Shown: positions 1-64,000 of the stretch, piece by piece
How the letters are laid out: the number at the start of each line of letters is the position of its first letter
How positions within the stretch are numbered: position 1 is the first letter of the stretch
Program-made: the position numbers and the translations under genes
Source: a virus
Reading direction: 5' to 3' (one strand)
DNA length: 64,000 bases
IMG/VR virus record: IMGVR_UViG_3300025849_000022
Coordinates: 24,309-88,308 of that record
Notes under the pieces: generated by a model
The model's database searches: none
Told to the model about the DNA's origin: nothing
The model's input: only the letters and a program-made list of their open reading frames with translations

Positions 1-37
1 TAAAAAACTTTGTATCCTCGTGACCTTCTCTATTCAT
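1..37 (-). CDS. 5' end of a gene running off the window (MNREGHEDTKFF...)
   Basis: ATG overlaps the stop of 37..231 (TAATG coupling) and the frame is open to the window edge. Confidence 0.55.
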   Translation of the reverse strand, partial: MNREGHEDTKFF

Positions 38-231
38 TAGTAACTCGTATAACCCCACTTAATTAATTGATCTTGATAATCTACACCTTCATCAATGTTT
101 ACAACTTTAGTAGGTGTAGTTTTACCATCTTTAGTCTCTAGTATTTCCATTTCAGCACCATTCTCTAGTATATGAAATTGTACATCATGTCCTTCGTATG
201 TGTATGTGCCACTGTATGCTTTATTCGCCAT
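37..231 (-). CDS. hypothetical protein
   Basis: 64-aa ORF coupled to both neighbours. Confidence 0.65.
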   Translation of the reverse strand: MANKAYSGTYTYEGHDVQFHILENGAEMEILETKDGKTTPTKVVNIDEGVDYQDQLIKWGYTSY

Positions 232-1762
232 CGAAATCTGCCCTCATTATGTCTTCTTGCATATCTGCTTCACTGTCACCTGACTCGTATTCGTCAGTTT
301 CAAATAAAGCACCAAATGTAGATTGTTCCGCACTACCATCTGAGAAACTAATCTCTTTTAAAAACTCTTTGTTATCTTCTAACATTTGCCTTGCATTTGT
401 GTTATTAGGATCTAACACTTCTTCTGCAAAACTATCAAACATTAAAATAGTACCAGGTACATAAGGTGAAGTTTCATTGCTTACACTACTACCTTTTACC
501 TTCTTCCAGTTCTTCCAATGTGTAGGTGTTCTATATTTTTCCATATCAGCAAGTCTATTTGCTTCTTGCGTTGCTGTAATATGATTATAAACACTATGAC
601 CCATGTAAAGAGCATAACTTAGTGTGTCCCAACTAGTTGTGCATTCTTTACCATTCCTGTTTGTATCTCCATGTCCTAAAACACAGATATCACCAACAGT
701 TAGTCTACTCATTATAGGGGAATGTGCAAAAGGCATAGGCATCTTTGATCCTTTCATGTCTTTGTTATCGAATGCTCTATCCATAAAGTATCCAAATCGC
801 TTGGCTCTGTACTCATTATGTGTGTAAGTCTGGCCATATGCTGTATTAACAAAAGGCGATGCCGCATCAAATGAAAGTGTTATATTAGGATTGTCGTGCT
901 TTCTCAACTGTCTTTGGATACTAGTGAGGTGACATGCCCAATTAAGGCGTCCAGTACCTAAGAAGTGTATCCAATCCTTGCCTTCAAGTAAACCGTCTTC
1001 TCTAAGATCCAACAATCTACTTAGCACACTATACATGTGCTTCATATTGATACCAGCGAATGCGTAACCCTCTAAGGTTCTATTCTCATCACCGTATGCT
1101 TCTTGCACAAAACTTTTATTGGAAAAATGCTTTACTGCATCATACCATGTTTTGCTATTCTCTTCGTTACTACCACTTAACACATTTAAAAACTTAGTAG
1201 CACCTGGTGTTCTGTTCCTCATAAAATAGTCTAAATTAAGTAGACTGATATCTAGTGTGTCTTGAAATTCTGTAAGTCCTGTCCTTTCGCTTAGTTTACC
1301 AACTGCCGCAAAAGCAGGAACATCTAATGTCATACTCCAGTCTGCTGTATGCTCTAACCATGTAAGTATCTTATTACAAAATGCTGTTCTTACAGGATCA
1401 TTAGGATCTTTAGCATTGCTCCAATCCATTTTAATAACACCTGTGGCAAGTTGGAAACCACCTGAGTCTCCTAGTATCATAGTTTTACTACGATCTCTAC
1501 CTTGTATCATTGGCTCACGTTCATCGCTTTTAACAGGATCTAAGTGAGCATGTCCACCTGAGTAAAGACCCCATGGGTAATGATAATAACTGTTCTCAGG
1601 ATCAAGGAAGTTCATACCTTGTGTGCCTTTTTCAAAGCCTTCAGGGCATCTCCATTCACTTGGATTAGCATCCATTTTCTGTAATTGCGTTACATAGAAC
1701 CCACTAATGGCGGGCAGGTAAACTGCCCAATCCTGGTGCTTCTTTCCTAAATCTTCTGTCAT
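221..1762 (-). CDS. TGT/DpdA-like guanine transglycosylase (probable 7-deazaguanine DNA or tRNA modification enzyme)
   Basis: TGT barrel motifs in order: ILGDSGGFQ, MTLDVP, NVLSG, GYAFAG, IHFLGTG, SFDAASP. Confidence 0.7.
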   Translation of the reverse strand: MTEDLGKKHQDWAVYLPAISGFYVTQLQKMDANPSEWRCPEGFEKGTQGMNFLDPENSYYHYPWGLYSGGHAHLDPVKSDEREPMIQGRDRSKTMILGDSGGFQLATGVIKMDWSNAKDPNDPVRTAFCNKILTWLEHTADWSMTLDVPAFAAVGKLSERTGLTEFQDTLDISLLNLDYFMRNRTPGATKFLNVLSGSNEENSKTWYDAVKHFSNKSFVQEAYGDENRTLEGYAFAGINMKHMYSVLSRLLDLREDGLLEGKDWIHFLGTGRLNWACHLTSIQRQLRKHDNPNITLSFDAASPFVNTAYGQTYTHNEYRAKRFGYFMDRAFDNKDMKGSKMPMPFAHSPIMSRLTVGDICVLGHGDTNRNGKECTTSWDTLSYALYMGHSVYNHITATQEANRLADMEKYRTPTHWKNWKKVKGSSVSNETSPYVPGTILMFDSFAEEVLDPNNTNARQMLEDNKEFLKEISFSDGSAEQSTFGALFETDEYESGDSEADMQEDIMRADFDGE

Positions 1763-1764
1763 GT

Positions 1765-2508
1765 TTAACTCTTAGCAGGTAATATATATTTGTATTCGCC
1801 TAAGCCACTGTCAATCACAATTTGCATTGCTCCTGCGTTAGCAAAACTAACAGTACAATTTGCACTATCGCTTAGTCTTAGAATACTTAATGTTTTGTCT
1901 ATTTCCCATTTCCAGTTGCCAGACAGTTCGCCTTCAACATTATTATTAATAGGAAGTTTACCTTTATCACCGGCACCTTCACCAATGCTAAAATATAAAG
2001 CACCATCTTCTGTACTTGGAGAAAACACTGGTTCAAAGCCACCTAACACACCATTGAAGTAACCTAAGTCTTTTAAGTTCTTCTGTGACGGTGTAATAGT
2101 AACGTCCCATGGTATCTCTTTCATTGTAACAGATTTTAGTTGCTGATTAATAACATCTGCTAACATAAATCTATAACTACCTGTGTGTCCTTCTGCACTT
2201 GTGAAACTAATCTGTACAGGAATATCGTCTCCATTCCTGCTTTGTGTTTCTACATTTACAGTAGAACCTTCATCTACAAATCCTGGAAACTTTAAGTATC
2301 CATCTAGTACACTCATTCTACTAAGACCTACTGTTTGGTCTACAAAGTCTGCTACAGGATTGTGTAGTTTACCTTGCAGGATAACAGTTTTGTCTGCATC
2401 CATGGCCTCTATAGTTGTACTTTCAGCAGTACCACTAATTTTAACCTGTTCAATAAAGCCTAAGGCGTGGGTGTGCCTTAGAATGTCTTTAAATATATCT
2501 TTTATCAT
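1765..2508 (-). CDS. gp45: DNA polymerase sliding clamp (T4 gp45-like)
   Basis: 247 aa, directly downstream of the polymerase; clamp-like C-terminus (GEYKYILPA). Confidence 0.7.
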   Translation of the reverse strand: MIKDIFKDILRHTHALGFIEQVKISGTAESTTIEAMDADKTVILQGKLHNPVADFVDQTVGLSRMSVLDGYLKFPGFVDEGSTVNVETQSRNGDDIPVQISFTSAEGHTGSYRFMLADVINQQLKSVTMKEIPWDVTITPSQKNLKDLGYFNGVLGGFEPVFSPSTEDGALYFSIGEGAGDKGKLPINNNVEGELSGNWKWEIDKTLSILRLSDSANCTVSFANAGAMQIVIDSGLGEYKYILPAKS

Positions 2509-2598
2509 ATGTTGTCACCTCTTACATTAAAGTTATTATTTAGGCCTTTACACCTAAAAAGTTTATAAATCCTGGCCGTTTGATACCTAACGACCAAG

Positions 2599-5304
2599 TT
2601 AATCATTAAAATTAAATAAACTATGGAATGTATTGCTGGTATCTGTTGCTGACAAATCCCATTTAAGTACATTCAATAAGTTTTCTACTTTCTTATCAAC
2701 AACTGCTTCTTCCATTGAATCTTCATCAAAGGGTAGTTGTTTAAACCATTCTGGTATATGCATTTCATCTGTTGGATATGCAATACTAGTATATCCCATG
2801 GCATTACTTTTAAGCCTGCATACAATAACTTTCATACCATCTGTTATTTGCATACTGTATTGATCGCTATTTGCTTTTAGCATATTATTCCAATTAATAC
2901 TTGCTCTAACATGCCCGGGGATCATTATTTTCTTTTCGTCTTTGAGTTTTTCTAACTTGTATAAACTAGCACTTTTGTTCATACTAAATGCTTTATTATA
3001 TGCTTCTGTGTAGTATGTTAAGTTGTTTACACGTTTTGGCATACCTTTACGCCAAGGGTCCATTGCTTTAAACTCTTTCTTAAACTCTCTAACATTTGCT
3101 AAAACCTTTGTTTCACCATCGCCATTTAGTGTTTGCCCTAATATGTCTGATAAAAAGTCTTGCACAAACTCTGGAGTATCTGACCTCTTAAGGTCTAACC
3201 CCATTACTTTGAGTTTACCACCTTCGGGTTGATACCCTTCTAAATCTAATACATTAATAGCATATCTTTTCTTTGTAATAAAGATGCCGGCTCTACCAAC
3301 TACTTCTCTGCCGGCTTTAAGTATATTACCTTGGCTAGTTGAAATGTTAAATGAATTTTTTGCAAATAAAGGGAAAGAATCACTAACGGTATCTGATATA
3401 GTATCATATAATTTAATTGCACTATCCATGTCTAATTCAATGTCTTGCTTTTTACTAATCTCATGAGCACTAAAATACACTGAGTCAGTATCACCATATA
3501 CTATTGTATCTCCAGTATGATCATACTCGCCTGTGAGCATTTTGTTTGTCTCTGCTCCCATGTGTCTAGTGATTGCACGACCAGTAAGTGTAGTACTTTG
3601 ACCTATCCTGTGGTCAAAGAACCTACTACCTGGATTACAAATAGCACCATATGTACTGTTAAGTAGAATCTTTCTGACTAACTGTCGCTTATCCCAAAAT
3701 GCTATGTCTTCTGGCGTTGTTGCTTTTTTCTTTTTAGCCTGTAACTCTTGTCTTTCTGCATACCATCTCTCCAATAGTCCTGGTATAATACCTTGTACAT
3801 CTGTTCTGTATATAGTACCATTTGCACTAATGCACCAAGGCTCATCACTGTTAAACAGCATGTTATATACATCAGCACCTTTGACACTAACTTCTCTTTT
3901 ATCTTCTAAATCTAATATAAGTGGCTTATCAATATCTTTAGCCATTACCATTTCATATTCATTTGTACCGAACTTACCTGCCCAGGCATCTGCAAATGAC
4001 TTCTTCTCAATTTGCATTTTTTCTGTAATTTCTTTGTCTGTGTACTCTTGTCTTAGTTGCCCAACAATAGTTTCAGGAGCCATATTCAATGCTCTAATAA
4101 CACTTGGATACAGACTGTTTATATCCATTGATCCTACCCATTCATGCATACCTTTCTTAGGAAATGCCACATAGGCACCTGCAACTGTATTCCCCCATGG
4201 ATTCTCAGAATCTTTGTTTCGCTTTCTATCTGGTATAACCATACCGCGTCTGTGTGCTTCATTGATAATAGCAGAGTCAATTGTTTGTACCGCTCCCATT
4301 GTTACTGGAAGTAATACTGTATTCTGATGAGCAATCTCACTAGCAAGACTAATAAATTGTAACTTGTCGTCTAACTTTTTAAGTAGCATTGTGTCTTGAA
4401 TATTGTATTCTAAAAACAATTCAAAGTCATGATTGTAAAGTCTATCAAGCGAACCATCATATACAACCTTCTTTTCACCTACTTCCATTTCGCCAATGTA
4501 GTCTAGTCTATAACTATGGCGTTCTTCGTAGTTGTATTTTCTATACAGTTGCATATAGTCTAAATGCACACGACCTACTAGATCATATGTTTGTGTTTCT
4601 CTACCGTGATTGATGTATTCTCTTTTAACAATATTCTTATCAAGTAAACACAGACGCCTTGTTTCGCTTTTACCTAGTACTTTGATAATTCTGTTTACGG
4701 TATAAGGAATATCATAACCTTCACTGTTCCAACCACTTAGTATATCAGCATCATCAATGAGGCTAAGGAAAGCATCTAACATTGCTTTCTCGCCACCAAA
4801 TAGTATTGTATCGCCTACATTATCTGCAATCTTTTGTGCTTGTTCCCAATTAAGTGTTTTAGGTGGAACTGCTAAACATACTATTTTATCCATCCAGTCT
4901 AAGTAAACACTGATACTAGTGATAGGCATAAATGCATCTTCAGGAGAACTATAACCTCTTTCAGGGTCAAAGTCTACCTCAATATCAAAAAAGCATTTGT
5001 GTAAGTCTGGTGCATCAACACCCAAGTAATGATCTGCTAATACTCTATTAACAGGCTTTAGGTCGCTTTCGTATGTTTGTTTGTTTTGATATAGTGCTAC
5101 ATTGCGTTTAAAGTCTTTCCAGTTGTTTGCTGTAATCTTGCTAACTGGGTCACCGAATACACTATGCTGTTTGCCTTTTGGATCATCTACATAAAAGTAG
5201 TACCGCATAGGGTGATCAATGATCTTACGTTCGCCTTCTTTTGTTCGCTCGACTACTCTTACTATGCCTTTGTTCTGTTCAAAAACTGCGTCAACGTAAC
5301 TCAT
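2599..5304 (-). CDS. gp43: family B DNA polymerase (T4 gp43-like)
   Basis: Exonuclease motifs FFDIEVD, GWNSEGYDIPY, YNIQD; polymerase motifs DINSLYPS, KILLNSTYG, YGDTDS, KKRY. Confidence 0.97.
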   Translation of the reverse strand: MSYVDAVFEQNKGIVRVVERTKEGERKIIDHPMRYYFYVDDPKGKQHSVFGDPVSKITANNWKDFKRNVALYQNKQTYESDLKPVNRVLADHYLGVDAPDLHKCFFDIEVDFDPERGYSSPEDAFMPITSISVYLDWMDKIVCLAVPPKTLNWEQAQKIADNVGDTILFGGEKAMLDAFLSLIDDADILSGWNSEGYDIPYTVNRIIKVLGKSETRRLCLLDKNIVKREYINHGRETQTYDLVGRVHLDYMQLYRKYNYEERHSYRLDYIGEMEVGEKKVVYDGSLDRLYNHDFELFLEYNIQDTMLLKKLDDKLQFISLASEIAHQNTVLLPVTMGAVQTIDSAIINEAHRRGMVIPDRKRNKDSENPWGNTVAGAYVAFPKKGMHEWVGSMDINSLYPSVIRALNMAPETIVGQLRQEYTDKEITEKMQIEKKSFADAWAGKFGTNEYEMVMAKDIDKPLILDLEDKREVSVKGADVYNMLFNSDEPWCISANGTIYRTDVQGIIPGLLERWYAERQELQAKKKKATTPEDIAFWDKRQLVRKILLNSTYGAICNPGSRFFDHRIGQSTTLTGRAITRHMGAETNKMLTGEYDHTGDTIVYGDTDSVYFSAHEISKKQDIELDMDSAIKLYDTISDTVSDSFPLFAKNSFNISTSQGNILKAGREVVGRAGIFITKKRYAINVLDLEGYQPEGGKLKVMGLDLKRSDTPEFVQDFLSDILGQTLNGDGETKVLANVREFKKEFKAMDPWRKGMPKRVNNLTYYTEAYNKAFSMNKSASLYKLEKLKDEKKIMIPGHVRASINWNNMLKANSDQYSMQITDGMKVIVCRLKSNAMGYTSIAYPTDEMHIPEWFKQLPFDEDSMEEAVVDKKVENLLNVLKWDLSATDTSNTFHSLFNFND

Positions 5305-5551
5305 TTAATTTGTCCGAATATTTTAACATAAATTTATATTTGCTTGCCTCTGTTATAAACTTTGCATATACTTTTGCAACTGGTTTATAACTGCTTTCAA
5401 AGTCTACTTCTTTAGAAAAGGTTGCTTCTTCACCAAATGCAAAGAAAGGAATCATTGTGTCATGCAACCTATCTTCAAAGATGTGCTCATAGTCAGCATC
5501 ATCTGTCCATTGCATGTCAAATAAATATACCTTTTCTATAGTCAGACTCAT
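5291..5551 (-). CDS. hypothetical protein
   Basis: 86-aa ORF starting 6 nt after a TATACT -10 element; overlaps the polymerase start. Confidence 0.7.
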   Translation of the reverse strand: MSLTIEKVYLFDMQWTDDADYEHIFEDRLHDTMIPFFAFGEEATFSKEVDFESSYKPVAKVYAKFITEASKYKFMLKYSDKLNELR

Positions 5552-5557
5552 ATTAGT

Positions 5558-5586
5558 AGTATAACAGATAGAACTATATTGTCAAC
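5558..5586 (-). promoter_or_regulatory. sigma70-type early/middle promoter for the polymerase operon
   Basis: TTGACA-17 nt-TATACT on the minus strand. Confidence 0.75.
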
Positions 5587-5611
5587 CTGTTTTTAGTTTA
5601 TTGGTCCTGTT

Positions 5612-5878
5612 TTATAAGTGGTCTTTACCAACTGCGGCTAGAATAGTTTCTAGTGCATCAAACTTATCTGTTTCATCGGTAAATGATGCCTTATGAGCAA
5701 CTTTAACTGCTTTCATAAGGACTGCTGGTTTAATATCCATTTCTTCTGCTATTGCCTTAACGGTTTCTCTTAAACCAACTTGGAGTGATTCTACTTCATA
5801 AAGGACTTGGTCTCCTTCCTGAACTAGTTTTTTAAGTCTTGCGACTTCTTCTTGATTGAATGTTTTGTTGAACGCCAT
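5612..5878 (-). CDS. small dsDNA-binding/transcription protein (T4 DsbA-like)
   Basis: 88-aa helical protein with ETVKAIAEEMDIKPAVLMKAVKVAHK pattern. Confidence 0.55.
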   Translation of the reverse strand: MAFNKTFNQEEVARLKKLVQEGDQVLYEVESLQVGLRETVKAIAEEMDIKPAVLMKAVKVAHKASFTDETDKFDALETILAAVGKDHL

Positions 5879-5946
5879 ATAAATCCTGTGTGTATGTTAA
5901 TAATTATCTAAAGTATTATACTAGAAATAAGTAATGTGGTCAAGTA

Positions 5947-6252
5947 CTAATATTCAGTACTGGCCTCAAAGTCCCAATCAGGTACATCTAATTCCTCTGC
6001 AAGAATTTTCGCAATCTGCGTACCTTCTTCTGCACTAATGTCATCTTGTGTTAATACCTCATATACTTGAACATCATCTGATTCGTAATGTACAACTTCT
6101 GCTTTTACTTTGTTGCCACTGCCATCAAATGATGAAAATACTTTGGTTGGAACAACACTTTGTACTATGTCAAAGAAGTCTACAATATCATCACGTGATA
6201 TTTCATCCTCTACGACTATTCTTACAAAGTGTTTTCTTACCTTATCTACCAT
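5947..6252 (-). CDS. hypothetical acidic protein
   Basis: ORF in the operon with genome-typical codon usage. Confidence 0.7.
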   Translation of the reverse strand: MVDKVRKHFVRIVVEDEISRDDIVDFFDIVQSVVPTKVFSSFDGSGNKVKAEVVHYESDDVQVYEVLTQDDISAEEGTQIAKILAEELDVPDWDFEASTEY

Positions 6253-6257
6253 AGTAA

Positions 6258-6584
6258 TTACTTACCTTTACTAAATGCTTGAGCACCAAAGAAGGCGGCA
6301 ACAATACCTGCTACTGCTACAAAGTATGTAGCGGCCATATCGCCTAGTATCTCACTTGCTTGATTTAGTCCAGCCAATACTGCAATTACTACAGCAAATG
6401 GATATAAAAGCATACCACTTAGTGCGAACCAAGCCATGCTACGTTGAGCATCTCTCATTGCATCTAAATCTTCCAGTTCTTTTCTTTTGAACTCTAGGAA
6501 CATTTGCTCTTCTTGTTTTGAAACCTTTCCATCTCCATTTGTATCAGCCGGATGATGTATTGCTGTATTACTTTCGTCTGCCAT
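6258..6584 (-). CDS. small two-TM membrane protein with an EF-hand-like loop (holin-like candidate)
   Basis: DTNGDGKVSKQE loop, two hydrophobic helices, AGGAG RBS. Confidence 0.65.
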   Translation of the reverse strand: MADESNTAIHHPADTNGDGKVSKQEEQMFLEFKRKELEDLDAMRDAQRSMAWFALSGMLLYPFAVVIAVLAGLNQASEILGDMAATYFVAVAGIVAAFFGAQAFSKGK

Positions 6585-6597
6585 TTATGTTCTCCTA

Positions 6598-7710
6598 CTA
6601 ACTTATGACTGCTCTGTCTGTTACTCTTCTCCAGTTAGTGCCATCACTAAATGCCATTACTGGACCCCCTGTGTCATTGGTTACATAAATCATATGCCCA
6701 ATGTATGCAGATGCATCAGGTACTGATAAAACTGCATATCGTGGAAACTCAACTGGTCCTCCACTTGTTTCAACTACGCCATAGTCACTGTTGACCAGTG
6801 CAACTACTGAATCTGTTAAATTACCATAGTCTAAACTGTCTGTTGCTGAGGCTGTAATTGCACCGTAATCACTTACGGTTTCAAATAAAATTGATGAAAC
6901 AGTACCACCTACTGATAGTTTTGCTTCTGCTTCATTATATGTAAATGCAGTTGAACCACCTAATGAACCACTGTCATTATATTGTACATTTGTATTACTA
7001 CCTGCTGGGGTGGCATCTACATTTGCAAAACTTACTGTACCACTACCATCTGTTGTTAATACTTGGTTAGCACTACCATCTGCTGTTGGCATTGTGTAAA
7101 CACCATTAACAATTAATGTATTTGCTTTAACAACATTAGGTGCACCGTTTGGTGCTATACTTCCTGTTACATTACCACTTAGGTTACCAACAAAAGCACC
7201 AGCACTAAATGTTTGACCATTAACTGTCCATTCGCCTTCTTCTTCGTCCCAACGAATGTAAACGTTACTTTCGTTACCACGATTAATTAATATTCCTGCG
7301 TTAGCAGTTGCGGGTTGGTTTGAAGGAAGGTCGCTGTTTAAAACTATTTCATTGTCAGCAATATTGAGAGTCTCGGTATTGATTATAGATTGTGTACCGT
7401 TTACAATTAAATTACCTGTTATGGTAACATCATTTGCAAAGGTATTATCTGTATCAACTCTGGCAAAACTTGTACTATTAATAGTATCTAATGTGTCTGC
7501 ATCACCTACAGTGAGTTTGCTCCATGCTACACTACCGTCTGAAACGGTTGCTATTTTAAGTAATGTATTACTAGAATCGAACCAAAGATCACCTGTCGAG
7601 ATATGATTGACGTCACTGGGTGCGTCAGATGTCCCGTATATTCTAGAACCGCGTTTTCCGATTCTAAAACTGCTTTGCGAGGTACCTTTGGCATTCATTA
7701 TGATTGCCAT
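6598..7710 (-). CDS. virion structural / tail-fibre-like protein
   Basis: G/T/S/N-rich beta repeats (TITGNLIVNGT, TMPTADGSANQVLTTDGSG), C-terminal AFSDGTNWRRV; late promoter motif upstream. Confidence 0.75.
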   Translation of the reverse strand: MAIIMNAKGTSQSSFRIGKRGSRIYGTSDAPSDVNHISTGDLWFDSSNTLLKIATVSDGSVAWSKLTVGDADTLDTINSTSFARVDTDNTFANDVTITGNLIVNGTQSIINTETLNIADNEIVLNSDLPSNQPATANAGILINRGNESNVYIRWDEEEGEWTVNGQTFSAGAFVGNLSGNVTGSIAPNGAPNVVKANTLIVNGVYTMPTADGSANQVLTTDGSGTVSFANVDATPAGSNTNVQYNDSGSLGGSTAFTYNEAEAKLSVGGTVSSILFETVSDYGAITASATDSLDYGNLTDSVVALVNSDYGVVETSGGPVEFPRYAVLSVPDASAYIGHMIYVTNDTGGPVMAFSDGTNWRRVTDRAVIS

Positions 7711-7822
7711 TCGTTACTGCTCTCCAATATGTACTTGTCTAGCATTCTGCTAGTCTACATGTAAACATGTAGTCAAATCCTATTAGGACTTAACTATATT
7801 TATCTTTTTTATAAATATATGT

Positions 7823-8491
7823 ATGAGTACAGAATATACTAAATGGACTGTAGATAGGATACTTGATACAGCACCAATAGAAACAGACAAACTACATGTA
7901 ATGGATGTTGATAACTTTATGCATCCAGATTTGTACGCACAGGTACAAAATTGCATACCATGGAATAATTGGCAAAACGAAGAATTACCAGGCAGACACG
8001 GCTATCATATTAGTCCAGATGAATCGCAAGAAGCATTACAAATAGCCACAGAATATGTATATAATAACCAAGAGGTTTTAGATGCAATAGGTAATGTTAT
8101 GAATATGTCAAGTAATGTAAACATTAATCAACCTTTTATGTGGATGGACACAAACAAAAATTCTGTTCATGATGTGCATGTAGACCACCCTTCCTATTAT
8201 TATACAGTTCAGCATTCATTAGCAGACAACGATGAATTTGCACATACTGGTACAATGTTTTGGGAGGTTGATTGTGCGTATGATCGGGCAATCGATGAAG
8301 GATTAGATCCTACCTTTGGAGAGGATAGTAAATTAGTACGAATGGGGCACCAAATGCCTTACATACCTAATAGGGCATACATATTACCAAGAAGCAGTAA
8401 AGGTTGGCATAGTTGTCCGGACCTAACAGTAGAGCCAGATACTATGCAAAGGGTTATGGTTTATTTAATTGCTACTCTTAGGAAAACTTAA
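7823..8491 (+). CDS. 2OG-Fe(II) oxygenase-like protein
   Basis: HVD...WHS...R facial-triad pattern; TAAATA 5 nt before ATG. Confidence 0.65.
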   Translation: MSTEYTKWTVDRILDTAPIETDKLHVMDVDNFMHPDLYAQVQNCIPWNNWQNEELPGRHGYHISPDESQEALQIATEYVYNNQEVLDAIGNVMNMSSNVNINQPFMWMDTNKNSVHDVHVDHPSYYYTVQHSLADNDEFAHTGTMFWEVDCAYDRAIDEGLDPTFGEDSKLVRMGHQMPYIPNRAYILPRSSKGWHSCPDLTVEPDTMQRVMVYLIATLRKT

Positions 8492-9221
8492 CTCTATTCA
8501 AGTAAGTTTCTTTACCACGTGACATCTTGCCTTGTGTATGATCTTTAACATACCCTGTAAGTGATACAATATCGCCTACCTCAGGACCGTTAGTAGATGA
8601 AAAGAATTTTACAATATTGTGATCACCTTCTTTGGCAACATACAAGTAACTGTTACTTCTCCATATAAATTTCTTGTGAAGTATTTCAAGATTAAATGTT
8701 TCACGATCATGTAACGTTCCAACATACCGACTGTGTTGTGCAAGTTCTTTTTCCATTTTATTAAATGCACGTTGTTTCTGCCCATTTTCATAAACACTAG
8801 GCAAACTAGCAATAATACCAATATCTTTATATTGCACAAACTCTTTGTTAATAAGACCAAGTATGGTTCTTTCAAAGTCACTGATATCTCTTTTAATTGC
8901 TTTAAGACTTAGACCTTTGAAGTATTTAATCATGTGAGCAACATTGTCACTATCAGAATCAATAACTTCGACATCTTTATAATATTTAGATAAAGTGCTT
9001 TTAATACTATTTGTTTTAAATTTCTCAATACCTAGATGGTTATTGATTATAAAAAGGTTAGGCAATTTCTTTTGATAACCATTTTCATCTTCTTCGATGT
9101 TGGCATCCTTTTTGATGTAACCACCATTTACTCTGTTTACTGCTACTGACAATGAAAGAAGATCAGTAAGACTATACTGATCCTCAAACCATTTACCTGT
9201 TTTTGCTTTTTGTATATTCAT
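8478..9221 (-). CDS. hypothetical protein (possible C-terminal OB fold)
   Basis: 247-aa ORF; C-terminal VGDIVSLTGYVKDH...ETYLNRVK. Confidence 0.6.
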   Translation of the reverse strand: MNIQKAKTGKWFEDQYSLTDLLSLSVAVNRVNGGYIKKDANIEEDENGYQKKLPNLFIINNHLGIEKFKTNSIKSTLSKYYKDVEVIDSDSDNVAHMIKYFKGLSLKAIKRDISDFERTILGLINKEFVQYKDIGIIASLPSVYENGQKQRAFNKMEKELAQHSRYVGTLHDRETFNLEILHKKFIWRSNSYLYVAKEGDHNIVKFFSSTNGPEVGDIVSLTGYVKDHTQGKMSRGKETYLNRVKFS

Positions 9222-9478
9222 TAAGCGGCCTCTATCATTGAAAGTGGAACACTATATGAACGACCTCGCATATCTACAATGGCCTTCTTAACATTCACTT
9301 TGGTAATAATACCAGGTGTGCGTTTTGTTTTTTGAACAACAAATACATTGTCACCAACACTTAGACTTGCTTTAGCATTAAGTGTTTTAACAGAATTAGT
9401 AAATGCAGATAACTCGTTAAGTTCTGATAAACTAAAGTTACTGTTTTTAATTGCTTGTTTAATTTCTAAAAGTTCCAT
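9221..9478 (-). CDS. hypothetical protein (SH3/KOW-like C-terminus)
   Basis: LSVGDNVFV...GIITKVNVKKAIV. Confidence 0.6.
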   Translation of the reverse strand: MELLEIKQAIKNSNFSLSELNELSAFTNSVKTLNAKASLSVGDNVFVVQKTKRTPGIITKVNVKKAIVDMRGRSYSVPLSMIEAA

Positions 9479-9855
9479 TATACGTTCCTCACTATGTTTG
9501 CATTACTATAATCTAAGATGTTACCTTTCTCATCTCTACCAGGAGATGTTGTAGCATGTAAAATGCTATCAAACTCTCTAATATCAATACCAGTTCTATT
9601 AAGAACACTATCAATAACTCTATCTCTCATCACCTTAAGATGAGGAACATTAACACTTACAGGATACTCAGAACCTTCTGGGTGGTCAATGTTTTCTTCA
9701 TGTCCATACCACATTTCTTCTAACGAAGTAAGTTGTATATTTACAGATTTGCCATCATCTTCGTTGGCATTGTAGCAAGTAAAAGAACCAATATGATATC
9801 CAGGTATGGAAACAATTTTGTCCTTGCTTTGATTTTTTGTATTTAAGTTTTGCAT
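9478..9855 (-). CDS. hypothetical protein
   Basis: AGGAGG RBS; TTGACC-17-TATAAT promoter upstream (~9895-9924). Confidence 0.75.
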   Translation of the reverse strand: MQNLNTKNQSKDKIVSIPGYHIGSFTCYNANEDDGKSVNIQLTSLEEMWYGHEENIDHPEGSEYPVSVNVPHLKVMRDRVIDSVLNRTGIDIREFDSILHATTSPGRDEKGNILDYSNANIVRNV

Positions 9856-9920
9856 TAAGACCTCCTACCGTCTGTGTTTGCTAAATTATGTATATATTAT
9901 AGCAAATTATAGGGTCGAGG

Positions 9921-10517
9921 TCAACCTTTTTGCACAATTAAATTGTATATTTCTTCCCAATTTTTGCACACATTTGCAGGACCATCGTAGTGCATATTGT
10001 GTCCATGCTCAACTAAGATACCTTTTAGACCGGCATCAATACCCCAATCTACGTTCTGTGGTTTGTCTTCTATCCAGTATGCTCCTGGATATTTTTTACC
10101 AAACTCTAACAATATTTCGTCTTTGTCTGCGCCTGTGTCTAAACAAATAACTTCTTTAAAACAGTCATCACCAAACAGTTTATTTAAGTTCTTAGTTCTA
10201 AGTTCTTGTGCGTAAGGGTCTAAACTCAAACTTGTAATTGCTACAAATTGATATTGATGTTGCTCGTGTAACTTCTTAACAAAGTATTGAGCATCACGAA
10301 GTGGAGGAAGGAATCCTATTGCCGCACTTTCATTAAAGTTTTTAATTACTTGATCACCAGTAGAGTCGTTTCTTAGATCAAACTTTTCTCTAATGCTGTA
10401 ATGTAACCTGTGATTTTCTACTGGAAAGTGTCCTCTGTGTTCCATCCAATTATGGAATGCAAACTCCCAGTCCAATACTACGCCATCGCAATCTGTTAAT
10501 ATAATTTTATTTTTCAT
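9921..10517 (-). CDS. HAD-family 5'(3')-nucleotidase-like protein
   Basis: DCDGVVLDW motif I and IEDKPQN motif IV; start moved to MKNKIIL (ATG 6 nt after TATAAT). Confidence 0.75.
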   Translation of the reverse strand: MKNKIILTDCDGVVLDWEFAFHNWMEHRGHFPVENHRLHYSIREKFDLRNDSTGDQVIKNFNESAAIGFLPPLRDAQYFVKKLHEQHQYQFVAITSLSLDPYAQELRTKNLNKLFGDDCFKEVICLDTGADKDEILLEFGKKYPGAYWIEDKPQNVDWGIDAGLKGILVEHGHNMHYDGPANVCKNWEEIYNLIVQKG

Positions 10518-10555
10518 ACATGTATTATACATTCTTTTATCCTCTGTGTCAAGTC

Positions 10556-10582
10556 AAAAGAAAAGCGACCGAAGTCGCTTTT
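10556..10582 (-). terminator. intrinsic terminator
   Basis: GCGAC-TTCG-GTCGC stem followed by a U-tract, after the fibre gene. Confidence 0.8.
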
Positions 10583-10621
10583 CTAAGTTGTTTTTGATTA
10601 GCCTAAACTATTCAAATGATA

Positions 10622-12394
10622 TTATACATATTTGTATTCAACAACACCTGTTACAACACCACCAGTTGGTGTAGCCGCTGTAGTTCCGTCTGCTTGTACA
10701 AACGCAACTTCAACTGCCGCATTCTTGGTTAGTGAACTTGCAAAAGGTAAGTCAACAACATAAGTTCCAACAGCGATATCGTTAGTAGTTGCCGCCGCTA
10801 GTGTATTACCAGCACCTGCATTATCTTTAACTAACATACCGTCTACTGAGCCACCTGATAATAATGTAGTAACGTTTAGAATAACTCTACTTGCGTAATA
10901 AGTTCTTCCTGAAACGTTAGGTACTGTACCTATATCAAAAGTTGAGTCACTGCTGTTTGCTGTGAAACTTGCTCTTAATGTAAGGCCATCACCACCGTTA
11001 TTTTCTACATAGTCAACAACTGCCGCTGAAGTTGGAATAGTAGTATCGTTATCGTTACTGCCAATTCCATCTGCTTCGTCAACAAACTTAGTGATTGCAA
11101 TGCTTTCACCACTGTCAGTTAATGTACCAAATGATACAATTCCTGATGCTGTGACATTTACTAATCCAGTAGCACTACCTGAACTGATAGAAGCAGTTCC
11201 GTCTGTTAATGTACCTGCTTGTACTTGACCACTAAATGTACCGGCTGTCATACCAGTAAGTGTAGTATCCATCGCAAAAGTAACGTCATCTGCTGAGTTA
11301 CTTGAAGTAATGTTTAATCCACCTAATAGTTTTAACTTATCAGATGCTAATGCTACGACGTTATCTGCCGCGTCATCAGACTGAATTGTTAATGATGTTG
11401 AAATACTTGCTGTACTTGCCGCTGTAATTCTACCTTGTTGATCAACTGTAAAAGTTGGAACTGCTGTAGAACTACCATATGCACCTGGAGTTACTGCTGT
11501 ATCATCAAGATCAACACTAATTGTTTGTCCTGATGCTGTAGTAGTAATACCTGTGTCACCTGAAATAGTAATAGACTGAGTGTCTAAATCTACTGTTCCA
11601 GTTCCACTGTCACCTGCTATACCTAAGTCATCGTCTCTGTCTAAGCCATCGACGTATGCTTTCATTTCAGTGTTTGCAGTATTAACGTAGGTTAACATGT
11701 TGCTATTTGCTGTTGTAATTGCTGAATTTAGTGTTGATACTTCACCATCAACAAAAGCCTTAATACTTTGTTGTGTTGCTAGTTTAGTAGCACTATCTGA
11801 AGCCATATTGTCTTCATCAGCAATATCTGTTATTGTTACTGTACCATCTGATAAAGATCCAAACTGTACTGTGCCTGTGCCAGTAATGTCTGTACCATCA
11901 ATCGCCGCCGCTTTAAAGTCTGCCGCTGTGATAGTTAATGCACCAGTACTAGAACCTGTGAAGGTTCCTGTTCCTGCTACAACTTTATCTTCTGATTCGT
12001 CCCATCCAATGAATACGTTATTGCTGTCACCACGTTCGATAATTAAACCGACATCGTTTGATGGTGTACCAGTTGTACCCGTTGCTAGTTCTAGCAATGA
12101 GTCAGCAATAGTTGTGTTCGTTGAACTAACAGTAGTTGTACTACCGTTGACTGTTAAGTCACCAGTAATAACGGCGTCACCGTTAACATTAACGGTTGTC
12201 GCTGTAATATCATTGGAAAGTAATGATCCTTGTACGTCTACGTTGGCGGCTCTAATAGCCTTCAGTGTTGACCCGTCTGATCCAGTAAATTCGTAACGAT
12301 CACTCGCACTCACCCACTTAAATCTTCCGCCACCTTTACCAAGTTGAACGTCATTGGAAATACCTTTTAGACCAAAATTCTTTACATCTGCCAT
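10622..12394 (-). CDS. virion structural / tail fibre protein
   Basis: T/S/G/D-rich; VITGDLTVNGSTTTV and TVDQQGRITAAST fibre repeats; start at MADVKNFG with GGAG RBS. Confidence 0.8.
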   Translation of the reverse strand: MADVKNFGLKGISNDVQLGKGGGRFKWVSASDRYEFTGSDGSTLKAIRAANVDVQGSLLSNDITATTVNVNGDAVITGDLTVNGSTTTVSSTNTTIADSLLELATGTTGTPSNDVGLIIERGDSNNVFIGWDESEDKVVAGTGTFTGSSTGALTITAADFKAAAIDGTDITGTGTVQFGSLSDGTVTITDIADEDNMASDSATKLATQQSIKAFVDGEVSTLNSAITTANSNMLTYVNTANTEMKAYVDGLDRDDDLGIAGDSGTGTVDLDTQSITISGDTGITTTASGQTISVDLDDTAVTPGAYGSSTAVPTFTVDQQGRITAASTASISTSLTIQSDDAADNVVALASDKLKLLGGLNITSSNSADDVTFAMDTTLTGMTAGTFSGQVQAGTLTDGTASISSGSATGLVNVTASGIVSFGTLTDSGESIAITKFVDEADGIGSNDNDTTIPTSAAVVDYVENNGGDGLTLRASFTANSSDSTFDIGTVPNVSGRTYYASRVILNVTTLLSGGSVDGMLVKDNAGAGNTLAAATTNDIAVGTYVVDLPFASSLTKNAAVEVAFVQADGTTAATPTGGVVTGVVEYKYV

Positions 12395-12540
12395 TTTGTA
12401 TTCTCCCTGAGAGTTTTTTTGAGGGTATTCAACTCCCTCTTTCAATTTTTACATTGTTCCGGAATAATGTGTACTGATGTGTTTTGTAATAGTATTTATC
12501 TTTCTGCCAGAATAAGTGGCAAAAATCGTATTAGAATAGA

Positions 12541-14553
12541 TTAAATATATGTGACTTTTACGGTGGCATTACCGGCTGTTGCACCGTAATGATTGATTCT
12601 GAAGTTTACTTCTAATTCATCTGTATTAGAAGAAGGCCATACATACTCTGGATTTGTTATGTATCCACCTGCTGAGCCAGGATCATTGTCGTCCTGTCCA
12701 TGTAGGAAATCTGTATCTACTGTGGTACCAACTTCCATTGTGGTTTCTTGTGAACCACCTGTAAATGCTGTGTGTACTTCTACACTAACACTTTGTATTT
12801 TACCACCGGGTGATACATTACCTAAGTCATAATTTGTACTGTTACCAAATCCTCCTACAGGTGCTGTTACATTGTATGTGAGCGTCTGTGCGTCGGTATT
12901 AGCACTATCCTGATCACTTACCTTAGTCCAGGCACTACCATCCCATAAATACAATGCCCATTCACCTACACCGTTATCAATAACGTATGCTTGGTCACCT
13001 GTTGTAGGTGATAATGAATTTCTTGAACTTATGTCAGAAACAACTGTAACACTAGCACTTCTAATACCTTGTTCAACATTCATTGCTAATGGAAACATAC
13101 CATTGTGTACACTGAATATACCTGCGTTGTTTTCAAAATTACCTGTGCTATCAAATATATCAATTGGGCCACCATCTGTCCTAGTAAGTTTTAATTTGCT
13201 ACCTGTACTTGCTGATGTAAATGAAGGCAGTCCTGACACATTACTTGAACCCACATAAGGATTACCGTTAACATCATTTGAATTATTATATATGTTAATA
13301 GCATTACCGTTTGCTTCACTCAGTGTTAATGTTGTACTAGTAAATGATGCACTTAAATTAGGAATACTTGCGGCATTTATATCTGTTGCCATGTCTTCTG
13401 GAATAGCAACTGCTATACCGTAAGCGGCCTGCCCTGCGGCATTGGTTGTAAAGTTTACAGTAGTATTACCACTGCCACCATTAAAGATTGCACTAAAAGT
13501 AGTATATCCACCAACTAATCCGTATGCTGTACCTGACGCACTTGAACTTACTGTTGTTGGTGCTGGTGAGTCACTTGCTACTATACTTGTTCCACTTAGT
13601 CCATTAATTTGGCTAACAGTTTCTGCTAATGTACTACTAAATCCTGCACCATTAAATGTATGACTGACACCATTAAATTTAACTACTGTACCGTCTGGTA
13701 CTGTTGGATTGATTGCTGTACCAATTGTACTTGTTTCAACAGCATTAGCAATCTTTAAGAACATTATTTTACCTGTATCGGATGTAGTTAAATCTCCATC
13801 CGTATCTGCGTAAATAAAGTCTCCTGCGTTACCAGGTATTGCTGGTACAAAGTCTATAATTCTATTGTTAGGTGATACCATAAACGCATCTGGACCCGGT
13901 CCGCTTTCAACTACAACACCAAAACTCTTACTAACAAGAGCGGCATTAGCCTTAACAAATGAACCGGTATTACTAACAGCAATAACATCACCTATAGAAA
14001 AACCATGTGCGGTTTTTTCTAGTAAGTAATTTAATTGTGGGTTTAAGTATTGAAATCTGCTATTAACGTTAGCATAGAAGTCTGAACTAACTATGCCACT
14101 TGGTAGTGGATCTAACATTGGATGTCCACTTTCGTTTAATGTGAATATAACACAACTACCAGTATTAAATATACCGTTACCTGTATTACTTTTAAATGTG
14201 TTATAACGTGCAACATCTTCTACTTCGCATGTAACACTTGTAGAACTTTTAGAAGTTACTGAAATAATTTTAAGACATTGTCCAGATGTTGCTCCTGCTA
14301 TCCAGTCGCCGACAGTAACATCAAGTCCGTTAAACTCTCTGTCTTTTCTTGTTAAGTGAGAACCATGTGCTTGTGATGTAACAGTAAATGTAATAGTCCA
14401 TTGATAATTTTTTGGTGATGAACCACCTGAGTACCATCTGTCTGCTGAGCCATTTGCGTGTGCCCATAGTGTCTTACCAGTAATACTTGTTACATTAACA
14501 CCTAAAACTTTGTTGGGTACATTGAGTTCTATTTGACTAGTCTTATAAGACAT
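12541..14553 (-). CDS. virion structural protein (tail/baseplate-associated)
   Basis: 670-aa G/S/T/N-rich ORF within the fibre gene block. Confidence 0.7.
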   Translation of the reverse strand: MSYKTSQIELNVPNKVLGVNVTSITGKTLWAHANGSADRWYSGGSSPKNYQWTITFTVTSQAHGSHLTRKDREFNGLDVTVGDWIAGATSGQCLKIISVTSKSSTSVTCEVEDVARYNTFKSNTGNGIFNTGSCVIFTLNESGHPMLDPLPSGIVSSDFYANVNSRFQYLNPQLNYLLEKTAHGFSIGDVIAVSNTGSFVKANAALVSKSFGVVVESGPGPDAFMVSPNNRIIDFVPAIPGNAGDFIYADTDGDLTTSDTGKIMFLKIANAVETSTIGTAINPTVPDGTVVKFNGVSHTFNGAGFSSTLAETVSQINGLSGTSIVASDSPAPTTVSSSASGTAYGLVGGYTTFSAIFNGGSGNTTVNFTTNAAGQAAYGIAVAIPEDMATDINAASIPNLSASFTSTTLTLSEANGNAINIYNNSNDVNGNPYVGSSNVSGLPSFTSASTGSKLKLTRTDGGPIDIFDSTGNFENNAGIFSVHNGMFPLAMNVEQGIRSASVTVVSDISSRNSLSPTTGDQAYVIDNGVGEWALYLWDGSAWTKVSDQDSANTDAQTLTYNVTAPVGGFGNSTNYDLGNVSPGGKIQSVSVEVHTAFTGGSQETTMEVGTTVDTDFLHGQDDNDPGSAGGYITNPEYVWPSSNTDELEVNFRINHYGATAGNATVKVTYI

Positions 14554-14557
14554 AGTA

Positions 14558-17500
14558 TTACTCCGCCATCACAAACGTTATCCAAGCATGGGTGCTTGTT
14601 CCAAACGATCTACTTGCTCCTGTAATGGCTTCTGATACTTTTAAGTCAACATTAGCATCTGTAGAGAAACTACCAAATGCTGTTGGTGATCCGCTACTTC
14701 CACCACCGTCTACAGTTCTAGTAGTCCAGTCTCCGCTTACTGCGTTCATGCTATACTTGTTTGAAGCATACTGATAACCATGAGCCATAATTGCTACTGG
14801 CGGATAATCAAATCCTGTGAATTGAACTTCTAATTCAGCACCTGCGGCACTTGTAATTGTTGTAGCATTAATGCCTGCTGTGACATTTGATATACTTGTT
14901 AATTCGCCTGATGTGTTATAATTTAATTTTAATCTTTCGTATGTGTTACCACGTGTTACAGAGCCGCCACCGCCTCCGCCACTAATTGTAATTGTTTTAG
15001 TTGTACCTGATCCAGATGCAACAACACCCGAACCTACAAAATTAAGAGTTGAAGCCGCTGTTGCTAATGATGAACCTTCGTCTTGTACAGTAATAGCACT
15101 ACCACTACCTGCTGGTCCTGTTGGTCCAGTTGCACCTGCTGGTCCTGTTGGACCTGCTACTGTACTTGCTTCACCTTTTTGTCCTTTATCACCTGCTGGT
15201 CCTTGTGCACCATCTGATCCTGTAGAACCATCTGCACCTGCGGCACCTTGTGCTCCAGTTTGACCTTTTTCGCCTTTATCACCTGTGGGTCCTGTTGGGC
15301 CACCTAATTCACCTTTGTCGCCCTTACTTCCTGTTGGACCAGTACCACCTACATTTCCTTGAGGTCCTGTTGGTCCAGTTGCTCCAACTGTTCCTTGTGG
15401 TCCTACTTCACCCTTAGTACCCTGTCCACCTTGTGGTCCAGTAGCACCTTGTGGTCCTAATTCACCTTTTTGTCCTTTTGCTCCGTCACTACCGTCACTA
15501 CCGTTATTACCAGTAGCACCTGTATCTCCTTTGGTACCTTGTGGACCTGTTGGTCCTGTATTTCCTTGTGGTCCTGCTACTGTGCTATCTGCACCAGTGG
15601 CTCCTTTTTGTCCTTGAGCACCTTGTGGACCTGTGGCACCTTGAGCACCAGTTGGACCTTGTGGACCTGTATCGCCTTTAGAACCCTGAGGTCCTGTTGG
15701 TCCTGCTACACCTTGTGCACCAGTTGTACCTTGAGCACCTGTAACACCTTGTTCGCCTTTTAGTCCATCGTCACCTTTCTGACCTTTGTCTCCTGCTGGG
15801 GAGGCCGCTACCCATGAACTATCATAATAAACATATAGTTCACCTGAGTCACTTGCCCACCATAAGTCGCCTTCTACTATACTACCGCTTGGTGATGTAT
15901 TTGCAACTGTTACAGAAGCATCAACACTATCCAGTGCCGAACTTATATCAACACTACTAACACCGCCACTAATAGAAATAACATTACCTGATATGCTTAG
16001 TGTTTGGTTAGTACCAGCACCAATTTCACCTTTTTGTCCTTGTGGTCCTGTTGCTCCAACTTCACCTTTGGTTCCGGTTGGACCTTGTGGACCTGTTGGT
16101 CCTACATTACCTTGTGGTCCAGTTGCTCCAACTTCGCCTTTTGATCCATCGTTACCTGCTGGTCCTTGTGGTCCAATTTCGCCTTTTGCTCCATCGTTAC
16201 CTGCTGGTCCAGTTGCACCTTGAGGTCCTGTGGCACCTGTATTGCCTTGAGCACCTTTATCTCCAGTATTACCAGCAACACCTTGTGCTCCTTGGTCACC
16301 TTTTGAACCTTTGTCTCCGTTTGCTCCTGCTGGACCAGTGTTACCTATAGCACCTTGTGGTCCAGTGGCTCCTGTTGCGCCAGTATCTCCTAATTCACCT
16401 TTTTGTCCTTTTGCTCCGTCACTACCTGCAGGTCCAGTTGCTCCAGTATCACCTTTAACTCCTGCACCACCGCCCCCGGTAGCATCGATTGTAATTGTTT
16501 GTGCATTACTATCTGCTGATATTGTTGCATTTGCACCTGCGATAAATGTTAATTGGTCTGCGGCTACATTTGCTACTACACTATTACCACCTTGTACACT
16601 TACTGTTTTAAATGCTTCGCCGGCTCCACCGCCTCCGCCACCGCCTGTGTTATTAATTGTAATAGTATCAGTACTTGCATCAGCAGTAATTGAAATGCCA
16701 CTACCTGCTACAAAATTTAATGTATCTTGATTGTTGTCTGCAATAATTAAATCTTGACCAGCAACACTGATATTTTTAAATATACCGTCATTTAATTGTG
16801 TATTATTAATTGTTACTGTATCGCCAGTGACTACTGTTGTTATTCCTGTGCCACCAACAATATTAAATGTATCGTCTTTTGCACTAGCATCAGTAGAACC
16901 TGAATCGCCTGTAAAACTCTTATAATATCTTAATGCAGATACATTGGAACTAATTGCTGTATTAACTTCTGCTTTAGTATACTTGTCAATGCTACTGTCG
17001 TCTAGTGTAGCATCTATTGTAATTGTATCTGTTCCTGGGTTAGCAGTAAAACTTACATTGCTACCGCTAACTAAATTAAGTGTATCATTATTATTGTCTG
17101 CAATAATAAGTATACCATCTGCACTAACGTTTTTAAATACGCCTGTGATAGCATCTGTTTTTGAAATCTGTATAGTATTGTTAGCAGTATATTGATTTAT
17201 ACCAATGCCTGTTCCACCCTCAAATCTAATTGCGTGGGTGGCACTTGTGGCACTGATTGTGTTTGCTGAACCAACACTAGTAACTGTGCTTATAGCATTT
17301 TGTAATTGTGCTGATGAAATATTGGCATCAACTTCTGCTTTGCTGTAAACACCTAAATTTGTTCTTGCTGTTGCGGCATTTGGTAAGTCACTTAAATTAT
17401 TTGTTTTAATAACTGCATTTGCTAATGTTGCCGCTGTAATAATAGTTGCGCCATCTTCTAATCTAATGGCCGCATCTGCTGTTCCTCTAAATCTGTTTGC

Positions 17501-18358
17501 AAATATATTTAAATATTTGTAATTGCTGTTTCCAATGTCATATGACATTGTGGTATCTGGCATACTAGTAGCATTTTTAGGTATATAATTTGCTAAGTTG
17601 GCAGTTAGTTGACTAGCAGTTAAACCACCAGTTTGTAATGTTGTCCAACTAACACCACCTGAACCATTTGTTACAAGTACTTGTCCATTTGTACCATCTG
17701 ATGTTGGTAATGTAAATGCATTAGCAAATGTTGTACTTCTGTTTGAATTTATTTTTAATGCTGGTGTTGTGCTACTTGCACTACCTACATAAAATACAGT
17801 ACTGTTTGCACTTCTAACTTCTATATGTCCATCTGTGCTTTTTGTTGCTAATATTAAACTATGTTGTGAACTAAGTTCTACATCTGCGGCATCGTTTGAA
17901 CTAATAACAAATCTTGTTTTAGAATCAAATCCTGCACTTTGACTGTGTGTAGGATAGTTTGCGTTATTTAATATACCTGCGTATGCTGTGATATTAGCAT
18001 TATCACCAAAGTTTCTACCTGAGAAGATATTTGTATTGCCATTCACATTGTGAATGCTTAATGGTGTTGGTATTGTATATGCTGTTGAGGAAACAGTAAT
18101 AACGTTTGCAGATTCAGTTACAGTAGTTGCACCTGAGCCTTGTATCTTTTTAAAGTTTAATTGTGAACCGTCTTTTGCTGAGAATAAGCCTATTCCAGAA
18201 GCACCTACATTGCTACCACCTGTAACGGCGGCGTTTGCATCTGCAGAAACACTATCTTGTGCTACAAAAATTCCTTGCGTAGAATCGTAAACTAGGATCT
18301 GATTATCGGTGATCCCGTCTATATTAAAAGTTAAATTATCTCCTGTTACATTTGGCAT
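14558..18358 (-). CDS. collagen triple-helix repeat tail fibre protein
   Basis: two long Gly-X-Y tracts, repeated [14 protein letters not shown]-like modules, [17 protein letters not shown] motif. Confidence 0.85.
15107..16462 (-). repeat. collagen (Gly-X-Y)n coding repeats in two blocks (~16013-16462 and ~15107-15797)
   Basis: [14 protein letters not shown] triplets, interrupted by a GDLWW...[11 protein letters not shown] domain. Confidence 0.9.
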
Positions 18359-18409
18359 AGTATTCCTATTCTAATTTGCAATTATAATGTATTTATCAAC
18401 AAAGTTGAT

Positions 18410-18769
18410 TTAATTGCTTAATAAAATTTGTGAGATACTACCGTATGATAAGTCATATGTACTGCCATCGCCAACTCCTGCTCTATCAAGAACGGCTCTT
18501 AGGTATACATAATTACCTTTAAATGTGTGAATTTCTGTGCCTGTAGTTGCAGATGATTTTTCAATTAGTTTTATATCACCCCAATCGGCTGATTCAGGTG
18601 TTAATGATAGTGTGCCTTGTAGTTTAATCTTGCCTACAAAAGCATTTAACTTCACACTAACGGAGTGAATTCCGTCCGTATAACCGAAATAACTATCTGC
18701 TTTGATTTTGTTGCCGGTTAACCCCATATTATTATCGGAGTTTCCTAGCATTTCTAATGTTCTTCTCAT
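18410..18769 (-). CDS. hypothetical, probably virion protein
   Basis: GATAAATA motif and GAGG RBS upstream of MRRTLEML. Confidence 0.65.
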   Translation of the reverse strand: MRRTLEMLGNSDNNMGLTGNKIKADSYFGYTDGIHSVSVKLNAFVGKIKLQGTLSLTPESADWGDIKLIEKSSATTGTEIHTFKGNYVYLRAVLDRAGVGDGSTYDLSYGSISQILLSN

Positions 18770-18818
18770 AAGTAGCCTCAATTGTATTTATCTCAATAAG
18801 GCTGTTATGAGAATGTTG

Positions 18819-19292
18819 CTAAACTTGTTCTAATCTTTCCATTAAACGTTCAGCACGGTTAGTAACTTGTTTATGCCATCTTGAATCTCTACCTTCTACT
18901 GCGGCAGTTTTCCAATCTTCTTTAATGATTGCGGCATGCATCTTTTTAAACTTGCTTAACCTAGTTCTACCCATATTAAACATCATATTAACCAAGATTT
19001 GCTGGACTTCGTCTGGTAAGTCTCCAAATACCCCTGCTTCGTATAGCAACTCACACTCAGATATTGCTGTGTCGAGGTCTCTTTCAAAACATTCTTTAAC
19101 ACGTTCTTCTGATACTGGTGTGCCAACCTCCGCTCCATGCTCTGGATCGGTGTCGAGGACCAAATGGCCCACTCCGAAAGTCGGGTATCCCAGGTGGTCG
19201 AGGTAAACTTCATTGACTACTCCTTCATCTATTTTGAGTTGCTCAAATACAGCATCTCTATCTAACTTTGTGTCTCTTCCAAATAATCCCAT
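18819..19292 (-). CDS. endolysin, T4-lysozyme (GH24)-like
   Basis: DEG...YLDHLGYPTFGVGHL catalytic region, NMMFNMG, SRWHKQVTNRAERL. Confidence 0.9.
   Translation of the reverse strand: MGLFGRDTKLDRDAVFEQLKIDEGVVNEVYLDHLGYPTFGVGHLVLDTDPEHGAEVGTPVSEERVKECFERDLDTAISECELLYEAGVFGDLPDEVQQILVNMMFNMGRTRLSKFKKMHAAIIKEDWKTAAVEGRDSRWHKQVTNRAERLMERLEQV
18983..19213 (-). CDS. putative overlapping gene nested in the endolysin (+1 frame, 76 aa)
   Basis: AAGGAG-6 nt-ATG; endolysin codons across this interval avoid +1-frame stops. Confidence 0.45.
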   Translation of the reverse strand: MKFTSTTWDTRLSEWAIWSSTPIQSMERRLAHQYQKNVLKNVLKETSTQQYLSVSCYTKQGYLETYQTKSSKSWLI

Positions 19293-19840
19293 TATAATTC
19301 CTCTAGTGTAACTACTTTATAAATTTCGTTTTTACCAAGTGATAATTGTAACTTGGCAACATCTTTTTTATTATCTAAGTATATTGTGCTCTTCCACCTA
19401 TCGGGTGTAGTATTTATTTTTGCATTCATACTTAAACTATTTACTTTGTCAATCCAACTACTACCTGGATTATACTTATATGTAACGTACCTATATTTAT
19501 TAAAAAACAGTCTATGTCGTAGTATTTTGTCAGTTGATTGTATAACTGCTAATTCTTTATGTGAGCGTATACCTTCTATCTTAATAATACTATCTTTAAA
19601 TTGTTTTATAAATTTTTTAGCAACTTTGCTGTCTGAGAAATATATAGTAAAGTCCTTATGCCATGCAAACTTCATTGTGTCCCAGCAGTACATATTTTGA
19701 AAATTATAGATATCGTTTAATACCATAGCATCGTGTATTAACCAATTGCCTTTAACTGATATTTTGATATGGTATTTGTTCCACCATACCTTTAAAGATG
19801 GTTGTATAACCAATCCTGCTACTGTATTTCCTAAATTCAT
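19292..19840 (-). CDS. hypothetical protein
   Basis: 182-aa ORF coupled to clpA and the endolysin. Confidence 0.7.
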   Translation of the reverse strand: MNLGNTVAGLVIQPSLKVWWNKYHIKISVKGNWLIHDAMVLNDIYNFQNMYCWDTMKFAWHKDFTIYFSDSKVAKKFIKQFKDSIIKIEGIRSHKELAVIQSTDKILRHRLFFNKYRYVTYKYNPGSSWIDKVNSLSMNAKINTTPDRWKSTIYLDNKKDVAKLQLSLGKNEIYKVVTLEEL

Positions 19841-22014
19841 TTAACTGTAAATTCAAACTGCTCAATATAATCTACAAGTACAACGCCTTCTTCTATTTTA
19901 TCAAACAGTATTTTTTTACTGATAGGTTTTTTAACTACATCTTCAAACAGTCTTTTCAACGGCCTTGCTCCCATGCTAGGTTCAAATCCATTGTCTGCAA
20001 TATACTTCTTAGCCGCTTTGGTTAGTTCTATACTAATTTTGCTGTCATTACTTAGTAGTAATTCATTTGTTTCTTTAACAATTTTGTCAATGATAAGATT
20101 AACTTCTTTCATGCCAAGTTTATTAAACTTAACATAAGAGTCTATTCTATTTCTAAACTCTGGTGTGAAGAAACTTTTAACTGCTTTGATATCTGTATCA
20201 GTGTGTGTTGTTTCGCCAAAACCAATTTTACTTGTTTCTGACTTTGCGGCACCTAAGTTACTTGTCATTATAAGTGTAACATTACTAAAGTCTACAGTTT
20301 TACCTGTAGCACCTGTAAGCCTGCCATCATCCATTACTTGTAACAATACTTGTAATACTTCTGGTGCGGCTTTCTCTACTTCGTCTAGTAGCAATACACA
20401 ATTAGGATTCTTATCTATTTCAGATAGCAACATGCCTTGTCCTAGTTCTCCTTCTGCGTGTCCAACGTAACCTGGAGGAGCACCAATAAGTTTGCTGACA
20501 CTATGTCTTTCCATATACTCTGACATGTCAAACTTAACTAGTTTAATATCTAATTCGTCTGCTAATGCTCTTGCTGTTTCTGTTTTACCTACACCTGTTG
20601 GTCCTACAAATAGGAATGTACCAATTGGTTTATTAGGCTCTCTAAGTCCTGCTTTACTAACAAGAATACTTTCTACAAGTTTATCTACTGCTTCGTCTTG
20701 ACCAAACACTTTCTTTTTAATCTTTCTATCTAATTTACTAAAGCCTTTTGTGTCTTTAACGTCAACTACATCTTTTTTAATCTTAGCAATCTTTGATACC
20801 TGTGTTACTACTGAATCAAGATTTACAACTTTTTTTCCTAGTACTTTAGAAACTGCACCTGCGGCATCCACAATGTCTAATGCCTTGTCAGGAAAGTATT
20901 TGTTTTTAATATATCTATCTGCCAGTTCACATGCTTTTTCTATAGCACCTTTTTCATACTTGACTTTGTGAAATTCTTCGTAGTATGGTTGTAGGCCTTC
21001 GCATATCTTAATTGTATCTTTAAGTGTGGTTTCTTCTATATCAAGTCTAGCAAATCTACGCATCAATGCTCTGTCTTTTTCAAATGTACTTGCAAATTCA
21101 TCTGGTGTAGTTGCACCAATACACAATAGTTTACCTTTACCTAACAATGGCTTTAACATGTTTGCCGCATCTACTTGACTGCTACCAGCACTACCGGCTC
21201 CCATGATCATATGTATTTCATCAATAAACAAAATAGCCTTGTCATCTTTTTCAATTTGATCTAATACCGTTTTAAGACGCTCTTCAAAGTCTCCTCTAAA
21301 TTTTGTACCTGCTAACATTGTACCAACGTCTATTTGATACACAATTTTATCTTCTAATGTTTTAGGAACTTGCTTGTTAATAATCTTCCATGCCATGCCT
21401 TCTGCAATAGCAGTTTTACCTACACCAGGCTCGCCAACTAAACATACGTTATTCTTTTTACGCCTTGCAAGTATTTCGACAACATCATTTACTTCTTCGC
21501 TTCTACCAATAAGTGGATCTATGCTACCATTCATTGCTTCTTCGTTTAAGTTTTTAATGTAATCTGCTGACTCTTCTACTAATTCGCCTTCGTGTACGTC
21601 GCCTAATACATCTAATAAGTTTTCTCTATGGCATCCGTTTACTGCTAGAAAGTATGCACTATGCGAGTTATCTTCATTGGTGATACTTACTAGTAAATCT
21701 ATAGCAGATATTTTGTCTCTGCCATTAAAAATACTTTGTGCAAATGCTCTTTGAAATACTCTTTCAACTGCTACTGTTTTTTTAGGTTTGCCTGTGTTGC
21801 CTCCTTCTGACTTTAAATTATTAAATTCGTCGTCATTTAAATATGTAACAATATCTGCTTCTAGTTGCTTAATATCAACATTGCATTCACCTAGCACTTT
21901 TTTGATTTCTCTATCGTTAATAAGTGCTAATGCAACATGTTCAAGAGTCATATACTCATGACTAAATTGATTAGATATTTCGTAAGCCTTTTCTATAATT
22001 CCTTCAACATTCAT
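19837..22014 (-). CDS. clpA: ClpA-type AAA+ unfoldase
   Basis: Clp N domain, GEPGVGKT and GPTGVGKT Walker A motifs, FDMSEY, GAPPGYVG, IGF loop, GARPL; no ClpB middle domain. Confidence 0.92.
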   Translation of the reverse strand: MNVEGIIEKAYEISNQFSHEYMTLEHVALALINDREIKKVLGECNVDIKQLEADIVTYLNDDEFNNLKSEGGNTGKPKKTVAVERVFQRAFAQSIFNGRDKISAIDLLVSITNEDNSHSAYFLAVNGCHRENLLDVLGDVHEGELVEESADYIKNLNEEAMNGSIDPLIGRSEEVNDVVEILARRKKNNVCLVGEPGVGKTAIAEGMAWKIINKQVPKTLEDKIVYQIDVGTMLAGTKFRGDFEERLKTVLDQIEKDDKAILFIDEIHMIMGAGSAGSSQVDAANMLKPLLGKGKLLCIGATTPDEFASTFEKDRALMRRFARLDIEETTLKDTIKICEGLQPYYEEFHKVKYEKGAIEKACELADRYIKNKYFPDKALDIVDAAGAVSKVLGKKVVNLDSVVTQVSKIAKIKKDVVDVKDTKGFSKLDRKIKKKVFGQDEAVDKLVESILVSKAGLREPNKPIGTFLFVGPTGVGKTETARALADELDIKLVKFDMSEYMERHSVSKLIGAPPGYVGHAEGELGQGMLLSEIDKNPNCVLLLDEVEKAAPEVLQVLLQVMDDGRLTGATGKTVDFSNVTLIMTSNLGAAKSETSKIGFGETTHTDTDIKAVKSFFTPEFRNRIDSYVKFNKLGMKEVNLIIDKIVKETNELLLSNDSKISIELTKAAKKYIADNGFEPSMGARPLKRLFEDVVKKPISKKILFDKIEEGVVLVDYIEQFEFTVK

Positions 22015-22022
22015 AATAGTAT

Positions 22023-22826
22023 TTAATTGTTTCTCCTGCGTTCTTGTTTAATTCTTTGTATAAGATGAACATGCTCATGACTCAATGAATCAGGTGGCAT
22101 AACTTCTACTTGTAATAAAAAGTTACCAACTATGCTACTGCGAGGATCTGTAAATCCTTCCCCTCTAAGTTTCAGTCTGCTATTTGGTTCAGTAAGTGGC
22201 GGTATATGAACTGCCAACATTCTTCCGCTAATGTGCCTAACATCTATAGTTGCACCAGTTAATGCATCAAGGTAATCTATTTGTATAATACCAATAAGAT
22301 CATTTCCGTTTTTTGCAAATTCTGGATGTGGTCGATATCTTACTCTTATAAATAAATCACCTGGCGGCAGGTTCGGGTCTTGCTGTGGACCTTTGCCGTG
22401 TACAGTAAACCGTGTACCTTCTTGTACACCTTTTGGTATTTTTAAATCTAACATACCAGTGCCTACATTGATTCGTTGTGTGGAACCGTTATATACATCT
22501 TCTAATGATAATAGTATATCAGTTTGTGCATCAAAATTTTGCTCTCTGCGTTGTTGTCCTCTTTGTCCAAATATATCTCTAAATATGTCTCCAAAAGGAC
22601 TGGCTCCGCCAAAGCCTTGTCCAAAACCTTCAAAAGGATTAGGATTATCATACTGATTACGTTTGTTTGGATCACTAAGTGTATCGTATGCTTCTTGTAC
22701 TCTTTTGAATTCCTCTGGATTACCACCTTTGTCAGGATGATGCTTACTTGCTAATTTGCGATATGCTTTTTTGATAGTGGAGGCGTCAGCATCGCGGCCT
22801 ACCCCCAATGTTTGGTAGTGATCCAT
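22023..22826 (-). CDS. dnaJ: DnaJ/CbpA-type co-chaperone
   Basis: J domain with HPD, G/F linker, C-terminal domain, no zinc finger. Confidence 0.9.
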
Positions 22827-22863
22827 TGTTTTATTATACAGTATTTGACAGGAATGTCAAGTG

Positions 22864-23289
22864 CTATTCGTCTTTATTAAACGTTTTTGGTGCAAACTCT
22901 TTGTCAGTGCCAAAGTCTTTAAACATATTACTCTTGCCTTCTTGCTCTTCAGGTTCGTAATATTCTTTGTATGCTTCTATAATTGCTCTAAGTTTTACAA
23001 TTTGGTTACGCATTCTTACATTGTTTTTAGTTACAAGTTCCCAATCTTCATCACTGTAACCAAATACCACAGGATCAATATTTGCTTCTTTCATTTTAGC
23101 AAACACTTCTTCTTGGTTCTTGCTTGTTACAATAATAACATTTACTTGCTCTAATGTTTCTACTGGTGGTAGTTCTAAGTTAAGAGGCATTCTCTCTACT
23201 TCTTTAGTAAAAATTTCTAATGATTTAGTTGTACTACATCCACTAATAAGGAGTATAGTTAGGATTGGCAATATTAGTACATTCAGCAT
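22864..23289 (-). CDS. o-spanin-like lipoprotein
   Basis: signal peptide with lipobox LISGC; start overlaps the 3' end of the upstream TM/coiled-coil gene. Confidence 0.7.
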   Translation of the reverse strand: MLNVLILPILTILLISGCSTTKSLEIFTKEVERMPLNLELPPVETLEQVNVIIVTSKNQEEVFAKMKEANIDPVVFGYSDEDWELVTKNNVRMRNQIVKLRAIIEAYKEYYEPEEQEGKSNMFKDFGTDKEFAPKTFNKDE

Positions 23290-23728
23290 TGATCTGTGAC
23301 TTCTTGGTTGCATTTAATTCCTCCTCCGTTAGTGGCGAGCCTTGTGCTATTTCAAAACACCTTGCTCTTTGTTGCTCTCTTTTACGTTCTATTCTTTCTA
23401 TGCTTTTAGGTTTACTTAGAGCCAAGTTACCTACGTCTCTTCTTTCACCTGATGCATTTACTTTGTTAAACTTTTCATTTGCTAAGTTTAAGTCTGCTGT
23501 TAGTTTAGCATTATTTTCACTTAATACTTTATTGATTGCGGTCTTAGACTCTATATCTCTTAACTGTTGCTGTATGAGTGCCTGCTGTTGTTCTACAGCA
23601 CCATTTAGTTTCTCATTGTTAAGTGTAAGGATTTCGTTTTCTGCTTTTAGATGTTGCACATACCACAAGCCTCCAGCGGCTCCTGATAACAACATAAAAA
23701 AGAAAACTAGTTTAATTTGACCCAACAT
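23243..23728 (-). CDS. i-spanin-like protein
   Basis: N-terminal TM helix followed by a long coiled coil. Confidence 0.7.
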   Translation of the reverse strand: MLGQIKLVFFFMLLSGAAGGLWYVQHLKAENEILTLNNEKLNGAVEQQQALIQQQLRDIESKTAINKVLSENNAKLTADLNLANEKFNKVNASGERRDVGNLALSKPKSIERIERKREQQRARCFEIAQGSPLTEEELNATKKSQINAECTNIANPNYTPY

Positions 23729-23942
23729 GTCTCTCTACTACTTCACATAGTGCAGACACAGTCATAATATCAAATGTTTCTTCTTCTGGTATGGAAATAC
23801 CTAGTTTGGATTCTATTTGAACAAACACGTCGACTATATCAAATTCGTCACCACCTAAGTCGTCCATCATATGACTATCTTGTGTAATGCTTTTGTCTTT
23901 ACCAAAATGTGATTCTAATACTTCTAAGATTTCTACTCTCAT
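23712..23942 (-). CDS. acyl carrier protein homologue lacking the conserved Ser
   Basis: 76 aa, acidic; DLGGDEFDIVD aligns with ACP DLGADSLDTVE, IPEEETFDIMTV aligns with IPDEEAEKITTV. Confidence 0.75.
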   Translation of the reverse strand: MRVEILEVLESHFGKDKSITQDSHMMDDLGGDEFDIVDVFVQIESKLGISIPEEETFDIMTVSALCEVVERHVGSN

Positions 23943-24694
23943 ATTTTCCTCAATAATAAAACATCATCGCTACCTTCTTTAGAAAGTGTAAATCTACCTT
24001 CGCTAAAATTGTTGACTACATATGATTTGCCAATTGCATCAGCAAATGCCAAGTCATCACTTAACATACTTCTAATAGGTTCTGACGAAATGTCTTCTAA
24101 TATATCTTTTTGACCAAAGTTGACTAATTCAAATTCAAATACTCTCTTGCCTCTTTGAAATTGTATTCTATCTTTATCTGTGTCTTTATCTAAATTAACG
24201 TTTGACATCAAACTGTCAATTAAAAAGTTTCCTAAGTTTTCTTTATACTCGCTTTCTTGTGCTTCAACTTTATTTTGTTGAAATGTTTTTTTATCTACAT
24301 ACATATCTGGGTCCACTATTACAAAACTTTTCCATGTATCTTCGTGTAGTTTAAAGTCTTCATCTGCATAGTATGGCTTTACAGTCCATGCTAGTTTACC
24401 AGACAAGTTCTCTACATCATGTAAAATTTTATCTATTTTTTCAAAGACTTGGTTGTCTCTTTTCATTTCTACAAACACCATGTAGTGTCCGTCATCGTTT
24501 GCGGCTGGGGAAGCCTCGCAATCTAATGTTTCATATGCACCTGACTCTACAAAGTTTGATAAGTCTTTAGCAGGAGCCAAATCGTCTACATAAAACCCCA
24601 CTACAATTACATCTTTATTATCACCTGTCTTTGGTGAAAATTCATCTAAACTGATTTTAGGAATAACTAGATCAACAAGGTCGTGATGTTTCAT
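23939..24694 (-). CDS. hypothetical phage protein
   Basis: 251-aa ORF coupled to neighbours. Confidence 0.75.
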   Translation of the reverse strand: MKHHDLVDLVIPKISLDEFSPKTGDNKDVIVVGFYVDDLAPAKDLSNFVESGAYETLDCEASPAANDDGHYMVFVEMKRDNQVFEKIDKILHDVENLSGKLAWTVKPYYADEDFKLHEDTWKSFVIVDPDMYVDKKTFQQNKVEAQESEYKENLGNFLIDSLMSNVNLDKDTDKDRIQFQRGKRVFEFELVNFGQKDILEDISSEPIRSMLSDDLAFADAIGKSYVVNNFSEGRFTLSKEGSDDVLLLRKI

Positions 24695-25245
24695 TATACG
24701 ACGCCTCCTAGTGGATCTGCTGGCATTGGTGCAGTTGGATCAACTCCTTGTTGCAACATTGCACCTGCTTCGGCATCCTGTGTAGATATTACTTCGTCGT
24801 TCATTTTAGTTTCTGCTTCATCATAATGCTCTAAATACTTTCTTGGCACTCGTAATTCAACTAACCATACAGGATCGCTTTCTGTTTTAGTTTTTCTGTA
24901 GACCCTATTGCGTGTGATTTCAACTTCTATATCGTCTGGACTCATAATCTTTTTAGGATATTCAAATACATCTTCATTGAACTTAACTTGACATTTTTTG
25001 TTAGTTAATCGCAATGCACCTTCTGGATCTGGCATTTCTGCTTTGTCGTACATTAGTGTTAGGTCAATCCAGTATTTACTAGGACGGCCTACTTCAACTA
25101 TCTTACCCTTTTTCCAGTTCTTAAATGCATAAATACCTAGGTGCTCAAAGAGTCCGTCTAGTTCTAGTAGCATATCAAGAAGTGTTCTATCTTGGTTAAT
25201 AGCCTTTATGGTATTATTGATATCTTCTGAAGTATATTTTGACAT
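24694..25245 (-). CDS. hypothetical phage protein
   Basis: start at MSKYTSE, 5 nt after TAAATA. Confidence 0.75.
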   Translation of the reverse strand: MSKYTSEDINNTIKAINQDRTLLDMLLELDGLFEHLGIYAFKNWKKGKIVEVGRPSKYWIDLTLMYDKAEMPDPEGALRLTNKKCQVKFNEDVFEYPKKIMSPDDIEVEITRNRVYRKTKTESDPVWLVELRVPRKYLEHYDEAETKMNDEVISTQDAEAGAMLQQGVDPTAPMPADPLGGVV

Positions 25246-25417
25246 ACAAGTATTTATCAAAGTTATTAAATGAGTTGTTTTAACATTGACGTTAAATACT
25301 AAATAATATTACATGATGATTAACAACCATTCAAAAAGTTGTAGACAACATATACAGGACCCAACCGTTCATGAATCCATGCACGGTTTTTTTATGGCTT
25401 CACAAAAAGGAGATACC

Positions 25418-26167
25418 ATGTCAAGAAAGAAACGCAAAGAACGAGAATTCAAGGCGAGCATACGCCAATTACAAACGGAGGATTTAATATTGAAACTTGA
25501 TAACAGATATAACACTAAGACGGCTAATTGTACAGTAGTACCTAGAAACATAACCCAAGACAATTTACTTGCATCGCTAGAGCATACTAATACGTCTATT
25601 ACATTTGCTGTAGGACCAGCAGGTACGGGTAAAACGTATATTGCTACAAAGAAAGCCATTCAGTCGTTATCATCTGGTATGGTGTCAAAAATAGTTATTA
25701 CAAGGCCAGCGATCAGTGTCGATGAGCAACACGGCTTCTTACCTGGTACATTACAGGATAAGATGGCGCCATGGACTAGGCCAATTATAGATATTTTTGA
25801 GGAACACTTTACAACCAGTCACATTGAAAACATGATAGATGCAAATATTATTGAGATTGCGCCATTGGCGTATATGAGAGGTAGAACATTTAAAAACTCT
25901 TTTATTATTGCTGATGAAATGCAAAATGCAACTATTGAACAAATGAAAATGCTTTTAACTAGAATAGGCGTAGGCAGTAAAATGGTTATTACTGGTGACT
26001 TACGTCAGCATGATAGAGGCTTTGGTGACAATGGATTAAAGGATTTCTTAGAGAGATTACAAGACAAAGATTACGAATTTATTAGAACAGTCGAGTTTAC
26101 TAGCAAGGATATTGAAAGACATCCTGCTGTAGCAGAAGTACTCGGTGTATATGATGATTTAAACTAA
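25418..26167 (+). CDS. phoH: PhoH-family ATPase
   Basis: GPAGTGKT, GFLPG, PLAYMRGRTF, ADEMQN, TGDLRQHD; AAGGAG RBS before MSRKKRK. Confidence 0.95.
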   Translation: MSRKKRKEREFKASIRQLQTEDLILKLDNRYNTKTANCTVVPRNITQDNLLASLEHTNTSITFAVGPAGTGKTYIATKKAIQSLSSGMVSKIVITRPAISVDEQHGFLPGTLQDKMAPWTRPIIDIFEEHFTTSHIENMIDANIIEIAPLAYMRGRTFKNSFIIADEMQNATIEQMKMLLTRIGVGSKMVITGDLRQHDRGFGDNGLKDFLERLQDKDYEFIRTVEFTSKDIERHPAVAEVLGVYDDLN

Positions 26168-26368
26168 TTTTTTTAAGATAATTTCACTTACTTGGCCGAC
26201 TTGGCTATGTTCTAAATCATACAAGTCGGTCATTCTATCTACTGCACTTTTAATAGCAACCAAAGGATCACTTTTGTTTTGCTTGATATGTGTGTGGACA
26301 AACCCACCTTCTTTAAATTCGGGTTCGAAACGCATCATTTCTTCTGCTACTGTAACCAGGTCGACCAT
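26159..26368 (-). CDS. hypothetical protein
   Basis: 69-aa ORF at the end of the operon. Confidence 0.55.
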   Translation of the reverse strand: MVDLVTVAEEMMRFEPEFKEGGFVHTHIKQNKSDPLVAIKSAVDRMTDLYDLEHSQVGQVSEIILKKLV

Positions 26369-26886
26369 ATTGATAACTCATTGATTTCTATTTCTTGTGG
26401 CTTATCTAAACACCACTTAATTGTTTCTGCTACAGTTTCAGGCGATAGTTTATTATAGTCCTTGGCACGTGGAGGCACCATATCTGTATCTACATAGCCT
26501 GGATTTATATTAATTACTCTGACCCTTTTATTCATATCACTAAACACATTTGATTGTGCTATGTGATCTAAATGCTTTTTGTCTGCTCCGTAAAGTGATG
26601 TTCTAACACCGTCGTACTTGCTTCTGCTGTTTATATTTACAATAGTTTTAGTATCATCTGTTCTCCACAAGTTAAACAATTGATCAAATAATTCTGATTG
26701 CTTAGTACCTGAGTATGCATTATTAATAAACACATCGCATGAGTTGGCTGTCATTATAATAGGTTTAATTTCATTTATATCAAATCCATTACTTCTACTC
26801 ATACCAACGACATCATGCTCTTTACTAAGTAAATCAAAACATGCTTTACCTATGCCTTTGCTATGACCTGTAATTGCTATTTTCAT
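26347..26886 (-). CDS. short-chain dehydrogenase/reductase
   Basis: ITGHSKGIG, FINNA, YGADK (YxxxK), INPGYVDT. Confidence 0.85.
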   Translation of the reverse strand: MKIAITGHSKGIGKACFDLLSKEHDVVGMSRSNGFDINEIKPIIMTANSCDVFINNAYSGTKQSELFDQLFNLWRTDDTKTIVNINSRSKYDGVRTSLYGADKKHLDHIAQSNVFSDMNKRVRVININPGYVDTDMVPPRAKDYNKLSPETVAETIKWCLDKPQEIEINELSIWSTWLQ

Positions 26887-27113
26887 GCTAAATTCTCCAC
26901 AGGCAATTTCACACATTTCAGTGTAAGTTTGTGTTGTTTAGTGATGGTCTCTCTGTTTTTTCTGTAGTATTGCATGTAGATATCCATACTCTGAAATGAA
27001 TCTAGTTCTTTCATAAAACTTTCACATTGTTTTGTGTTATCAAATCCTTTCAATAGTTGAGTATCTTGCACCTCATCACCAAGCATTAAAAAAATCATCA
27101 ATGCTATTTTCAA
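26883..27113 (-). CDS. hypothetical protein
   Basis: 76-aa ORF coupled to neighbours. Confidence 0.6.
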   Translation of the reverse strand: MKIALMIFLMLGDEVQDTQLLKGFDNTKQCESFMKELDSFQSMDIYMQYYRKNRETITKQHKLTLKCVKLPVENLA

Positions 27114-27358
27114 CTGTTCTTCCTTTTGAAATACATATAAATTCCAAAGGCACTAATAATAAACCAAAAGAATTCTATTACTAAACTTGCTAGGTTAGGT
27201 GTGTAAACCAAACTAACTGTAACGAGTATTGCTACAATTAAGTTATTGAAACTGTACCAAAAACCTTTAGGGTCTATGCGTTCTAATTGTAGTAATGCGT
27301 ATGTGACTATTAGTAATGCCACACCTGTGAATCCTATTATATCGGGTATTGTAATCAT
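27110..27358 (-). CDS. small 3-TM membrane protein (CBU_0592-like)
   Basis: DIIGFTGVALLIVTYALLQ...YSFNNL...IEFFWFIIS. Confidence 0.65.
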   Translation of the reverse strand: MITIPDIIGFTGVALLIVTYALLQLERIDPKGFWYSFNNLIVAILVTVSLVYTPNLASLVIEFFWFIISAFGIYMYFKRKNS

Positions 27359-27774
27359 GCTGATGCTGTATATTGTTTTGATATGTATTTCATTTTATTA
27401 AAAACGCTCATCATACCAATTTGTCTTTGCATACTAAGTTGAGCACCTAACGGTATCTTTTGTACAGAAGACGAGTTAAAATTTAGCATATCATTTGGCT
27501 GGTAACCACTGAATGCCTCTACTAAAATATGTAATAAACCTTTAACAAGTTTACTGTCTGAGTGTGCATAGAACTGCAATGTATTGTTTTCGTCTAGTAT
27601 ATGTGTTAACCACACATCACTTTGGCAACCTGCAACATAGTTTTCTTCATTGAACATTTCTTCTACGCCTATACCTGCTAAGTCGTCTCCTAATTCAATT
27701 AAGTATTCATAACGATCTAAATCAGTTTCTAGTGCTTCTAGTGTTTCTACGATTGGTTCTATTGTTGCTATCAT
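27355..27774 (-). CDS. sufE: SufE-family Fe-S assembly sulfur acceptor
   Basis: RYEYLIELG, VAGCQSDVW, SDSKLVKGL, LSMQRQIG. Confidence 0.9.
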   Translation of the reverse strand: MIATIEPIVETLEALETDLDRYEYLIELGDDLAGIGVEEMFNEENYVAGCQSDVWLTHILDENNTLQFYAHSDSKLVKGLLHILVEAFSGYQPNDMLNFNSSSVQKIPLGAQLSMQRQIGMMSVFNKMKYISKQYTASA

Positions 27775-28568
27775 CTTAACTTCTTATTTTTGCTAACTGC
27801 TTTTTCTAACAGAGATAGTTTGATATTTTTACCTTGTGCATAATTAATCAATGCTTCTGTATCCTTAGGAAAACAATGGCCACCAAAACCATGCTCGCCA
27901 TCAGTACCGGGCACTTTCATATGACTGTTGCCCATGCGTGGATCTCTAGTTAGCATATCTGTAAACTGGTCCCAACTTACCATACTACTACTTGCTTGTT
28001 GTAGGTTGTACAGTTCATTAAAGAAAACAACCTTAGTTGCTAACCAACTATTAATAGTGTACTTGATCAAACTTGCAGTACTCAGGTCTACTTTGAATGT
28101 CGGAACCACTCTCACGTTGCTATACCTATTGTAGGCTTTTTCAACTGTGTCACAGTCTTTCCATTTCCCTCCGAGTACTTGCATGTTTGGATTCACAAAG
28201 TCTTGTGATGCATTTGCTTCAGTAAGAAACTCTGGGTTATAAACTATTTTTAATTTATAACTCTTTTTGAATACATGTAAGTAGTCAGGTATAATTGTGC
28301 TTTTAACAACAACTATACCTTTGTACTCACGATCGTTTAATTCCTGCAGAACGTTAGTAACAATGTCTACATTAACACTCCCATCTTCGTTGGGTGGCGT
28401 TGGAACACAAACGAAAGTAAGTGGTGGATCAAAGTCATTGACAAGTTTATCAATTGTGTTGTCCTCTGAAATTTTAGGATCCACCACGTACTGTTCTATT
28501 TTGGAAAAGCCATCGCTGACAGCACTTCCTACAAAACCTTTGCCTATTATTCCTATACTATACTTCAT
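27771..28568 (-). CDS. ugd: UDP-glucose/GDP-mannose dehydrogenase
   Basis: GKGFVG, CVPTP, KSTI, NPEFL, GFGGHCFPKD. Confidence 0.9.
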   Translation of the reverse strand: MKYSIGIIGKGFVGSAVSDGFSKIEQYVVDPKISEDNTIDKLVNDFDPPLTFVCVPTPPNEDGSVNVDIVTNVLQELNDREYKGIVVVKSTIIPDYLHVFKKSYKLKIVYNPEFLTEANASQDFVNPNMQVLGGKWKDCDTVEKAYNRYSNVRVVPTFKVDLSTASLIKYTINSWLATKVVFFNELYNLQQASSSMVSWDQFTDMLTRDPRMGNSHMKVPGTDGEHGFGGHCFPKDTEALINYAQGKNIKLSLLEKAVSKNKKLR

Positions 28569-30099
28569 TAAGTAACCAATTTAATTTTTTATTTACATAT
28601 CTATTTACTGTTTGATCTGTAATAAAAGTTGCTTTTTGAACTAGACCTAATCCTGACAGAGTTTCTTTTTGCTCATACCAGTCGTTTCTTGATGAGGCTA
28701 TGCCTTGTGACATAACACTTTGCCAAGTAAATGCTTCAATGTGATTTGTTATAACATTTCTTTTTTGTATTGCTTTTGAGAATATGTCAGTGCGTTCTTT
28801 TGCTTCTGATTTGTTAGTGTATTCGTTTGACCATTCTAATGTATTTTCGTCTATGGTGTAACCAAATCTTTCTGGGTATATATCTATATCAGCAAAGGCA
28901 CCTTCGTCCCATGCTAACCATTCTCCACCAAAGTCCTTGTAGCCAGGATGATTCTTTTTAGGCTCAATTATTAATGTTATTGTACCAGCATTATCAACAA
29001 GTAAATTGTCTTCACAGTATCTTAAATTTTTTTCAAACTCTGCGTAACTGTCGTTTGCTAATCCAAATATAAAACCTGAACTAATCCAAAAGTCATCTAT
29101 TTCTTTTCTTAACCTTTGAGAAACATACACAAGATCTTCTATTGTGCTTTTCTTTCTTGTGGCTTTTATTGCGGTATTACCAAAACTTTCTATACCAAAG
29201 TTAGCACCATTCATTCCAATTTCTTTATACAAATCTATCTGGTGAGGTCTTTTTGCCATAACATCAAGTCTAGCAAAAGATGTTATTCTAGGTTTAAAAC
29301 TTAATCTATTAACAACTTTAGCAAGTAACTCTAGTTTTTCATCTGATTCATTAAGTGTATCATCTGCGGCATAGAAATGTGTAATTCCGTATGTATCGTA
29401 TGCATGTTGCATTGTGTAATAAAGTTGCTCTTCGCAATTCATATAAAGAGTCTTAGATGCTCGTAAAGGATAATTGCAAAAACTACAATTAAATTTACAG
29501 CCTAGTGCAACTTCAAATCCTATCACATCAGTGGATTCTAAGAAGTCGTCTTCTTTGAATAAACCATATGTTATGGGTTTCTCTATATCATAATTATAAT
29601 TATGGTTAGCAAAAATGTTTGTAAACTCTGGATTTTGTACAAACCTTGACATGTCTTTTCCAGCAACAAAATCTGTTAGCATTTCAGTACATCTACCTAA
29701 GAAAACACCATCACAGTATTTCATATAGTCCATGTCATTGCGTTGTACTCTTCTATTGCCTCCATATAATATTTTTGCATTAGGTAGTTTGCTTTTAATT
29801 TGTCGAGCAAGTTGAATATACTCTTTTTCTAAACCCATAGATAGTGTAGCACTTATACATATAAACTGTACTTCTGAGTTACGAAAATAATTTATTATAC
29901 CTTTGATTAAATCTTCTTTATCAAAATGAAAACAATAATCTATAACAGTTGCCTCTACACCTAACTTTTCAAACTCATGTTTAATAACATGGGCACCCAA
30001 CGATCTGTAATTTGCTGGGAATGTAGAACGAATTATTTCTTTAGATATTCTTGGTTTTTGTTTGTTAGATTCAGATATAACAACGGCTTTGTTTTTCAT
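28558..30099 (-). CDS. B12-binding-type radical SAM enzyme
   Basis: GCKFNCSFC, ADDTLN, FGIES. Confidence 0.8.
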   Translation of the reverse strand: MKNKAVVISESNKQKPRISKEIIRSTFPANYRSLGAHVIKHEFEKLGVEATVIDYCFHFDKEDLIKGIINYFRNSEVQFICISATLSMGLEKEYIQLARQIKSKLPNAKILYGGNRRVQRNDMDYMKYCDGVFLGRCTEMLTDFVAGKDMSRFVQNPEFTNIFANHNYNYDIEKPITYGLFKEDDFLESTDVIGFEVALGCKFNCSFCNYPLRASKTLYMNCEEQLYYTMQHAYDTYGITHFYAADDTLNESDEKLELLAKVVNRLSFKPRITSFARLDVMAKRPHQIDLYKEIGMNGANFGIESFGNTAIKATRKKSTIEDLVYVSQRLRKEIDDFWISSGFIFGLANDSYAEFEKNLRYCEDNLLVDNAGTITLIIEPKKNHPGYKDFGGEWLAWDEGAFADIDIYPERFGYTIDENTLEWSNEYTNKSEAKERTDIFSKAIQKRNVITNHIEAFTWQSVMSQGIASSRNDWYEQKETLSGLGLVQKATFITDQTVNRYVNKKLNWLLNEV

Positions 30100-30110
30100 G
30101 CTAATATTTA

Positions 30111-31037
30111 TTAACTCATCGCATTCATTTCTAATTCGACTAATGTTGCACTAAGGTTAATCTCTGGGTCAGCACATGATACACTTTTAACCATACCATC
30201 TCTAATGATAACAATACTTTGATCTTGCTTCAATGGATCAGTACCCCAAAGTTCTAAGTTCCTATACAAAAACTTAAACACATCTTCATACTCTTCTGGT
30301 CTTGCCTGATCGCAAATAAGTGTTCTTGCTTCTTTGTACTTGCCTGCTTTAAACAAGTCTACCATGGACAGCATCCAGTCGCTTTGTGCGGCATCGCCGT
30401 CCTGAGGACTTTGTAAAACTCCGTCTACCACATTTTGCTGTACCAAGTTGATGCTCTTACGAAGATCTGGATAACTTGCTTGTACATAAGTGTCGAGAGT
30501 TTCTAAATCTATCTGTACGTCCTCCTCTACACAGATAGTTGCTATCCTGGCCGTAAATTCATTTACGTCTAGTTTCTCAATATGGAAACCTTGGGACCTA
30601 CTATGAAGGGCCGGGATAATTCTTTGTGGGTAGTTACATGTTAGTATGAACCTAGCAGTTGTGTGATACATTTCCATCATACCACGTAACGCCGCCTGCC
30701 CATTGGGAGTAATGTAATCTGCTTCATCTAGCAATACATACTTAAACTCACCAAACGGCATAGTACTCACAAAGTTTGTGATTCTATCTCTAATAACATC
30801 AATGCCGTTTTCGTTACTAGCATTAATTTCAAGTACATCAAATTGATCTACTTTTAAACTGTGTAGCAATAGTTTTGCTAATGTTGTTTTACCTGTACCA
30901 GGTGCTCCGCTAAACAGTAAGTGAGGCAATGCTCCGTCACTAATCCAGCCTTCTATTTGCTTACGTTGATTAACATCTCTAAACACATAGCCGTCTACGG
31001 TGTTAGGTCTATATTTCTCTACCCATAATTCTTTCAT
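30111..31037 (-). CDS. gp44: clamp loader AAA+ subunit (RFC small subunit / T4 gp44-like)
   Basis: LWVEKYRP, GAPGTGKT, INAS, LDEADY, FILTCNY. Confidence 0.93.
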   Translation of the reverse strand: MKELWVEKYRPNTVDGYVFRDVNQRKQIEGWISDGALPHLLFSGAPGTGKTTLAKLLLHSLKVDQFDVLEINASNENGIDVIRDRITNFVSTMPFGEFKYVLLDEADYITPNGQAALRGMMEMYHTTARFILTCNYPQRIIPALHSRSQGFHIEKLDVNEFTARIATICVEEDVQIDLETLDTYVQASYPDLRKSINLVQQNVVDGVLQSPQDGDAAQSDWMLSMVDLFKAGKYKEARTLICDQARPEEYEDVFKFLYRNLELWGTDPLKQDQSIVIIRDGMVKSVSCADPEINLSATLVELEMNAMS

Positions 31038-31276
31038 TTAAAAACCTCAATAGTTGTTGTGTCGTTATGATCATTTAAAAGAAAGTTGCGTGACTTTGTT
31101 ACTTTCTTAACAGCACCTTCAACTCTATAATATGTAACTAACTCTTGCTTAATCACATCTTTACTTGCTATAGGATATAATCCGTTTGCATTTGCATGAT
31201 TAGAGTCATCTGTATAGTCATCAGTTTCCTGTGCATCGTACAGTTCGTCAAATAAGTTACCTTGTTTCATATGCAT
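31034..31276 (-). CDS. hypothetical protein
   Basis: ORF after a TTGACT-17-TATAAT promoter. Confidence 0.65.
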   Translation of the reverse strand: MHMKQGNLFDELYDAQETDDYTDDSNHANANGLYPIASKDVIKQELVTYYRVEGAVKKVTKSRNFLLNDHNDTTTIEVFK

Positions 31277-31316
31277 TCCTTTTGTGTATTATAAACTATT
31301 TGTGGAGAGAAGTCAA

Positions 31317-32075
31317 CTATTTTTCGTATCCAAAGCACTCAAAGTCTTGTTTCCAATATTCTGCAATTTTTTCTCTATTGTTATTATGATCTAGTAATTG
31401 CATAAAATCTGCTGTTGTTCTATTATCACTTGGATGTCTAGCATGAAAATTATTTGCTCTATATATTTGTGTTTCCTTGCCTATAATTAACTTTGATACT
31501 TCCGGCCAACGTTCTACAAGTTCTTCTTGTTTTAAAACAAAATCAAAGAATTCTATGTTAGACGGGTCATTGTCTAAGACTGTGTGGATCAAAGGTTCGT
31601 TGACCAATGTAACTTGCCACCAATGTTTTGCCTGGTTACCTCCTAAGTAATCACACATTTCATCTAAGAAAAATGTAAATGCGTCTATGTGCTTGTCCAT
31701 ATCGTCAGTCATTTTATACATAGACATATCTATTTGAGTAGAATGATCTGCATTAGGTGGTGGCTGATTAGGGTGATCCGGATCACTTACATTTACAGGA
31801 AATGCAGGAGCATAATGCCAAATGTCTGCTAGATATCCTGCTACTACTCTTGTGTATGGGTTACGACAAAATGTTACTTTAGGTGCATCTAGTATATCAT
31901 TTTCTACTACGTCAAACAAATCATAGTTTATAGACCAATTGTCGCCTGACAAGTCCAGATAGTTTTCTCTACCTATGTATGTTTGAAGCCATAAGTTTAA
32001 GGAGTTTGATCCGCAACGTCTACCTTTAACAAACACAAACGGATGTGCTTGTTTTTTACCAATTAAAATTTCCAT
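31317..32075 (-). CDS. sulfotransferase-family (Sulfotransfer_2-like) protein
   Basis: RRCGSNSL (5'-PSB-like), TFCRNPYTRVVAGY, terminal DFECFGY. Confidence 0.65.
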   Translation of the reverse strand: MEILIGKKQAHPFVFVKGRRCGSNSLNLWLQTYIGRENYLDLSGDNWSINYDLFDVVENDILDAPKVTFCRNPYTRVVAGYLADIWHYAPAFPVNVSDPDHPNQPPPNADHSTQIDMSMYKMTDDMDKHIDAFTFFLDEMCDYLGGNQAKHWWQVTLVNEPLIHTVLDNDPSNIEFFDFVLKQEELVERWPEVSKLIIGKETQIYRANNFHARHPSDNRTTADFMQLLDHNNNREKIAEYWKQDFECFGYEK

Positions 32076-32863
32076 TATTTTTCATATCCAAAACATTCAA
32101 AGTCATTGCTCCAACAGTCTGCAATCTTCTCTTTGTTATTATTATAGTCTAACACATAACTAAAATCTATTTTTGTCTTTGTATTTTGATGCCTGTCATT
32201 GAATGTGTTTACATTATTTAATGGTACTTCCTTGCCTAATATCTTATTGCTTATTGCTGGAAAGGTTGTTGCTATTTCTTCTTGCTTGATTATATGATCA
32301 AAGAATTGCACATTGTCTTTGTCATTATCTAGTACTGTATGGAACAAAGGCAATGTAACACTTGTATTCTGCCACCAGTAGTTGTTAGGTGTGTACACAT
32401 AGGAATCAGACTTTGTAGAGTCTACCCTTTGATTATATTCCATAAGTGTATCTAAAAAGAATGTAAAGTTTTCTATGTGAATTTCTTTATCTTCAGTAAT
32501 CTTATATGCTGAATGGTCAATTGATTTCTCAGGATTCATTGGTTCTGGTTGATTAGGGTGTGTAAGATCACTTGGGTTGGCTGGTAAGTCTCTAGCCAGA
32601 TGCCATATATCTACATGGTAACTTGCTATTAGTCTGGAGTAAGGGTTACGACAAAAAGTTACTTTAGTTCCTGCAAGTATATCGTCTTCGACAATATTGA
32701 ATAGACTGTAGTTGTTACACCAGTTATCACCTGCTATAAGAACATAGTTATCTTTGCCTACATTATCATCTAGCCATGCATCAAGACTATTACTACCGCA
32801 TCTTCTTGCTTTGATAAAAATGAAAGGATTAGGATAATCCTTATTGCTAACAATAATTTCCAT
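32075..32863 (-). CDS. sulfotransferase-family protein, tandem paralogue of 31317..32075
   Basis: RRCGSNSL, TFCRNPYSRLIASY, identical DFECFGYEK end. Confidence 0.65.
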   Translation of the reverse strand: MEIIVSNKDYPNPFIFIKARRCGSNSLDAWLDDNVGKDNYVLIAGDNWCNNYSLFNIVEDDILAGTKVTFCRNPYSRLIASYHVDIWHLARDLPANPSDLTHPNQPEPMNPEKSIDHSAYKITEDKEIHIENFTFFLDTLMEYNQRVDSTKSDSYVYTPNNYWWQNTSVTLPLFHTVLDNDKDNVQFFDHIIKQEEIATTFPAISNKILGKEVPLNNVNTFNDRHQNTKTKIDFSYVLDYNNNKEKIADCWSNDFECFGYEK

Positions 32864-33108
32864 TATTTGTTTTTTCTTTTAAGTTTTTGTTCTATTTCTT
32901 TTTTGTTGTGTTCGTGTAAGAATTTATCTTCATCTACATAAGTAGGCGCATTCTCTAATGCTTTTTTGGCTTGCCAGTATACTTGATAGATCTTTTTCTT
33001 ACAACCCCAACCGTTGTATCCATCAATGTTTGGATCATGCATAACACCTTCCCATTGCCATAGTTGTTCTGCTATTGCTTTGTTACCTGTTTTTTCAATG
33101 TACGGCAT
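32863..33108 (-). CDS. hypothetical protein
   Basis: 81-aa coupled ORF. Confidence 0.65.
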   Translation of the reverse strand: MPYIEKTGNKAIAEQLWQWEGVMHDPNIDGYNGWGCKKKIYQVYWQAKKALENAPTYVDEDKFLHEHNKKEIEQKLKRKNK

Positions 33109-33355
33109 GTGCTTTTCTTAATTCTTTATTTTTAAACCAAACTCTTACAAAATATTTTCTTGTAATAGCAACCAGTGTGAACCAAAATGTTAAGAACACA
33201 GAAGTCCAAAAGATAATGTCTCCTTCACTTTCTAAATTAGGTATGAATGTTCTATTGGCAATATATAATAACAACATGTTTAGCGGAAAGTTAATAACTA
33301 ATGCTATTGCTGTATCGCCTACTGACTCTTTTAATGATTGTGTATCTATGCTCAC
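33095..33355 (-). CDS. small 2-TM membrane protein
   Basis: two hydrophobic segments. Confidence 0.65.
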   Translation of the reverse strand: MSIDTQSLKESVGDTAIALVINFPLNMLLLYIANRTFIPNLESEGDIIFWTSVFLTFWFTLVAITRKYFVRVWFKNKELRKAHAVH

Positions 33356-33870
33356 ACTTCACCAGATTCAGTGTAAATTTCTTGTTTGGCAGTCTGTTTA
33401 GCAGTAAACACTCTTTGATCATCTCTTAATGAAGATGTGACTTGCTGGCTTTCATAGTATTCTGTTGGCAGTACACTTCCTGGGAAATACCCAAGTACAC
33501 CGTCATGATAGTCTACTTTCCAAAACATAAATTTATCATTGTATCTGGCTCCTGAAGAAACATGTTTGTCTACATCTTCAGGCATCACACCAATTGTTTC
33601 TGAGAGTTGCTCTCGATATTCATCAATTGGTAATTGTATATTAGGTGTCCATCTACCGTGTTTAACTACTACCCAGTAACCCGGCTTGAGTTCGTCTCCA
33701 AACTTTTCTCTGATAGTTGTTCCTACACTAAACACCTGGAACCATCTGCTTCTCACACCTGATTCCTTGCTGTCATCGTTTGGTATAATAATACCACTGG
33801 CTAGTTTCTTCTCTCCGAAGTCGCCATTTATACATAAAAGGTTGTCACCTATTGCTTTTAATCTAGTCAT
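33352..33870 (-). CDS. groES: GroES-like co-chaperonin (T4 gp31-type) with extension
   Basis: LKAIGDNLL...EKKLASGIIIP...VFSVG...LKPGYWVVV. Confidence 0.7.
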   Translation of the reverse strand: MTRLKAIGDNLLCINGDFGEKKLASGIIIPNDDSKESGVRSRWFQVFSVGTTIREKFGDELKPGYWVVVKHGRWTPNIQLPIDEYREQLSETIGVMPEDVDKHVSSGARYNDKFMFWKVDYHDGVLGYFPGSVLPTEYYESQQVTSSLRDDQRVFTAKQTAKQEIYTESGEV

Positions 33871-34381
33871 CTTCTTCCCAGTCGTCTTCAAATAACGGCA
33901 CCATTTCTATATCTCCATTGGGCAATTCCACCTCCTTATACCCTATTGGTTCTTTACTTTGTGCTTGTGCTTTTGATTTTGCAACCTGTGTTTTAGTAAG
34001 TTCTTCTACATCTTTTTCTTCTTGCATCTTAATTGGTTCTACAGGTTCTTTTTTAACTACTGGGTCTGGCTGTACTTTAGCCTCTGACTTGCCTGTGGCG
34101 GCAGTCTTTACTTCTGGTGATAAATCAGATGGTTCTGCATTTACGCCACTAAATGATGGTTGTGCGTTTTTAATGCTGACTTGCCCTGATTCGGAACCAT
34201 TAGCATTTTTATAATGATCTCTTGCTCTTTGATCGGCAGTCTTTATTATTTGACCACCAGGGCCAATGAGGTCTCCTTTACCGTTCACAGACATATTGCC
34301 AATAGCAGGAGCATCGCCTTGTTGAGCGATAATAGATTCCATGTCTATGACTTTGCCTTTACTTGTTAAATGTTTACTCAT
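33863..34381 (-). CDS. hypothetical protein
   Basis: GNMSVNGKGDLIGPGG motif, low-complexity tail. Confidence 0.7.
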   Translation of the reverse strand: MSKHLTSKGKVIDMESIIAQQGDAPAIGNMSVNGKGDLIGPGGQIIKTADQRARDHYKNANGSESGQVSIKNAQPSFSGVNAEPSDLSPEVKTAATGKSEAKVQPDPVVKKEPVEPIKMQEEKDVEELTKTQVAKSKAQAQSKEPIGYKEVELPNGDIEMVPLFEDDWEEDD

Positions 34382-34910
34382 CTTTTAAAAATTCCTTAAT
34401 ATCTAAATTGTATTTAAGGCTATCAACCTTGTGTACACCAAGTAAGTATAATACATAACTTGCTACACTACTGCCTCTACCAACACCCCAGACTATTTTA
34501 TGCTTTCGCATGGTATCAATAATATATATCAACGCCCTTAGAATGGGATATAGGTTCCTGGACCTATATTGTTCTAATTCTTCTACTACTCTATTTATTT
34601 GTTCTTGGGTAGGCTCAGGTGGTAGTTCGTGGACCACATACTCATCAATGTCTATGTCTTTGTAGTGATCTGGTATCATCCATTGAGATTGCATACTGCT
34701 ATGGTATGTATCTACATCAATGCCCATGTTGGCTAATAGTTGCAATGCATCTATTCCTAGTTCATTGCAATTACTATTAAAAGTGTTTATGTCATTGGTA
34801 GATATAAAGTCTATACCATCCAACACTTTGTTATTATATAGCAACTCAATGCCAGTGTTTTCGCAGTTTTGACTTCTACTAAATTTATCTAAACTATCTT
34901 TGGTTTCCAT
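34374..34910 (-). CDS. stand-alone DnaE (Pol III alpha)-like fragment
   Basis: RVVEEL...WGVGRGSSVASYVLYLLGVHKVDSLKYNL; no catalytic DxD region. Confidence 0.75.
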   Translation of the reverse strand: METKDSLDKFSRSQNCENTGIELLYNNKVLDGIDFISTNDINTFNSNCNELGIDALQLLANMGIDVDTYHSSMQSQWMIPDHYKDIDIDEYVVHELPPEPTQEQINRVVEELEQYRSRNLYPILRALIYIIDTMRKHKIVWGVGRGSSVASYVLYLLGVHKVDSLKYNLDIKEFLKDE

Positions 34911-35629
34911 GCTTTCTTTTTGTATTCGTCTAAATTAATAATTTCGCCTGTGTCTCTGGATTCTGGATCAAGTATTGTTCTAACTTTGTTTGCTATAGTT
35001 TCAAATGGCTCTGTTACATGATGCTGTGTATTTTCAAAATGGTTTGCCATAAAGTCGTCATACTCTTCCTGGTCTTTTGCACTACCATCATATGTGGATA
35101 TATCATTTCTAAACCACCATGCTATTTCATTAAACTTTATACCATCTATCATTGTATCAATACCAGGCAAATACTCATAATTTAATTCATCATCTGTATA
35201 AGTATAACTGGTTTTTGTTCTTAAGTCAATGATTTCTACATTACCTATGTAACAATGTTCTGTAATTGCATTAAACTTAGAGTGCAAAATTACATTTAGA
35301 CATGCATCACCTGTGCTAGGCACATATACTAATGGATTATCAACATCCATGCAATTCTTTAATACAAAATTAGCACCATTAGGATCAAACACTATTGCAT
35401 TATCAAATACTGCTTCTAGCATAAAGTTCATTTTGTGAAAGTTTAGTGAATGATAGAATGAAACTTCTTTTTCTTTGAACCCTTCTTCTGGTATTGATGT
35501 AAATTCTATATTGATCGTATATGGTATTATATCTAAAGAGTACATAGTATCTTCTGCGTTAGATATTACTTTTATCATATAGATATCTTTTGTTATTGTG
35601 GTGTAATTATTTCTTGTTGTTATATACAT
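34889..35629 (-). CDS. hypothetical protein
   Basis: long ORF; true start may be 35578. Confidence 0.7.
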   Translation of the reverse strand: MYITTRNNYTTITKDIYMIKVISNAEDTMYSLDIIPYTINIEFTSIPEEGFKEKEVSFYHSLNFHKMNFMLEAVFDNAIVFDPNGANFVLKNCMDVDNPLVYVPSTGDACLNVILHSKFNAITEHCYIGNVEIIDLRTKTSYTYTDDELNYEYLPGIDTMIDGIKFNEIAWWFRNDISTYDGSAKDQEEYDDFMANHFENTQHHVTEPFETIANKVRTILDPESRDTGEIINLDEYKKKAWKPKIV

Positions 35630-35936
35630 AATGTTGTGCTAATAATTTTGTAATTGCTGTTTGTCTTAATTCTTCTTTAACTTCTTCTGGTACAGGATCA
35701 GGTTGCACTTGCATTTCACCTTCGCCTATTTCGTACACACCAACACCTTCTTCAATATCTTTTTTAGCCATTGCTAATTGCATACGTTCTCTATATTCAA
35801 AATTTGCTTCGTTAATATATTCTTCTAATTGCCTAAATGCAGGATAGTTTGGATTTGCAGTTAGCAACTTCTTAGACAACGTATCAATATGGTTAAGAAG
35901 TGCTTCGTCATCGTAGTTACTAAAATCGTTAAACAT
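35607..35936 (-). CDS. hypothetical protein
   Basis: 109-aa coupled ORF. Confidence 0.65.
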   Translation of the reverse strand: MFNDFSNYDDEALLNHIDTLSKKLLTANPNYPAFRQLEEYINEANFEYRERMQLAMAKKDIEEGVGVYEIGEGEMQVQPDPVPEEVKEELRQTAITKLLAQHYVYNNKK

Positions 35937-36219
35937 TCTTTACCTTTAGTAGATACTTGTAGTAATCTTTTTTGTTCTTAAAACCTATTTGTCTTCCTCT
36001 AATCATTACATTATATATCTTTAACTTTTCTTTTTTACAAAACTCTCTTGATAAATGTTTGTGTTCATTACTATTTATGGGGGCCTTGTACTCAAAGGAC
36101 TCCCATAGTGATATCATTCCAGCGGTACGCTCTTCAAGTGTAGCATCTAATTTACCAAAGATAATATTGCTTTCTTCGTCAGAGTAAACTTGACTCAGTT
36201 GTTTCGTAAAATTTGTCAT
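35929..36219 (-). CDS. hypothetical protein
   Basis: 96-aa coupled ORF. Confidence 0.55.
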   Translation of the reverse strand: MTNFTKQLSQVYSDEESNIIFGKLDATLEERTAGMISLWESFEYKAPINSNEHKHLSREFCKKEKLKIYNVMIRGRQIGFKNKKDYYKYLLKVKNV

Positions 36220-37012
36220 AGTTAGTTTGACTCAATGTATTAAATGCAAAACGTTGGCTAAAGATCATGTCTAAGTTTGGTAAGGCATTCTTAACACAAA
36301 ACTCAATAGCAAAATTTTGATTCCGGCCTCCTATAGATAGTTGGTAATTATTAATAATACTTTCTGTAAATCCTGCAGGTAATTTGTAATTATTTAACTT
36401 TGATCTACCTGGATTGACTATGTTATAGTCTTCAAAAGACAGTTGTGACCTAAGGTGTTTAATGTCCCTTACGCCTACATACGCCGTCTGTAACGCATTA
36501 TAATCTGCCTCTACGAACTTAATAATGCTTCTGTTGTTAGGACTTGTTAAAAGGGTGTATTTTTCCTCTTGTTCCTGGATTTGCCATTCCCAATTAGACA
36601 TATAAAAGTTTATAGTTTCTTCCATATTATTTGTATGATACACTAGACCATAAAAATTAATTAGTTCACTTGGAGTAACTTGACGAACATTTTTTCTATC
36701 GAAGGAGTCATTAAGATATGATTCCATTGCATGTTCGCCGGCAACTGTTAATGAAAAACCATTTGGATCTTCTAATTCTTGGAACCCATCGGGTTCATCA
36801 CTGTAAAATCCTAATCCATATATACCACTGCTTTCATTTATAACTGTTTTTACATGCAGTATTACGCCACCAGCGGTATGCCAAGATGATATATCTTCCA
36901 AACTTTCGTTTGCTTGTCTAAAGCCTAGTGATAAAAAGTTGTCAAATATGTCAGGATCTTGTATTGAATTTTTATATTTTAAGAATGTTAGATCAATCGA
37001 TGGTTTTGTCAT
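36179..37012 (-). CDS. VOC/glyoxalase-fold-like hypothetical protein
   Basis: GLVYHTNNMEETINFY...W pattern; GAGGAG RBS before MTKPSID. Confidence 0.5.
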   Translation of the reverse strand: MTKPSIDLTFLKYKNSIQDPDIFDNFLSLGFRQANESLEDISSWHTAGGVILHVKTVINESSGIYGLGFYSDEPDGFQELEDPNGFSLTVAGEHAMESYLNDSFDRKNVRQVTPSELINFYGLVYHTNNMEETINFYMSNWEWQIQEQEEKYTLLTSPNNRSIIKFVEADYNALQTAYVGVRDIKHLRSQLSFEDYNIVNPGRSKLNNYKLPAGFTESIINNYQLSIGGRNQNFAIEFCVKNALPNLDMIFSQRFAFNTLSQTNYDKFYETTESSLL

Positions 37013-37157
37013 TGTCCTGCTCCTCAGCAGTATCGCAAGACTGGCAACATTCTGGTGTTCCGCATAAGGCATGGAGCACACCGTCTTCGTCGTAGCCTTC
37101 TTTGTTTACTTTCTTAGGTGTATAGATTTTTGGTTGAAATTCTTTTAATTGGTCCAT
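36993..37157 (-). CDS. unannotated 54-aa Cys-cluster protein
   Basis: MDQLKEF...HALCGTPECCQSCD; ATG 5 nt after GATAAATA. Confidence 0.65.
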   Translation of the reverse strand: MDQLKEFQPKIYTPKKVNKEGYDEDGVLHALCGTPECCQSCDTAEEQDNDKTID

Positions 37158-37177
37158 ACAGATATTTATCTGTTTTA

Positions 37178-37768
37178 CTATGGACGTTTGTCAACAATCT
37201 CGTCTATCAACCCATACTCTAATGCCTCAGTGGCAGTCATAAAGTTATCACGTTCAATATCCTTATTAACTTCATCAAACGTTTTACCTTTACTATTATG
37301 CTTTACATAAATCTCTGTTAATTCTGTTCGCATTCTGCGTATTTCTTGTGCCGCAATTTCGATGTCTGTTTGCTGTCCTCTTGCACCACCACTTGGTTGA
37401 TGTATCATATGTCTTGCTTTTGGTAGCATATATCTTTTACCAGGTGCTCCTGCTGTTGCAAGTAAACTGCCCATACTACATGCCTGGCCCATCACAATAG
37501 TTGATACATCTGATTTAATGTATTGCATTGTGTCGTACATTGCCATACCACTTGTAACTACTCCGCCTGGAGAGTTGATATAAAAATTAATATCTTCACT
37601 GCTGTCTTCTGCTTCTAAGAATAGTAACTGAGCACAAATGCTATTTGATACTTGGTCGTTTACTTCGCCGTTTAAAAATACAATTCTTTCTTTTAAAAGT
37701 CTGCTGTAGATATCGTAACTACGCTCTCCGCCTGCTACTTTCTCTACTACATAAGGTATAAAATTCAT
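37178..37768 (-). CDS. clpP: ClpP protease proteolytic subunit
   Basis: [25 protein letters not shown] (Ser), MIHQP (His), ERDNF (Asp). Confidence 0.97.
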
Positions 37769-37776
37769 TGTTGCTC

Positions 37777-38907
37777 CTAGTTAATATCTCCCCACCTTCT
37801 TTTGTTTGGCGGGAATGCTTTGTAGTTATTTATAGATTCATATTTTTGATCTGGTACCATTTTGATGATATCAGGAAAAGTGTTTTCTATAATAACTTTG
37901 TGTATTGTACTATGAAATGTTTGTTGCGTCAAGTCATTAACAGATAGACCTAACATTAATTGTGGTATTTCTGGCACTCGCCATGGTGATATTATATTGT
38001 GATAGTCTATAGAAAGTATTTCTTTGTTGTGTAATATTTGATTAAGTACAAATTTCTTTGCTTCAATTAAATCTGTACCTTCGTATATAGGAAAGTCGTC
38101 AGGTATAGTTTCGCTGATATGAAAATTATACAGGTAGGAGCCAGAATGTTTATTTAATTCTTCATGATAGTCTAAACCAAAGCAATTCATTATAGAACTA
38201 GCATGGTGCGGAAACCTCAATGTTTCAATGCCTCCTGCAAATCCTGTTAGCATTGCTGTAAAAGGTTCACCAACTAAACATTCTTTATAGGCAATATATT
38301 TGTTTAAGTACTCATTATACAATGGTGTTCTATAATTTTTTGTGTGTATTTTAACAAGGTCAGGTATTTCTAATCCACTTGTAGAATAATTTATAGGTAT
38401 AGGAAATTTATATTTTTTGATAATTGCTAGGACTACTGCTGTATCTAACCCTCCGCTAAAAAACAATAAAGATTTATTATATTTAGAACAAGCAGATGAT
38501 ATTCTTTCTGCTATTTTTTCCTCTATTATATTTGCGGCTGATTCAAATGTTACATCTTTAAATTTAAAATCAGGAATAATTGATTCAGTGAAATGAGATT
38601 CACCGTCGTATTTAAAATGATCTATACTGCAAGGTGAGTTATTATTGTAGAAGCAATGATTATTAGTTAATAATAATCCTGTGTTATTATTAAAATATGT
38701 TTTACTTTGATGATAAAAAGGCATAGATATATCTATAGTGTTATCAGCAATATCAATTTTTACATATTCATACTCATGCCCTTTATAAAAACCTGTGTTA
38801 GTTGTTTTCCAATGACTATCTAGATAAAGGCAAACATTGTCATTCTTGTACATGCATGTTAAGAATTTTGGTTTAGGATAATCTTTCTTAGCAAGTAAGA
38901 ATATCAT
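37777..38907 (-). CDS. asparagine-synthetase/PP-loop ATPase-like protein
   Basis: [11 protein letters not shown]-loop. Confidence 0.55.
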
Positions 38908-39443
38908 CTTCCCTCAATAGACCAGTGTTGATAAACACCTTGTACACATACTGCTTGGTAGTATGCGTCTTCGTCTGCACTATGTAAATTCTGTTGTATG
39001 GCTTTGCGTGGATCAACAGGCATCATATTAAATATTGTTCTGCAATCCATTACTTGCCAGAAGGCCCAATTCATGTGATGATCAAACTGCTTGTATAAAT
39101 TCTCTAATATTACCATATCGAACTGAGGACCTTGACACCATATTTTATCAACACCCACTAAATATTTATTGAGATCTTTAAAAAACACTTCAAGTGGTAC
39201 CCTGCCTTCCTCTGTGAATGCTTCGTCTTGAATATGTTGTGGTTGTCCTGCCCACCATTGCAATGTACTTTCAAGCACACTTCTATCAGCAGTCATTTGC
39301 TCATCAGCACTAGGTCGCCAAAGTGTTTTAGCATGTGGGTCTGTTAGTTTATACGGATCAAACTTTACTGCACCTACAGACAATACAACACAATCAGGCT
39401 CAGTGCCTAGTGTTTCTATATCTATCATTGCATGTGTGGCCAT
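38904..39443 (-). CDS. DEDD 3'-5' exonuclease (DexA/DUF5051-like)
   Basis: MIDIETLG, WCQGPQFD, DCRT, HSADEDA. Confidence 0.8.
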   Translation of the reverse strand: MATHAMIDIETLGTEPDCVVLSVGAVKFDPYKLTDPHAKTLWRPSADEQMTADRSVLESTLQWWAGQPQHIQDEAFTEEGRVPLEVFFKDLNKYLVGVDKIWCQGPQFDMVILENLYKQFDHHMNWAFWQVMDCRTIFNMMPVDPRKAIQQNLHSADEDAYYQAVCVQGVYQHWSIEGR

Positions 39444-39479
39444 ACGAATACTCCAGTAAAGTACTATTATATGGAATTT

Positions 39480-40109
39480 TTATAGAAAAGTCAAGTCTTT
39501 TTTGCTTAACCAAGTAATAAATGATCTGCGTTCGCCGGAAGTTACTTCGGTGATCTCATGTGGAACATGACCGCCATTAAATAAACACACAAAGCCTTTT
39601 AGTTTAGGCAAAATCCAGTCACCTATAACAACATCTCCGCCAGTATATTCGTTTTCATCTGATAATTGAATAATCAATGTCCATTCACGTTTTTTAAGTA
39701 TTTCAGTATCACCGGAATCAATGTGGTTTTTCAAAAAGTCACCTGTTTGATATCTAATAACTTTTGCCCATTGATCAAAGTTACCACATACCCAATGATC
39801 CAACTTACTTTTTAAAAAGTCTCTAGCAATAATAACATCATTACCAAAGTAAGGATTTGAATGGGCATCAGCAAGGTCAACTCTGGTTTCAGTTCTTTTA
39901 CTCATATCTGGTCTGTATTTTTCCTCAACCTCAACAATTTTGTTGTCTTCCATAGAGATATTAAATACAGTTGCTTGATGAAAAGGATGTTTGGGAAATT
40001 GATTATAAATTATATCACACTCTTCTGGTGTAAATATTTGACCTTGTACTCTGTTAAGAACTCTGCGTTCAGGATTATGTTTAAAAAATTCCTCTTTAGA
40101 GGTAAACAC
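39480..40109 (-). CDS. 2OG-Fe(II) oxygenase (PKHD / prolyl-4-hydroxylase-like)
   Basis: HID, QLS...YTGG, HEITEVTSGERRS. Confidence 0.85.
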   Translation of the reverse strand: MFTSKEEFFKHNPERRVLNRVQGQIFTPEECDIIYNQFPKHPFHQATVFNISMEDNKIVEVEEKYRPDMSKRTETRVDLADAHSNPYFGNDVIIARDFLKSKLDHWVCGNFDQWAKVIRYQTGDFLKNHIDSGDTEILKKREWTLIIQLSDENEYTGGDVVIGDWILPKLKGFVCLFNGGHVPHEITEVTSGERRSFITWLSKKDLTFL

Positions 40110-41017
40110 TATTCTTCCTCGTATTCTAGTTCGTCTATTTGATTTTGAATGTTGCGGATTGCGTCTTCGAATGGTTCTTCTAATTGATATATAGCAGACT
40201 CTAATTCATTTTTTAATTCTAATACTTTGCTTTCATCGTATTTGTCTAACTCTAAACCTACATCTTCTGCTATGCCGGCCAACTTAGACATAATTTCAAT
40301 ATGTGTATCTACATACTTGATAGTTTTGGTTGTATCTCTTGCCATACCCAAAGCACCTTCTAACTTGTAAAGTTTATCTTCTAATGCTTCTTTACTAGGT
40401 TGCTCTTGTAAGTTATTAATGTTTTCTGTGATACCAAACTCAGGCATATTAATAAACTTACCATTAAATTCTACTTTGATATGCTCAGGCTTAACACCGT
40501 TTTTTAACTGAGACGTTATGTTTCTACTTACCTCATATTGATCTCTAAATCTAAATGGATTAATCCAATCTGATTTACCAGATGCATCTGTTGTGTATAT
40601 ATGTATAGCAAATATATCGCTTTTTGTTTGCTTTTGCTTAAACTTATCTTGTGCATCAATTACATCGCCCTCATAGATACCGTCTTTGACTGTACCTACT
40701 TTTGCTTTTTTCTTTTTCTTTTTCTTTGATGAACCTTTTGAACCCCAGTAGCCTCCGTAACCTGCAAAGTAACCGCCTCGTGATGTAGTAGGTTCTGAAG
40801 AAGTGGAGTCAGCGGATGGAGTAGCATCAGAGCCACCACCTTCTGCAGACCCACCGTCTCCACTTGAACTTGTTGCACTACCACCAGCAGTTGCACCACC
40901 AGAGCCACCAGCGGCTCCGCCACCTGCTCCAGCACCACCGCCACCTCCGGCGTCTGCCATTAATTTCTTGTACTTGATACTATCCTTAATGGCTTCTATT
41001 ACTTCGTCGTATTTCAT
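40109..41017 (-). CDS. Gly/Ser-rich low-complexity protein with basic patch and acidic tail
   Basis: poly-G/S tract, RGGYFAGYGGYWG, KKKKKKK. Confidence 0.7.
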   Translation of the reverse strand: MKYDEVIEAIKDSIKYKKLMADAGGGGGAGAGGGAAGGSGGATAGGSATSSSGDGGSAEGGGSDATPSADSTSSEPTTSRGGYFAGYGGYWGSKGSSKKKKKKKAKVGTVKDGIYEGDVIDAQDKFKQKQTKSDIFAIHIYTTDASGKSDWINPFRFRDQYEVSRNITSQLKNGVKPEHIKVEFNGKFINMPEFGITENINNLQEQPSKEALEDKLYKLEGALGMARDTTKTIKYVDTHIEIMSKLAGIAEDVGLELDKYDESKVLELKNELESAIYQLEEPFEDAIRNIQNQIDELEYEEE

Positions 41018-41018
41018 A

Positions 41019-41330
41019 TTAGTACGTTGCGTCTAATGTTTCTATTTCTTCTCGAGTTAGATCTGAATCTGCTAATGTACTTGCATCGTATCCTGTTGCT
41101 TTATGTAAAGTTTCATTCTCGATATGCTCAAAGTATTGTGTTGTAGTTCCTGAAACATCTCTACAAAAAATACATTTGTATACTGTTTCATCAACCGGTG
41201 TATTACCAGTTGCCGCTGGTGATTCTTTAGCGGCCGCTAATGCTACATCTGGATCTACACCTTTTGCAACCATGTCATCTCTAATCTTTTGCCATGTATC
41301 TAATGGCGTTGCTAATGTATAGTGACTCAT
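41019..41330 (-). CDS. hypothetical protein
   Basis: 103-aa ORF with GAGG RBS. Confidence 0.65.
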   Translation of the reverse strand: MSHYTLATPLDTWQKIRDDMVAKGVDPDVALAAAKESPAATGNTPVDETVYKCIFCRDVSGTTTQYFEHIENETLHKATGYDASTLADSDLTREEIETLDATY

Positions 41331-41332
41331 TA

Positions 41333-41497
41333 TTATTCCTCTTTATAAACAGTCCAGGCACCATATGCAATCATGCCCCAACCTATTAAACTTGTTGGTA
41401 TTAATATCATTACAATACCTCCACCTATTAGGACTGCTCCGTCCCAACTGGTTCTCTCTTGTGTTCTGTCAAATATCCAATCTTTAAGATTATTCAT
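41333..41497 (-). CDS. unannotated 54-aa membrane protein
   Basis: MNNLKDWIFDRTQERTSWDGAVLIGGG...; AGGAG RBS and GATAAATA upstream. Confidence 0.75.
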   Translation of the reverse strand: MNNLKDWIFDRTQERTSWDGAVLIGGGIVMILIPTSLIGWGMIAYGAWTVYKEE

Positions 41498-41526
41498 TGT
41501 GATCTCCTATTTGTAATAGTATTTAT

Positions 41527-42342
41527 CTACTTACCTTGTGGAGACTCTTCATCTAGGTTATCTACATGCTGAACATAATGTGGCATACCGTGATCTGCTA
41601 CAAAATCAAAGAATTTAAACTGTTTACAAGCGGCCCAAAAGCCTCTCCAGCCGTCTTTGATCCTTTGCCATATAGTTAAATTTCTAATATTACCAAAACT
41701 ATTGATATACATTAGTTTACCGCCATGTACAAACCCAAATAAAGCAGGTGGTACTCTTGGAACTATATCATTATTATTAACATATCTGTGATAAGAACCA
41801 ATCTTACATCCTTCCAGGTGTCTTCTAAACTTTCTAGTTCCTACTCTAGGTTGACCGAACGTTTTTAATTCCTCTACAGGTATTTTATCATGGCATAGCA
41901 TCTCTGCTACTAATACTGCCATTGCTCCACCTAAACTGTGTCCACACACATATACTTTTTCTTTATTCTTTCTGCCGTCTTTGACTGCTTTAAGAATACC
42001 TGGATAGACTTTGTTAGCCTCTTCCCAGAATCCTGAATGCACCATGCCGTTTCTATCATGTCTTACAGGTATTGTTTTTAAGTCTGCTAACACATCTGCA
42101 AACTGAGATGGCTCAGTTCCTCTACATGCTACAACTATTTTACCTGTTCCAAAATAAACCCATGCTTGAGCATTTTCTACAGAAACAAATACAGGATTCT
42201 TTTTACCAAATCCAGGAGGTCGTTTCTTTTGTCTTTCAGGATCATCTGGATCAAGGTAACTACGCCCTGCCAGTCTTGCCATTACTTTGGCTTGTGATAT
42301 CTCTTCCAGATTGTCAGAGATAAGTTTGTTTTCATTGCTCAT
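41527..42342 (-). CDS. class 3 lipase
   Basis: VACRGT, VHSGF, GHSLGG, TFGQPRVG, NDIVPRVP, DH. Confidence 0.88.
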   Translation of the reverse strand: MSNENKLISDNLEEISQAKVMARLAGRSYLDPDDPERQKKRPPGFGKKNPVFVSVENAQAWVYFGTGKIVVACRGTEPSQFADVLADLKTIPVRHDRNGMVHSGFWEEANKVYPGILKAVKDGRKNKEKVYVCGHSLGGAMAVLVAEMLCHDKIPVEELKTFGQPRVGTRKFRRHLEGCKIGSYHRYVNNNDIVPRVPPALFGFVHGGKLMYINSFGNIRNLTIWQRIKDGWRGFWAACKQFKFFDFVADHGMPHYVQHVDNLDEESPQGK

Positions 42343-42413
42343 AATTACTCCTACCTAATTATGCTAGTATTTATCTATCGATAAATAAGAATATTACTGT
42401 AGGAGTAATTTAA

Positions 42414-42515
42414 ATGGTAACTGAATTAGTTCCGTATTCTTTTAAGAAAGATATGTTGTTGGTCTGCTCTATAGGACTCAACATAGGATTTATTATAGGC
42501 ATTCTGCTTATATAA
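42414..42515 (+). CDS. unannotated 33-aa hydrophobic peptide
   Basis: GATAAATA motif, AGGAG RBS, MVTELVPYSFKKDMLLVCSIGLNIGFIIGILLI, then a terminator. Confidence 0.6.
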   Translation: MVTELVPYSFKKDMLLVCSIGLNIGFIIGILLI

Positions 42516-42542
42516 GAAAAGCCCCACTAAAGTGAGGCTTTA
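42516..42542. terminator. bidirectional terminator-like hairpin
   Basis: AAAAGCCCCAC-TAAA-GTGAGGCTTT between convergent small ORFs. Confidence 0.6.
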
Positions 42543-42589
42543 TAATTGTATCTGATATAACCTTTGCTCTGGGCAAGAGTGATATTACT

Positions 42590-42766
42590 TTAGAATCTTA
42601 AGATAGGTTCAATTGCGAGGTACATAAACCAGACCATAAAGGCTAAGCCACTAAACGTGAAGCACGTCTCTCCGTCTGGACAATACTTCTCTTTGAAGTC
42701 TGCCAAAAATTTGGGTAAATCTGTAAAGGTTTCAGAAACAAAACTTTTAATTGTATCTGTTGTCAT
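42590..42766 (-). CDS. unannotated 58-aa protein (CPDGETC motif plus C-terminal TM)
   Basis: AGGAG RBS; MTTDTIKSFVSETFTDLPKFLADFKEKYCPDGETCFTFSGLAFMVWFMYLAIEPILRF. Confidence 0.75.
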   Translation of the reverse strand: MTTDTIKSFVSETFTDLPKFLADFKEKYCPDGETCFTFSGLAFMVWFMYLAIEPILRF

Positions 42767-42960
42767 TATATTCTCCTAGTCTAATTACAATTAGCACTAG
42801 TCATTCACAGATTCTTACGAACTCTGCTCGGGGGTTAAAGTTCCTTAACTTTTGTGATTTCGTATGTTGTATCTTCGCATTGAGACCTACAGCGGATACT
42901 TACCGCTACAACCGACAATCAATCAACCGTCCCGTTGTGGAAGAGACCAATGATCTTCCA
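42767..42960 (-). ncRNA. structured ~190-nt 5' leader (candidate cis-regulatory RNA)
   Basis: six predicted stems between GATAAATA and the RBS. Confidence 0.55.
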
Positions 42961-43007
42961 AAGAGTATTTATCTATCATTAACACATCAGTTAAGTTTTA
43001 TGGTATT

Positions 43008-44861
43008 TTAAGTCGAAATTAAAACTTTGCCCCAACCTTGTCTTCTTTTGTAATACATTCTGTCCATGTATTCTTCTTCGCTATCACAGGGCATGATTAG
43101 ATCAAGTGTGTATTCTGTTTTGTCTTTGACTAACTCTGCTTCTTCGTCATTGATGTATTCCATAAAGTTATAACCAAAGTTCATTTGAGTTGGGTAACTC
43201 ACATTAAGGTGTGTCACATAGAATGTTTGTAGTTTCATAAGTTGCGGATAATACTTCTCTGGTAAGTCTAACCATTCTCTGCTGTAGTGTTTGTCAATGA
43301 ACTCAAATATCTTTAATGGTTCCTTGTGGAAGTTACTTTGTGCTGACCACATAAGTGTATGTCCGCTAAAGCCATCTGCTATTCCTGTTTCTAAGTATTC
43401 AGTTAGTTGTGCTTTTGCTGTGTCGAACAACTGCTTTACATAGCCATCGTCTTCTTGTATAATCACCCACAGTCTATTGTAAAACTCAAAGTAACTCATG
43501 TCTTTGTACTTGCGTAGGAACCTACTTAATATTTGTGTCCAACCGTAGTTGTGAAAATTATTGATCATCCAAGCATACATCCAACTGTCTATAAACTTAG
43601 GCATAGGCATGTCCTTGGTACCGCGGACCAACGTAACACTTTCACTGATGCCATCTTCTTCCTCAAAGCCTGATATATAATCTTTCACAACCACTGTATC
43701 TATTTCATGTTCTGTTCTTTGGCCAGGTGTGTTAAGGTGTGCGTTCTCTAGTAATTGTGCTAACCAACTTTCAATAGCATTGTGTTGGCCCATTTCAATT
43801 ACATCACACAAACCTTTACTCCAACTTTCAAATGTTTCTTTGGGTAAGCCTAGTATGAGTTCTGTGTAACTAGGTATCTGTTCTCTATTACATATATCAA
43901 ATATATGTTTTAGATTACTAAACTCCATGTTACGTCTTTTAATTTCTTCTAGTACATCCATGTCCATACTTTGTACACTTAGAGTTAGTCCTCTGTTGAA
44001 GCCACTACTAATAAACTTCTTAACAATTTCCATAATCTCTTCTGAACTGTTCTTGTACCACGTGGCGTCTACTACTTGTGGATAACCAAACTCTTTTTGT
44101 AGTTCTACAAGTTCTTCTGTGAACTTCATATCTCTATCTGTGAACACACCAAAGTTTGCGTCTGCTATTGTAACGTAATCCATTTTGTTGTGTGCCATCC
44201 AATGTAATTCTTGTAACACTTTTTCTTCAGGAAACTTTTTAAGTTTGCTGTAAGTTAAACCGCCCCAGTCACAGAATGTACAAGCAAAAGGGCAACCGCG
44301 ATTAGTTTCTAATGTGCCGTTCCACAGTACACCTGGATTGTCTGCTATTATCTTTTCAAACACACCTGTCAAGTAAGGACTTGGTATGTCTAGTTCGTCT
44401 AGTCTAGGATAGTTGTATATCTTTTCTATTAGTTTGCCACTAATTAAATTGCGTAAGATATCTGTAAAACTCTGTTCGCCTTCTGCTAAACTGATTGAGT
44501 CTACATATTTGTGATGCTTGAAAAACTCTTCCTCTTCTGGTCTGTCAGTTACCTGTGGTCCACCAAATACTATTTTACATTTAGGGTAACGTTGTTTAAC
44601 ACGTTGAGCAACTGCTTTACTCCATTCCCAATTCCACATGTAGCAACTGAATGCAATAATGTCTGGGTCTTCTAGTCTGTCAACTAAGGTGTCTACATTT
44701 TCTCTGCGGAATATTATGTCCTTGAGATCTACATTTTGTTTTATATCTTCAAACTGACTAGCATAACTCCACAAACATCCAATGCTGTAAGGAATCCAAT
44801 AACCAGTTTTACCAGCAATACCAAATCGAAAGTTAGGCTGGCATAGATATAAGTTTAGCAT
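43008..44861 (-). CDS. B12-binding radical SAM enzyme
   Basis: IAFSCYMWN...VFGGPQ cobalamin-type domain, ETNRGCPFACTFCDW. Confidence 0.88.
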   Translation of the reverse strand: MLNLYLCQPNFRFGIAGKTGYWIPYSIGCLWSYASQFEDIKQNVDLKDIIFRRENVDTLVDRLEDPDIIAFSCYMWNWEWSKAVAQRVKQRYPKCKIVFGGPQVTDRPEEEEFFKHHKYVDSISLAEGEQSFTDILRNLISGKLIEKIYNYPRLDELDIPSPYLTGVFEKIIADNPGVLWNGTLETNRGCPFACTFCDWGGLTYSKLKKFPEEKVLQELHWMAHNKMDYVTIADANFGVFTDRDMKFTEELVELQKEFGYPQVVDATWYKNSSEEIMEIVKKFISSGFNRGLTLSVQSMDMDVLEEIKRRNMEFSNLKHIFDICNREQIPSYTELILGLPKETFESWSKGLCDVIEMGQHNAIESWLAQLLENAHLNTPGQRTEHEIDTVVVKDYISGFEEEDGISESVTLVRGTKDMPMPKFIDSWMYAWMINNFHNYGWTQILSRFLRKYKDMSYFEFYNRLWVIIQEDDGYVKQLFDTAKAQLTEYLETGIADGFSGHTLMWSAQSNFHKEPLKIFEFIDKHYSREWLDLPEKYYPQLMKLQTFYVTHLNVSYPTQMNFGYNFMEYINDEEAELVKDKTEYTLDLIMPCDSEEEYMDRMYYKRRQGWGKVLIST

Positions 44862-44941
44862 AGCAGTATTTATCGCTTAGAAAATGTTGTCAAAGGAAAG
44901 CAGGCACTAGGCCTGCTTACTGAATACTTGGTCCGTATTGC

Positions 44942-45235
44942 TTACTTAAAAGAGTCTCTGGCTTGTTTTACTAAATCTGCTTTCTTCTTACGCAAATCTA
45001 ATTCAACTCCATTATCTCTTGCTAATAGTTCTAACTCTGCTTTAGTCTTTTTATTCAACTCAGCGGCTGTTGGAACTTTAGATGTAGCAGGTGCCTTTGG
45101 GGCAGGTGCTGGTGCTGGTGTAGGCTTAGGTGCAGGTTTGCTTTCTACTACTTCATCTTTTTTAAAAAATGATTTATAAACAACAAATGCTAAAATTATT
45201 CCTACAACAACTATACCGATAGTAGATTGATCCAT
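44942..45235 (-). CDS. membrane-anchored protein with Pro-rich linker and Rho-N/HeH-like tail
   Basis: N-terminal TM, PAPK repeats, LNKKTKAELELLARDNGVEL...KKADLV. Confidence 0.65.
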   Translation of the reverse strand: MDQSTIGIVVVGIILAFVVYKSFFKKDEVVESKPAPKPTPAPAPAPKAPATSKVPTAAELNKKTKAELELLARDNGVELDLRKKKADLVKQARDSFK

Positions 45236-45237
45236 GG

Positions 45238-46221
45238 TTATCTCCTTAATTGGTTATCTAGTTTTTCTAGTTGATCGTAACGATCTTTTTCGAACGTGTG
45301 TTTTAGATTGTAGGGATTATATCTTTTGTATGTTGTGCCTTTAATTCTGCTAATGACATCGTGTACTATTAATTTGTCTTCTACATTCTTGAATCCGGCA
45401 ATGTCGGCGGCACTTTGCTCAAATTCAACTCCGTCCATATTTTCCAGTATCTTGAATAAGGCTAAATCAAATTCAAGATAACTGAACCCAAACTGTGCTT
45501 CATCAGAACTAGATATCCCTAGTCCGTCTGTGGGCACAGCAAATACGACACTATCTGGTACACCTTGCATTTCCGCAAGAGCAGGAACTTCCCAACTCTT
45601 ACTTAATGACTGTATAGGCGAGACGTCGCCAACGTCCCCATGTAGTGTCCAAAACCCAGCCGCAAGTTCTGAAAAATTATCAGTACTTGCTACAAAGCCT
45701 TGACTCGCACCAGCAAGATTGTACAATGTAATCATACGCAATCTGGCTCGAATGTTTCCTTTTCTAATCTTACTAGAGTGATCATCGCTAATCAAACTAG
45801 CATCTAATTTGTATTGTTGTTTAAGTATATCTTCATATGCTTCTGTTAAGTCTATGTGTCTGTGATCAATTCCTAATGCGTGGCAAGTTTCTATACCGCG
45901 ATCAGTTTCATCTTCAATTTGGTTGATAGGCATTGTTACACCTATTACATGATAACCAGCATCTCTAAATAAACTGGCTGTCAAGGCACTATCTACGCCT
46001 CCGCTCATGCCTACACAAACATTACTTATTTTATATTTGTTGGCGTACTCTACTAAGTTCTGCACTATATCATTTCGTAACACTTGCAATCTTTCTACAG
46101 ACATGTACTTTCCGCTTTTAATATAAGTATCTAGCAACTTGTCAAATGCAGGTGACAAACTTGGCTTCCTATTATAATCCAATATTAGTCTTTTCAAATT
46201 TGCTTGTTCGTTTTTATTCAT
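45238..46221 (-). CDS. nadE: NH3-dependent NAD+ synthetase
   Basis: GMSGGVDSA, GNIRARLRM, STDNFSE, FWTLHGD, PTDGL. Confidence 0.9.
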   Translation of the reverse strand: MNKNEQANLKRLILDYNRKPSLSPAFDKLLDTYIKSGKYMSVERLQVLRNDIVQNLVEYANKYKISNVCVGMSGGVDSALTASLFRDAGYHVIGVTMPINQIEDETDRGIETCHALGIDHRHIDLTEAYEDILKQQYKLDASLISDDHSSKIRKGNIRARLRMITLYNLAGASQGFVASTDNFSELAAGFWTLHGDVGDVSPIQSLSKSWEVPALAEMQGVPDSVVFAVPTDGLGISSSDEAQFGFSYLEFDLALFKILENMDGVEFEQSAADIAGFKNVEDKLIVHDVISRIKGTTYKRYNPYNLKHTFEKDRYDQLEKLDNQLRR

Positions 46222-46540
46222 CGTCGTCTTTTTTATTATTAATTTCCTCTATGAGATCCCATATACTAGTATCTGAATTTAGTGTTTTAGAATCATATTC
46301 TTCTAAACCATAAGCCACTCTCAATGCTTTTTTATAGTAACCTGCGGCAGTACTGCAATATACAGCAAAACTTTCGTGAGTAATGTCTACGTCTAAGTCC
46401 ATACCTAAATGAACCATAAACTTAGTTAAGTCGTTTACTACATCATCAATTGTTTCATTAAACAATATATCATTGTTTATAGATTCTGCTTCTTTGAGTT
46501 TTTCTCTATAAACAGTCAAGTCAACTAGATTATCTTTCAT
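46214..46540 (-). CDS. hypothetical protein
   Basis: 108-aa coupled ORF. Confidence 0.65.
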   Translation of the reverse strand: MKDNLVDLTVYREKLKEAESINNDILFNETIDDVVNDLTKFMVHLGMDLDVDITHESFAVYCSTAAGYYKKALRVAYGLEEYDSKTLNSDTSIWDLIEEINNKKDDDE

Positions 46541-46748
46541 CTATTTTACTATGTTTTTCTAACTCTTCTATTTTAGATTTAAGAATATTGACCATATTGG
46601 ACTGTTCATCGTCTAATAACTTAGCACCAATGTGAACTTTTTCTTTTTCTAAAACATCAACTTGTGATTCTAAGGTTGCTATGCGTTGTTCTGCAGATGA
46701 CAATGCGTCAATCAACTGCTTTTTGGTCATTTGTGTTTTGCTTGTCAT
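46530..46748 (-). CDS. hypothetical coiled-coil protein
   Basis: 72-aa ORF 5 nt after TAATTA. Confidence 0.6.
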   Translation of the reverse strand: MTSKTQMTKKQLIDALSSAEQRIATLESQVDVLEKEKVHIGAKLLDDEQSNMVNILKSKIEELEKHSKIDER

Positions 46749-46760
46749 ACTATTAATTAC

Positions 46761-47375
46761 CTATATTTTATCGTACACTACATACAAACTGGATCTTGAG
46801 TCGCCATTAGCAACTCTATTCATCATGCCGTGTAATTCTTTATTTGTATTTAGAAGTATATAACCATAGCCTTTTTTATAAGGAGTAGTTAAAAGTTCTT
46901 CTCCGTGATCTAATTCCAGTACTGGTTTTAGAAATGTTGTACCACATCTTTCATCGCAATCATTATCTAAATATATTTGCATAGTGACGTCAAGCACTTC
47001 TTGGTCGCAATGTGGCAATAGAATAAAGCCAGGACTATCTTTCCACATGCTAACATTTGGTACTCTAATTCCTGGTAAATTAAATTTGTCAATTATTGGT
47101 TGCATTGTTTTTTGCAGTTCAATGCTGATATTATGAATATCGTAGATGTCTGTTCTAACTCTTTGTATTTTATGTGTCTCTGGTGGATGAGCATATACTT
47201 CATAACTTTTAGTATATGGATCGTCTTGTACTTGTTTTATAGTCTTAATTTCTTCGTCAGTAAGTACATCTTCTAACACCAAAAGTTTATATTGGTATGG
47301 TTCAAACTCTATTGTTGCACCTTCTAAAACAGTTAGTTCAGTGTCTTCAATATACTTTACTAACTTTTCAAACAT
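46761..47375 (-). CDS. 2OG-Fe(II) oxygenase-like protein
   Basis: WKD...HCD...QIYL...GTTF...HGM...R. Confidence 0.7.
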   Translation of the reverse strand: MFEKLVKYIEDTELTVLEGATIEFEPYQYKLLVLEDVLTDEEIKTIKQVQDDPYTKSYEVYAHPPETHKIQRVRTDIYDIHNISIELQKTMQPIIDKFNLPGIRVPNVSMWKDSPGFILLPHCDQEVLDVTMQIYLDNDCDERCGTTFLKPVLELDHGEELLTTPYKKGYGYILLNTNKELHGMMNRVANGDSRSSLYVVYDKI

Positions 47376-47736
47376 GTCCGTGAGCCAATAGATGTACAAT
47401 TAAAAAATAAGTCATGCCATGTGCTAATTGATCAGTGCCATGTATTACCCAATACTTTTGATCAGATGGTAATACATTATATTTGTTCCATGCCTTGTTT
47501 TTAGCATAGTCTATATGATAATGTAAAACAAAGTCAATGAACGATAATAAAAATGCAACCAAAGGACTTGTAAAATTTAATAATATAATCAAAGTGAATA
47601 AACCATGAAGGCCTGCATGTGCTACGCCGCCTGGATGTCCGTACTTTCCTTTATACTTAAACATCCATGGGTATTGCATATAGTAATCTGCAACTATGTG
47701 TTTAGTCATTAGCCAAAATAAAATGTTAAATTCCAT
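47368..47736 (-). CDS. DUF3307-like His-rich membrane protein
   Basis: KHIVADYYMQ, HAGLHG, HYHIDY, DQLAH; start moved to MEFNIL, downstream of the tRNA. Confidence 0.7.
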   Translation of the reverse strand: MEFNILFWLMTKHIVADYYMQYPWMFKYKGKYGHPGGVAHAGLHGLFTLIILLNFTSPLVAFLLSFIDFVLHYHIDYAKNKAWNKYNVLPSDQKYWVIHGTDQLAHGMTYFLIVHLLAHGHV

Positions 47737-47750
47737 ATTAATCCTTGGTG

Positions 47751-47824
47751 TGGTGGAGAATAAGAGAGTCGAACTCTTAACTGCTCCGTGCAAGGGAGCC
47801 GTGATCCCATTTCACCAATTCCCC
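47751..47824 (-). tRNA. tRNA-Ala(UGC)
   Basis: cloverleaf, anticodon TGC, G3:U70 pair, GTTCGA, encoded CCA. Confidence 0.93.
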
Positions 47825-47833
47825 TTTGTATTG

Positions 47834-48289
47834 TTATTTATTATACTGTAAATTAGTTGAAGTAATTTTTTGTACTAGATCATATAGTACAACAATTGAT
47901 AAGCCACTGATTAAAAATCTAATATCAAACAGCAATGCTTCTGGACTGAATGGAGGAAACCATTGTCCTGTGTTTGCTAGTATATGCCATACTAACCAAC
48001 TGCTTAACAAAGACATGTACTTGCTGTCTAACATTCTGCTAATAAATGGTGCTAATGCTAATGCTGAATATGTGATTAACATGCTGTTATGAAATCCTAA
48101 AAACAAATCACTTATAAACATTATACCCAAAGGTAATAAGAATGCTAAATTATTTTTAGTAAGGTAAGGTGTAAGAACTGCTAACCCAAGTAATGGTTCA
48201 CTGTTTGCAGGCAATGGTAATAGCCTGCTTATAATTAAAGCAACAAAAAGTATTGTGCCTGCTTTAAATATTGATAGATTCTTTAACAC
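47834..48289 (-). CDS. membrane protein (DUF6580 / ECF-S-like putative transporter)
   Basis: SRLLPLPANSEPLLGLA...PLGIMFISDLFLGFH; probable GTG start. Confidence 0.6.
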   Translation of the reverse strand: MLKNLSIFKAGTILFVALIISRLLPLPANSEPLLGLAVLTPYLTKNNLAFLLPLGIMFISDLFLGFHNSMLITYSALALAPFISRMLDSKYMSLLSSWLVWHILANTGQWFPPFSPEALLFDIRFLISGLSIVVLYDLVQKITSTNLQYNK

Positions 48290-48473
48290 AGGCTTCGCAA
48301 TTTTTGTTGAACATTGCTCTATTGTATCCTTTTGTTTTTGATCTACCTGCCCACTTAAAAGTTTTTTTGCACTCTGTACAATGCCTTTTATGTAATTGAT
48401 ATGGTCCCCATTTTTCATCATATGTTTGTTGTCGTTTTTGTATAGAGTCTAGACTCTGTTCTTTTTTAGGCAT
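48264..48473 (-). CDS. small zinc-ribbon-like protein
   Basis: CTEC...CEAC; fills the gap between two operon genes. Confidence 0.55.
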   Translation of the reverse strand: MPKKEQSLDSIQKRQQTYDEKWGPYQLHKRHCTECKKTFKWAGRSKTKGYNRAMFNKNCEACVKESINI

Positions 48474-48481
48474 ATTTTTCT

Positions 48482-48718
48482 CTAGTGTAAAGTAGAGAAG
48501 GCTCTTTCAATCATAGCCTCCCTAACATCTTTGTCAGATACGGCATCAATGAACTCGTCGTTTATTGTAAAGTATGCGTTACTGTCTGTGATGTCTTGTT
48601 CAGGTATGCCTACCATTTTACAAATGTCTTCATAACTTAATGCAATGCCTTTGGCATGTGCTTCAAGCATTAGGTCCATGACAATCTTGCCAATTATCTT
48701 TTCCAACTTATCTGACAT
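48482..48718 (-). CDS. hypothetical protein
   Basis: ATG 5 nt after TAAATA. Confidence 0.65.
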   Translation of the reverse strand: MSDKLEKIIGKIVMDLMLEAHAKGIALSYEDICKMVGIPEQDITDSNAYFTINDEFIDAVSDKDVREAMIERAFSTLH

Positions 48719-48738
48719 GCTATTATTTATGATGTCAT

Positions 48739-48964
48739 AAAAAAAGGCGAATATAAAACTCGCCTTCTATGGTTACTAACTACTAGACGAACGGAGCAAA
48801 ATTGAGCAGGCGGTACACTTAGAGATTAACTCAATTTACGAAATACCACACGGGCCTGCTCATGTACAATAAAGTATTCTGTTACTCTGCTGTACAATTC
48901 TACATAGGTTCCTAGAACCCTTTGACACTCACTGCCTACTGCTTTCAGCCTTTGTGTCTAAGTT
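48739..48964 (-). ncRNA. stand-alone structured ncRNA candidate
   Basis: TTGACC-17-TATAAT promoter (48971-48999), several stems, terminator AAGGCGAG...TTCGCCTTTTTTT, no RBS-bearing ORF. Confidence 0.6.
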
Positions 48965-48990
48965 ATGTATATTATACTAAAATTTGTGGT

Positions 48991-49713
48991 TTAGGTCAAC
49001 CATCCTGGACCTTGTCCTGGCTGGACTTGTTTTTTTATATGTGGTTCCAATAGACTAACTGCTAGTGCTATTGTGCTGTTTGTTTCGCATAAACGTTTCA
49101 TACATGCTTTCCACAGACCAAAACTTATTTGGTCGTTTTGTATTACTCTGAATGTTCTTGTAATTGCGTTAGTAAATATATCATGTGCAAACAAGTTAGC
49201 AGTAGATACATCTTCATACAGTTGAATATTCTTTGTACCATAATGTTCTGGGTCTTGCATTAACTTTTGTTCTTCTGGTATAAAGTCTATTATGTTGTCT
49301 TGTGTGTGCGTTGCACCTGTAACAATATGATATAGGCTGTCGCTGACCAGTGTGAACTTATGTACATTGCTTATCATTAATAGATTACTTTTTATGTAAC
49401 TGCGGTCTGGGTATACATCTATTAATGTGTCTACAGTACTCAAAAGCCAACGTAGATTCAAATGTTCTAGTAATACGTCTGCATACTCCAAATAGAAACG
49501 TTCAAACTCTTCCATGTAATCTTGTTTATCTGTAACAGGCATGCGTCTAGATGTTACAATCATTTCCATTAATTTTACAACTGCTTTTGGCTTGCCTATG
49601 TTTTTATTCCACAATGGTATAGTAACTTGATATGGTGTACGCTCATGTGGAGGTATGTGTGCTACACTTGACTCGTCTATTGGTTCTGTGATTAGTTCTA
49701 GTAGTTCATCCAT
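48991..49713 (-). CDS. hypothetical protein
   Basis: ORF with LNLRWLLSTVDT motif; start at MDELLEL. Confidence 0.65.
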   Translation of the reverse strand: MDELLELITEPIDESSVAHIPPHERTPYQVTIPLWNKNIGKPKAVVKLMEMIVTSRRMPVTDKQDYMEEFERFYLEYADVLLEHLNLRWLLSTVDTLIDVYPDRSYIKSNLLMISNVHKFTLVSDSLYHIVTGATHTQDNIIDFIPEEQKLMQDPEHYGTKNIQLYEDVSTANLFAHDIFTNAITRTFRVIQNDQISFGLWKACMKRLCETNSTIALAVSLLEPHIKKQVQPGQGPGWLT

Positions 49714-50506
49714 TGTAAAATTTGCTCTTGATATACATATGATGCTCAAAAAAGTCTAATAACTTATATTCATTATATAGAACACCATGCACTAATTCTC
49801 TAATCTTATGTGCGTGATCGTATTTGAACTTTAGTAGATAATATCTTTTTTGTTCACTGTATGGAGATCTTCTATTAACAAAAGTTTTTACAAGGTCTTG
49901 TGTAATATTATCTTGGTGTTGTACTATTGGCCTGTATATACATGGCCAAATATTTGATCTTGTATCTAAGTTTAAACCTACAAGCCTTCTTAAAAGAAAC
50001 GCAGGTCTCTCTAATAATGCATTTTCTAATGTAATAGACAACGGTGTCAAATGCAGGTCGTACATACTAGATTTAACAACATTACCCTCGAGTACTTTGT
50101 CTACAAATTTTATAAGATATGGTTCTAAATCTTTATAAATGTTTGGTTTTTCTGACCCTTTTGCTTTGAATAGATGACTAACTTCTTCAAAATCATTGCT
50201 AGAAAGATAGCCGCCTAGTAATTTATCTACAGGATCTTTATAAGGAATATACCAATTTAAATTGCCCTCTGGTTGAAATGCTCTCGTGCTATGTTCCGAA
50301 TAATACCTATCAAACAACTGACTAAATGCATCATGGTTGCCTTTGCGATAAAGTAACAAACTGCTTGTGGAGTCATTGCCGTCGTTGTTGTTAAAATTTA
50401 TCCAGACATCTCTTTCCTTTAATTTTGTTTTCCATGAATTTTGAATGCTTTTATCAAACTGCAAATAGTCATACAAATCGTGTATACTGTGTCTTAGTTC
50501 TGTCAT
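49706..50506 (-). CDS. divergent sulfotransferase-like protein
   Basis: RKGNHDAF, PYKDPVDKLLGGY, DLHL. Confidence 0.45.
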   Translation of the reverse strand: MTELRHSIHDLYDYLQFDKSIQNSWKTKLKERDVWINFNNNDGNDSTSSLLLYRKGNHDAFSQLFDRYYSEHSTRAFQPEGNLNWYIPYKDPVDKLLGGYLSSNDFEEVSHLFKAKGSEKPNIYKDLEPYLIKFVDKVLEGNVVKSSMYDLHLTPLSITLENALLERPAFLLRRLVGLNLDTRSNIWPCIYRPIVQHQDNITQDLVKTFVNRRSPYSEQKRYYLLKFKYDHAHKIRELVHGVLYNEYKLLDFFEHHMYIKSKFYNG

Positions 50507-50529
50507 TACTATACTTATGCCAAATTATG

Positions 50530-50621
50530 TGGCGGAAAGGGAGGGATTCGAACCCTCGGTACGGTATAAGCCGTACGACAAGTTAGCAACCTGCTCCTTT
50601 AAACCACTCAGGCACCTTTCC
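50530..50621 (-). tRNA. tRNA-Ser(GCU)
   Basis: anticodon GCT, long variable arm, GGTTCGAATCC, G73, CCA. Confidence 0.93.
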
Positions 50622-51366
50622 TATTCTCATGATCTGTTGCTGATTTTAATCTAAAGTAATCATATAATTTGTATTCATTAGCAAAAATATCTATTAATGC
50701 TGGGTGATGATTTTTAAATCTGTTATCACGTTGCCATTTATAAAATGTGTTTGATATAATCATTGAGTAAGGTGAAATGAGTGACCGTGTTAATGCTGAT
50801 TCATATAATCGCAATTTTAGATCATTGTCAAGATGCTCAAAATTATCTCGAATAAAATAAGAAATACCATGTCGTCCAGTATCTAATACCTCTACTTTAT
50901 TAATATCAAACTCATAATCGTTGTAAGCCAATAAAAGCCTATTTGGTAAAGATATCAAATGCGGCTCTAATCTTATGTTACCAAGTATTATTTCACCTGT
51001 AATATCGTCAAACCACTTTAATAATTCATCTTGTGATCGTACGGTATCATCAAAGCCTGTACCTGAAAAGTATCCACCAAAAAATGCATACAACGGCTCA
51101 ACAACAGGAATAACCTGTTTATTGTGATGTGGAACATTGCTTTCGGTGTATTCATATCCAGATACTTTTACTAAATTTCTTAATATACTATGAGCACCTT
51201 TGGGATAAAGAAAACATGATATGTTGTTAAAATTAATCCAAGATTGTGAACTTTCAATTCTTTCTTTGATAAATGATTCGCTTTCATTAGGTTCAGTTAC
51301 ATAGAATACTCGATGTGATTCTTTGTTTAAACCAACGTCGTCATATAAAAAATGTGAAATGTCCAT
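50608..51366 (-). CDS. divergent sulfotransferase-like protein (paralogue of 49706..50506)
   Basis: shared WINFNN, (P/R)KGxH, GGY and EYKL motifs. Confidence 0.45.
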   Translation of the reverse strand: MDISHFLYDDVGLNKESHRVFYVTEPNESESFIKERIESSQSWINFNNISCFLYPKGAHSILRNLVKVSGYEYTESNVPHHNKQVIPVVEPLYAFFGGYFSGTGFDDTVRSQDELLKWFDDITGEIILGNIRLEPHLISLPNRLLLAYNDYEFDINKVEVLDTGRHGISYFIRDNFEHLDNDLKLRLYESALTRSLISPYSMIISNTFYKWQRDNRFKNHHPALIDIFANEYKLYDYFRLKSATDHENRKGA

Positions 51367-51368
51367 GA

Positions 51369-52049
51369 TTAATTAAAACAGTATCTAGCAATAATACTTC
51401 TCCTTACAGTATAAGGCACATCATTATCTAATAAAACCTTGTGTGTTGGTGCAGAATGCCAATTACCGCTTACACCTGGATTATATATTATTGCTGTATT
51501 TTTTCTATACGGTGCATGATCTATTAAGTTAAATTTGCGTGGCGAGTTGGCAACACAATATTCGCCAAATGCAGTACCTAAATCTTCTTCTGGGTTGTCA
51601 CCTACATATTCCCAAAACATTGTGCCAAGCACTTCGTCTTCTGCTTTCTTTGTTTCGCCCATATACACCTGCAGATTAATAACCTTTGTCATATTTTCAA
51701 ATACATCTTTGTGAATGTCGTCGTTTTGTAAGGCACCAGGTGAATCTGGATCCCATATATCCTCTTGTAAATGATACCAAACGTGCTTCAAATCATTAGG
51801 ATTATATCCAGAGAATTCACATATATCTTGTAATCTGCTTTCGAATTCACTGTGAATATATTTCCACATTAAAATATCATTTTCAGTAAAGTCGTCACCT
51901 GTTTCTAAATCTATAGGAAAACTTTTAGGTGCCCAAAGCCAATCAGGTGTAATATTTAAACCTGTTCTGAACTTTTGCACATCAAACATTCTATCTGCTA
52001 TATCTAAATTTTCAAAATAGTATTTTGGTAATATGTGAAAGGTTTTCAT
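51369..52049 (-). CDS. 2OG-Fe(II) oxygenase-like protein (paralogue of 7823..8491)
   Basis: HKD, GTMFWE, WHSAP, R. Confidence 0.65.
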   Translation of the reverse strand: MKTFHILPKYYFENLDIADRMFDVQKFRTGLNITPDWLWAPKSFPIDLETGDDFTENDILMWKYIHSEFESRLQDICEFSGYNPNDLKHVWYHLQEDIWDPDSPGALQNDDIHKDVFENMTKVINLQVYMGETKKAEDEVLGTMFWEYVGDNPEEDLGTAFGEYCVANSPRKFNLIDHAPYRKNTAIIYNPGVSGNWHSAPTHKVLLDNDVPYTVRRSIIARYCFN

Positions 52050-52588
52050 TATATTAATTCCAAAGCCATTTGTTTATAGACTCTATCATGCATACTTATT
52101 TCATCATTTGGCCACAAACAACACATATCTCTTTTAATAAACAATTTTCTTTGAGGAAGAGTCGGTTCTTGATTTTCTTTGTGTATCATAATAGCATCAA
52201 GTAAAATAGTTGCTGTGGTTGTTACACACTTACCGTAATGCAATCCGCAAATAATCAAATCCATAAACGAATTATCTAGTATATAAGAACACAAGGACTC
52301 TTGATTATCAATATGAGTGTATTCTAAAAATCTTGGATCTATTTGCCCTTCTGGACTTTGCATAAAATTAATCACATTCTTGCATTTGATTTCAACAATC
52401 CTGTCATCTTTATAAACATGCGTTTTTGTTAATTCTTCTTTCAAATGCCCTAAAAATACTTTGTTATAAATGTTTAAGTTCATTTCTGCATCGTCATGAT
52501 TAGGTTGTTTTGACCAAGGATCTACTACAATCCATAGTCCATTTTCAACTAAGTCTTCGTAATTTGTTGTTGATAAAGGAATGTGCAT
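52049..52588 (-). CDS. cysteine hydrolase (isochorismatase/nicotinamidase-fold)-like protein
   Basis: IVVDPW and LIICGLHYGKCVTTTA. Confidence 0.45.
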   Translation of the reverse strand: MHIPLSTTNYEDLVENGLWIVVDPWSKQPNHDDAEMNLNIYNKVFLGHLKEELTKTHVYKDDRIVEIKCKNVINFMQSPEGQIDPRFLEYTHIDNQESLCSYILDNSFMDLIICGLHYGKCVTTTATILLDAIMIHKENQEPTLPQRKLFIKRDMCCLWPNDEISMHDRVYKQMALELI

Positions 52589-52605
52589 ACCAATATTTAT
52601 CGATC

Positions 52606-52635
52606 AAAAAAAAGCCCCGTATGTAAACGAGGCTT
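52606..52635 (-). terminator. intrinsic terminator after the porin gene
   Basis: AAGCCTCG...CGGGGC followed by a U-tract. Confidence 0.75.
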
Positions 52636-52652
52636 AATTTTAGTGTGTTTGT

Positions 52653-53255
52653 TTAGAATTGTTTGCTTACGCCAAAAACAATACTGTCTTCGTCTTCTAA
52701 TAAAGAACCATCGTCAGCAATAAAACTGTGATATCCCAGTGAGCCTTTTAATCCTAATGGTAAGTCAAAGCCTTTTGACACTGACCAGTTATCACCTACT
52801 TCGTCCCACATACCATAAGAAACATCAACACCCATAAATGAGTATCCTAATTCCAAGTAGTCTGTGTAGTTATCTTGACCTAAGTAGTAGTCTACAGATA
52901 CGCCCATGATTTCTTTACTGATAAAGAACTCACTGCCGTCTAAGTCTGCGTCGCCATTATAACTGTAATCGATATAGCCGACCATCCAGTCACCGTTAGT
53001 CCAAGCGGCATACAAATCAGTTTCTAAATCTGATCCATCTGCATAGTCAACTTGACCAAGCCATGCACCGGCCATAAAACCACTGTCGCCAAACTGGTGT
53101 TGGTACTCTGCCCAAGCAGATACACCGCCATCTGTTTGTGATACGCCTCTAAAAATGTAGTCGCTGTCTGCCCCTACCTTTGCACCTGCGTATGCAGTTG
53201 TTGTTAATGTTGACAGTAAAAGTACTGCAAACACATTTTTAAATGTATTAATCAT
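52653..53255 (-). CDS. outer-membrane porin-like protein (Gcw_chp/TorF family)
   Basis: signal peptide, SDYIFRGVSQTD, ETDLY, C-terminal Phe (GVSKQF). Confidence 0.8.
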   Translation of the reverse strand: MINTFKNVFAVLLLSTLTTTAYAGAKVGADSDYIFRGVSQTDGGVSAWAEYQHQFGDSGFMAGAWLGQVDYADGSDLETDLYAAWTNGDWMVGYIDYSYNGDADLDGSEFFISKEIMGVSVDYYLGQDNYTDYLELGYSFMGVDVSYGMWDEVGDNWSVSKGFDLPLGLKGSLGYHSFIADDGSLLEDEDSIVFGVSKQF

Positions 53256-53317
53256 TTAATATTCTCCTTGTTGTTATAATTATATGGGGCGGTTAAGGCC
53301 ACCCCAACCTTGTATCG

Positions 53318-53545
53318 TTACTTCTTATCTCCCAATAAATGAATGATAACAATGGCTACGATTAAGCCGACTAAGCCGCCTTCACCTAAGCCTGATACGA
53401 GTGCTGTGATGTTTCCAACTACGTCACCTACAAAGAATGTGCTACCGAATACTAAACTAGCAACGATACCTAATCCTAAAAGGCTGACGAAAATTGTTGT
53501 TAGGCCAGAGACGAAATCTCCAACCATCTTCATTGCGTTATCCAT
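53318..53545 (-). CDS. small Gly-rich membrane protein
   Basis: AAGGAGG RBS; hydrophobic helices with GEGGLVGLI. Confidence 0.75.
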   Translation of the reverse strand: MDNAMKMVGDFVSGLTTIFVSLLGLGIVASLVFGSTFFVGDVVGNITALVSGLGEGGLVGLIVAIVIIHLLGDKK

Positions 53546-53611
53546 AAATGAATACCTCCTTTCTATATTACTCTTGCCCAAGAGTATGAAGAAATTAATT
53601 TTCCTTCAGTA

Positions 53612-53642
53612 ATATTTACATTTTTGTTACAGATTGTTACAG
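53612..53642 (-). promoter_or_regulatory. direct-repeat (OmpR/PhoB-family-like) box overlapping a TAAATA motif
   Basis: CTGTAACAAT-CTGTAACAAA-AATGTAAATA. Confidence 0.45.
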
Positions 53643-53691
53643 AATTCTGAACACTCTATGGTGTCGTTAGGTAGGTTAAAAGGCGGTGGGT

Positions 53692-53716
53692 AAAAAAAGG
53701 GCCGTAAAGACCCTTT
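53692..53716 (-). terminator. intrinsic terminator
   Basis: GGGTC-TTTAC-GGCCC plus T7. Confidence 0.75.
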
Positions 53717-53739
53717 AAAATTATATAAATTTTGTAAAA

Positions 53740-54246
53740 TTAAGCAATATTTCCTTCTGGAGCAGGTGCTTCGTCAGTCATTGGAGCCGGGTCTATAACT
53801 GGTGCTGTTTCTACTTCATGATGATCGTCATGGTGTACTTCACCTTCTACAAATTCAACATTACTTTCTGGAAATGCATACCAATCATCTGCATAATGGT
53901 TTGACCAGTCTTCGCCTTCTACCCATGTATTGGCTTCCATGTCATATGAGACATCACAGTTTGCATTACAGCAATAGTTGTATTCGTCCCATTCATATGG
54001 TGTTGGTTCCATCCAGCATTGCATACATTCATCCCAATATGCGTCCATGCCAAAGCCTTCTGGCTTCTCATGAGTTGGTGTCATTGGGTGTAAGTAATCG
54101 CCTTCTGCGGGTGCAGTAAATACTGCGTCGTATTCTGCTACTGGTTCTTCATGATGTGGAATATCCCAAAGTTTCATTTCAATTTCCACAAGTTTCTCTC
54201 TCATCTCAAAAACCATGTTTGCTAATTCTATTCGTGGGTCTAACAT
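53740..54246 (-). CDS. very acidic Cys/His/Trp-rich protein
   Basis: AGGAG RBS, own TAAATA motif and terminator. Confidence 0.75.
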   Translation of the reverse strand: MLDPRIELANMVFEMREKLVEIEMKLWDIPHHEEPVAEYDAVFTAPAEGDYLHPMTPTHEKPEGFGMDAYWDECMQCWMEPTPYEWDEYNYCCNANCDVSYDMEANTWVEGEDWSNHYADDWYAFPESNVEFVEGEVHHDDHHEVETAPVIDPAPMTDEAPAPEGNIA

Positions 54247-54335
54247 ATTATTCTCCTACTGTTTGTATTGTTATTCTAGAATAATGTGTGGTGGGTCGAT
54301 CTACTGTATGTAGTCAATTGTATTTATGATATAAG

Positions 54336-54364
54336 AAAAAGCACCCCTGTTACGAGGTGCTTTA
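54336..54364 (-). terminator. intrinsic terminator after the 54-aa ORF
   Basis: GCACCTC-GTAAC-AGGGGTGC plus U-tract. Confidence 0.75.
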
Positions 54365-54370
54365 TCAACC

Positions 54371-54535
54371 TTAAGGATAGAAAGGATTATCTGTTATATA
54401 ATCAGGTAACTCAGATTTTCTCTTAGAGTTAGTGACCATACGAGGAAAGAATTTTTCCTGCAAATCAGATTTTCTTTTTTCTCTTCTTAAGGCTAGTTTG
54501 ACTGCACGTTTAATTTGTGCGTTTTGATTAGTCAT
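54371..54535 (-). CDS. unannotated 54-aa basic protein downstream of tandem glutamine riboswitches
   Basis: AGGAGG RBS; MTNQNAQIKRAVKLALRREKRKSDLQEKFFPRMVTNSKRKSELPDYITDNPFYP. Confidence 0.8.
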   Translation of the reverse strand: MTNQNAQIKRAVKLALRREKRKSDLQEKFFPRMVTNSKRKSELPDYITDNPFYP

Positions 54536-54560
54536 ATCATCCTCCTAATTAAAGTTAGAT

Positions 54561-54622
54561 GCGTTCCTTCAGTTTTCACCTACTTCCGTCGTCGCTCTAC
54601 ATTTAGAGTGGCGATGAACGAG
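54561..54622 (-). ncRNA. glutamine-I (glnA-motif) riboswitch aptamer 2
   Basis: CGUUCA-P2-CGGAAGUA-GGU GAAA ACU-GAAGGAACGC. Confidence 0.85.
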
Positions 54623-54628
54623 TTCAGT

Positions 54629-54687
54629 GCGTTCCTTCGTCTTTTGACTACTTCCGTTCACTGCTACATTTAGAGTGAATGAACGAG
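54629..54687 (-). ncRNA. glutamine-I (glnA-motif) riboswitch aptamer 1
   Basis: CGUUCA-UUCAC..GUGAA-CGGAAGUA-GUC AAAA GAC-GAAGGAACGC. Confidence 0.85.
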
Positions 54688-54707
54688 TGTAACTTGCGTT
54701 ACATTAA

Positions 54708-54715
54708 TATTTATC
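54708..54715 (-). promoter_or_regulatory. T4-like late promoter motif GATAAATA (representative of many copies in the window)
   Basis: abuts the upstream terminator and precedes the riboswitch leader. Confidence 0.7.
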
Positions 54716-54743
54716 AAAAAAAAGCACTCCGAAGAGTGCTTTT
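54716..54743 (-). terminator. intrinsic terminator
   Basis: GCACTC-TTCG-GAGTGC plus T8. Confidence 0.85.
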
Positions 54744-54762
54744 GATTTGTTAACCTTAAAGA

Positions 54763-55029
54763 TTAGACAAGGCCGTTAGCCATTGCTTTATACCCTGCGG
54801 CAATAACTGCTCTAGATGGAGTACCAAGTCTATAAACGTTTCTTGATCTTCCTTTAGTGTCAGTCACTGTGTTAAGGTAAATTGGGAAACCTTTGAATCT
54901 TAGTGATTGAATCACTGCCTGTGGGTTTCCTGTTCCGAAGAATGATTTCATCTGTGCAGATGATAAAGTTCTTCCTTCTTGCAAAGCATTTAATACTTTT
55001 GCTTCTTTAGTTAATGTTGCTGTAGTCAT
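54763..55029 (-). CDS. winged-helix DNA-binding protein-like
   Basis: AGGAGG RBS; KVLNALQEGRTLS...VIQSLRFKGFPIY...YRLGTPSR. Confidence 0.65.
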   Translation of the reverse strand: MTTATLTKEAKVLNALQEGRTLSSAQMKSFFGTGNPQAVIQSLRFKGFPIYLNTVTDTKGRSRNVYRLGTPSRAVIAAGYKAMANGLV

Positions 55030-55118
55030 ATGACCTCCTATTAGCATTATTAAAATTCTGTGCAATTATTTGCACATTATCTACTATTATACACAGATTA
55101 TACACAATGTCAACCTAT

Positions 55119-55466
55119 TTAAGCCGAAAAGTCATAATCCGTGTATTCTAATTTAACCAACGGAAAGCGATCTGCTATGATATTTTGGATTTGTGTTACC
55201 AATTTATCTATATTCCAATCGTCTCCCATCCACTCTGTTTCCCATGTACCCGAATCGGATTCAATAAGAAACAAATTCTCTTTGTCTCGCTTTAACACTT
55301 TCTCTAATGCATTTATCTGTGGAGGTGGACCTGCCCAAACAAATGGCAACACAACTATTCTACCTTGGTGCGATGAATACTGTCTTGCTCTGCTGTCTAC
55401 GTTTGATGTAATACCAAACCCAGGCCTGTTATCAAAGCCAGTTATTGTGTAAAGATACTTAGTCAT
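55119..55466 (-). CDS. GIY-YIG/T5orf172-like protein
   Basis: YLY...GFGIT...R...E...EW pattern. Confidence 0.45.
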   Translation of the reverse strand: MTKYLYTITGFDNRPGFGITSNVDSRARQYSSHQGRIVVLPFVWAGPPPQINALEKVLKRDKENLFLIESDSGTWETEWMGDDWNIDKLVTQIQNIIADRFPLVKLEYTDYDFSA

Positions 55467-56619
55467 TAAACTGCTCTGTGATATAATCAGGTAAGAAGTC
55501 TATAAGCGAACTACCTGCAGTATATTCATTAAACTCGTCTAGCATGTATCCTGGCACGTCTGCTGTACCACCAAACTTTTTATACAGTTGTACTAGACCT
55601 ACAGCGATAGCATCGTCATTCCAATTATATTCTGTGCCATACTTTGTTTTAGTAAACTTTCTCCATGCTGTGTGTATTTCGCTATGATATTCTTCGTAGT
55701 CTGAAAACAAGTTTTGCAACATGCCTGCAAGTTCTTCTAAGAACTCATCTGTTATTTTAAGTTTAGCAGTCTTGAATCCTCTGTGTAAGTCTCCAAACAA
55801 GAACCAAAGAGCACCGTTTACAGGATTATAATGAAAGTAATCGTCATGCCATTTAGTAGCCATTTCAATTACATCTTCATTAAGTGACAAGAACTTAGAT
55901 ATATGTGTAAAGGTTCCTGCTTTTGTTGATAAGTCTGAGTTTTGTTCTACAGCAAAACAATTATTGTTTTGTGCAATAGACACTTTCTTTTCAACTAAAA
56001 CATCTTGCTCGTCGTCTGTGTTACCACAAACTCTAACAACCTGTACAGCATTTTCTAGTTCTTTGTATGCTGATATCTTCTTTTTACCTTTACCATTTAT
56101 AAGTGCAAAGGCCTTTAGTGCAAATGATAAGTCATCTGTTTCAATATAAAGTGTAGGGTGTGTTAGATCTTGCCAGTCACCATCAAAAGCCATTAGGCCG
56201 TCTTTGACTAGTGTAGCAATAACAGTAGCAGTATGCTGACCATCAATTAATTGAAAGCACCCATCACTTTTCTTTACAGCATACAGTGATTGCGATAATG
56301 CCTCATTGTATGTTGCAGGATTAATTATCTTGCCGCAGTGAGCAGTATCTAATTGCCTTTGTACCATTTCAGATATACCAGCACCAGGCTTGTCAAACTC
56401 GCCCAATGCAATCATGTCCGACTGTGGTAATAGTTTAGCATCAAACTGCATGCCTTCATCTTCCATAAGTTTTTTTACTTTCTTATAGTTCCTAGCACCT
56501 TGCAGTTTTTCTATATTAGCAGTTAAAGATCGAATAGTATCTTTCTTCTTGTCTAATGCGTAGAAGTTTTTTAAAGGATTTGGTTTCCTTGTTACTTCAT
56601 TGTATTTAAATATTTCCAT
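55459..56619 (-). CDS. ParB/Srx-fold (DGQH) domain protein
   Basis: VQRQLD...LIDGQHT; TTGACA-17-TATAAT promoter and AGGAG RBS. Confidence 0.6.
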   Translation of the reverse strand: MEIFKYNEVTRKPNPLKNFYALDKKKDTIRSLTANIEKLQGARNYKKVKKLMEDEGMQFDAKLLPQSDMIALGEFDKPGAGISEMVQRQLDTAHCGKIINPATYNEALSQSLYAVKKSDGCFQLIDGQHTATVIATLVKDGLMAFDGDWQDLTHPTLYIETDDLSFALKAFALINGKGKKKISAYKELENAVQVVRVCGNTDDEQDVLVEKKVSIAQNNNCFAVEQNSDLSTKAGTFTHISKFLSLNEDVIEMATKWHDDYFHYNPVNGALWFLFGDLHRGFKTAKLKITDEFLEELAGMLQNLFSDYEEYHSEIHTAWRKFTKTKYGTEYNWNDDAIAVGLVQLYKKFGGTADVPGYMLDEFNEYTAGSSLIDFLPDYITEQFND

Positions 56620-56682
56620 AATAATTAGTTACTCCTATAACTTTAAAATATACACATATTATATAATAAGAGTAACTTTATG

Positions 56683-56904
56683 TCAACCGGGTCCTGGTGG
56701 AAAAGGTACAACGGCGTATGGCCTCTGTATTTTAACAAAGACCACACGGCCGTCCCTTTCCTGTGCTTCGTACACTTCGCCAACCTTAGCATCTATGTTT
56801 GCTAATTGCAGTTCGCTATCAAATGTAATGCTACCATCGTGTCCTAGCACAAACTGATAGTCACAAAACAGCACTTTATGTTTTGTACTGTTGATACTGC
56901 TCAT
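56683..56904 (-). CDS. hypothetical protein
   Basis: 73-aa coupled ORF. Confidence 0.6.
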   Translation of the reverse strand: MSSINSTKHKVLFCDYQFVLGHDGSITFDSELQLANIDAKVGEVYEAQERDGRVVFVKIQRPYAVVPFPPGPG

Positions 56905-57133
56905 ACAATAAATTTGCTTCTTCGCTTAAACCTAAACCGCAACAAATATCTATTTGCCTGCGGATATCACTTGCTTGATCTGTGCCTTTTCTCCACGCAC
57001 GATGATCATCGCTATACATATAGAACCAATCGTGTGTGCTTAAAAGGTTTTCTAGTACATCTAGATCCGAATGACAGTTAGTCATTGCTAATCTCCTTAC
57101 TTTACGTTTGTTGTTTGAAATTACTGTGTGCAT
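56876..57133 (-). CDS. hypothetical phage protein
   Basis: HDWFYMYSDDHRAWRKG motif; alternative RBS-bearing start at 57085. Confidence 0.65.
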   Translation of the reverse strand: MHTVISNNKRKVRRLAMTNCHSDLDVLENLLSTHDWFYMYSDDHRAWRKGTDQASDIRRQIDICCGLGLSEEANLLYEQYQQYKT

Positions 57134-57142
57134 AACTCCACC

Positions 57143-57223
57143 TTACTCACTAATTAATGCAATGTACATCATTAAAACAGTTAGGCATACGCCTACAACA
57201 ACTAATCCTGCTAAAATTTCCAT
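57143..57223 (-). CDS. unannotated 26-aa single-TM peptide
   Basis: AAGGAG RBS; MEILAGLVVVGVCLTVLMMYIALISE. Confidence 0.5.
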   Translation of the reverse strand: MEILAGLVVVGVCLTVLMMYIALISE

Positions 57224-57248
57224 TTGTCTCTCCTTTGATTAATAAAAA

Positions 57249-57325
57249 TGGTGGGCCCCACAGGACTTGAACCTGTACTCTGCCGATTATGAGTCGGATG
57301 CATTAACCAGTTATGCTAGAGGCCC
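57249..57325 (-). tRNA. tRNA with CAU anticodon, probably tRNA-Ile2 (lysidine type)
   Basis: cloverleaf, CTCATAA loop, GGGCC acceptor start resembling ileX, CCA. Confidence 0.85.
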
Positions 57326-57330
57326 TAGTT

Positions 57331-57406
57331 TGGCCTGCCCGGTAGGATTCGAACCTACAGTCTACGGCTTAGAAGGCCGTTGCATTATCCGTTATGCTAC
57401 GAGCAG
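57331..57406 (-). tRNA. tRNA-Arg(UCU)
   Basis: anticodon TCT, GGTTCGAATCC, CCA. Confidence 0.93.
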
Positions 57407-57416
57407 AATTTAAAAA

Positions 57417-57503
57417 TGGTACCTGAGGCCGGACTTGAACCGGCACGACCTTTCAGTCGAGGGATTTTAAGTCCCTTGAGTCTACCAATTCCTCCACTCA
57501 GGC
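57417..57503 (-). tRNA. tRNA-Leu(UAA)
   Basis: anticodon TAA, long variable arm, CCA. Confidence 0.93.
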
Positions 57504-57917
57504 TTTAGAAAACTCCTCTGCTAATTTGAATTGTAATCGCCTTGCTTCTTTTTCCCAAGGCTGGTCCCAGTAATCGATGTTGCCTGCGTACTGATTGCTT
57601 TTCCAACGAGTAAGACCTGCGTCCATTTCGTTACGAGCAAACTGTTTTACATGGACCATTTCGTGTGCTAGGTTGACTACCCAGTTACTGAACATGGCAA
57701 CATCTATAATAAAGTTGCGTTCGTCTAGACTTTCGCACAATGCTTCTGTGCCATCAGCCATATCTAAATACACTTTGTTGTGTAAACGAACTTGAATTGT
57801 GCTTTTTAGACGGTTGATGCCTAGTTGTTCTGCAAAACTTTTTACTGCTAACATAATATTAGCATGTAGATCTAGTTGAACTGCACCGCCTCGTGGTCCT
57901 GTAACTAAAACTTGCAT
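57498..57917 (-). CDS. zincin-like metallopeptidase-motif protein
   Basis: LAHEMVHVKQ...PWEKEA. Confidence 0.7.
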   Translation of the reverse strand: MQVLVTGPRGGAVQLDLHANIMLAVKSFAEQLGINRLKSTIQVRLHNKVYLDMADGTEALCESLDERNFIIDVAMFSNWVVNLAHEMVHVKQFARNEMDAGLTRWKSNQYAGNIDYWDQPWEKEARRLQFKLAEEFSKA

Positions 57918-57976
57918 TTTGAATCCTATTTGCTAAAAAGTCCAACTATTATAACACAATAAACGCATAGGTCAAC

Positions 57977-59065
57977 CTATTTTTGCCACCAAAATTCCTC
58001 GTTAGAAATCAATGACTTAGCCATGTAGTTTGCTACAATAGTCTGTGCTTTACCTGTAAAATGCATACAACCTGAGTAAATATCAGAGAAATCTAGGTTT
58101 TTTGTACCAAGAATTCTGTGCAATGCCACAAGCGACGCAAATTCTTTGTCAATTGTGTGTGGCATCCTGTCTAGTCTAATATCTAAATCTAAAACATTAG
58201 GAAACAAGTCATTTTTGTTTGTTTCTATATGATCAGCGGGTTCTTGGCTAGAGCACCATGCCATATGGAAATTATTTGCTTTACATATTTGCTGAGCATT
58301 AAAGATATTTTGAAACCATTCACCAATATATAAGTCATGTACTACATAGGCAGTATTGTGTGCGGCGAAGTTATAGTTGTTTTGGCCGATATGCATATCA
58401 CCGCTATGAGTTACATTATAATCCCTAAAATATGACAATTTCTGTTCGAGTTCTTGGTCTGCAAATTCAAATTCGGATACTAAAGTATTGTAGTCATGTT
58501 CAGTTGTAATATATTGCTTTCTACAAGGGTCTGGTGCTTGAAAGAACACTAATGTTTCATATTCATTGCTTTGAGTATCCATGCTGATAAAAGTTGATAA
58601 AGCAGAAACAACTGATGCCATACTACTACCACCGGAACTAAGATTTATTACATCAGTGTCTGGTAATAAGGCGCCTAATTGATTACTCCATGTGTTTGGG
58701 TAGTGTCTTAAGGCGTGTCCTTGAGTTCTAAGTCCAGGCATCAAGTCTTTAGATTCTGGCTTACAAAATGGGTCTTGCTCTTTTAAGATATCAAAATATT
58801 TTGTGTTGAATACACTTTTTGTCCATTCTATGTACTGTGCTGAAAGTCTTTTTTGATTTTCTAAAAGAGATTCATTTTCTTTAATTTTATCGAGTCTTTG
58901 TAATTGTTGATCGTTGATAAGATCACCGGATATTCTTTTCCAATCATCGAACCAATTGCTATCAATCTTTGGTGCTAACCAGTGTGCGTTGTCAAATAGT
59001 TCTGGAAAGTCAGCACCTACACCTAGTGAAAAACTGTCGCCAATGATAATAATTCGCTTCTTCAT
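57977..59065 (-). CDS. SGNH/GDSL hydrolase-like protein
   Basis: IIGDSFSLG, NLSSGGSS, GCMHF. Confidence 0.6.
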   Translation of the reverse strand: MKKRIIIIGDSFSLGVGADFPELFDNAHWLAPKIDSNWFDDWKRISGDLINDQQLQRLDKIKENESLLENQKRLSAQYIEWTKSVFNTKYFDILKEQDPFCKPESKDLMPGLRTQGHALRHYPNTWSNQLGALLPDTDVINLSSGGSSMASVVSALSTFISMDTQSNEYETLVFFQAPDPCRKQYITTEHDYNTLVSEFEFADQELEQKLSYFRDYNVTHSGDMHIGQNNYNFAAHNTAYVVHDLYIGEWFQNIFNAQQICKANNFHMAWCSSQEPADHIETNKNDLFPNVLDLDIRLDRMPHTIDKEFASLVALHRILGTKNLDFSDIYSGCMHFTGKAQTIVANYMAKSLISNEEFWWQK

Positions 59066-59097
59066 ATACCTATTATTTATTGTTTATAAATACTTGC

Positions 59098-59970
59098 ATG
59101 TTCATTTATGATAAAGACAAAAATATATCAATTTTCACTAGAGGCAAGAACGGAACCACAAACTTCCACAACCACTATTGGATGCAAAAAGAAGAAACTG
59201 ACGTAAGTTCTTACACAGACTTTGATGTGACAGGATGGTTGTTTGCGACACCTTTACCTGCCATAGAAGACATGACAAGAGGTTGCATTAATCACAATAG
59301 AATGTGTCACGAACAAATCCAGGACGGCAGTTACAAAGAAGGTAATAGACGTTTAGGAATGTATGTGTTTGAATATATAACATTCTTAAAAACTTGCAAG
59401 TTATTAGACTTAGACATGAAGCATTTTATTATAACAAGAGATCCTTTAGAAAGATTAGCAAGTGGATTAAGTACATCATTGGATAATGCTTTAGAAGAAG
59501 CAATGATAAAACATTGTGGTGTTACATTTGATCAAATTAACGACAGTCTCAAAGTCACTGCAACATCTAATTATGACGATTCCTTTTGGAATACATTATG
59601 CAAAAATATATTTAAGTTACCTAGTGCTCAATATCATGCACAGGGTTGGTTATCACACATTGACAAACACATAAACTTTGAAGATTACAAATTGTTTTCA
59701 GTTGATGTAAATGATTTAGTGCCATTTGCAAAAGAAGTTGTTGGCATAGAAGTTAAAGAAACAGATAAACATTTACCAGCAAAGCAGTGGGGCGGTGCTC
59801 ACATAGGAACAAGACCACCTGACACTAGATACTTTCATAACTTCATTGAGAGATGGTTAAAAGAGAAGTACGGTACAAACGCCTTAGACAAACAATTATC
59901 TGATTTATTAGATGCAGAGTATAAAGTAATAGAAAAACTAACACAAATAAATTATGATACTAACACTTGA
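59098..59970 (+). CDS. sulfotransferase-like protein
   Basis: GKNGTTNF, TRDPLERLASG; start 5 nt after TAAATA. Confidence 0.55.
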   Translation: MFIYDKDKNISIFTRGKNGTTNFHNHYWMQKEETDVSSYTDFDVTGWLFATPLPAIEDMTRGCINHNRMCHEQIQDGSYKEGNRRLGMYVFEYITFLKTCKLLDLDMKHFIITRDPLERLASGLSTSLDNALEEAMIKHCGVTFDQINDSLKVTATSNYDDSFWNTLCKNIFKLPSAQYHAQGWLSHIDKHINFEDYKLFSVDVNDLVPFAKEVVGIEVKETDKHLPAKQWGGAHIGTRPPDTRYFHNFIERWLKEKYGTNALDKQLSDLLDAEYKVIEKLTQINYDTNT

Positions 59971-60343
59971 GAAATTTACATTAGATGATAACTTTGGTAC
60001 ATCAGAAGAACTTGTAAGAAGCATGACTGAGTTCTTTACAGAGGAACTAAACATAGGACACTACGATGCAATGATAAATGTGGTCCTACATGATAAAATC
60101 AAAGTTGAAGGCCTTGATGGATATTGTGAATGGGATCCTAGCGACAAACTCATAGAGATACACATAGCAATGAAAGGTCCTGAATGGGGAGTAACACTTG
60201 CACACGAATTTGTTCATGCAAAACAAAACTTACAATACGGTATTGCAAGTAATAATCTAGTATTATCAGAACAGGAAGCATACGATATGGAATTTTTATT
60301 ATATTACAGATGGAAAAGGGAGTACTATGAAGGTCAAATCTAG
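59954..60343 (+). CDS. zincin-like metallopeptidase-motif protein
   Basis: LAHEFVHAKQ...EQEAY. Confidence 0.65.
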   Translation: MILTLEKFTLDDNFGTSEELVRSMTEFFTEELNIGHYDAMINVVLHDKIKVEGLDGYCEWDPSDKLIEIHIAMKGPEWGVTLAHEFVHAKQNLQYGIASNNLVLSEQEAYDMEFLLYYRWKREYYEGQI

Positions 60344-61193
60344 GCTTTGGGTAGCAGGAGATAGTTTTGGTACATTTGACAGAGATGATTCTAGACCTAA
60401 TTGGATAAGATTGCTAGGTGATCAACTAGGCGTAGATGAAATTAAAAACTATTCCCGTGGCGGTGCTGATAACGACATGATCTATTATGTTGCTGAAGCA
60501 ATAATTAAAAATTGGAATTGGCCTGGCAGAAATGAAGTACCGTTTAACAAAGAAACAGATTATTTGCTGTATTTGTCAACAACAAACACAAGAGGTTGGA
60601 TGCGAACTGATATAAATGATCAAAGACCATGGAACCAAGAAATATCTATAGCAAACTTAGAATGGTGGACTGATGAAAAAAACGGCAAATTAATTGAAGA
60701 ATATGAACAGTTTCCTGAACCGCTTGTTTACGGTCAAAACTTTAATTCACTGCTAGGTGCCAGAGAAGAAAGTAAACTTCTCTCAGGTAACAACAAAGAT
60801 TTAGTCAACTGGAGCAATCCTGATGCACTCAGCAAAGACAGGAGCCGAGTTTCAGAAGAAGTTCTAGATATTATGGCTAATTATATGTTAGTCAACGACG
60901 TAGATTACACAAGAAAATTGAACGATAGCAGAATGCATCATATGATGGGTTGGCATAAAGCAAATGGCTACAAGACAATATTTAGTCATCATGATTTTCA
61001 ACCGCATATAGCAGAAGATGATATTTTAACTATGTATCCTGTAATTGAACACCCAACAGATTGGGATGATGTATTTGCAGATGGTGAAAATGAACAACCT
61101 AATCATTTGACTGATTCAGGACATGAAAGTTATTATTTCGATTATTTAAAACAGAGAGTAGATGATATTATTAATACATGGGGCTGGAAGTAG
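60327..61193 (+). CDS. SGNH hydrolase-like protein
   Basis: VAGDSF, SRGGADN, NHLTDSGH. Confidence 0.6.
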   Translation: MKVKSRLWVAGDSFGTFDRDDSRPNWIRLLGDQLGVDEIKNYSRGGADNDMIYYVAEAIIKNWNWPGRNEVPFNKETDYLLYLSTTNTRGWMRTDINDQRPWNQEISIANLEWWTDEKNGKLIEEYEQFPEPLVYGQNFNSLLGAREESKLLSGNNKDLVNWSNPDALSKDRSRVSEEVLDIMANYMLVNDVDYTRKLNDSRMHHMMGWHKANGYKTIFSHHDFQPHIAEDDILTMYPVIEHPTDWDDVFADGENEQPNHLTDSGHESYYFDYLKQRVDDIINTWGWK

Positions 61194-61800
61194 CAGTAAT
61201 TACTTTAATTATGTAAGCCTGTGGCTTGATCAAGAACTTCAGGCAATTGACTACACCGTAGGTGATGACCATAATGCAATATTCCAAAAGATCAAAAACC
61301 CAGACGAAGTAAAATACATTGTAGGTCACAGTTACGGCGGACTGTTGGGTGCAGAATGGCTTAGCAAAGATGTTCGCAATGTAAAAGGTTTGCTCACAAT
61401 AGCAACTCCATGGCAAGGTTCGCCCACAGCAAGAATATTAAATTGGTTTCTGAGTGATGATGTTTGGAAAGACATGAAGCCAGGCAGTGAATTACTGCGT
61501 AAAATAAATTCAATTAATCTCACTATACCTGTAAAGAATATAGTTGCAGTACCTAATAGAGGTAATGGATTAGCAGGTGGTGGTAAAAGTCAAAACGATG
61601 GCACAATACCTATAGCAAGTGCAAAAGCCATACCAAAAGGGTTTAGTAAAACTAGAACAGTAGAAATGCCGTATGGTCACAGCGAAATAATGCAGACATT
61701 TGATCTAGTAGAACAAATAAGAATGTTTGTGGATAATCCAATTAAAGATGTAATCAATCATCCACTGTTATCAATCGAACAAGCCACTAGAGGCGTTTAA
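61162..61800 (+). CDS. alpha/beta hydrolase (lipase/esterase)
   Basis: IHGAG, GHSYGG, ATPWQGS, NDGTIP, GH. Confidence 0.8.
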   Translation: MILLIHGAGSSSNYFNYVSLWLDQELQAIDYTVGDDHNAIFQKIKNPDEVKYIVGHSYGGLLGAEWLSKDVRNVKGLLTIATPWQGSPTARILNWFLSDDVWKDMKPGSELLRKINSINLTIPVKNIVAVPNRGNGLAGGGKSQNDGTIPIASAKAIPKGFSKTRTVEMPYGHSEIMQTFDLVEQIRMFVDNPIKDVINHPLLSIEQATRGV

Positions 61801-62201
61801 GCACTCCAGTAACTTTCTGAACTTGGACTCAAGTAATGAGGCGTATTAATAGGCTCCATAAACTTCTTGCCAGTCATCATATTAGTTTTCTCAACCATAG
61901 GTTCAATTAACTCATAATCCTCAACACTCATAACCATATAGTTATTAATGTCATTAACATGAGTTCTACCTAAGTCTTTGTTGGTAGCCTCTTCATAAGC
62001 ATTACAAAACCTTGAATGATAATAAGGCTTGCCTAATGCTACTACCTTATTAACATCTTCAATAGCCTTAGCATAATACTTCAAAGTTCTAGTAATACCA
62101 GCCTTTGCCGCACTTGCAGTTTTATACTGAGTATTAGCATAACTTTTTTTGTTAGGCTCTCTGTGGATTGAATTATTCTTCTTATTTACTATTACAAACA
62201 T
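61797..62201 (-). CDS. hypothetical early phage protein
   Basis: AGGAG RBS, TTGACC-17-TATAAT promoter; ends NTPHYLSPSSESYWSA. Confidence 0.75.
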   Translation of the reverse strand: MFVIVNKKNNSIHREPNKKSYANTQYKTASAAKAGITRTLKYYAKAIEDVNKVVALGKPYYHSRFCNAYEEATNKDLGRTHVNDINNYMVMSVEDYELIEPMVEKTNMMTGKKFMEPINTPHYLSPSSESYWSA

Positions 62202-62323
62202 AAAAACTCCTACCTTTTTTGTTAATATACATATATTATACCAGAAAAACTGGCAAAGGTCAACCTCTATTAATGAATTAATTGATTAATTAAATGGTGT
62301 GATAAAGAATTAATAATAATTAA

Positions 62324-63373
62324 TTATTTAATTAATTCAAAATGTTTGTGTATTTGATTAGGATAATGTTTAATTATATATTGATATACTTCTTTGTTGT
62401 GCTGTAATTCTCTAGCACATTCATCATACAACATATCAAAGTCATTGCCACTGTATTCATTTAAGTCAGCAACAAAACTATTCCAGCAATCTTGTTGTGT
62501 GCCAGTGTCATGATCACTACGCCATATAGGCAATGGTTCAAAGCCACAGCGAATTAATTCACCTAAATAACCATTATGACCTAGTGTTCTAAACAATCTA
62601 CCATGTGCTATGCTTCTGGCAGTCTTTTCTGTGAGTAATACACTATTTGTGAATTGATTTCTGGGAAATGTTTCTGATATTATATCCATATGACTCTGTG
62701 AATAAACACTTTGAGGTACCAAACAACTGATATCAAGTGTGTCTCCGGGTTGATAACACATGCTGGGTTGGCCTTTGTACTCATGATCAATATTACAATT
62801 ATGTCTGCTTTCACTGGTACCACTGTAAAAACCACTGACATCATAGTCAAGTGTGGTACCATCTCTACCAGCATAATTAACCAATGCATTGTGTTCGCAC
62901 AACACATCTGCTATTTGATCTCTGATTGTTTTCTGTCTGCCTAACAAACAGGCAAAATCATAGTCACGATCACCTGGCTCATAGTCATAATCCAACACAG
63001 GCAAACGAGCAATCCAAGGTTGCCATGTGCTATGTACACCTAAATTCTGCACACGATCATGATGATTACAGTGATATATTATGCTGTAATCTGATAACAT
63101 GCTTAATATTGTTTCGGCAGTTGCACGACTACTGGCATGTGTGGGCCAAAACTCTTCTGTGCTGATTAATACCACATGATCTACACTGGCAATCATGTGC
63201 TGTAGGTCTGAAAACTGTGATTGTGATAACTGTAAACAGGCATACCAATTAACTATGCCTAATTTACCTGAAAAACCTGTTACTACATCTGCATTTGCAT
63301 AATTGTGATAACAGGTATTGATGCTGTTTGGTGTGTTTCCACTCAGTGAATCAGGCGGATAAAAGTATTGCAT
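62324..63373 (-). CDS. hypothetical protein (possible glycosyltransferase-like C-terminus)
   Basis: IISET...LTEKTAR...GF motif; ATG 5 nt after TAAATA. Confidence 0.55.
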   Translation of the reverse strand: MQYFYPPDSLSGNTPNSINTCYHNYANADVVTGFSGKLGIVNWYACLQLSQSQFSDLQHMIASVDHVVLISTEEFWPTHASSRATAETILSMLSDYSIIYHCNHHDRVQNLGVHSTWQPWIARLPVLDYDYEPGDRDYDFACLLGRQKTIRDQIADVLCEHNALVNYAGRDGTTLDYDVSGFYSGTSESRHNCNIDHEYKGQPSMCYQPGDTLDISCLVPQSVYSQSHMDIISETFPRNQFTNSVLLTEKTARSIAHGRLFRTLGHNGYLGELIRCGFEPLPIWRSDHDTGTQQDCWNSFVADLNEYSGNDFDMLYDECARELQHNKEVYQYIIKHYPNQIHKHFELIK

Positions 63374-63389
63374 ACCTTTATTTAATCAA

Positions 63390-63596
63390 TTAACTCTTGT
63401 CTAGTTTGAATACACTTCTAGTTAAGCCACCGAACATTGGTGTAATGATTAATAGTGCGGCAATCATTAACACGTTGCCTATTTGTTCGCTTGTTAAACC
63501 TGCAAAGTCTCTCAGCAAGTATTCTGCACTGAATATGATTGCAAATAGTACTGCAAAAGCACCTACGCCTATTAATGTATTTTTAATGAATTCCAT
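63390..63596 (-). CDS. small 2-TM membrane protein
   Basis: AGGAG RBS before MEFIKN; sigma70-type promoter upstream. Confidence 0.7.
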   Translation of the reverse strand: MEFIKNTLIGVGAFAVLFAIIFSAEYLLRDFAGLTSEQIGNVLMIAALLIITPMFGGLTRSVFKLDKS

Positions 63597-63668
63597 GTTT
63601 ACTCCTATGGTTTTTGTTAATATTGTGTATAATATACTGTAAAAAAGGTTTGTGGTCAACCTATTTGT

Positions 63669-64000
63669 TTAGAAATTCTCTATTAATTGTCGCTGTGCTG
63701 TCCTTTTTTCTGCCAAATAGTCTATGTTATTGTTGACGTTAATAACAACATTGGTGGGCAAGAACACAAAACTTAATGCCGTAGTGGGTATTTTTGCTTC
63801 TATGCCATCGCTTAACACTCGCAAATAAGGTTGTAGTTCTGTATAACTTATAACAGCCATAGCATCTGCTTGTGATATTATATAGTAATCAGCAGGATGT
63901 GGCAATGAATTATTAACATTATTGCCCTGTGAATTCATTATTTTAACTGTGATACTGAGTTTTGGGTTACCCTTAGGTGTATACAAACCATTATTTGCAT
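63669..64000 (-). CDS. 3' part of a hypothetical protein starting beyond the window
   Basis: frame open to the window edge. Confidence 0.55.
   Translation of the reverse strand, partial: ANNGLYTPKGNPKLSITVKIMNSQGNNVNNSLPHPADYYIISQADAMAVISYTELQPYLRVLSDGIEAKIPTTALSFVFLPTNVVINVNNNIDYLAEKRTAQRQLIENF

What the first reader, a model, noticed from the sequence alone, without database searches (positions are those of the whole stretch)
18983..19225. Probable overlapping gene hidden in the endolysin
Seen in sequence: a 76-codon +1-frame ORF inside the lysozyme gene, preceded by AAGGAG-6 nt-ATG. Across this interval the lysozyme switches to codons that are rare in this AT-rich genome wherever the usual NTA+G would create a +1-frame TAG (CTC GAC three times, CTG GGA, GTG GGC, TTG GTC, TTG GTT). 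Outside the overlap the same gene uses TTA GAT, ATA GAT, TTA ATG and TTA GAA. Inference: selection keeps the second frame open. The product has no lipobox or TM segment, so it is not an Rz1-type spanin and could be a new lysis regulator.
Basis: partly seen in the sequence, partly recalled or inferred. Interest (0 to 1): 0.75.

Follow-up and report, generated by a model that had tools for sequence, protein, structure and literature searches.

The report
Hidden gene inside phage lysozyme gene
A second, out-of-frame 76-codon gene sits inside the lysozyme gene of an uncultured marine T4-like phage; comparison with about 80 relatives shows that selection keeps it open, so it is very probably a real, unannotated small protein whose function is still unknown.

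Summary
The T4 e-type lysozyme gene (18819-19292, minus strand) holds a 76-codon +1-frame ORF (18983-19213). It starts 6 nt after an AAGGAG that is made by the codons of the catalytic Glu-Gly.

Under the window's own codon usage, 6.7 +1 stops are expected and none is seen (P about 2e-5). Of 35 diverged homologues (<85% nt identity), 23 have no stop; the others have up to 6.

Leu/Val/Ile codons ending in TA make up 11% before A/G-starting codons inside the overlap, but 52% before C/T-starting codons. Outside the overlap the figures are 56% and 49%. A GC patch cannot produce this contrast. The other four alternative frames are not depleted of stops.

Rare codons (TAC84, GGG87, GAC94) are fixed only in lineages with the open frame. 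They define a conserved C-terminal motif, YTKxGxLxTYxTK...SWLI. No conserved RNA structure was found.

The product is basic, Ser/Thr-rich and non-membrane, and has no known family. It is not a holin or a spanin.

A second lysozyme clade carries a +1 ORF at the same ATG that does encode a membrane protein.

I found no published or earlier-scan report of this. The gene is very likely real. Its role as a lysis regulator is only inferred.

The parts
18819..19292 (-). Host gene: T4 e-type lysozyme, 157 aa. Its ATG overlaps the stop of the upstream 182-aa gene (TAATG).
   Evidence: ORF list. Pfam PF00959, E 3.7e-10. PHROG endolysin/tail-lysozyme families.
18983..19213 (-). Nested +1-frame ORF of 76 codons plus TGA. 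The predicted product is basic (pI 9.6), Ser/Thr-rich and hydrophilic.
   Evidence: Open in 45 of 62 unique homologues. P(open) about 2e-5 under the window's codon usage.
19220..19225 (-). Shine-Dalgarno-like AAGGAG, 6 nt upstream of the nested ATG. It is formed by the codons GAA GGA G(TA) of the catalytic Glu23-Gly24-Val25.
   Evidence: Sequence. A GA(A/G)GG core is present in all homologues because Glu-Gly is invariant.
19211..19213 (-). Nested start codon ATG, made from the third base of Asn27 (AAT) plus GA of Glu28.
   Evidence: The third base of codon 27 is T in 45 of 45 intact homologues. Three of 17 broken ones have C, which gives ACG. +1 stops lie 1-6 codons upstream in most homologues.
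19055..19210 (-). Variable N-terminal two thirds of the nested product (residues 2-53). The lysozyme's third codon positions are enriched in C/G here, which gives Ser/Thr/Pro/Ala/Trp in the nested frame instead of hydrophobic residues.
   Evidence: Hydrophobicity is far below stop-free synonymous resamples in 23 of 23 representatives.
18986..19054 (-). Conserved C-terminal part of the nested product (residues 54-76), with motif V..YTKxGxLxTYxTK...SWLI. The model shows a beta-hairpin here at low confidence.
   Evidence: Lysozyme third positions are fixed only in intact lineages: TAC84 23/23 vs 3/12, GGG87 21/23 vs 2/9, GAC94 21/22 vs 4/12. AF2 strands at 51-57 and 63-69, pLDDT about 60.
18983..18985 (-). 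Nested stop TGA inside ATGATG (lysozyme Met103-Met104).
   Evidence: Met-Met is invariant in all 62 homologues, so this stop is fixed by the lysozyme protein.

Best explanation
The stretch holds a genuine overprinted protein-coding gene.

How it is made (inferred). The lysozyme mRNA carries an internal ribosome-binding site, AAGGAG-6 nt-AUG. The codons of the catalytic Asp-Glu-Gly motif and the following Asn-Glu create this site almost automatically. Ribosomes that start there read 76 codons in the +1 frame and stop at the UGA inside the AUGAUG of Met103-Met104. Translation from the internal AUG has not been shown.

What it makes. The product is a 76-residue basic, Ser/Thr-rich, non-membrane polypeptide. 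Its N-terminal two thirds vary freely. Its C-terminal third is conserved (YTKxGxLxTYxTK...SWLI).

What is shown. Across many independent lineages selection has:
(a) removed +1 stops;
(b) kept the ATG;
(c) pushed the composition away from the hydrophobic default of this frame;
(d) fixed rare lysozyme codons that specify the C-terminal motif.
The gene is dispensable: it decayed about ten times in this clade.

What is inferred only. The function is unknown. The gene is made from the endolysin message, and a sister lysozyme clade has a single-pass membrane protein (holin/antiholin-like) at the same position. My best guess, at about 30% within this explanation, is a soluble accessory factor that tunes lysis timing by acting on the holin or the lysozyme.
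For: - Chance: P(open) about 2e-5 under the window's own codon usage.
- Homologues: 23 of 35 representatives below 85% nt identity have 0 stops where 5.3-7.7 are expected; decayed ones reach 6.
- Potential +1 stop sites: 9% realised inside the overlap against 63% outside.
- Frame specificity: +2 and the three antisense frames are not depleted of stops.
- Context specificity: inside the overlap, NTA codons are 11% before A/G-starting codons and 52% before C/T-starting codons. Outside they are 56% and 49%. Fisher p = 3e-32, not corrected for phylogeny.
- Start codon: ATG in 45 of 45 intact genes.
- Rare codons fixed only in intact lineages, p = 3e-6 to 3e-4.
- Composition: selected against hydrophobicity in 23 of 23 representatives.
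- Phylogeny: one supported clade, which includes GenBank Phage C48C1, with about 10 losses.
- No alternative RNA explanation: no conserved RNA structure and no excess folding energy.
- Parallel case: an ORF at the same ATG in a second lysozyme clade is open in 61 of 72 genes. There 3.4% of potential stops are realised inside against 54% outside, and third positions are selected for T, which gives a TM helix.
Against: - There is no direct evidence of translation. The RNA-library contigs only show that the sequence occurs in metatranscriptome libraries.
- Synonymous diversity over the whole overlap is not reduced, so two thirds of the peptide is almost free to vary.
- The AF2 model is poor: pLDDT 58, pTM 0.21.
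- No homologue exists as a stand-alone gene among 1.8 billion representative proteins.
- About a third of lineages have lost the ORF, so any function is accessory.
- The statistics are not formally corrected for phylogeny, although dereplicated representatives give the same picture.
Confidence: 0.8

Rival explanations
1. Translation without a functional peptide. The catalytic-site codons create an unavoidable strong internal start. Selection only shapes what those ribosomes do: the frame is kept open to the fixed UGA in AUGAUG, and the peptide is made hydrophilic so that it is harmless. Possible reasons are to avoid termination events inside the lysozyme ORF, or to allow restart at Met104.
For: - Most of the peptide varies freely.
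- The SD and ATG are largely forced by lysozyme residues.
- The stop overlaps ATG codons in a TGATG arrangement typical of coupling.
- The default +1 peptide would be hydrophobic, with maxKD19 of 1.58 in resamples, so detoxification is plausible.
Against: - An early stop would be the cheapest way to silence the peptide, and mutation favours it (TTA and GTA are the commonest codons). Yet stops are avoided.
- The ATG could be removed by a synonymous AAT to AAC change, but it is kept in 45 of 45 intact genes.
- Rare codons that specify particular residues of the C-terminal motif are fixed only where the frame is open.
Confidence: 0.1
2. The +1 frame is reached by ribosomal frameshifting from the lysozyme frame. 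This would give a fusion of the lysozyme N-terminus with the +1 C-terminus rather than a separate protein.
For: Public protein sets hold chimeras that switch from the lysozyme frame to the nested frame (P0012, P0013, P0023, P0024) and the reverse (P0021, P0026, P0028).
Against: - Those chimeras are encoded as such in their DNA, so they are indels or sequencing errors, not evidence of recoding.
- The ATG with its SD is conserved.
- The +1 frame is closed by stops just upstream of the ATG in most homologues.
- I noted no slippery motif by eye; no dedicated motif search was run.
Confidence: 0.04
3. By-product of a locally GC-rich or recombinant segment, or of an RNA element, with no selection on the +1 frame.
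For: The window has a sharp GC peak of 0.58. GC-rich DNA has few stops in any frame, and a 93-codon antisense ORF also lies there.
Against: - Only the +1 frame is depleted of stops across homologues.
- NTA codons are frequent inside the overlap wherever they are harmless: 52% against 11%.
- The enrichment recurs in over 20 diverged lineages and disappears where the frame is broken.
- The consensus fold energy is about 0 with no covarying pair. The folding z-score is -0.36.
Confidence: 0.02

Closest known systems
[quoted passage not shown] 1999, J Bacteriol 181:4452; title seen in the reference list of PMC3615230; the paper itself is not held)
   Same: A small gene lies wholly inside a phage endolysin gene, in another frame on the same strand, and is presumably translated from an internal start on the same mRNA.
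   Different: By its title, hol187 is holin-like. From my own knowledge, not checked here, ply187 is a CHAP-type endolysin of a Gram-positive phage. Here the host gene is a T4 e-type lysozyme of a marine T4-like phage. The product has no hydrophobic segment (maxKD19 -0.02). No sequence relation is known. The clade-B ORF found here, with a TM helix, is the closer functional analogue.
Rz1 o-spanin embedded in the +1 frame of Rz (lambda and many phages; PMC6139136)
   Same: +1-frame overprinting inside a lysis gene. The embedded product diverges faster than its host gene and is rich in disorder-promoting residues.
   Different: Rz1 is a lipoprotein with a signal peptide and lipobox, and its host gene is the i-spanin. 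The nested product here has neither feature. The phage already has a separate overlapping i-/o-spanin pair at 23243-23728 and 22864-23313, with lipobox LISGC.
T4 lysis-inhibition factors RI (antiholin with a SAR domain) and RIII (small cytoplasmic co-antiholin). This is general knowledge, not tested here.
   Same: Small accessory proteins of T4-like phages that tune lysis timing and are dispensable. RIII is soluble and of similar size.
   Different: No sequence similarity was detected (no Pfam or PHROG hit). RI and RIII are stand-alone genes, not overprinted ones. There is no SAR or TM segment here.
De novo overprinted viral genes in general (Rancurel et al. as cited in PMC6139136; reviews PMC8227390, PMC3494269)
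   Same: Orphan distribution limited to one clade, biased composition, predicted disorder, accessory role, and origin inside an older structured gene.
   Different: The start signal is supplied by the catalytic-site codons of the host enzyme. The same site has given two contrasting products, soluble and membrane, in two lysozyme clades.

Membership tests
Overprinted (overlapping) protein-coding gene | Alternative-frame ORF longer than codon usage predicts | tested here: met
   6.7 stops expected, 0 seen, P about 2e-5.
Overprinted (overlapping) protein-coding gene | Open frame, start codon and frame boundaries conserved in diverged homologues, in this frame only | tested here: met
   23 of 35 representatives are open. 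ATG in 45 of 45 intact genes. Only the +1 frame is depleted of stops. The stop avoidance depends on the next codon's first base.
Overprinted (overlapping) protein-coding gene | Constraint on synonymous sites of the host gene that matches residues of the second frame | tested here: met
   Met for the last third: TAC84, GGG87 and GAC94 are fixed only in intact lineages. Not met for the first two thirds, where only composition is constrained.
Overprinted (overlapping) protein-coding gene | Direct evidence of translation (Ribo-seq, peptides) | not testable with these tools
   Only RNA-library contigs that cover the gene.
Holin (including embedded hol187 type) | At least one transmembrane domain | tested here: not met
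   Window product maxKD19 is -0.02, and clade A reaches at most 1.23. In contrast, clade B has a median of 2.39.
o-spanin (Rz1 type) | Signal peptide with lipobox Cys | tested here: not met
   No N-terminal hydrophobic region and no conserved Cys.
Antiholin RI type | N-terminal SAR/TM segment plus periplasmic domain | tested here: not met
   Charged residues run through the N-terminus and there is no hydrophobic stretch.
Cationic membrane-disrupting lysis peptide (disruptin-like) | Cationic and strongly amphipathic helix | tested here: inconclusive
   Net charge is about +5 and pI 9.6. The helical hydrophobic moment is not above stop-free resamples: 0.44 against 0.50.
Phage_lysozyme PF00959 (host gene) | Profile match and the Glu/Asp/Thr catalytic region | tested here: met
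   E 3.7e-10 over residues 23-153. D22, E23, G24, D32 and T38 are invariant.

The most novel reading that the evidence does not exclude
T4-type lysozyme genes of marine phages are a recurrent birthplace of new genes. The catalytic Asp-Glu-Gly codons supply a built-in SD-ATG in the +1 frame. From that one site two products have evolved. One is a single-pass membrane protein (clade B, a candidate embedded holin or antiholin). The other is the soluble basic protein seen in this window (clade A), which would be a new class of lysis-timing regulator acting on the holin or the lysozyme.
Probability: 0.3. Interest if true: 0.85.

Novelty: new variant of a known kind. Interest (0 to 1): 0.72.

Why it matters
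Overlapping genes in large dsDNA phages are almost never annotated. The only GenBank relative, Phage C48C1, lists just the lysozyme at this place.

This case is unusually clean. Hundreds of natural sequences are available. Lineages that lost the ORF serve as an internal control. The origin is readable: the enzyme's active-site codons double as a ribosome-binding site.

It gives a testable example of de novo gene birth. It adds an unknown player, or in the sister clade a candidate holin, to the poorly known lysis systems of abundant uncultured marine T4-like phages.

It also warns that recoding or codon-optimising lysozyme genes of this family would silently destroy a second gene.

Tried and rejected
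- Pfam, PHROGs and the ESM Atlas found nothing for the nested product.
- The profile search of 1.8 billion representative proteins found only the same nested ORFs, frameshift chimeras, low-complexity hits and the clade-B type. It found no stand-alone homologue.
- AlphaFold2 of the nested product gave low confidence (pLDDT 58), so I ran no fold search.
- Complex prediction of lysozyme plus nested product gave no verdict (score 0.07, below the mark). This is not evidence either way.
I replaced it with the search for related loci.
- Whole-overlap synonymous diversity showed no reduction, so a simple "low dS" test fails here.
- RNA structure as the cause of the conserved block: consensus energy about 0, no covariation, z = -0.36.
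- Amphipathic-helix enrichment is not above the null.
- Metatranscriptome contigs show that the sequence occurs in RNA libraries, but they give no 5' ends, strand or frame.
- One listed variant (19112 A>T) would on its own make a +1 stop. The table lists it with 19113 T>G at the same depth and contig count in X16 and X17, so the two probably lie on the same contigs. By my hand reading of the codon (TAT to TCA), the pair together gives Ser, not a stop; one search tested the two changes only singly.
- The Loessner 1999 paper is not held.
- Literature searches found no report of a gene inside a T4-type lysozyme gene.
- The scan's earlier notes hold none either.

Full report
**What is there**

The minus strand of 18819-19292 encodes a 157-residue T4 e-type lysozyme (PF00959, E 3.7e-10). 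Its ATG overlaps the stop of the upstream 182-residue gene (TAATG).

Inside it, at offset +1, lies a 76-codon ORF (18983-19213). Its ATG comes 6 nt after AAGGAG. The AAGGAG is spelled by GAA GGA G of the catalytic Glu23-Gly24-Val25. The ATG comes from AAT GAA (Asn27-Glu28). The stop is the TGA inside ATG ATG (Met103-Met104).

GC reaches 0.58 at 19100-19199 against about 0.30 around it.

The window is part of an 88-kb IMG/VR virus record. The nearest GenBank phage is Phage C48C1, family Kyanoviridae, with 66% lysozyme identity. That record annotates only the lysozyme at this place.

**Is it more than chance in this genome?**

I took 64 other long ORFs of the window and derived codon usage conditional on the first base of the next codon. 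Before a G, Leu is TTA or CTA in 71% of cases and CTC in 1%.

Under this model the 77-codon stretch should hold 6.7 +1 stops. The chance of holding none is e^-10.8. It is the second most extreme +1 open run in the window.

**Comparative test**

The search for related loci returned 80 marine IMG/VR loci with 76-96% lysozyme identity. It reported 593 relatives in all. They give 62 unique genes.
- 45 of the 62 have no +1 stop across the 76 codons. The other 17 have one to several, and three of those also lack the ATG.
- Sites where the lysozyme amino-acid pair could create a +1 stop are realised in 9% of cases inside the overlap (67/737). Outside it the figure is 63% (489/771).
- The depletion is specific to the +1 frame. 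The +2 frame and the three antisense frames have similar stop densities inside and outside, and almost no sequence is open in them.
- After dereplication to 35 representatives below 85% nt identity, 23 have zero stops where 5.3-7.7 are expected. The decayed ones carry up to 6, which is the neutral expectation.

**Control for the GC patch**

Inside the overlap, Leu/Val/Ile codons ending in TA are used in 52% of cases when the next codon starts with C or T, where they are harmless. They are used in only 11% when it starts with A or G, where they would make TAA or TAG. Outside the overlap the two figures are 49% and 56% (site detail). A general shift in composition cannot produce this contrast.

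The C/G enrichment recurs in all lineages with the open frame. It is absent from the decayed ones, where GC3 of codons 27-60 is 0.09-0.24.

**Selection on the peptide**

Synonymous diversity over the whole overlap is not reduced. The first two thirds of the product vary freely, for example with Leu/Ser/Trp swaps.

Two signals nevertheless act at the peptide level.

First, composition. I compared the real products with exact stop-free synonymous resamples. In 23 of 23 representatives the real products are less hydrophobic:
- GRAVY is -0.48 against +0.29.
- Ile/Leu/Val/Phe/Met make 26% against 42%.
- Ser plus Thr make 27% against 12%.
- The most hydrophobic 19-residue window scores 0.60 against 1.58.

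This is the cause of the GC patch. Lysozyme third positions are the second positions of the nested codons. C or G there gives Ser, Thr, Pro, Ala or Trp, where T would give hydrophobic residues.

Second, specific residues in the last third. The following rare codons are fixed in intact lineages but not in broken ones:
- TAC at Tyr84: 23/23 against 3/12 (p = 3e-6).
- GGG at Gly87: 21/23 against 2/9.
- GAC at Asp94: 21/22 against 4/12.
- TTT at codon 89, xTA at codons 83 and 92, and TTG at codon 100 are nearly invariant.

Together they specify V..YTKxGxLxTYxTK...SWLI.

No conserved RNA structure explains this block. The consensus energy is about 0, no pair covaries, and the folding z-score is -0.36.

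**Distribution**

On a lysozyme protein tree the open ORF occupies one supported clade: 51 of 72 rows, including Phage C48C1. That clade shows about ten independent losses. The ORF is absent from the outgroups, which include Pelagibacter podophages. The gene is therefore old within this clade and dispensable.

**Nature of the product**

- pI is 9.6 and net charge is about +5.
- There is no hydrophobic segment, no lipobox and no conserved Cys.
- There is no Pfam, PHROG or Atlas match.
- AlphaFold2 with 40 homologues gives a long helix plus a hairpin over the conserved motif, at low confidence (pLDDT 58).
- A profile search of 1.8 billion representative proteins found only the same nested ORFs, DNA-level frameshift chimeras, and a second type with an N-terminal hydrophobic segment.

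**The second type (clade B)**

That second type maps to the same ATG and frame in a different lysozyme clade, which is 46-61% identical to the window's lysozyme.

I collected these lysozymes without regard to the nested frame. In that set:
- 61 of 72 unique genes are open for 69-74 codons.
- Potential stops are realised in 3.4% of cases inside against 54% outside.
- All products of 25 residues or more (65 scored) carry a TM-grade segment (median 2.39), followed by a hydrophilic tail of about 45 residues that usually contains Cys.
- Third positions in the TM part are 66% T against 37-40% elsewhere, which shows selection for hydrophobic residues.
- AlphaFold2 models the helix at pLDDT 82-94.

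The tree separates clades A and B but does not resolve whether the ORF arose once or twice.

**Mechanism and function**

What is shown: selection for an open +1 frame, for its start codon, for its composition and for its C-terminal motif.

What is inferred: internal initiation on the lysozyme mRNA, and any role in lysis.

The gene sits in the endolysin message. No holin is evident near it. The clade-B counterpart looks like a holin or antiholin.

My best functional guess is therefore a soluble lysis-timing accessory, held at low confidence.

The main rival is translation that matters only mechanically. It is weakened because both an early stop and loss of the ATG would be easy mutations, yet both are avoided. 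It is also weakened by the fixed rare codons.

**Prior knowledge**

Embedded genes in lysis genes are known. Examples are hol187 in ply187 and Rz1 in Rz (PMC6139136).

I found no report of a gene inside a T4-type lysozyme gene or in marine T4-like phages. The scan's earlier notes hold none either.

**Verdict**

I class it as a new variant of a known kind, and the function remains open.

Noticed in passing
L153:1486-1725 and L176-L255 (IMG/VR loci), not in the window: A second clade of marine phage T4-type lysozyme genes carries a +1 ORF at the homologous ATG. It encodes a 69-74-residue single-pass membrane protein with a tail that usually contains Cys. It is open in 61 of 72 unique genes, and potential stops are realised in 3.4% of cases inside against 54% outside. 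It is a candidate embedded holin or antiholin.
   Followed up: partly
window 8612-8908 (minus), inside gene 8478-9221: A 99-codon +1 open run with logP(open) of -10.97 under the same null, as extreme as the lysozyme case. It is partly hydrophobic. There is no ATG near its start.
   Followed up: no
window 62683-62910 (minus), inside gene 62324-63373: A 76-codon +1 open run with logP of -7.1, starting with Met at its second codon. It is hydrophobic and has no obvious SD.
   Followed up: no
public proteins P0012, P0013, P0023, P0024, P0021, P0026, P0028: Database proteins that switch between the lysozyme frame and the nested frame part-way. These are most simply indels or sequencing errors made visible because both frames are open. 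They could also be natural frameshift variants.
   Followed up: no
window 19837-22826 (minus): A ClpA/ClpB-like AAA+ ATPase (725 aa) and a DnaJ-like protein (267 aa, J domain with HPD) lie between the spanin pair and the lysozyme. This is an unusual chaperone pair inside a lysis-related stretch.
   Followed up: no
window 22864-23728 (minus): An overlapping spanin pair. The i-spanin is 161 aa with an N-terminal TM segment. The o-spanin is 149 aa with lipobox LISGC and starts inside the i-spanin's 3' end.
   Followed up: partly
window 14558-18358 (minus): A 1266-residue fibre-like protein with long collagen-like Gly-X-Y runs, downstream of the lysozyme and a 123-residue virion-protein homologue.
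   Followed up: no

Follow-up and report, generated by a model that had tools for sequence, protein, structure and literature searches.

A conserved structured leader in a putative late phage transcription unit

A folded RNA of ~195 nt, conserved and covarying across 69 homologues, forms the 5' leader of a gene for a 58-aa single-pass membrane peptide in an uncultured phage, and most likely controls the timing of peptide production. The locus lies on the minus strand of the window, a 64,000-nt stretch of IMG/VR record IMGVR_UViG_3300025849_000022 (positions 24,309 to 88,308), to which all coordinates refer. A multi-stem leader before this peptide had been proposed from the window sequence alone (the original prediction). 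The leader and the peptide are real: all of the described elements are found in place on the minus strand, and across the homologues the RNA is bound to one peptide gene. The transcription unit runs from a promoter motif through the leader, the Shine-Dalgarno (SD) sequence and the peptide ORF to an intrinsic terminator:

42966..42973, minus strand: late-type promoter motif GATAAATA; 13 copies in the window against 5.2 expected
42767..42965, minus strand: structured 5' leader RNA, whole element; 192.7 bits with covariance model R1, covariation among 69 homologues
42773..42777, minus strand: Shine-Dalgarno AGGAG, read from the sequence; AGGAG or AAGGAG is retained in relatives
42590..42766, minus strand: 58-aa peptide gene (ORF); relatives stand behind 65 of 65 complete RNA copies
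42512..42541, minus strand: intrinsic terminator closing the unit; 10-pair stem followed by a T-run

The non-coding stretch at 42965-42767 spans 199 bases. Twelve of the 13 window copies of GATAAATA lie on the gene strand, just 5' of ORFs or of a glutamine riboswitch; from this placement and the excess of copies we identify the motif as a T4-like late promoter of the phage. The leaders that follow the motif at other late genes in the window measure 5-80 nt. A single terminator-like site is present within 42300-43100, at 42541-42512. The unit is flanked by a B12-binding radical SAM gene upstream and a class-3 lipase gene downstream. We read the leader and peptide together as a putative self-contained late transcript of ~450 nt, judging from the arrangement of these signals.

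Architecture of the leader RNA

Comparison of the homologues resolves the leader into the following helices:

42938..42960, minus strand: P1 hairpin UGGAAG(A)/(U)CUUCCA, its loop variable; 42960-42954 pairs with 42944-42938, nearly invariant
42829..42934, minus strand: P2, long-range helix with an AC bulge; 42934-42925 pairs with 42836-42829 and closes a three-way junction with P3 and P4
42855..42921, minus strand: P3 domain, variable in size and closed by N4-G-UCG/CGA-N4; contains P3a and the hairpins P3b (42906-42892) and P3c (42886-42871)
42837..42852, minus strand: P4 hairpin AAAGUU-NAGG-AACUUU, the invariant core; 6 of 6 pairs identical in 69/69 sequences
42807..42827, minus strand: P5 hairpin capped by a GNRA (GUAA) tetraloop, with a single bulged base; 7 of 8 pairs compensatory
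42777..42799, minus strand: P6 hairpin (C)UAGU-G-CUAA/UUAG-ACUA(G), its 3' arm running into the SD; 5 of 8 pairs covary

Covariation in P1 is confined to divergent members, with GGACG/CGUC at locus L193 and GCAAG/CUUGC at L207; the linker that follows, J1/2, reads ACAA. P2 pairs CGGG-AC-GGUU with AACC-CCCG and displays changes on both sides in seven of its eight pairs, for example CAGU/ACUG (L193) and CAAGC-A-AGU/ACU-GCUUG (L200). The P3 domain is branched in the window and reduced to a single hairpin in short variants of ~170 nt, with its size ranging from ~25 to ~90 nt; 19 of the 20 pairs in helices 3-7 of this region covary. P4 is the sole helix that never varies, and the identity holds in four members found independently of any RNA pattern. 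The loop of P5 appears as GUAA, GAGA or GUGA, and the base of the same helix changes from GCA/UGU to GUA/UAU, GCG/CGU or GCU/AGU in divergent members. P5 and P6 are separated by UGUGAA and a short linker, and the SD of relatives is positioned 0-3 nt past P6.

Twenty-eight columns are invariant in 69/69 sequences and are located in J1/2, in P4 and in the segments after P2 and P5. The element thus combines a conserved unpaired and junction core with variable peripheral helices, as is characteristic of riboswitches. A fixed core accompanied by a P3 domain that is anything from one hairpin to a branched structure would be in line with known aptamers. The constancy of the P4 stem would be unusual for a plain helix, and would suit sequence-specific recognition by a protein as well as tertiary contacts.

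Five of the seven originally described stems stand: UGGAAGA/UCUUCCA, the GAUU-UCG-GUUGUA domain, the inner GCGG/CCGC hairpin, the GUAA-loop stem and the hairpin closest to the ribosome-binding site. In the other two, CAAC/GUUG and GUUAAG/CUUUAAC, no compensatory changes are seen, and at some positions only 59-75% of sequences can form the pair; their bases instead form P2 and P4 and covary with their P2 partners.

No alternative helix with covariation support emerged from a search for at least four stacked pairs, and a naive pairwise scan for pseudoknots and alternative helices returned only noise. The strict search recovered nothing beyond invariant 4-bp complementarities—UUCC with GGAA of the P4 loop, CACA with UGUG, AGCA with UGCU—which may be due to chance. 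We do not claim these pairings, because divergent members compensate the base of P5 and lose a pair in the alternatives. The SD is predicted to be unpaired with a mean probability of 0.53. In the clade of L033, L047 and L051 the 3' arm of P6 is missing, and UGCUUU is able to pair with GGAGGCA of the SD, as read from the sequence.

Comparative support for the fold

Taken alone, the window leader folds no better than chance (minimum free energy -49.9 kcal/mol, z = -1.04; 36 of 200 shuffles fold equally well), and the support for its structure is comparative, drawn from its relatives. Scanning IMG/VR with the peptide yielded six close loci, in which the leaders are 94% identical and every stem substitution is compensated. 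Two independent DNA patterns each retrieved the same 15 viral contigs. A looser pattern applied to metagenomes matched at least 119 stretches, and nhmmer identified about 75 true homologues among the matches listed; distinct complete elements number 65 among these metagenome matches. IMG/VR and metagenomes together provide 69 full-length distinct homologues, from at least ~75 loci overall.

When 64 distinct relatives are aligned with MAFFT, blind to structure, pairing is found in 93.8% of cells and double changes at 25 pairs. The covariation score of this alignment is 0.287, against at most 0.07 in slid controls, where pairing drops to 45-47%. A lack of conserved structure or covariation among homologous loci would have refuted the original prediction, but covariation is strong: in the model-fitted alignment (n=69) 96.9% of cells pair, 40 of 56 pairs show compensatory changes, and the score reaches 0.352 against at most 0.056 in slid controls. 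None of 500 shuffles of the 69-sequence alignment attains the observed value on any measure. The leader therefore possesses a conserved secondary structure supported by covariation, which is a property expected of riboswitches.

As the metagenome members had been fished with part of the conserved core, we took a search route independent of the RNA patterns. IMG/VR was scanned with an alignment of 31 peptides, and R1 was run on all 38 peptide loci found, 16 of which carry the RNA. Loci L193, L200, L205 and L207 score 73-133 bits with R1 and match none of the DNA patterns used; helices that had earlier seemed invariant covary in them. The invariance of ACCCC, AGCA and UGUGAA results partly from the metagenome fishing: these four pattern-independent members vary there. 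All members belong to one syntenic phage lineage, so that conservation is partly shared ancestry and raw conservation is inflated. The counts of compensatory changes and the slid controls, both derived from the alignments, do not depend on shared ancestry. Comparison across the homologues demonstrates selection on the leader fold.

The RNA is tied to one peptide family

The window peptide consists of a hydrophilic N-terminal half, the sequence KYCPDGETC and a hydrophobic C-terminal segment. The CxxxxxC motif reported before a hydrophobic helix is indeed present, as C29-x5-C35 ahead of this segment. Peptide homologues found behind the RNA are 53-67 aa long and 31-84% identical to that of the window, and their length differences amount to whole codons. 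Pfam, PHROGs, a search of 5.8 billion proteins and the ESM Atlas assign the peptide no family, name or fold, the last without an informative neighbour. The sole gene linked to the RNA thus offers no pointer to an effector.

Among the matches listed, every complete RNA copy (65/65) lies between ATAAATA, retained upstream of the element in all 65, and one peptide family. These copies and the RNA contigs described below place the element in a 5' UTR, on the same strand as the adjoining ORF, where a riboswitch would be expected. Exactly one RNA copy is present in each phage record, with none elsewhere in them (six records, 88-250 kb), and R1 detects no further copy in any fetched locus. About 22 of the 38 peptide loci in IMG/VR are leaderless: 18 of these stand directly behind an Hsp20 gene, and others behind a PolA-like gene. 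No complete RNA copy without the peptide gene was found in the loci examined. The RNA is thus dependent on the gene, whereas the gene can do without the RNA; this is the hallmark of a cis-element.

The peptide had also been assigned a metal or redox role, solely on account of CxxxxxC. Comparison does not support this assignment: in the clade of L042, L045 and L104 both Cys are gone (KHRTTDITD where others have KYCPDGQTC) and the full leader RNA is retained, which argues against a tie between the RNA and such chemistry of the peptide. The window peptide lacks the three residues N-D-I after the second Cys (42660-42662) that nearly all relatives possess, and an RNA contig from another study encodes the form that is 9 nt longer.

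Leaderless sister loci (L210:717-2052 and 17 similar ones, L198-L222) display a fixed order of Hsp20, peptide, IscA/HesB-like protein and GH24 lysozyme. L007 lacks the IscA-like gene, and there the peptide ORF directly precedes and overlaps the GH24 lysozyme ORF. This overlap raised the possibility that the peptide is a holin. The reading is weakened by the IscA-like gene that intervenes in most sister loci and by the position of the window lysozyme (18819-19292): the peptide gene is not beside an endolysin gene, as one in a lysis cassette would be, but 23 kb distant.

Carrier phages and their distribution

The carriers are a lineage of uncultured aquatic jumbo T4-related phages. The nearest matches to their DNA polymerase (41-49% identity) are the enzymes of jumbo phages such as Sinorhizobium phage Phosso, Agrobacterium phage Atu_ph07 and phage CBB. 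The IMG/VR record of the window contains 88,308 bases and is 24% complete by CheckV, and a 250-kb relative is 66% complete. Completeness of 24-66% for records of 88-250 kb (G000 and G001-G005, the latter being the records behind L193, L207, L016, L037 and L006) implies genomes of roughly 370 kb. Synteny across the members comprises NadE, a protein of ~97 aa, in some of them a radical SAM gene, the RNA with its peptide, the lipase and a 54-aa membrane peptide.

Among 50,697 records of isolate phages, neither blastn with the DNA nor tblastn with the peptide, including that of the sister group, produced a match. A pattern scan of 185,579 prokaryote species gave 24 matches, one of them in a Pelagibacteraceae MAG. 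None extends past the pattern under nhmmer, and we consider them to be chance matches that hold no clue to the host.

Transcription of the unit

Evidence for transcription comes from assembled contigs, whose depths and ends are weak hints. The stretch is contained in 20 runs from 13 studies, 16 of them RNA-library runs. An estuary run contains a 494-nt RNA contig covering 42471-42944 at depth 96, and a run labelled freshwater from a second study contains a 521-nt RNA contig covering 42439-42950 at depth 58; contigs of neighbouring regions in these two runs have depths of 4-30. In a third run the contig end is at 42930, and in a fourth (X1) the contig crosses the promoter. The 494-nt and 521-nt contigs match the unit from promoter to terminator, and thereby hint, weakly, that leader and ORF are transcribed together as one discrete unit. 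A transcription start beside the ribosome-binding site, which would likewise have refuted the original prediction, is not observed: RNA contigs begin near the promoter, ~170 nt upstream of that site.

Relation to known RNA elements

The original prediction did not recognise the RNA as a known family, and the Rfam scan agrees. None of the 4,227 models of Rfam 15 matches the leader at gathering thresholds, and none matches 42300-43200 at E values up to 10. Eight diverse members likewise have no match at E values up to 1, known ribozyme families included. The same window scan detects a tandem glutamine riboswitch (RF01739) at 54558-54687 on the minus strand, 12 kb from the leader, and that model finds nothing at 42767-42965. 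The glutamine riboswitch element (54558-54715, minus strand) starts 20 nt past another copy of GATAAATA. It resembles our leader in its arrangement within the same genome—GATAAATA, structured leader, SD, small ORF, terminator—but shares no sequence or model similarity with it, and our RNA, at roughly three times the size, has six main helices and a three-way junction.

To our knowledge, nearly all validated riboswitch classes come from cellular genomes, and the phage examples are borrowed ones such as glutamine, preQ1 or c-di-GMP. Riboswitches controlling phage genes are documented in marine T4-like phages (PMC9004378). The Pelagimyophage and Melnitz papers mention known riboswitches only. The yjdF motif (PMC4793209) is similar to our element in being a complex conserved fold found almost only before one gene family that is uninformative on the ligand; the two have no homology, and our candidate differs in being restricted to phages and in preceding a ~60-aa peptide. 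A survey of candidate structured RNAs (PMC10690425) reports 8,495 unnamed motifs from IMG/VR and 10,006 in all. It shares with our work the IMG/VR source and motifs located within 25 nt upstream of phage genes, and may include our motif under a serial number, although its main text does not describe one upstream of a small membrane peptide. Compared with Rfam 15, the leader represents a new family of RNA, though the kind of element is a known one, and it may be present in that survey.

Interpretation of the leader

We tentatively favour the reading that the RNA is a new cis-regulatory leader of riboswitch type, which sets translation late in infection. Several features lead us to favour a sensor of this type: the conserved junction core with a variable periphery, the GNRA-capped helix, the fixed spacing to the SD, the dependence on the gene, and the clade without the 3' arm of P6, where conserved UGCU can pair with the SD itself. 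The occurrence of a riboswitch in identical layout in the same genome and the documented riboswitches of marine T4-like phages point in the same direction. Transcription would start a few bases past GATAAATA, late in infection, and the first ~195 nt would fold into P1, the three-way junction in which P2 closes the variable P3 and the invariant P4, the GNRA-capped P5, and P6. The 3' arm of P6 would enter the SD of the membrane-peptide gene. An effector, most likely a small molecule or an ion, would be bound at the P2-P3-P4 junction, where unpaired bases (ACAA, the AC bulge, GAG and UGNA) are invariant. Binding would alter the openness of P6 and the SD to ribosomes, and so set the amount of peptide. 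We infer control at translation, a small-molecule effector and P6 with the SD as the output. Several observations count against this reading: the SD is predicted to be about half open on average, alternative helices have no covariation support, the P4 stem never varies, the window leader folds with unremarkable energy, and conservation is inflated in part by the metagenome fishing and by shared ancestry.

The invariance of P4 also suits a protein-binding operator, in which a phage or host RNA-binding protein would recognise P4, perhaps together with the GGA boxes of P1 (GGAAG) and the SD (AGGAG), and would repress or activate translation in the manner of T4 translational repressors or CsrA-type regulators. 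Identity of the whole hairpin, stem included, in 69/69 members is typical of sequence-specific recognition, and GGA motifs are found both in the loop of a hairpin and in the SD. T4-like phages use translational operators, those of gp32, gp43 and RegA, which lends this account precedent. The T4 operators (the gene 32 pseudoknot, the gene 43 hairpin and the RegA sites) are, like our element, cis elements of T4-type phage mRNAs, and they set translation initiation. They are, however, under ~40 nt and are bound by their own product or by RegA, whereas an RNA of ~195 nt with ten helices and a three-way junction far exceeds known phage operators in size. Autogenous control is improbable for a gene whose product is a membrane peptide and not an RNA-binding protein, and no candidate binding protein was identified. 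The idea of a repeated operator was rejected, as the window holds no second P4 hairpin: one copy in 64 kb leaves no visible regulon. We regard an operator as unlikely. A constitutive structural leader that senses nothing, and serves as an mRNA stabiliser against 5'-end-dependent decay, a processing guide, or a ribosome standby or enhancer site, would account for the stable P1 hairpin within ~5 nt of the predicted 5' end and for an SD that is not strongly sequestered. The unit's RNA contigs, deeper than their neighbours, also fit a stable transcript, if weakly. Such a leader would need neither 28 invariant positions nor a junction nor a GNRA-capped helix, yet these are kept across peptides that are only 31-50% identical to that of the window, and other late genes of the window manage with the 5-80 nt that follow GATAAATA; a purely structural role is in our view quite unlikely.

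There are two further explanations. The RNA could itself be functional—trans-acting, self-cleaving or otherwise catalytic—and merely be co-transcribed with the peptide, since its size, complex fold and invariant unpaired bases would fit a ribozyme or a stable non-coding RNA as well. This is very unlikely, given that the peptide gene accompanies every complete RNA copy found, P6 and the SD keep a fixed distance, no terminator separates RNA and ORF, RNA contigs span both, and no known ribozyme family matches. The peptide mRNA could alternatively be of a type-I-toxin-like or lysis-related kind, with a folded 5' UTR that blocks translation of the primary transcript until processing takes place or an antisense RNA is taken away. 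A product below 70 aa with one hydrophobic helix (58 aa, where type I toxins are small hydrophobic peptides under about 60 aa) and a long structured 5' UTR are also seen in the mRNAs of hok, tisB and zorO, and the leaderless sister-group peptide is encoded near a GH24 lysozyme. Against this, the locus yielded no small RNA gene, antisense or divergent, under a promoter of its own: 42300-43100 contains no sigma-70-like promoter on either strand, in a search that leaves phage-specific promoters of other types open, and no promoter-like site that would drive an opposite-strand transcript. The plus-strand copy of GATAAATA nearby drives a separate 33-aa ORF beyond the terminator. The IscA-like gene between peptide and lysozyme in most sister loci, and the 23 kb to the lysozyme in the window, speak against a lysis function. 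The unit also differs from type I toxin mRNAs in belonging to a late promoter of a lytic phage, and the UTRs of those toxins do not display comparable conservation of a junction. A role of this kind is highly improbable.

Returning to a sensor of riboswitch type, one could go further and propose a phage-only class without a cellular counterpart that evolved in jumbo phages, its junction binding a host metabolite, ion or signalling nucleotide and thereby timing a late membrane peptide that acts on the host envelope. We consider this extended version rather doubtful. If true, the riboswitch would report the state of the infected cell, and the peptide might, for example, time lysis, serve in superinfection exclusion or inhibit one of the host's membrane proteins. 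A phage-only fold with strong covariation, transcribed in the sea and in estuaries and tied to a tiny membrane-peptide gene, constitutes a testable candidate, either for a phage-specific sensor or for a new RNA-protein control circuit. The RNA is a handle on the late-infection signal monitored by abundant uncultured jumbo phages. It is equally a handle on the role of a widespread orphan peptide family, which is also present, leaderless, in Hsp20-carrying phage contigs. Model R1 and alignment A9 suffice to begin probing and reporter work without a cultured host.

Further features of the locus

Two candidate reading frames within the leader region were rejected. A plus-strand ORF of 86 aa (42751-43011) was dismissed because relatives differ by 1-nt indels inside it. 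A conserved upstream ORF in the leader was likewise discarded on inspection: the 7-codon AUG frame in P6 is missing in most relatives.

A copy of GATAAATA on the plus strand (42380-42387) is followed by AGGAG and a 33-aa hydrophobic ORF (42414-42515) that converges on the peptide unit. The hairpin at 42518-42541 is common to this ORF and the peptide unit, and may be a two-way terminator. Upstream of the unit, a protein of ~97 aa (44942-45235, minus strand) is conserved and corresponds to cluster U4 in related loci; it has no Pfam match, and its hydrophobic N-terminal segment is followed by a linker rich in Pro, Ala and Lys and by a C-terminal motif resembling helix-extension-helix. The inverted repeat TTAAC-N6-GTTAA is found at 42979-42994 on the minus strand, 5 nt 5' of GATAAATA, and the same repeat or a close variant is present in many of the RNA-bearing loci; it could be a protein-binding site or a further promoter element. 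The conserved block reaches ~55 nt upstream, even in loci without the radical SAM gene.

Follow-up and report, generated by a model that had tools for sequence, protein, structure and literature searches.

A tandem type-1 glutamine riboswitch upstream of a conserved small basic peptide gene in a giant marine phage and on gammaproteobacterial chromosomes

Analysis of a phage DNA stretch of 64,000 nt (hereafter, the window) identified region 54338-54743 as a self-contained transcription unit of the minus strand that comprises a late-type promoter box, a GNRA hairpin, two tandem glutamine aptamers, a helix covering the ribosome-binding site (the anti-RBS helix), a 54-codon gene, and a terminator. 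We assign a probability of about 85% to this reading, which includes a proposed glutamine-ON mechanism and an origin of the unit from the host. Its core, a phage-borne tandem glnA-motif riboswitch in front of a small basic protein, was put forward in an original prediction made from the sequence, and it is upheld by (i) the Rfam scores of the aptamers, (ii) the linkage between the aptamers and the peptide gene, and (iii) purifying selection on this gene. All the minus-strand elements named in that prediction (terminators, promoter box, GCAA hairpin, two near-copies, AGGAGG, and the open reading frame) were located in the sequence, and the resulting features are as follows.

54720..54743, minus strand: intrinsic terminator of the upstream gene (terminator scan: 10-bp stem, TTCG loop, T-run)
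54708..54715, minus strand: GATAAATA box resembling T4-type late promoters, putative promoter of the unit (from the sequence)
54689..54702, minus strand: GCAA-loop hairpin GUAAC-GCAA-GUUAC with a GNRA loop (in the MFE and centroid folds)
54626..54687, minus strand: glutamine riboswitch aptamer 1 (type 1, glnA motif) with a long P2 hairpin (RF01739, 59.8 bits)
54558..54622, minus strand: glutamine riboswitch aptamer 2, adjoining the expression platform (RF01739, 55.2 bits)
54538..54561, minus strand: expression platform (helix in the MFE and centroid folds, covarying in relatives)
54546-54541, minus strand: Shine-Dalgarno sequence AGGAGG (from the sequence)
54371..54535, minus strand: gene of the 54-aa basic peptide, ATG at 54535 (ORF list, database relatives, alignments)
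54338..54363, minus strand: intrinsic terminator closing the monocistronic unit (terminator scan: 10-bp stem, then T-run)

Transcription unit and glutamine aptamers

Shuffled sequences predict 0.4 terminator-like sites for the region; the terminator scan gave 4. The gene located 5' of the upstream terminator encodes a winged-helix protein (54763-55065), and this terminator insulates the 5' side of the riboswitch-peptide unit. At the opposite end, the stem of the downstream terminator begins 8 nt past the stop codon of the peptide gene. Contigs from RNA libraries of three studies span the aptamers and the ORF, and the RNA-library contig of one relative extends through the promoter box; this evidence for transcription is weak, as such contigs can hold DNA.

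The GATAAATA box at 54715-54708 resembles the TATAAATA-like late box of the T4 type. In nearly all phage relatives, a (G/T)ATAAATA box is found 10-30 nt upstream of the leader, and it is absent from the bacterial chromosomal copies described below. The same GATAAATA sequence occurs shortly upstream of several gene starts within the window; KATAAATA is not enriched there (17 sites found versus 15.8 expected), and the promoter function is thus argued from position and from conservation in relatives. A late promoter is a reasonable reading of this box, and expression late in infection, as originally proposed, would be a reasonable consequence of it. The GCAA-type hairpin recurs in many phage relatives with compensatory C-G to U-A changes and with GCAA or GAAA loops, and is absent from other phage relatives and from the bacterial copies. 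This 5'-proximal GNRA hairpin is probably a stabilizer of the 5' end of the transcript.

The assignment of the two near-copies to the glnA motif was evaluated by Infernal with the Rfam model RF01739, for which the gathering score is 35 bits. Both copies score above this cut-off and cover model positions 1-53 of 53, with E = 1.1e-10 for aptamer 1 and E = 2e-9 for aptamer 2. By the Rfam model, both window copies are genuine type-1 glutamine riboswitch aptamers and would be expected to bind glutamine. The core blocks CGUUCA, CGGAAGUA, and GAAGGAACGC are unchanged in both copies, including the G and the 3' C of a long-range pair, the identity of which was taken from the literature (PMC6212724) and not from a structure of the window RNA.

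The original prediction also pointed to stems that differ between the two copies and still pair, and this holds for both P2 (UUCAC/GUGAA versus UCG.../...CGA) and P3 (GUC-AAAA-GAC versus GGU-GAAA-ACU). In a set of 150 viral and bacterial loci, a P2 of 3 bp or more can form in 98 of the 99 distinct inserts and a P3 of 2 bp or more in 104 of 105, and the stems are built from many different sequences. Stem P1 (CGUUC/GAACG) was fixed by the search pattern and is therefore uninformative for covariation. The aligned loci indicate that the three-stem junction P1/P2/P3 is kept by compensatory changes in P2 and P3. The entire leader folds no better than shuffled sequences do (z = -1.2), so thermodynamics gives no independent support for the fold; unremarkable folding energy is usual for tertiary-structure aptamers.

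Expression platform and proposed switch

The tail of aptamer 2, CAUCU (54561-54557), lies directly 3' of P1. It forms a helix with GGAUG (54542-54538), a segment that overlaps the Shine-Dalgarno sequence and stops 2 nt short of the AUG. RNAfold places this helix in both the MFE and the centroid fold of the window leader. In a position-specific partner-swap test, the anti-RBS helix forms with 5 of 5 pairs in 73 of the 102 distinct viral and bacterial leaders, compared with 26% for swapped partners, and the covarying pairs include CAUCU/AGAUG, CACCU/GGGUG, CACUU/GAGUG, and CAAUC/GAUUG. Across the leaders, the helix mostly ends 2 nt before the AUG. Helix length by comparison with shuffles is barely discriminating (5.7 versus 4.8 bp).

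The closest described counterpart is the leader of gifB, the gene of IF17 in Synechocystis (Klahn et al. 2018, PMC6212724). Like the phage unit, it has an RF01739 aptamer in the 5' UTR of a small basic protein gene, and the tail base after P1 together with its neighbors can pair with the RBS. The gifB switch was shown to be glutamine-ON, this RBS pairing of the tail was postulated, and a long-range G-C pair in the bound state was described for the riboswitch class (PMC6212724). The expression platform in the window fits the glutamine-ON model proposed for gifB, from which its polarity would follow. At low glutamine, CAUCU would pair with GGAUG over the Shine-Dalgarno sequence, and translation would be blocked. 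At high glutamine, the aptamer would fold and recruit the C that follows GAACG, which is the first base of the tail, as one partner of the long-range G-C pair; once this C is captured, the short blocking helix would melt, and the peptide would be made.

The two systems differ in several respects: (i) the gifB leader has a single aptamer, whereas the phage unit has a tandem; (ii) gifB is cyanobacterial, and the type-1 class has been reported only in cyanobacterial genomes (PMC6212724), whereas the window unit is found in a phage with proteobacterial-type genes and in Gammaproteobacteria; (iii) the gifB product is IF17, whereas the phage peptide has no DUF4278/IF17 similarity; and (iv) the gifB promoter is controlled by NtcA, whereas the phage unit has a late-type promoter box. 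As a general role for the tandem arrangement, we considered a second anti-Shine-Dalgarno sequence provided by aptamer 1, which would confer AND logic. This possibility was rejected: the aptamer 1 tail is complementary to the Shine-Dalgarno sequence in only a subset of relatives, namely some phages and all bacterial copies (as CAUCU in both groups), and not in the window.

An improbable alternative to RBS opening is a switch of opposite polarity (glutamine-OFF) or one acting elsewhere, via mRNA decay or Rho-dependent termination. Inspection of the 22-nt gap between aptamer 2 and the start codon of the window unit revealed no terminator; moreover, the covarying helix covers the Shine-Dalgarno sequence and uses a base that the ligand-bound aptamer is known to capture, and the only tested member of the class is ON (PMC6212724). 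These observations are set against two others that favor the alternative. The mode of action of type-1 glutamine riboswitches was stated to be unclear even for gifB (PMC6212724), and in G087, another streamlined gammaproteobacterium, a single glutamine aptamer is followed by a terminator-like hairpin and then by a Gcw_chp gene, which means that other expression platforms exist. For the window unit, we retain glutamine-ON control via the anti-RBS helix as the preferred model.

The peptide family and its bacterial chromosomal copies

The window peptide is basic, with 13 K/R versus 6 D/E residues among 54 aa. Its relatives, with identities of 33-100%, are encoded by 33 viral contigs, and one or two aptamers are located directly upstream of the peptide gene in all of these loci except one that is cut 84 nt upstream. 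Thus, a search of viromes for the pairing of aptamer and ORF put forward in the original prediction recovered it in every related locus with enough upstream DNA. We also found 8 database relatives of the peptide and a cluster of identical peptide sequences on 145 contigs; identical and related peptides are annotated as hypothetical proteins in public metagenomes.

The family is recognizable by MT(K)YQ at the N-terminus, a basic helix, and, at the C-terminus, LPxYITDNPFYP as an invariant motif; in the alignments, M1, T2, and the C-terminal P-x-Y...NP-x-YP are invariant, and the length is held at 45-56 aa. The dN/dS ratio of the peptide gene is 0.12-0.44, and the last nine codons of 25 DNA versions differ almost only at third positions. 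Judging by its relatives and these substitution patterns, the 54-aa ORF is a real gene under purifying selection. An AF2 model of the peptide predicts a helix at residues 4-29 (mean pLDDT 73.5).

Database searches assign the peptide to no described family. Pfam and PHROGs contain no relative, a profile search of PDB gave only a chance-level match (E = 0.23), the ESM Atlas gave no match above 0.78, and an HMMER scan of 1.8 billion representatives returned only three proteins, all of them members of the same family. Searches of isolate phages by tblastn with two family members gave no match even at E up to 10; hence, the family is absent from the cultured phage genomes of the collection searched. 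Nothing was found by megablast of the 6-kb neighborhood against the phage collection, and blastn matches of the unit in this collection were discarded as look-alikes of the terminator hairpin. Kinship with a riboswitch-linked ...NILSxDPRLQxI family was also rejected (0.15% probability). The sensor belongs to a well-known class, and the peptides form a family that has no previous description.

Outside viruses, the unit is present in one family of marine Gammaproteobacteria with genomes of 0.9-1.8 Mb. In 7 of its 47 genomes, two aptamers in tandem (scoring 62 and 55-57 bits) precede the gene of a 46-aa relative of the window peptide, and a terminator comes after this gene. In an eighth genome, the MAG with L156 (the center of the family search), the peptide gene is cut at the contig end and the leader falls outside the contig; no other glutamine aptamers were found in the rest of this MAG. 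The bacterial unit adjoins a 312-aa gene that resembles quinone oxidoreductase by a reading of the sequence alone.

Comparison of the bacterial (L160-L166) and phage units revealed the following common features: (i) the tandem layout, (ii) the CAUCU tail, (iii) GAUG by the start codon, (iv) the M-T start and the C-terminal (I/V)TDNPFYP of the peptide, and (v) the terminator. In aptamer 1, the phage and bacterial copies are identical base for base in P1, P2, and the conserved core, and differ in the P3 loop and the 3' tail. Unlike the phage units, the bacterial ones encode a peptide without the middle insert of ~10 residues and have no ATAAATA box or GNRA hairpin upstream, so that the promoter regions differ; P2 of the bacterial aptamer 2 is short.

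This comparison shows the phage and bacterial chromosomal units to be homologous, and the chromosomal location in the gammaproteobacterial family indicates that the unit is not a phage invention. Because a near-identical unit resides on bacterial chromosomes, the phage copy is probably host-derived and rewired to a late promoter. Most likely, the phage lineage acquired the unit from a streamlined gammaproteobacterial host, rather than the transfer having run in the opposite direction. The streamlined marine family provides the probable hosts of the phage, and SAR86 is a candidate identity for it. A phage with this unit would sense the nitrogen status of its host at a late stage of infection and respond with a small regulator of the host type.

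Phage glutamine riboswitches (PMC9004378) and tandem glnA RNAs (PMC2864571) have already been published, and the novelty of the unit was overrated in the original prediction; new here is the presence of the tandem switch and peptide on the chromosomes of this family. Glutamine riboswitches of the same Rfam class are carried by Melnitz (an OM43 phage), Mosig (a SAR11 phage), and pelagimyophage contigs (Buchholz et al. 2022, PMC9004378), that is, by T4-like phages of streamlined marine heterotrophs. The window phage belongs to a different lineage, its DNA polymerase being closest to those of jumbo phages such as Phosso and Atu_ph07. As in the window unit, the aptamer of Melnitz precedes an ORF for a small basic peptide, and the same anti-RBS helix is present; Melnitz differs in having a single aptamer. 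This ORF of 32 aa is unannotated and belongs to a different peptide family, and the Melnitz aptamer was assigned to the control of the adjacent tmRNA (PMC9004378). The host of Melnitz has no riboswitch (PMC9004378), whereas the candidate host family of the window phage carries the unit.

Two other groups of RNAs are comparable. Tandem glnA RNAs, the same motif as in the window and likewise from marine sequence, were reported in metagenomes, with the suggestion that the tandem makes the response more switch-like (Weinberg et al. 2010, PMC2864571); the genes associated with them are those of nitrogen metabolism and PMT1479, and the MTKYQ...DNPFYP family with its phage and gammaproteobacterial carriers is undescribed there. 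The type-2 glutamine riboswitch (Downstream-peptide motif, RF01704) of marine picocyanobacteria precedes yfr6-type ORFs, which were first taken for non-coding RNA, and it is similar to the window unit in placing a glutamine sensor before a very short conserved ORF. In contrast to the window unit, it has another aptamer architecture, is linked to IF17-like DUF4278 peptides, and is confined to picocyanobacteria (PMC6212724).

Candidate functions of the peptide

The original prediction named a new inhibitor of glutamine synthetase (GS) or a regulator of nitrogen flux or lysis timing as possible functions of the peptide. In the GS version, the peptide would be an inactivating factor, an analogue of cyanobacterial IF7/IF17 made at high glutamine, which in the phage would shut down the host GS late in infection. 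This proposal is doubtful. The circuit logic is that of gifB, a glutamine-ON type-1 switch driving a small basic protein (PMC6212724), and other viral glutamine riboswitches in the same sample precede DUF4278 (IF17-like) YRGV peptides. Of the 47 genomes of the host-like bacterial family, 46 encode GS and none encodes the adenylyltransferase GlnE (controls were positive); the family is thus without the usual proteobacterial covalent control of GS. Cyanobacteria likewise lack GlnE-type covalent GS control.

Sequence comparison argues against kinship with IF17. The peptide shares with IF7/IF17 the trait of a small basic protein encoded behind a glutamine riboswitch, but not membership in DUF4278. 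None of the 23 family members matches Pfam DUF4278 (PF14105) at E up to 10, whereas other viral riboswitch-linked peptides, used as a positive control, do match PF14105. A few members have a YRGV-type motif at the aligned position, which speaks for the proposal, and loose BLAST single-linkage joined the family to the YRGV peptides; this kinship was dropped, since profile-profile comparison with the viral DUF4278 peptides (hhalign) gave a probability of 0.5%. PDB and PHROG gave no relative of the peptide. A complex prediction for the bacterial peptide and two copies of GS from the same genome gave a score of 0.03 (mark, 0.32), a result that counts neither in favor of binding nor against it.

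The bacterial genomes also constrain the target. The peptide is found in only 7-8 of 47 genomes and thus cannot be the general GS control of the family; the presence of PII and a GlnD-type enzyme in the family makes other targets equally open. Our leading guess, a tentative one drawn by analogy, is that the peptide may inhibit GS or another nitrogen-assimilation protein as a functional analogue of cyanobacterial IF7/IF17.

A very different and highly improbable explanation is that the ORF encodes a cis-acting leader or arrest peptide, in which ...DNPFYP-stop would stall the ribosome, mask the terminator, and permit readthrough into genes of 168 aa, 87 aa, and a Gcw_chp outer-membrane protein. 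The strictly conserved residues are indeed the last nine before the stop and end in proline, the terminator stem lies 8 nt beyond, and a Gcw_chp gene is found 0.5-1.4 kb downstream on the same strand in the window, L028, and L021/L154. In the bacterial copies, however, the terminator is followed by the convergent 312-aa gene or by a tRNA on the opposite strand, so that there is nothing to read through into. The conservation of the N-terminal helix, the M-T start, and the length of 45-56 aa would be needless for a tunnel-arrest motif, and no sequence match to known arrest peptides was found.

Returning to the peptide as a trans-acting regulator, a broader version of this proposal is likewise speculative. 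The MTKYQ...LPxYITDNPFYP peptides could form a new class, induced by glutamine and unrelated to DUF4278, that regulates nitrogen assimilation, and GS would be the target of greatest appeal. Their native carriers would be streamlined marine Gammaproteobacteria without GlnE; the giant phages of these bacteria would have captured the peptides and would use a late promoter to express them, thereby resetting the nitrogen flow of the host in line with its glutamine level. If true, this would be the first circuit of riboswitch and inactivating factor outside cyanobacteria, and an example of a phage auxiliary gene acting as a regulator and not as an enzyme.

In earlier descriptions, glutamine riboswitches were limited to cyanobacteria, with the GS inhibitor IF17 under their control; here, the same sensor in tandem precedes an unrelated conserved peptide in marine Gammaproteobacteria and their presumed phages. 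The 102 leaders provide comparative evidence for an anti-RBS mechanism that was previously only postulated for the class. The genes regulated by phage glutamine riboswitches are small peptides usually missed by annotation, as illustrated by the Melnitz switch with its attribution to tmRNA. Through its sequence, the unit also connects an uncultured giant phage from the sea with a candidate host family. The peptide is short enough to be synthesized, and its target could reveal how nitrogen assimilation is controlled in abundant GlnE-less ocean heterotrophs and in their viruses.

Architecture of the riboswitch unit

Sequence reading of the minus strand revealed a structured element in two copies of ~62 nt each, followed by a short ORF and bounded by terminators, and confirmed the coordinates, stem sequences and charge count given in the original prediction. 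Both copies had been proposed to be glnA-motif aptamers; indeed, an Rfam scan of the whole window matched each of them over its full length to RF01739, the glnA-leader glutamine riboswitch aptamer, with 59.8 and 55.2 bits against a gathering score of 35. Across all 88 kb of the virus record, RF01739 matched at these two tandem sites and nowhere else.

Riboswitch unit and surrounding features in the window
54763-55065, minus strand: winged-helix protein gene (100 aa, HTH_39-like, phrog_4973), just upstream of the unit
54743-54720, minus strand: intrinsic terminator, 5' boundary of the unit (terminator scan)
54715-54708, minus strand: GATAAATA box (sequence reading)
54702-54689, minus strand: GUAAC-GCAA-GUUAC hairpin (sequence reading)
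54687-54626, minus strand: aptamer 1, RF01739 (E = 1.1e-10)
54622-54558, minus strand: aptamer 2, RF01739 (E = 2e-9)
54546-54541, minus strand: AGGAGG (sequence reading)
54535 (ATG) to 54371 (end), minus strand: 54-codon ORF (ORF list)
54363-54338, minus strand: second terminator (terminator scan)
52653-53255, minus strand: Gcw_chp (PF09694) outer-membrane protein gene
47751-47824, 50530-50621 and 57249-57503, minus strand: five phage tRNA genes (Ala-TGC, Ser-GCT, Met-CAT, Arg-TCT, Leu-TAA)

The aptamer fold was compared across 33 viral loci found via the peptide, at least 120 viral loci found via the aptamer core pattern, and 7 bacterial loci. Among the loci listed, P2 (CGUUCA to CGGAAGUA) closes with at least 3 bp in 98 of 99 distinct sequences and P3 (CGGAAGUA to GAAGGAACG) with at least 2 bp in 104 of 105, and each stem is built from many unrelated sequences, a classic picture of compensatory variation. 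P1, having been set by the search pattern, is uninformative on covariation either way. The window aptamers belong, as ordinary members, to a known class. Tandem glnA copies (PMC2864571), marine heterotroph phages with copies of their own (PMC9004378), and cyanobacterial small basic proteins under riboswitch control (PMC6212724) have all been published, the last study (2018) reporting glutamine riboswitches in cyanobacterial genomes only.

Both window aptamers have long P2 hairpins with the invariant apex ACUCUAAAUGUAG (54640-54680 and 54583-54615, minus strand), whereas other members of the type-1 class have short tetraloop P2 stems. This apex, also found in the bacterial chromosomal copies (L160-L166), is kept base for base from distant phages to bacterial chromosomes, and its conservation is not accounted for by the aptamer model.

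Predicted control of expression

Aptamer 2 is separated from the start codon by just 22 nt that contain no terminator; therefore, control must act on translation initiation. For the gifB switch, Klahn et al. (PMC6212724) showed that rising glutamine leads to more protein synthesis and postulated, citing crystal structures, that the C after P1 enters a long-range G-C pair upon ligand binding, melting a short helix by which the RBS would otherwise be blocked. The window copy has the same parts. CAUCU (54561-54557, minus strand), directly 3' of P1, is complementary to GGAUG (54542-54538); the resulting helix overlaps the Shine-Dalgarno sequence, ends 2 nt before the AUG, and is present in both the MFE and centroid structures (RNAfold). 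The loci listed provided 102 distinct leaders of glutamine riboswitches, viral and bacterial. In 73 of them, the first five bases of the tail all pair with a 5-nt stretch that ends 1-5 nt before the AUG, compared with 26% after swapping of tails between loci whose 5-mers differ. The covarying partners are CAUCU/AGAUG, CACCU/GGGUG, CACUU/GAGUG, CACUC/GAGUG, CAAUC/GAUUG, and CAUUU/GAAUG. This covariation lends comparative support to the published postulate and, as far as we found, is new to the literature. Given the gifB postulate, the anti-RBS covariation and the shared parts, the window unit would be a glutamine-ON translational switch, with both ligand binding and polarity predicted. The tail of aptamer 1 is CACUG in the window and CAUCU in the bacterial copies and some phages, where it could act as a second anti-SD.

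A mini-frame of three codons (AUG-NNA-UGA; 54530-54540, minus strand) overlaps the true start codon, in the bacterial copies as well. It results from the GAUG of the anti-RBS helix and the invariant Met-Thr start, and may be incidental.

In nearly all phage copies, (G/T)ATAAATA is located 10-30 nt upstream of the leader, usually right after a terminator, and is often followed by a GNRA-loop hairpin with compensatory changes in the stem; the bacterial copies have neither element upstream. The box resembles the late promoter of phage T4, TATAAATA. From this likeness and the position of the box in the phage copies, late expression of the unit can reasonably be inferred. Within the window, GATAAATA is found a short way upstream of several gene starts, the count of motifs of this type (17 versus 15.8 expected) being not above chance. 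In three studies, RNA libraries yielded contigs over the aptamers and the ORF (e.g., a 288-nt contig spanning 54399-54686), which is not proof of transcription.

The peptide family and the origin of the unit

The 54-aa ORF is a gene and encodes the product of the riboswitch unit. A terminator follows it within 8 nt, in the phage as in the bacterial copies, and thus the unit is monocistronic. Eight relatives of the peptide were found in a 5.8-billion-protein collection, the identical-sequence cluster being present on 145 contigs, and relatives with 33-100% identity are encoded at 33 IMG/VR loci. One or two RF01739 matches end 18-35 nt before the start codon at every locus with sufficient upstream DNA, and the sole locus without an aptamer is cut 84 nt upstream. 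In the family alignments, the M-T start and the C-terminal P-x-Y...NP-x-YP are invariant (consensus C-terminus LPxYITDNPFYP), while the middle part is variable with indels of whole codons. Pairwise dN/dS values between close relatives are 0.12-0.44, and the 25 DNA versions of the last nine codons differ almost exclusively in third positions. AlphaFold2 with the family alignment predicts a single long helix, spanning residues 4-29, with a flexible tail (mean pLDDT 73.5). The peptide has no match in Pfam, PHROGs or ESM Atlas, a PDB profile search gave a chance-level match alone (E = 0.23), and a full scan with HMMER, over 1.8 billion representatives, found nothing outside the family, which is apparently undescribed in the literature as far as we found.

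The source IMG/VR contig is 24% complete by CheckV, with ~36% G+C. For its family-B DNA polymerase, the nearest sequences (41-49% identity) are those of jumbo phages such as Sinorhizobium phage Phosso, Agrobacterium phage Atu_ph07 and the Rak2-like group, and the Met-CAT/Arg-TCT/Leu-TAA tRNA cluster is located 2.5 kb upstream of the unit. A peptide-profile scan of 185,579 prokaryote species, each represented by one genome, gave a single match, in a marine gammaproteobacterial MAG; it sits at the end of a 70-kb contig, adjoining ordinary chromosomal genes (a tRNA gene, pssA and ilvCHI). We searched RF01739 in the GTDB family of this MAG (47 genomes of 0.9-1.8 Mb, ~37% G+C) and found tandem aptamers in 7 genomes (62 and 55-57 bits), once on a 1.6-Mb contig. 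All seven tandems are followed by GGAGAUGUUAUG and a 46-aa member of the peptide family (one cut by the contig end), then by a terminator wherever the contig continues, and adjoin the same 312-aa gene, quinone oxidoreductase-like by sequence reading alone. In an even sample of 150 genomes of the same class, the riboswitch was found in only one other genome, likewise very small. As far as we found, the peptide with its tandem switch is apparently undescribed on gammaproteobacterial chromosomes. The family is plausibly SAR86, since a 2025 long-read study (PMC12379486) reported RF01739 inside structural variants of SAR86 MAGs.

Aptamer 1 of the window matches that of the bacterial chromosomes base for base in P1, in all 23 nt of P2 and in the conserved core, differences being confined to the P3 loop and 3' tail; the upstream promoter regions are unrelated. 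On the simplest reading, a host gene of the bacterial family would have been captured by the phage lineage and set under a phage promoter.

Other glutamine-linked genes and the possible role of the peptide

At least 120 viral contigs with the aptamer core (L036-L155) have a small, mostly basic ORF (28-65 aa) 18-35 nt after nearly every aptamer. Those listed form about ten sequence families plus singletons; some are DUF4278 proteins and most lack a Pfam match. Recurrent families include 64-aa peptides with an NGxGTSGY motif, 50-aa peptides ending in NILSxDPRLQxI, W/C-containing helices of 28-38 aa, and YRGV-repeat DUF4278 peptides. Profile comparison of the MTKYQ...DNPFYP family with one other aptamer-linked family revealed no relation.

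Aptamers and Gcw_chp genes at other loci
Melnitz (Methylophilales phage, MZ577097), 46398-46446: aptamer, 52.8 bits (with ORF, L159:999-1168, record 46398-46567)
L189:838-1431 (minus strand), L028:3654-4253 and L021:3778-4386: further Gcw_chp genes

The Melnitz aptamer is followed by GGGGAGAGUG-UU-AUG and a basic unannotated 32-aa ORF, with an anti-RBS helix (CACUU/GAGUG) equivalent to that of the window unit; the GenBank record annotates an opposite-strand 33-aa ORF instead. The riboswitch has been assigned to control of the adjacent tmRNA (PMC9004378), but the 32-aa ORF is more likely to be the regulated gene.

The window Gcw_chp gene shares the strand of the unit and lies ~1.1 kb downstream of it; two other phage lineages have the same linkage, at 0.5-1.4 kb. 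In G087, another streamlined gammaproteobacterium (0.9 Mb), a single glutamine aptamer and a terminator-like hairpin directly precede a Gcw_chp gene 37% identical to that of the phage. Gcw_chp may be a glutamine-regulated porin-like protein. G087 has two further tandem aptamer pairs (L190 and L192; C1 at about 161.9 kb and 170.2 kb). One of the pairs is followed by a different short basic ORF, 45 aa from the first in-frame AUG, for which the CAUCU/GGAGAUG helix makes a start two codons downstream (about 43 aa) more likely; after the other, no ORF lies within 80 nt. The winged-helix gene keeps its place beside the unit in related phage contigs (L004, L014, L028), and relatives (~49% identity) occur near units of another peptide family (L126, L137).

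The invariant residues of the peptide are its last nine, directly ahead of the stop codon, and a terminator begins 8 nt further on, as might be expected of a cis-acting arrest peptide. However, the gene downstream of the bacterial units is convergent, or a tRNA on the other strand, and we consider this role very improbable. A target in nitrogen assimilation is circumstantially favored by the sensor class, the only tested member of which is ON when glutamine is high, and by the gene content of the bacterial family: GS in 46 of 47 genomes, PII and a GlnD-type enzyme (~860 aa) in 42 each, and GlnE (PF03710) in none, with positive E. coli, Caulobacter and Corynebacterium controls. Given the absence of GlnE, these streamlined Gammaproteobacteria appear to lack covalent GS adenylylation. 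Cyanobacteria likewise lack it. A general role in the family is nevertheless argued against by the presence of the unit in just 7-8 of the 47 genomes. Circuit logic suggests kinship with DUF4278/IF17, which found no support: no family member matches PF14105 and the hhalign probability is 0.5%. PF14105 does match other riboswitch-linked viral peptides in the sample. Inhibition of GS by the peptide is a rather unlikely, if still appreciable, possibility, and most of the remaining probability falls to another trans-acting, nitrogen-related role.
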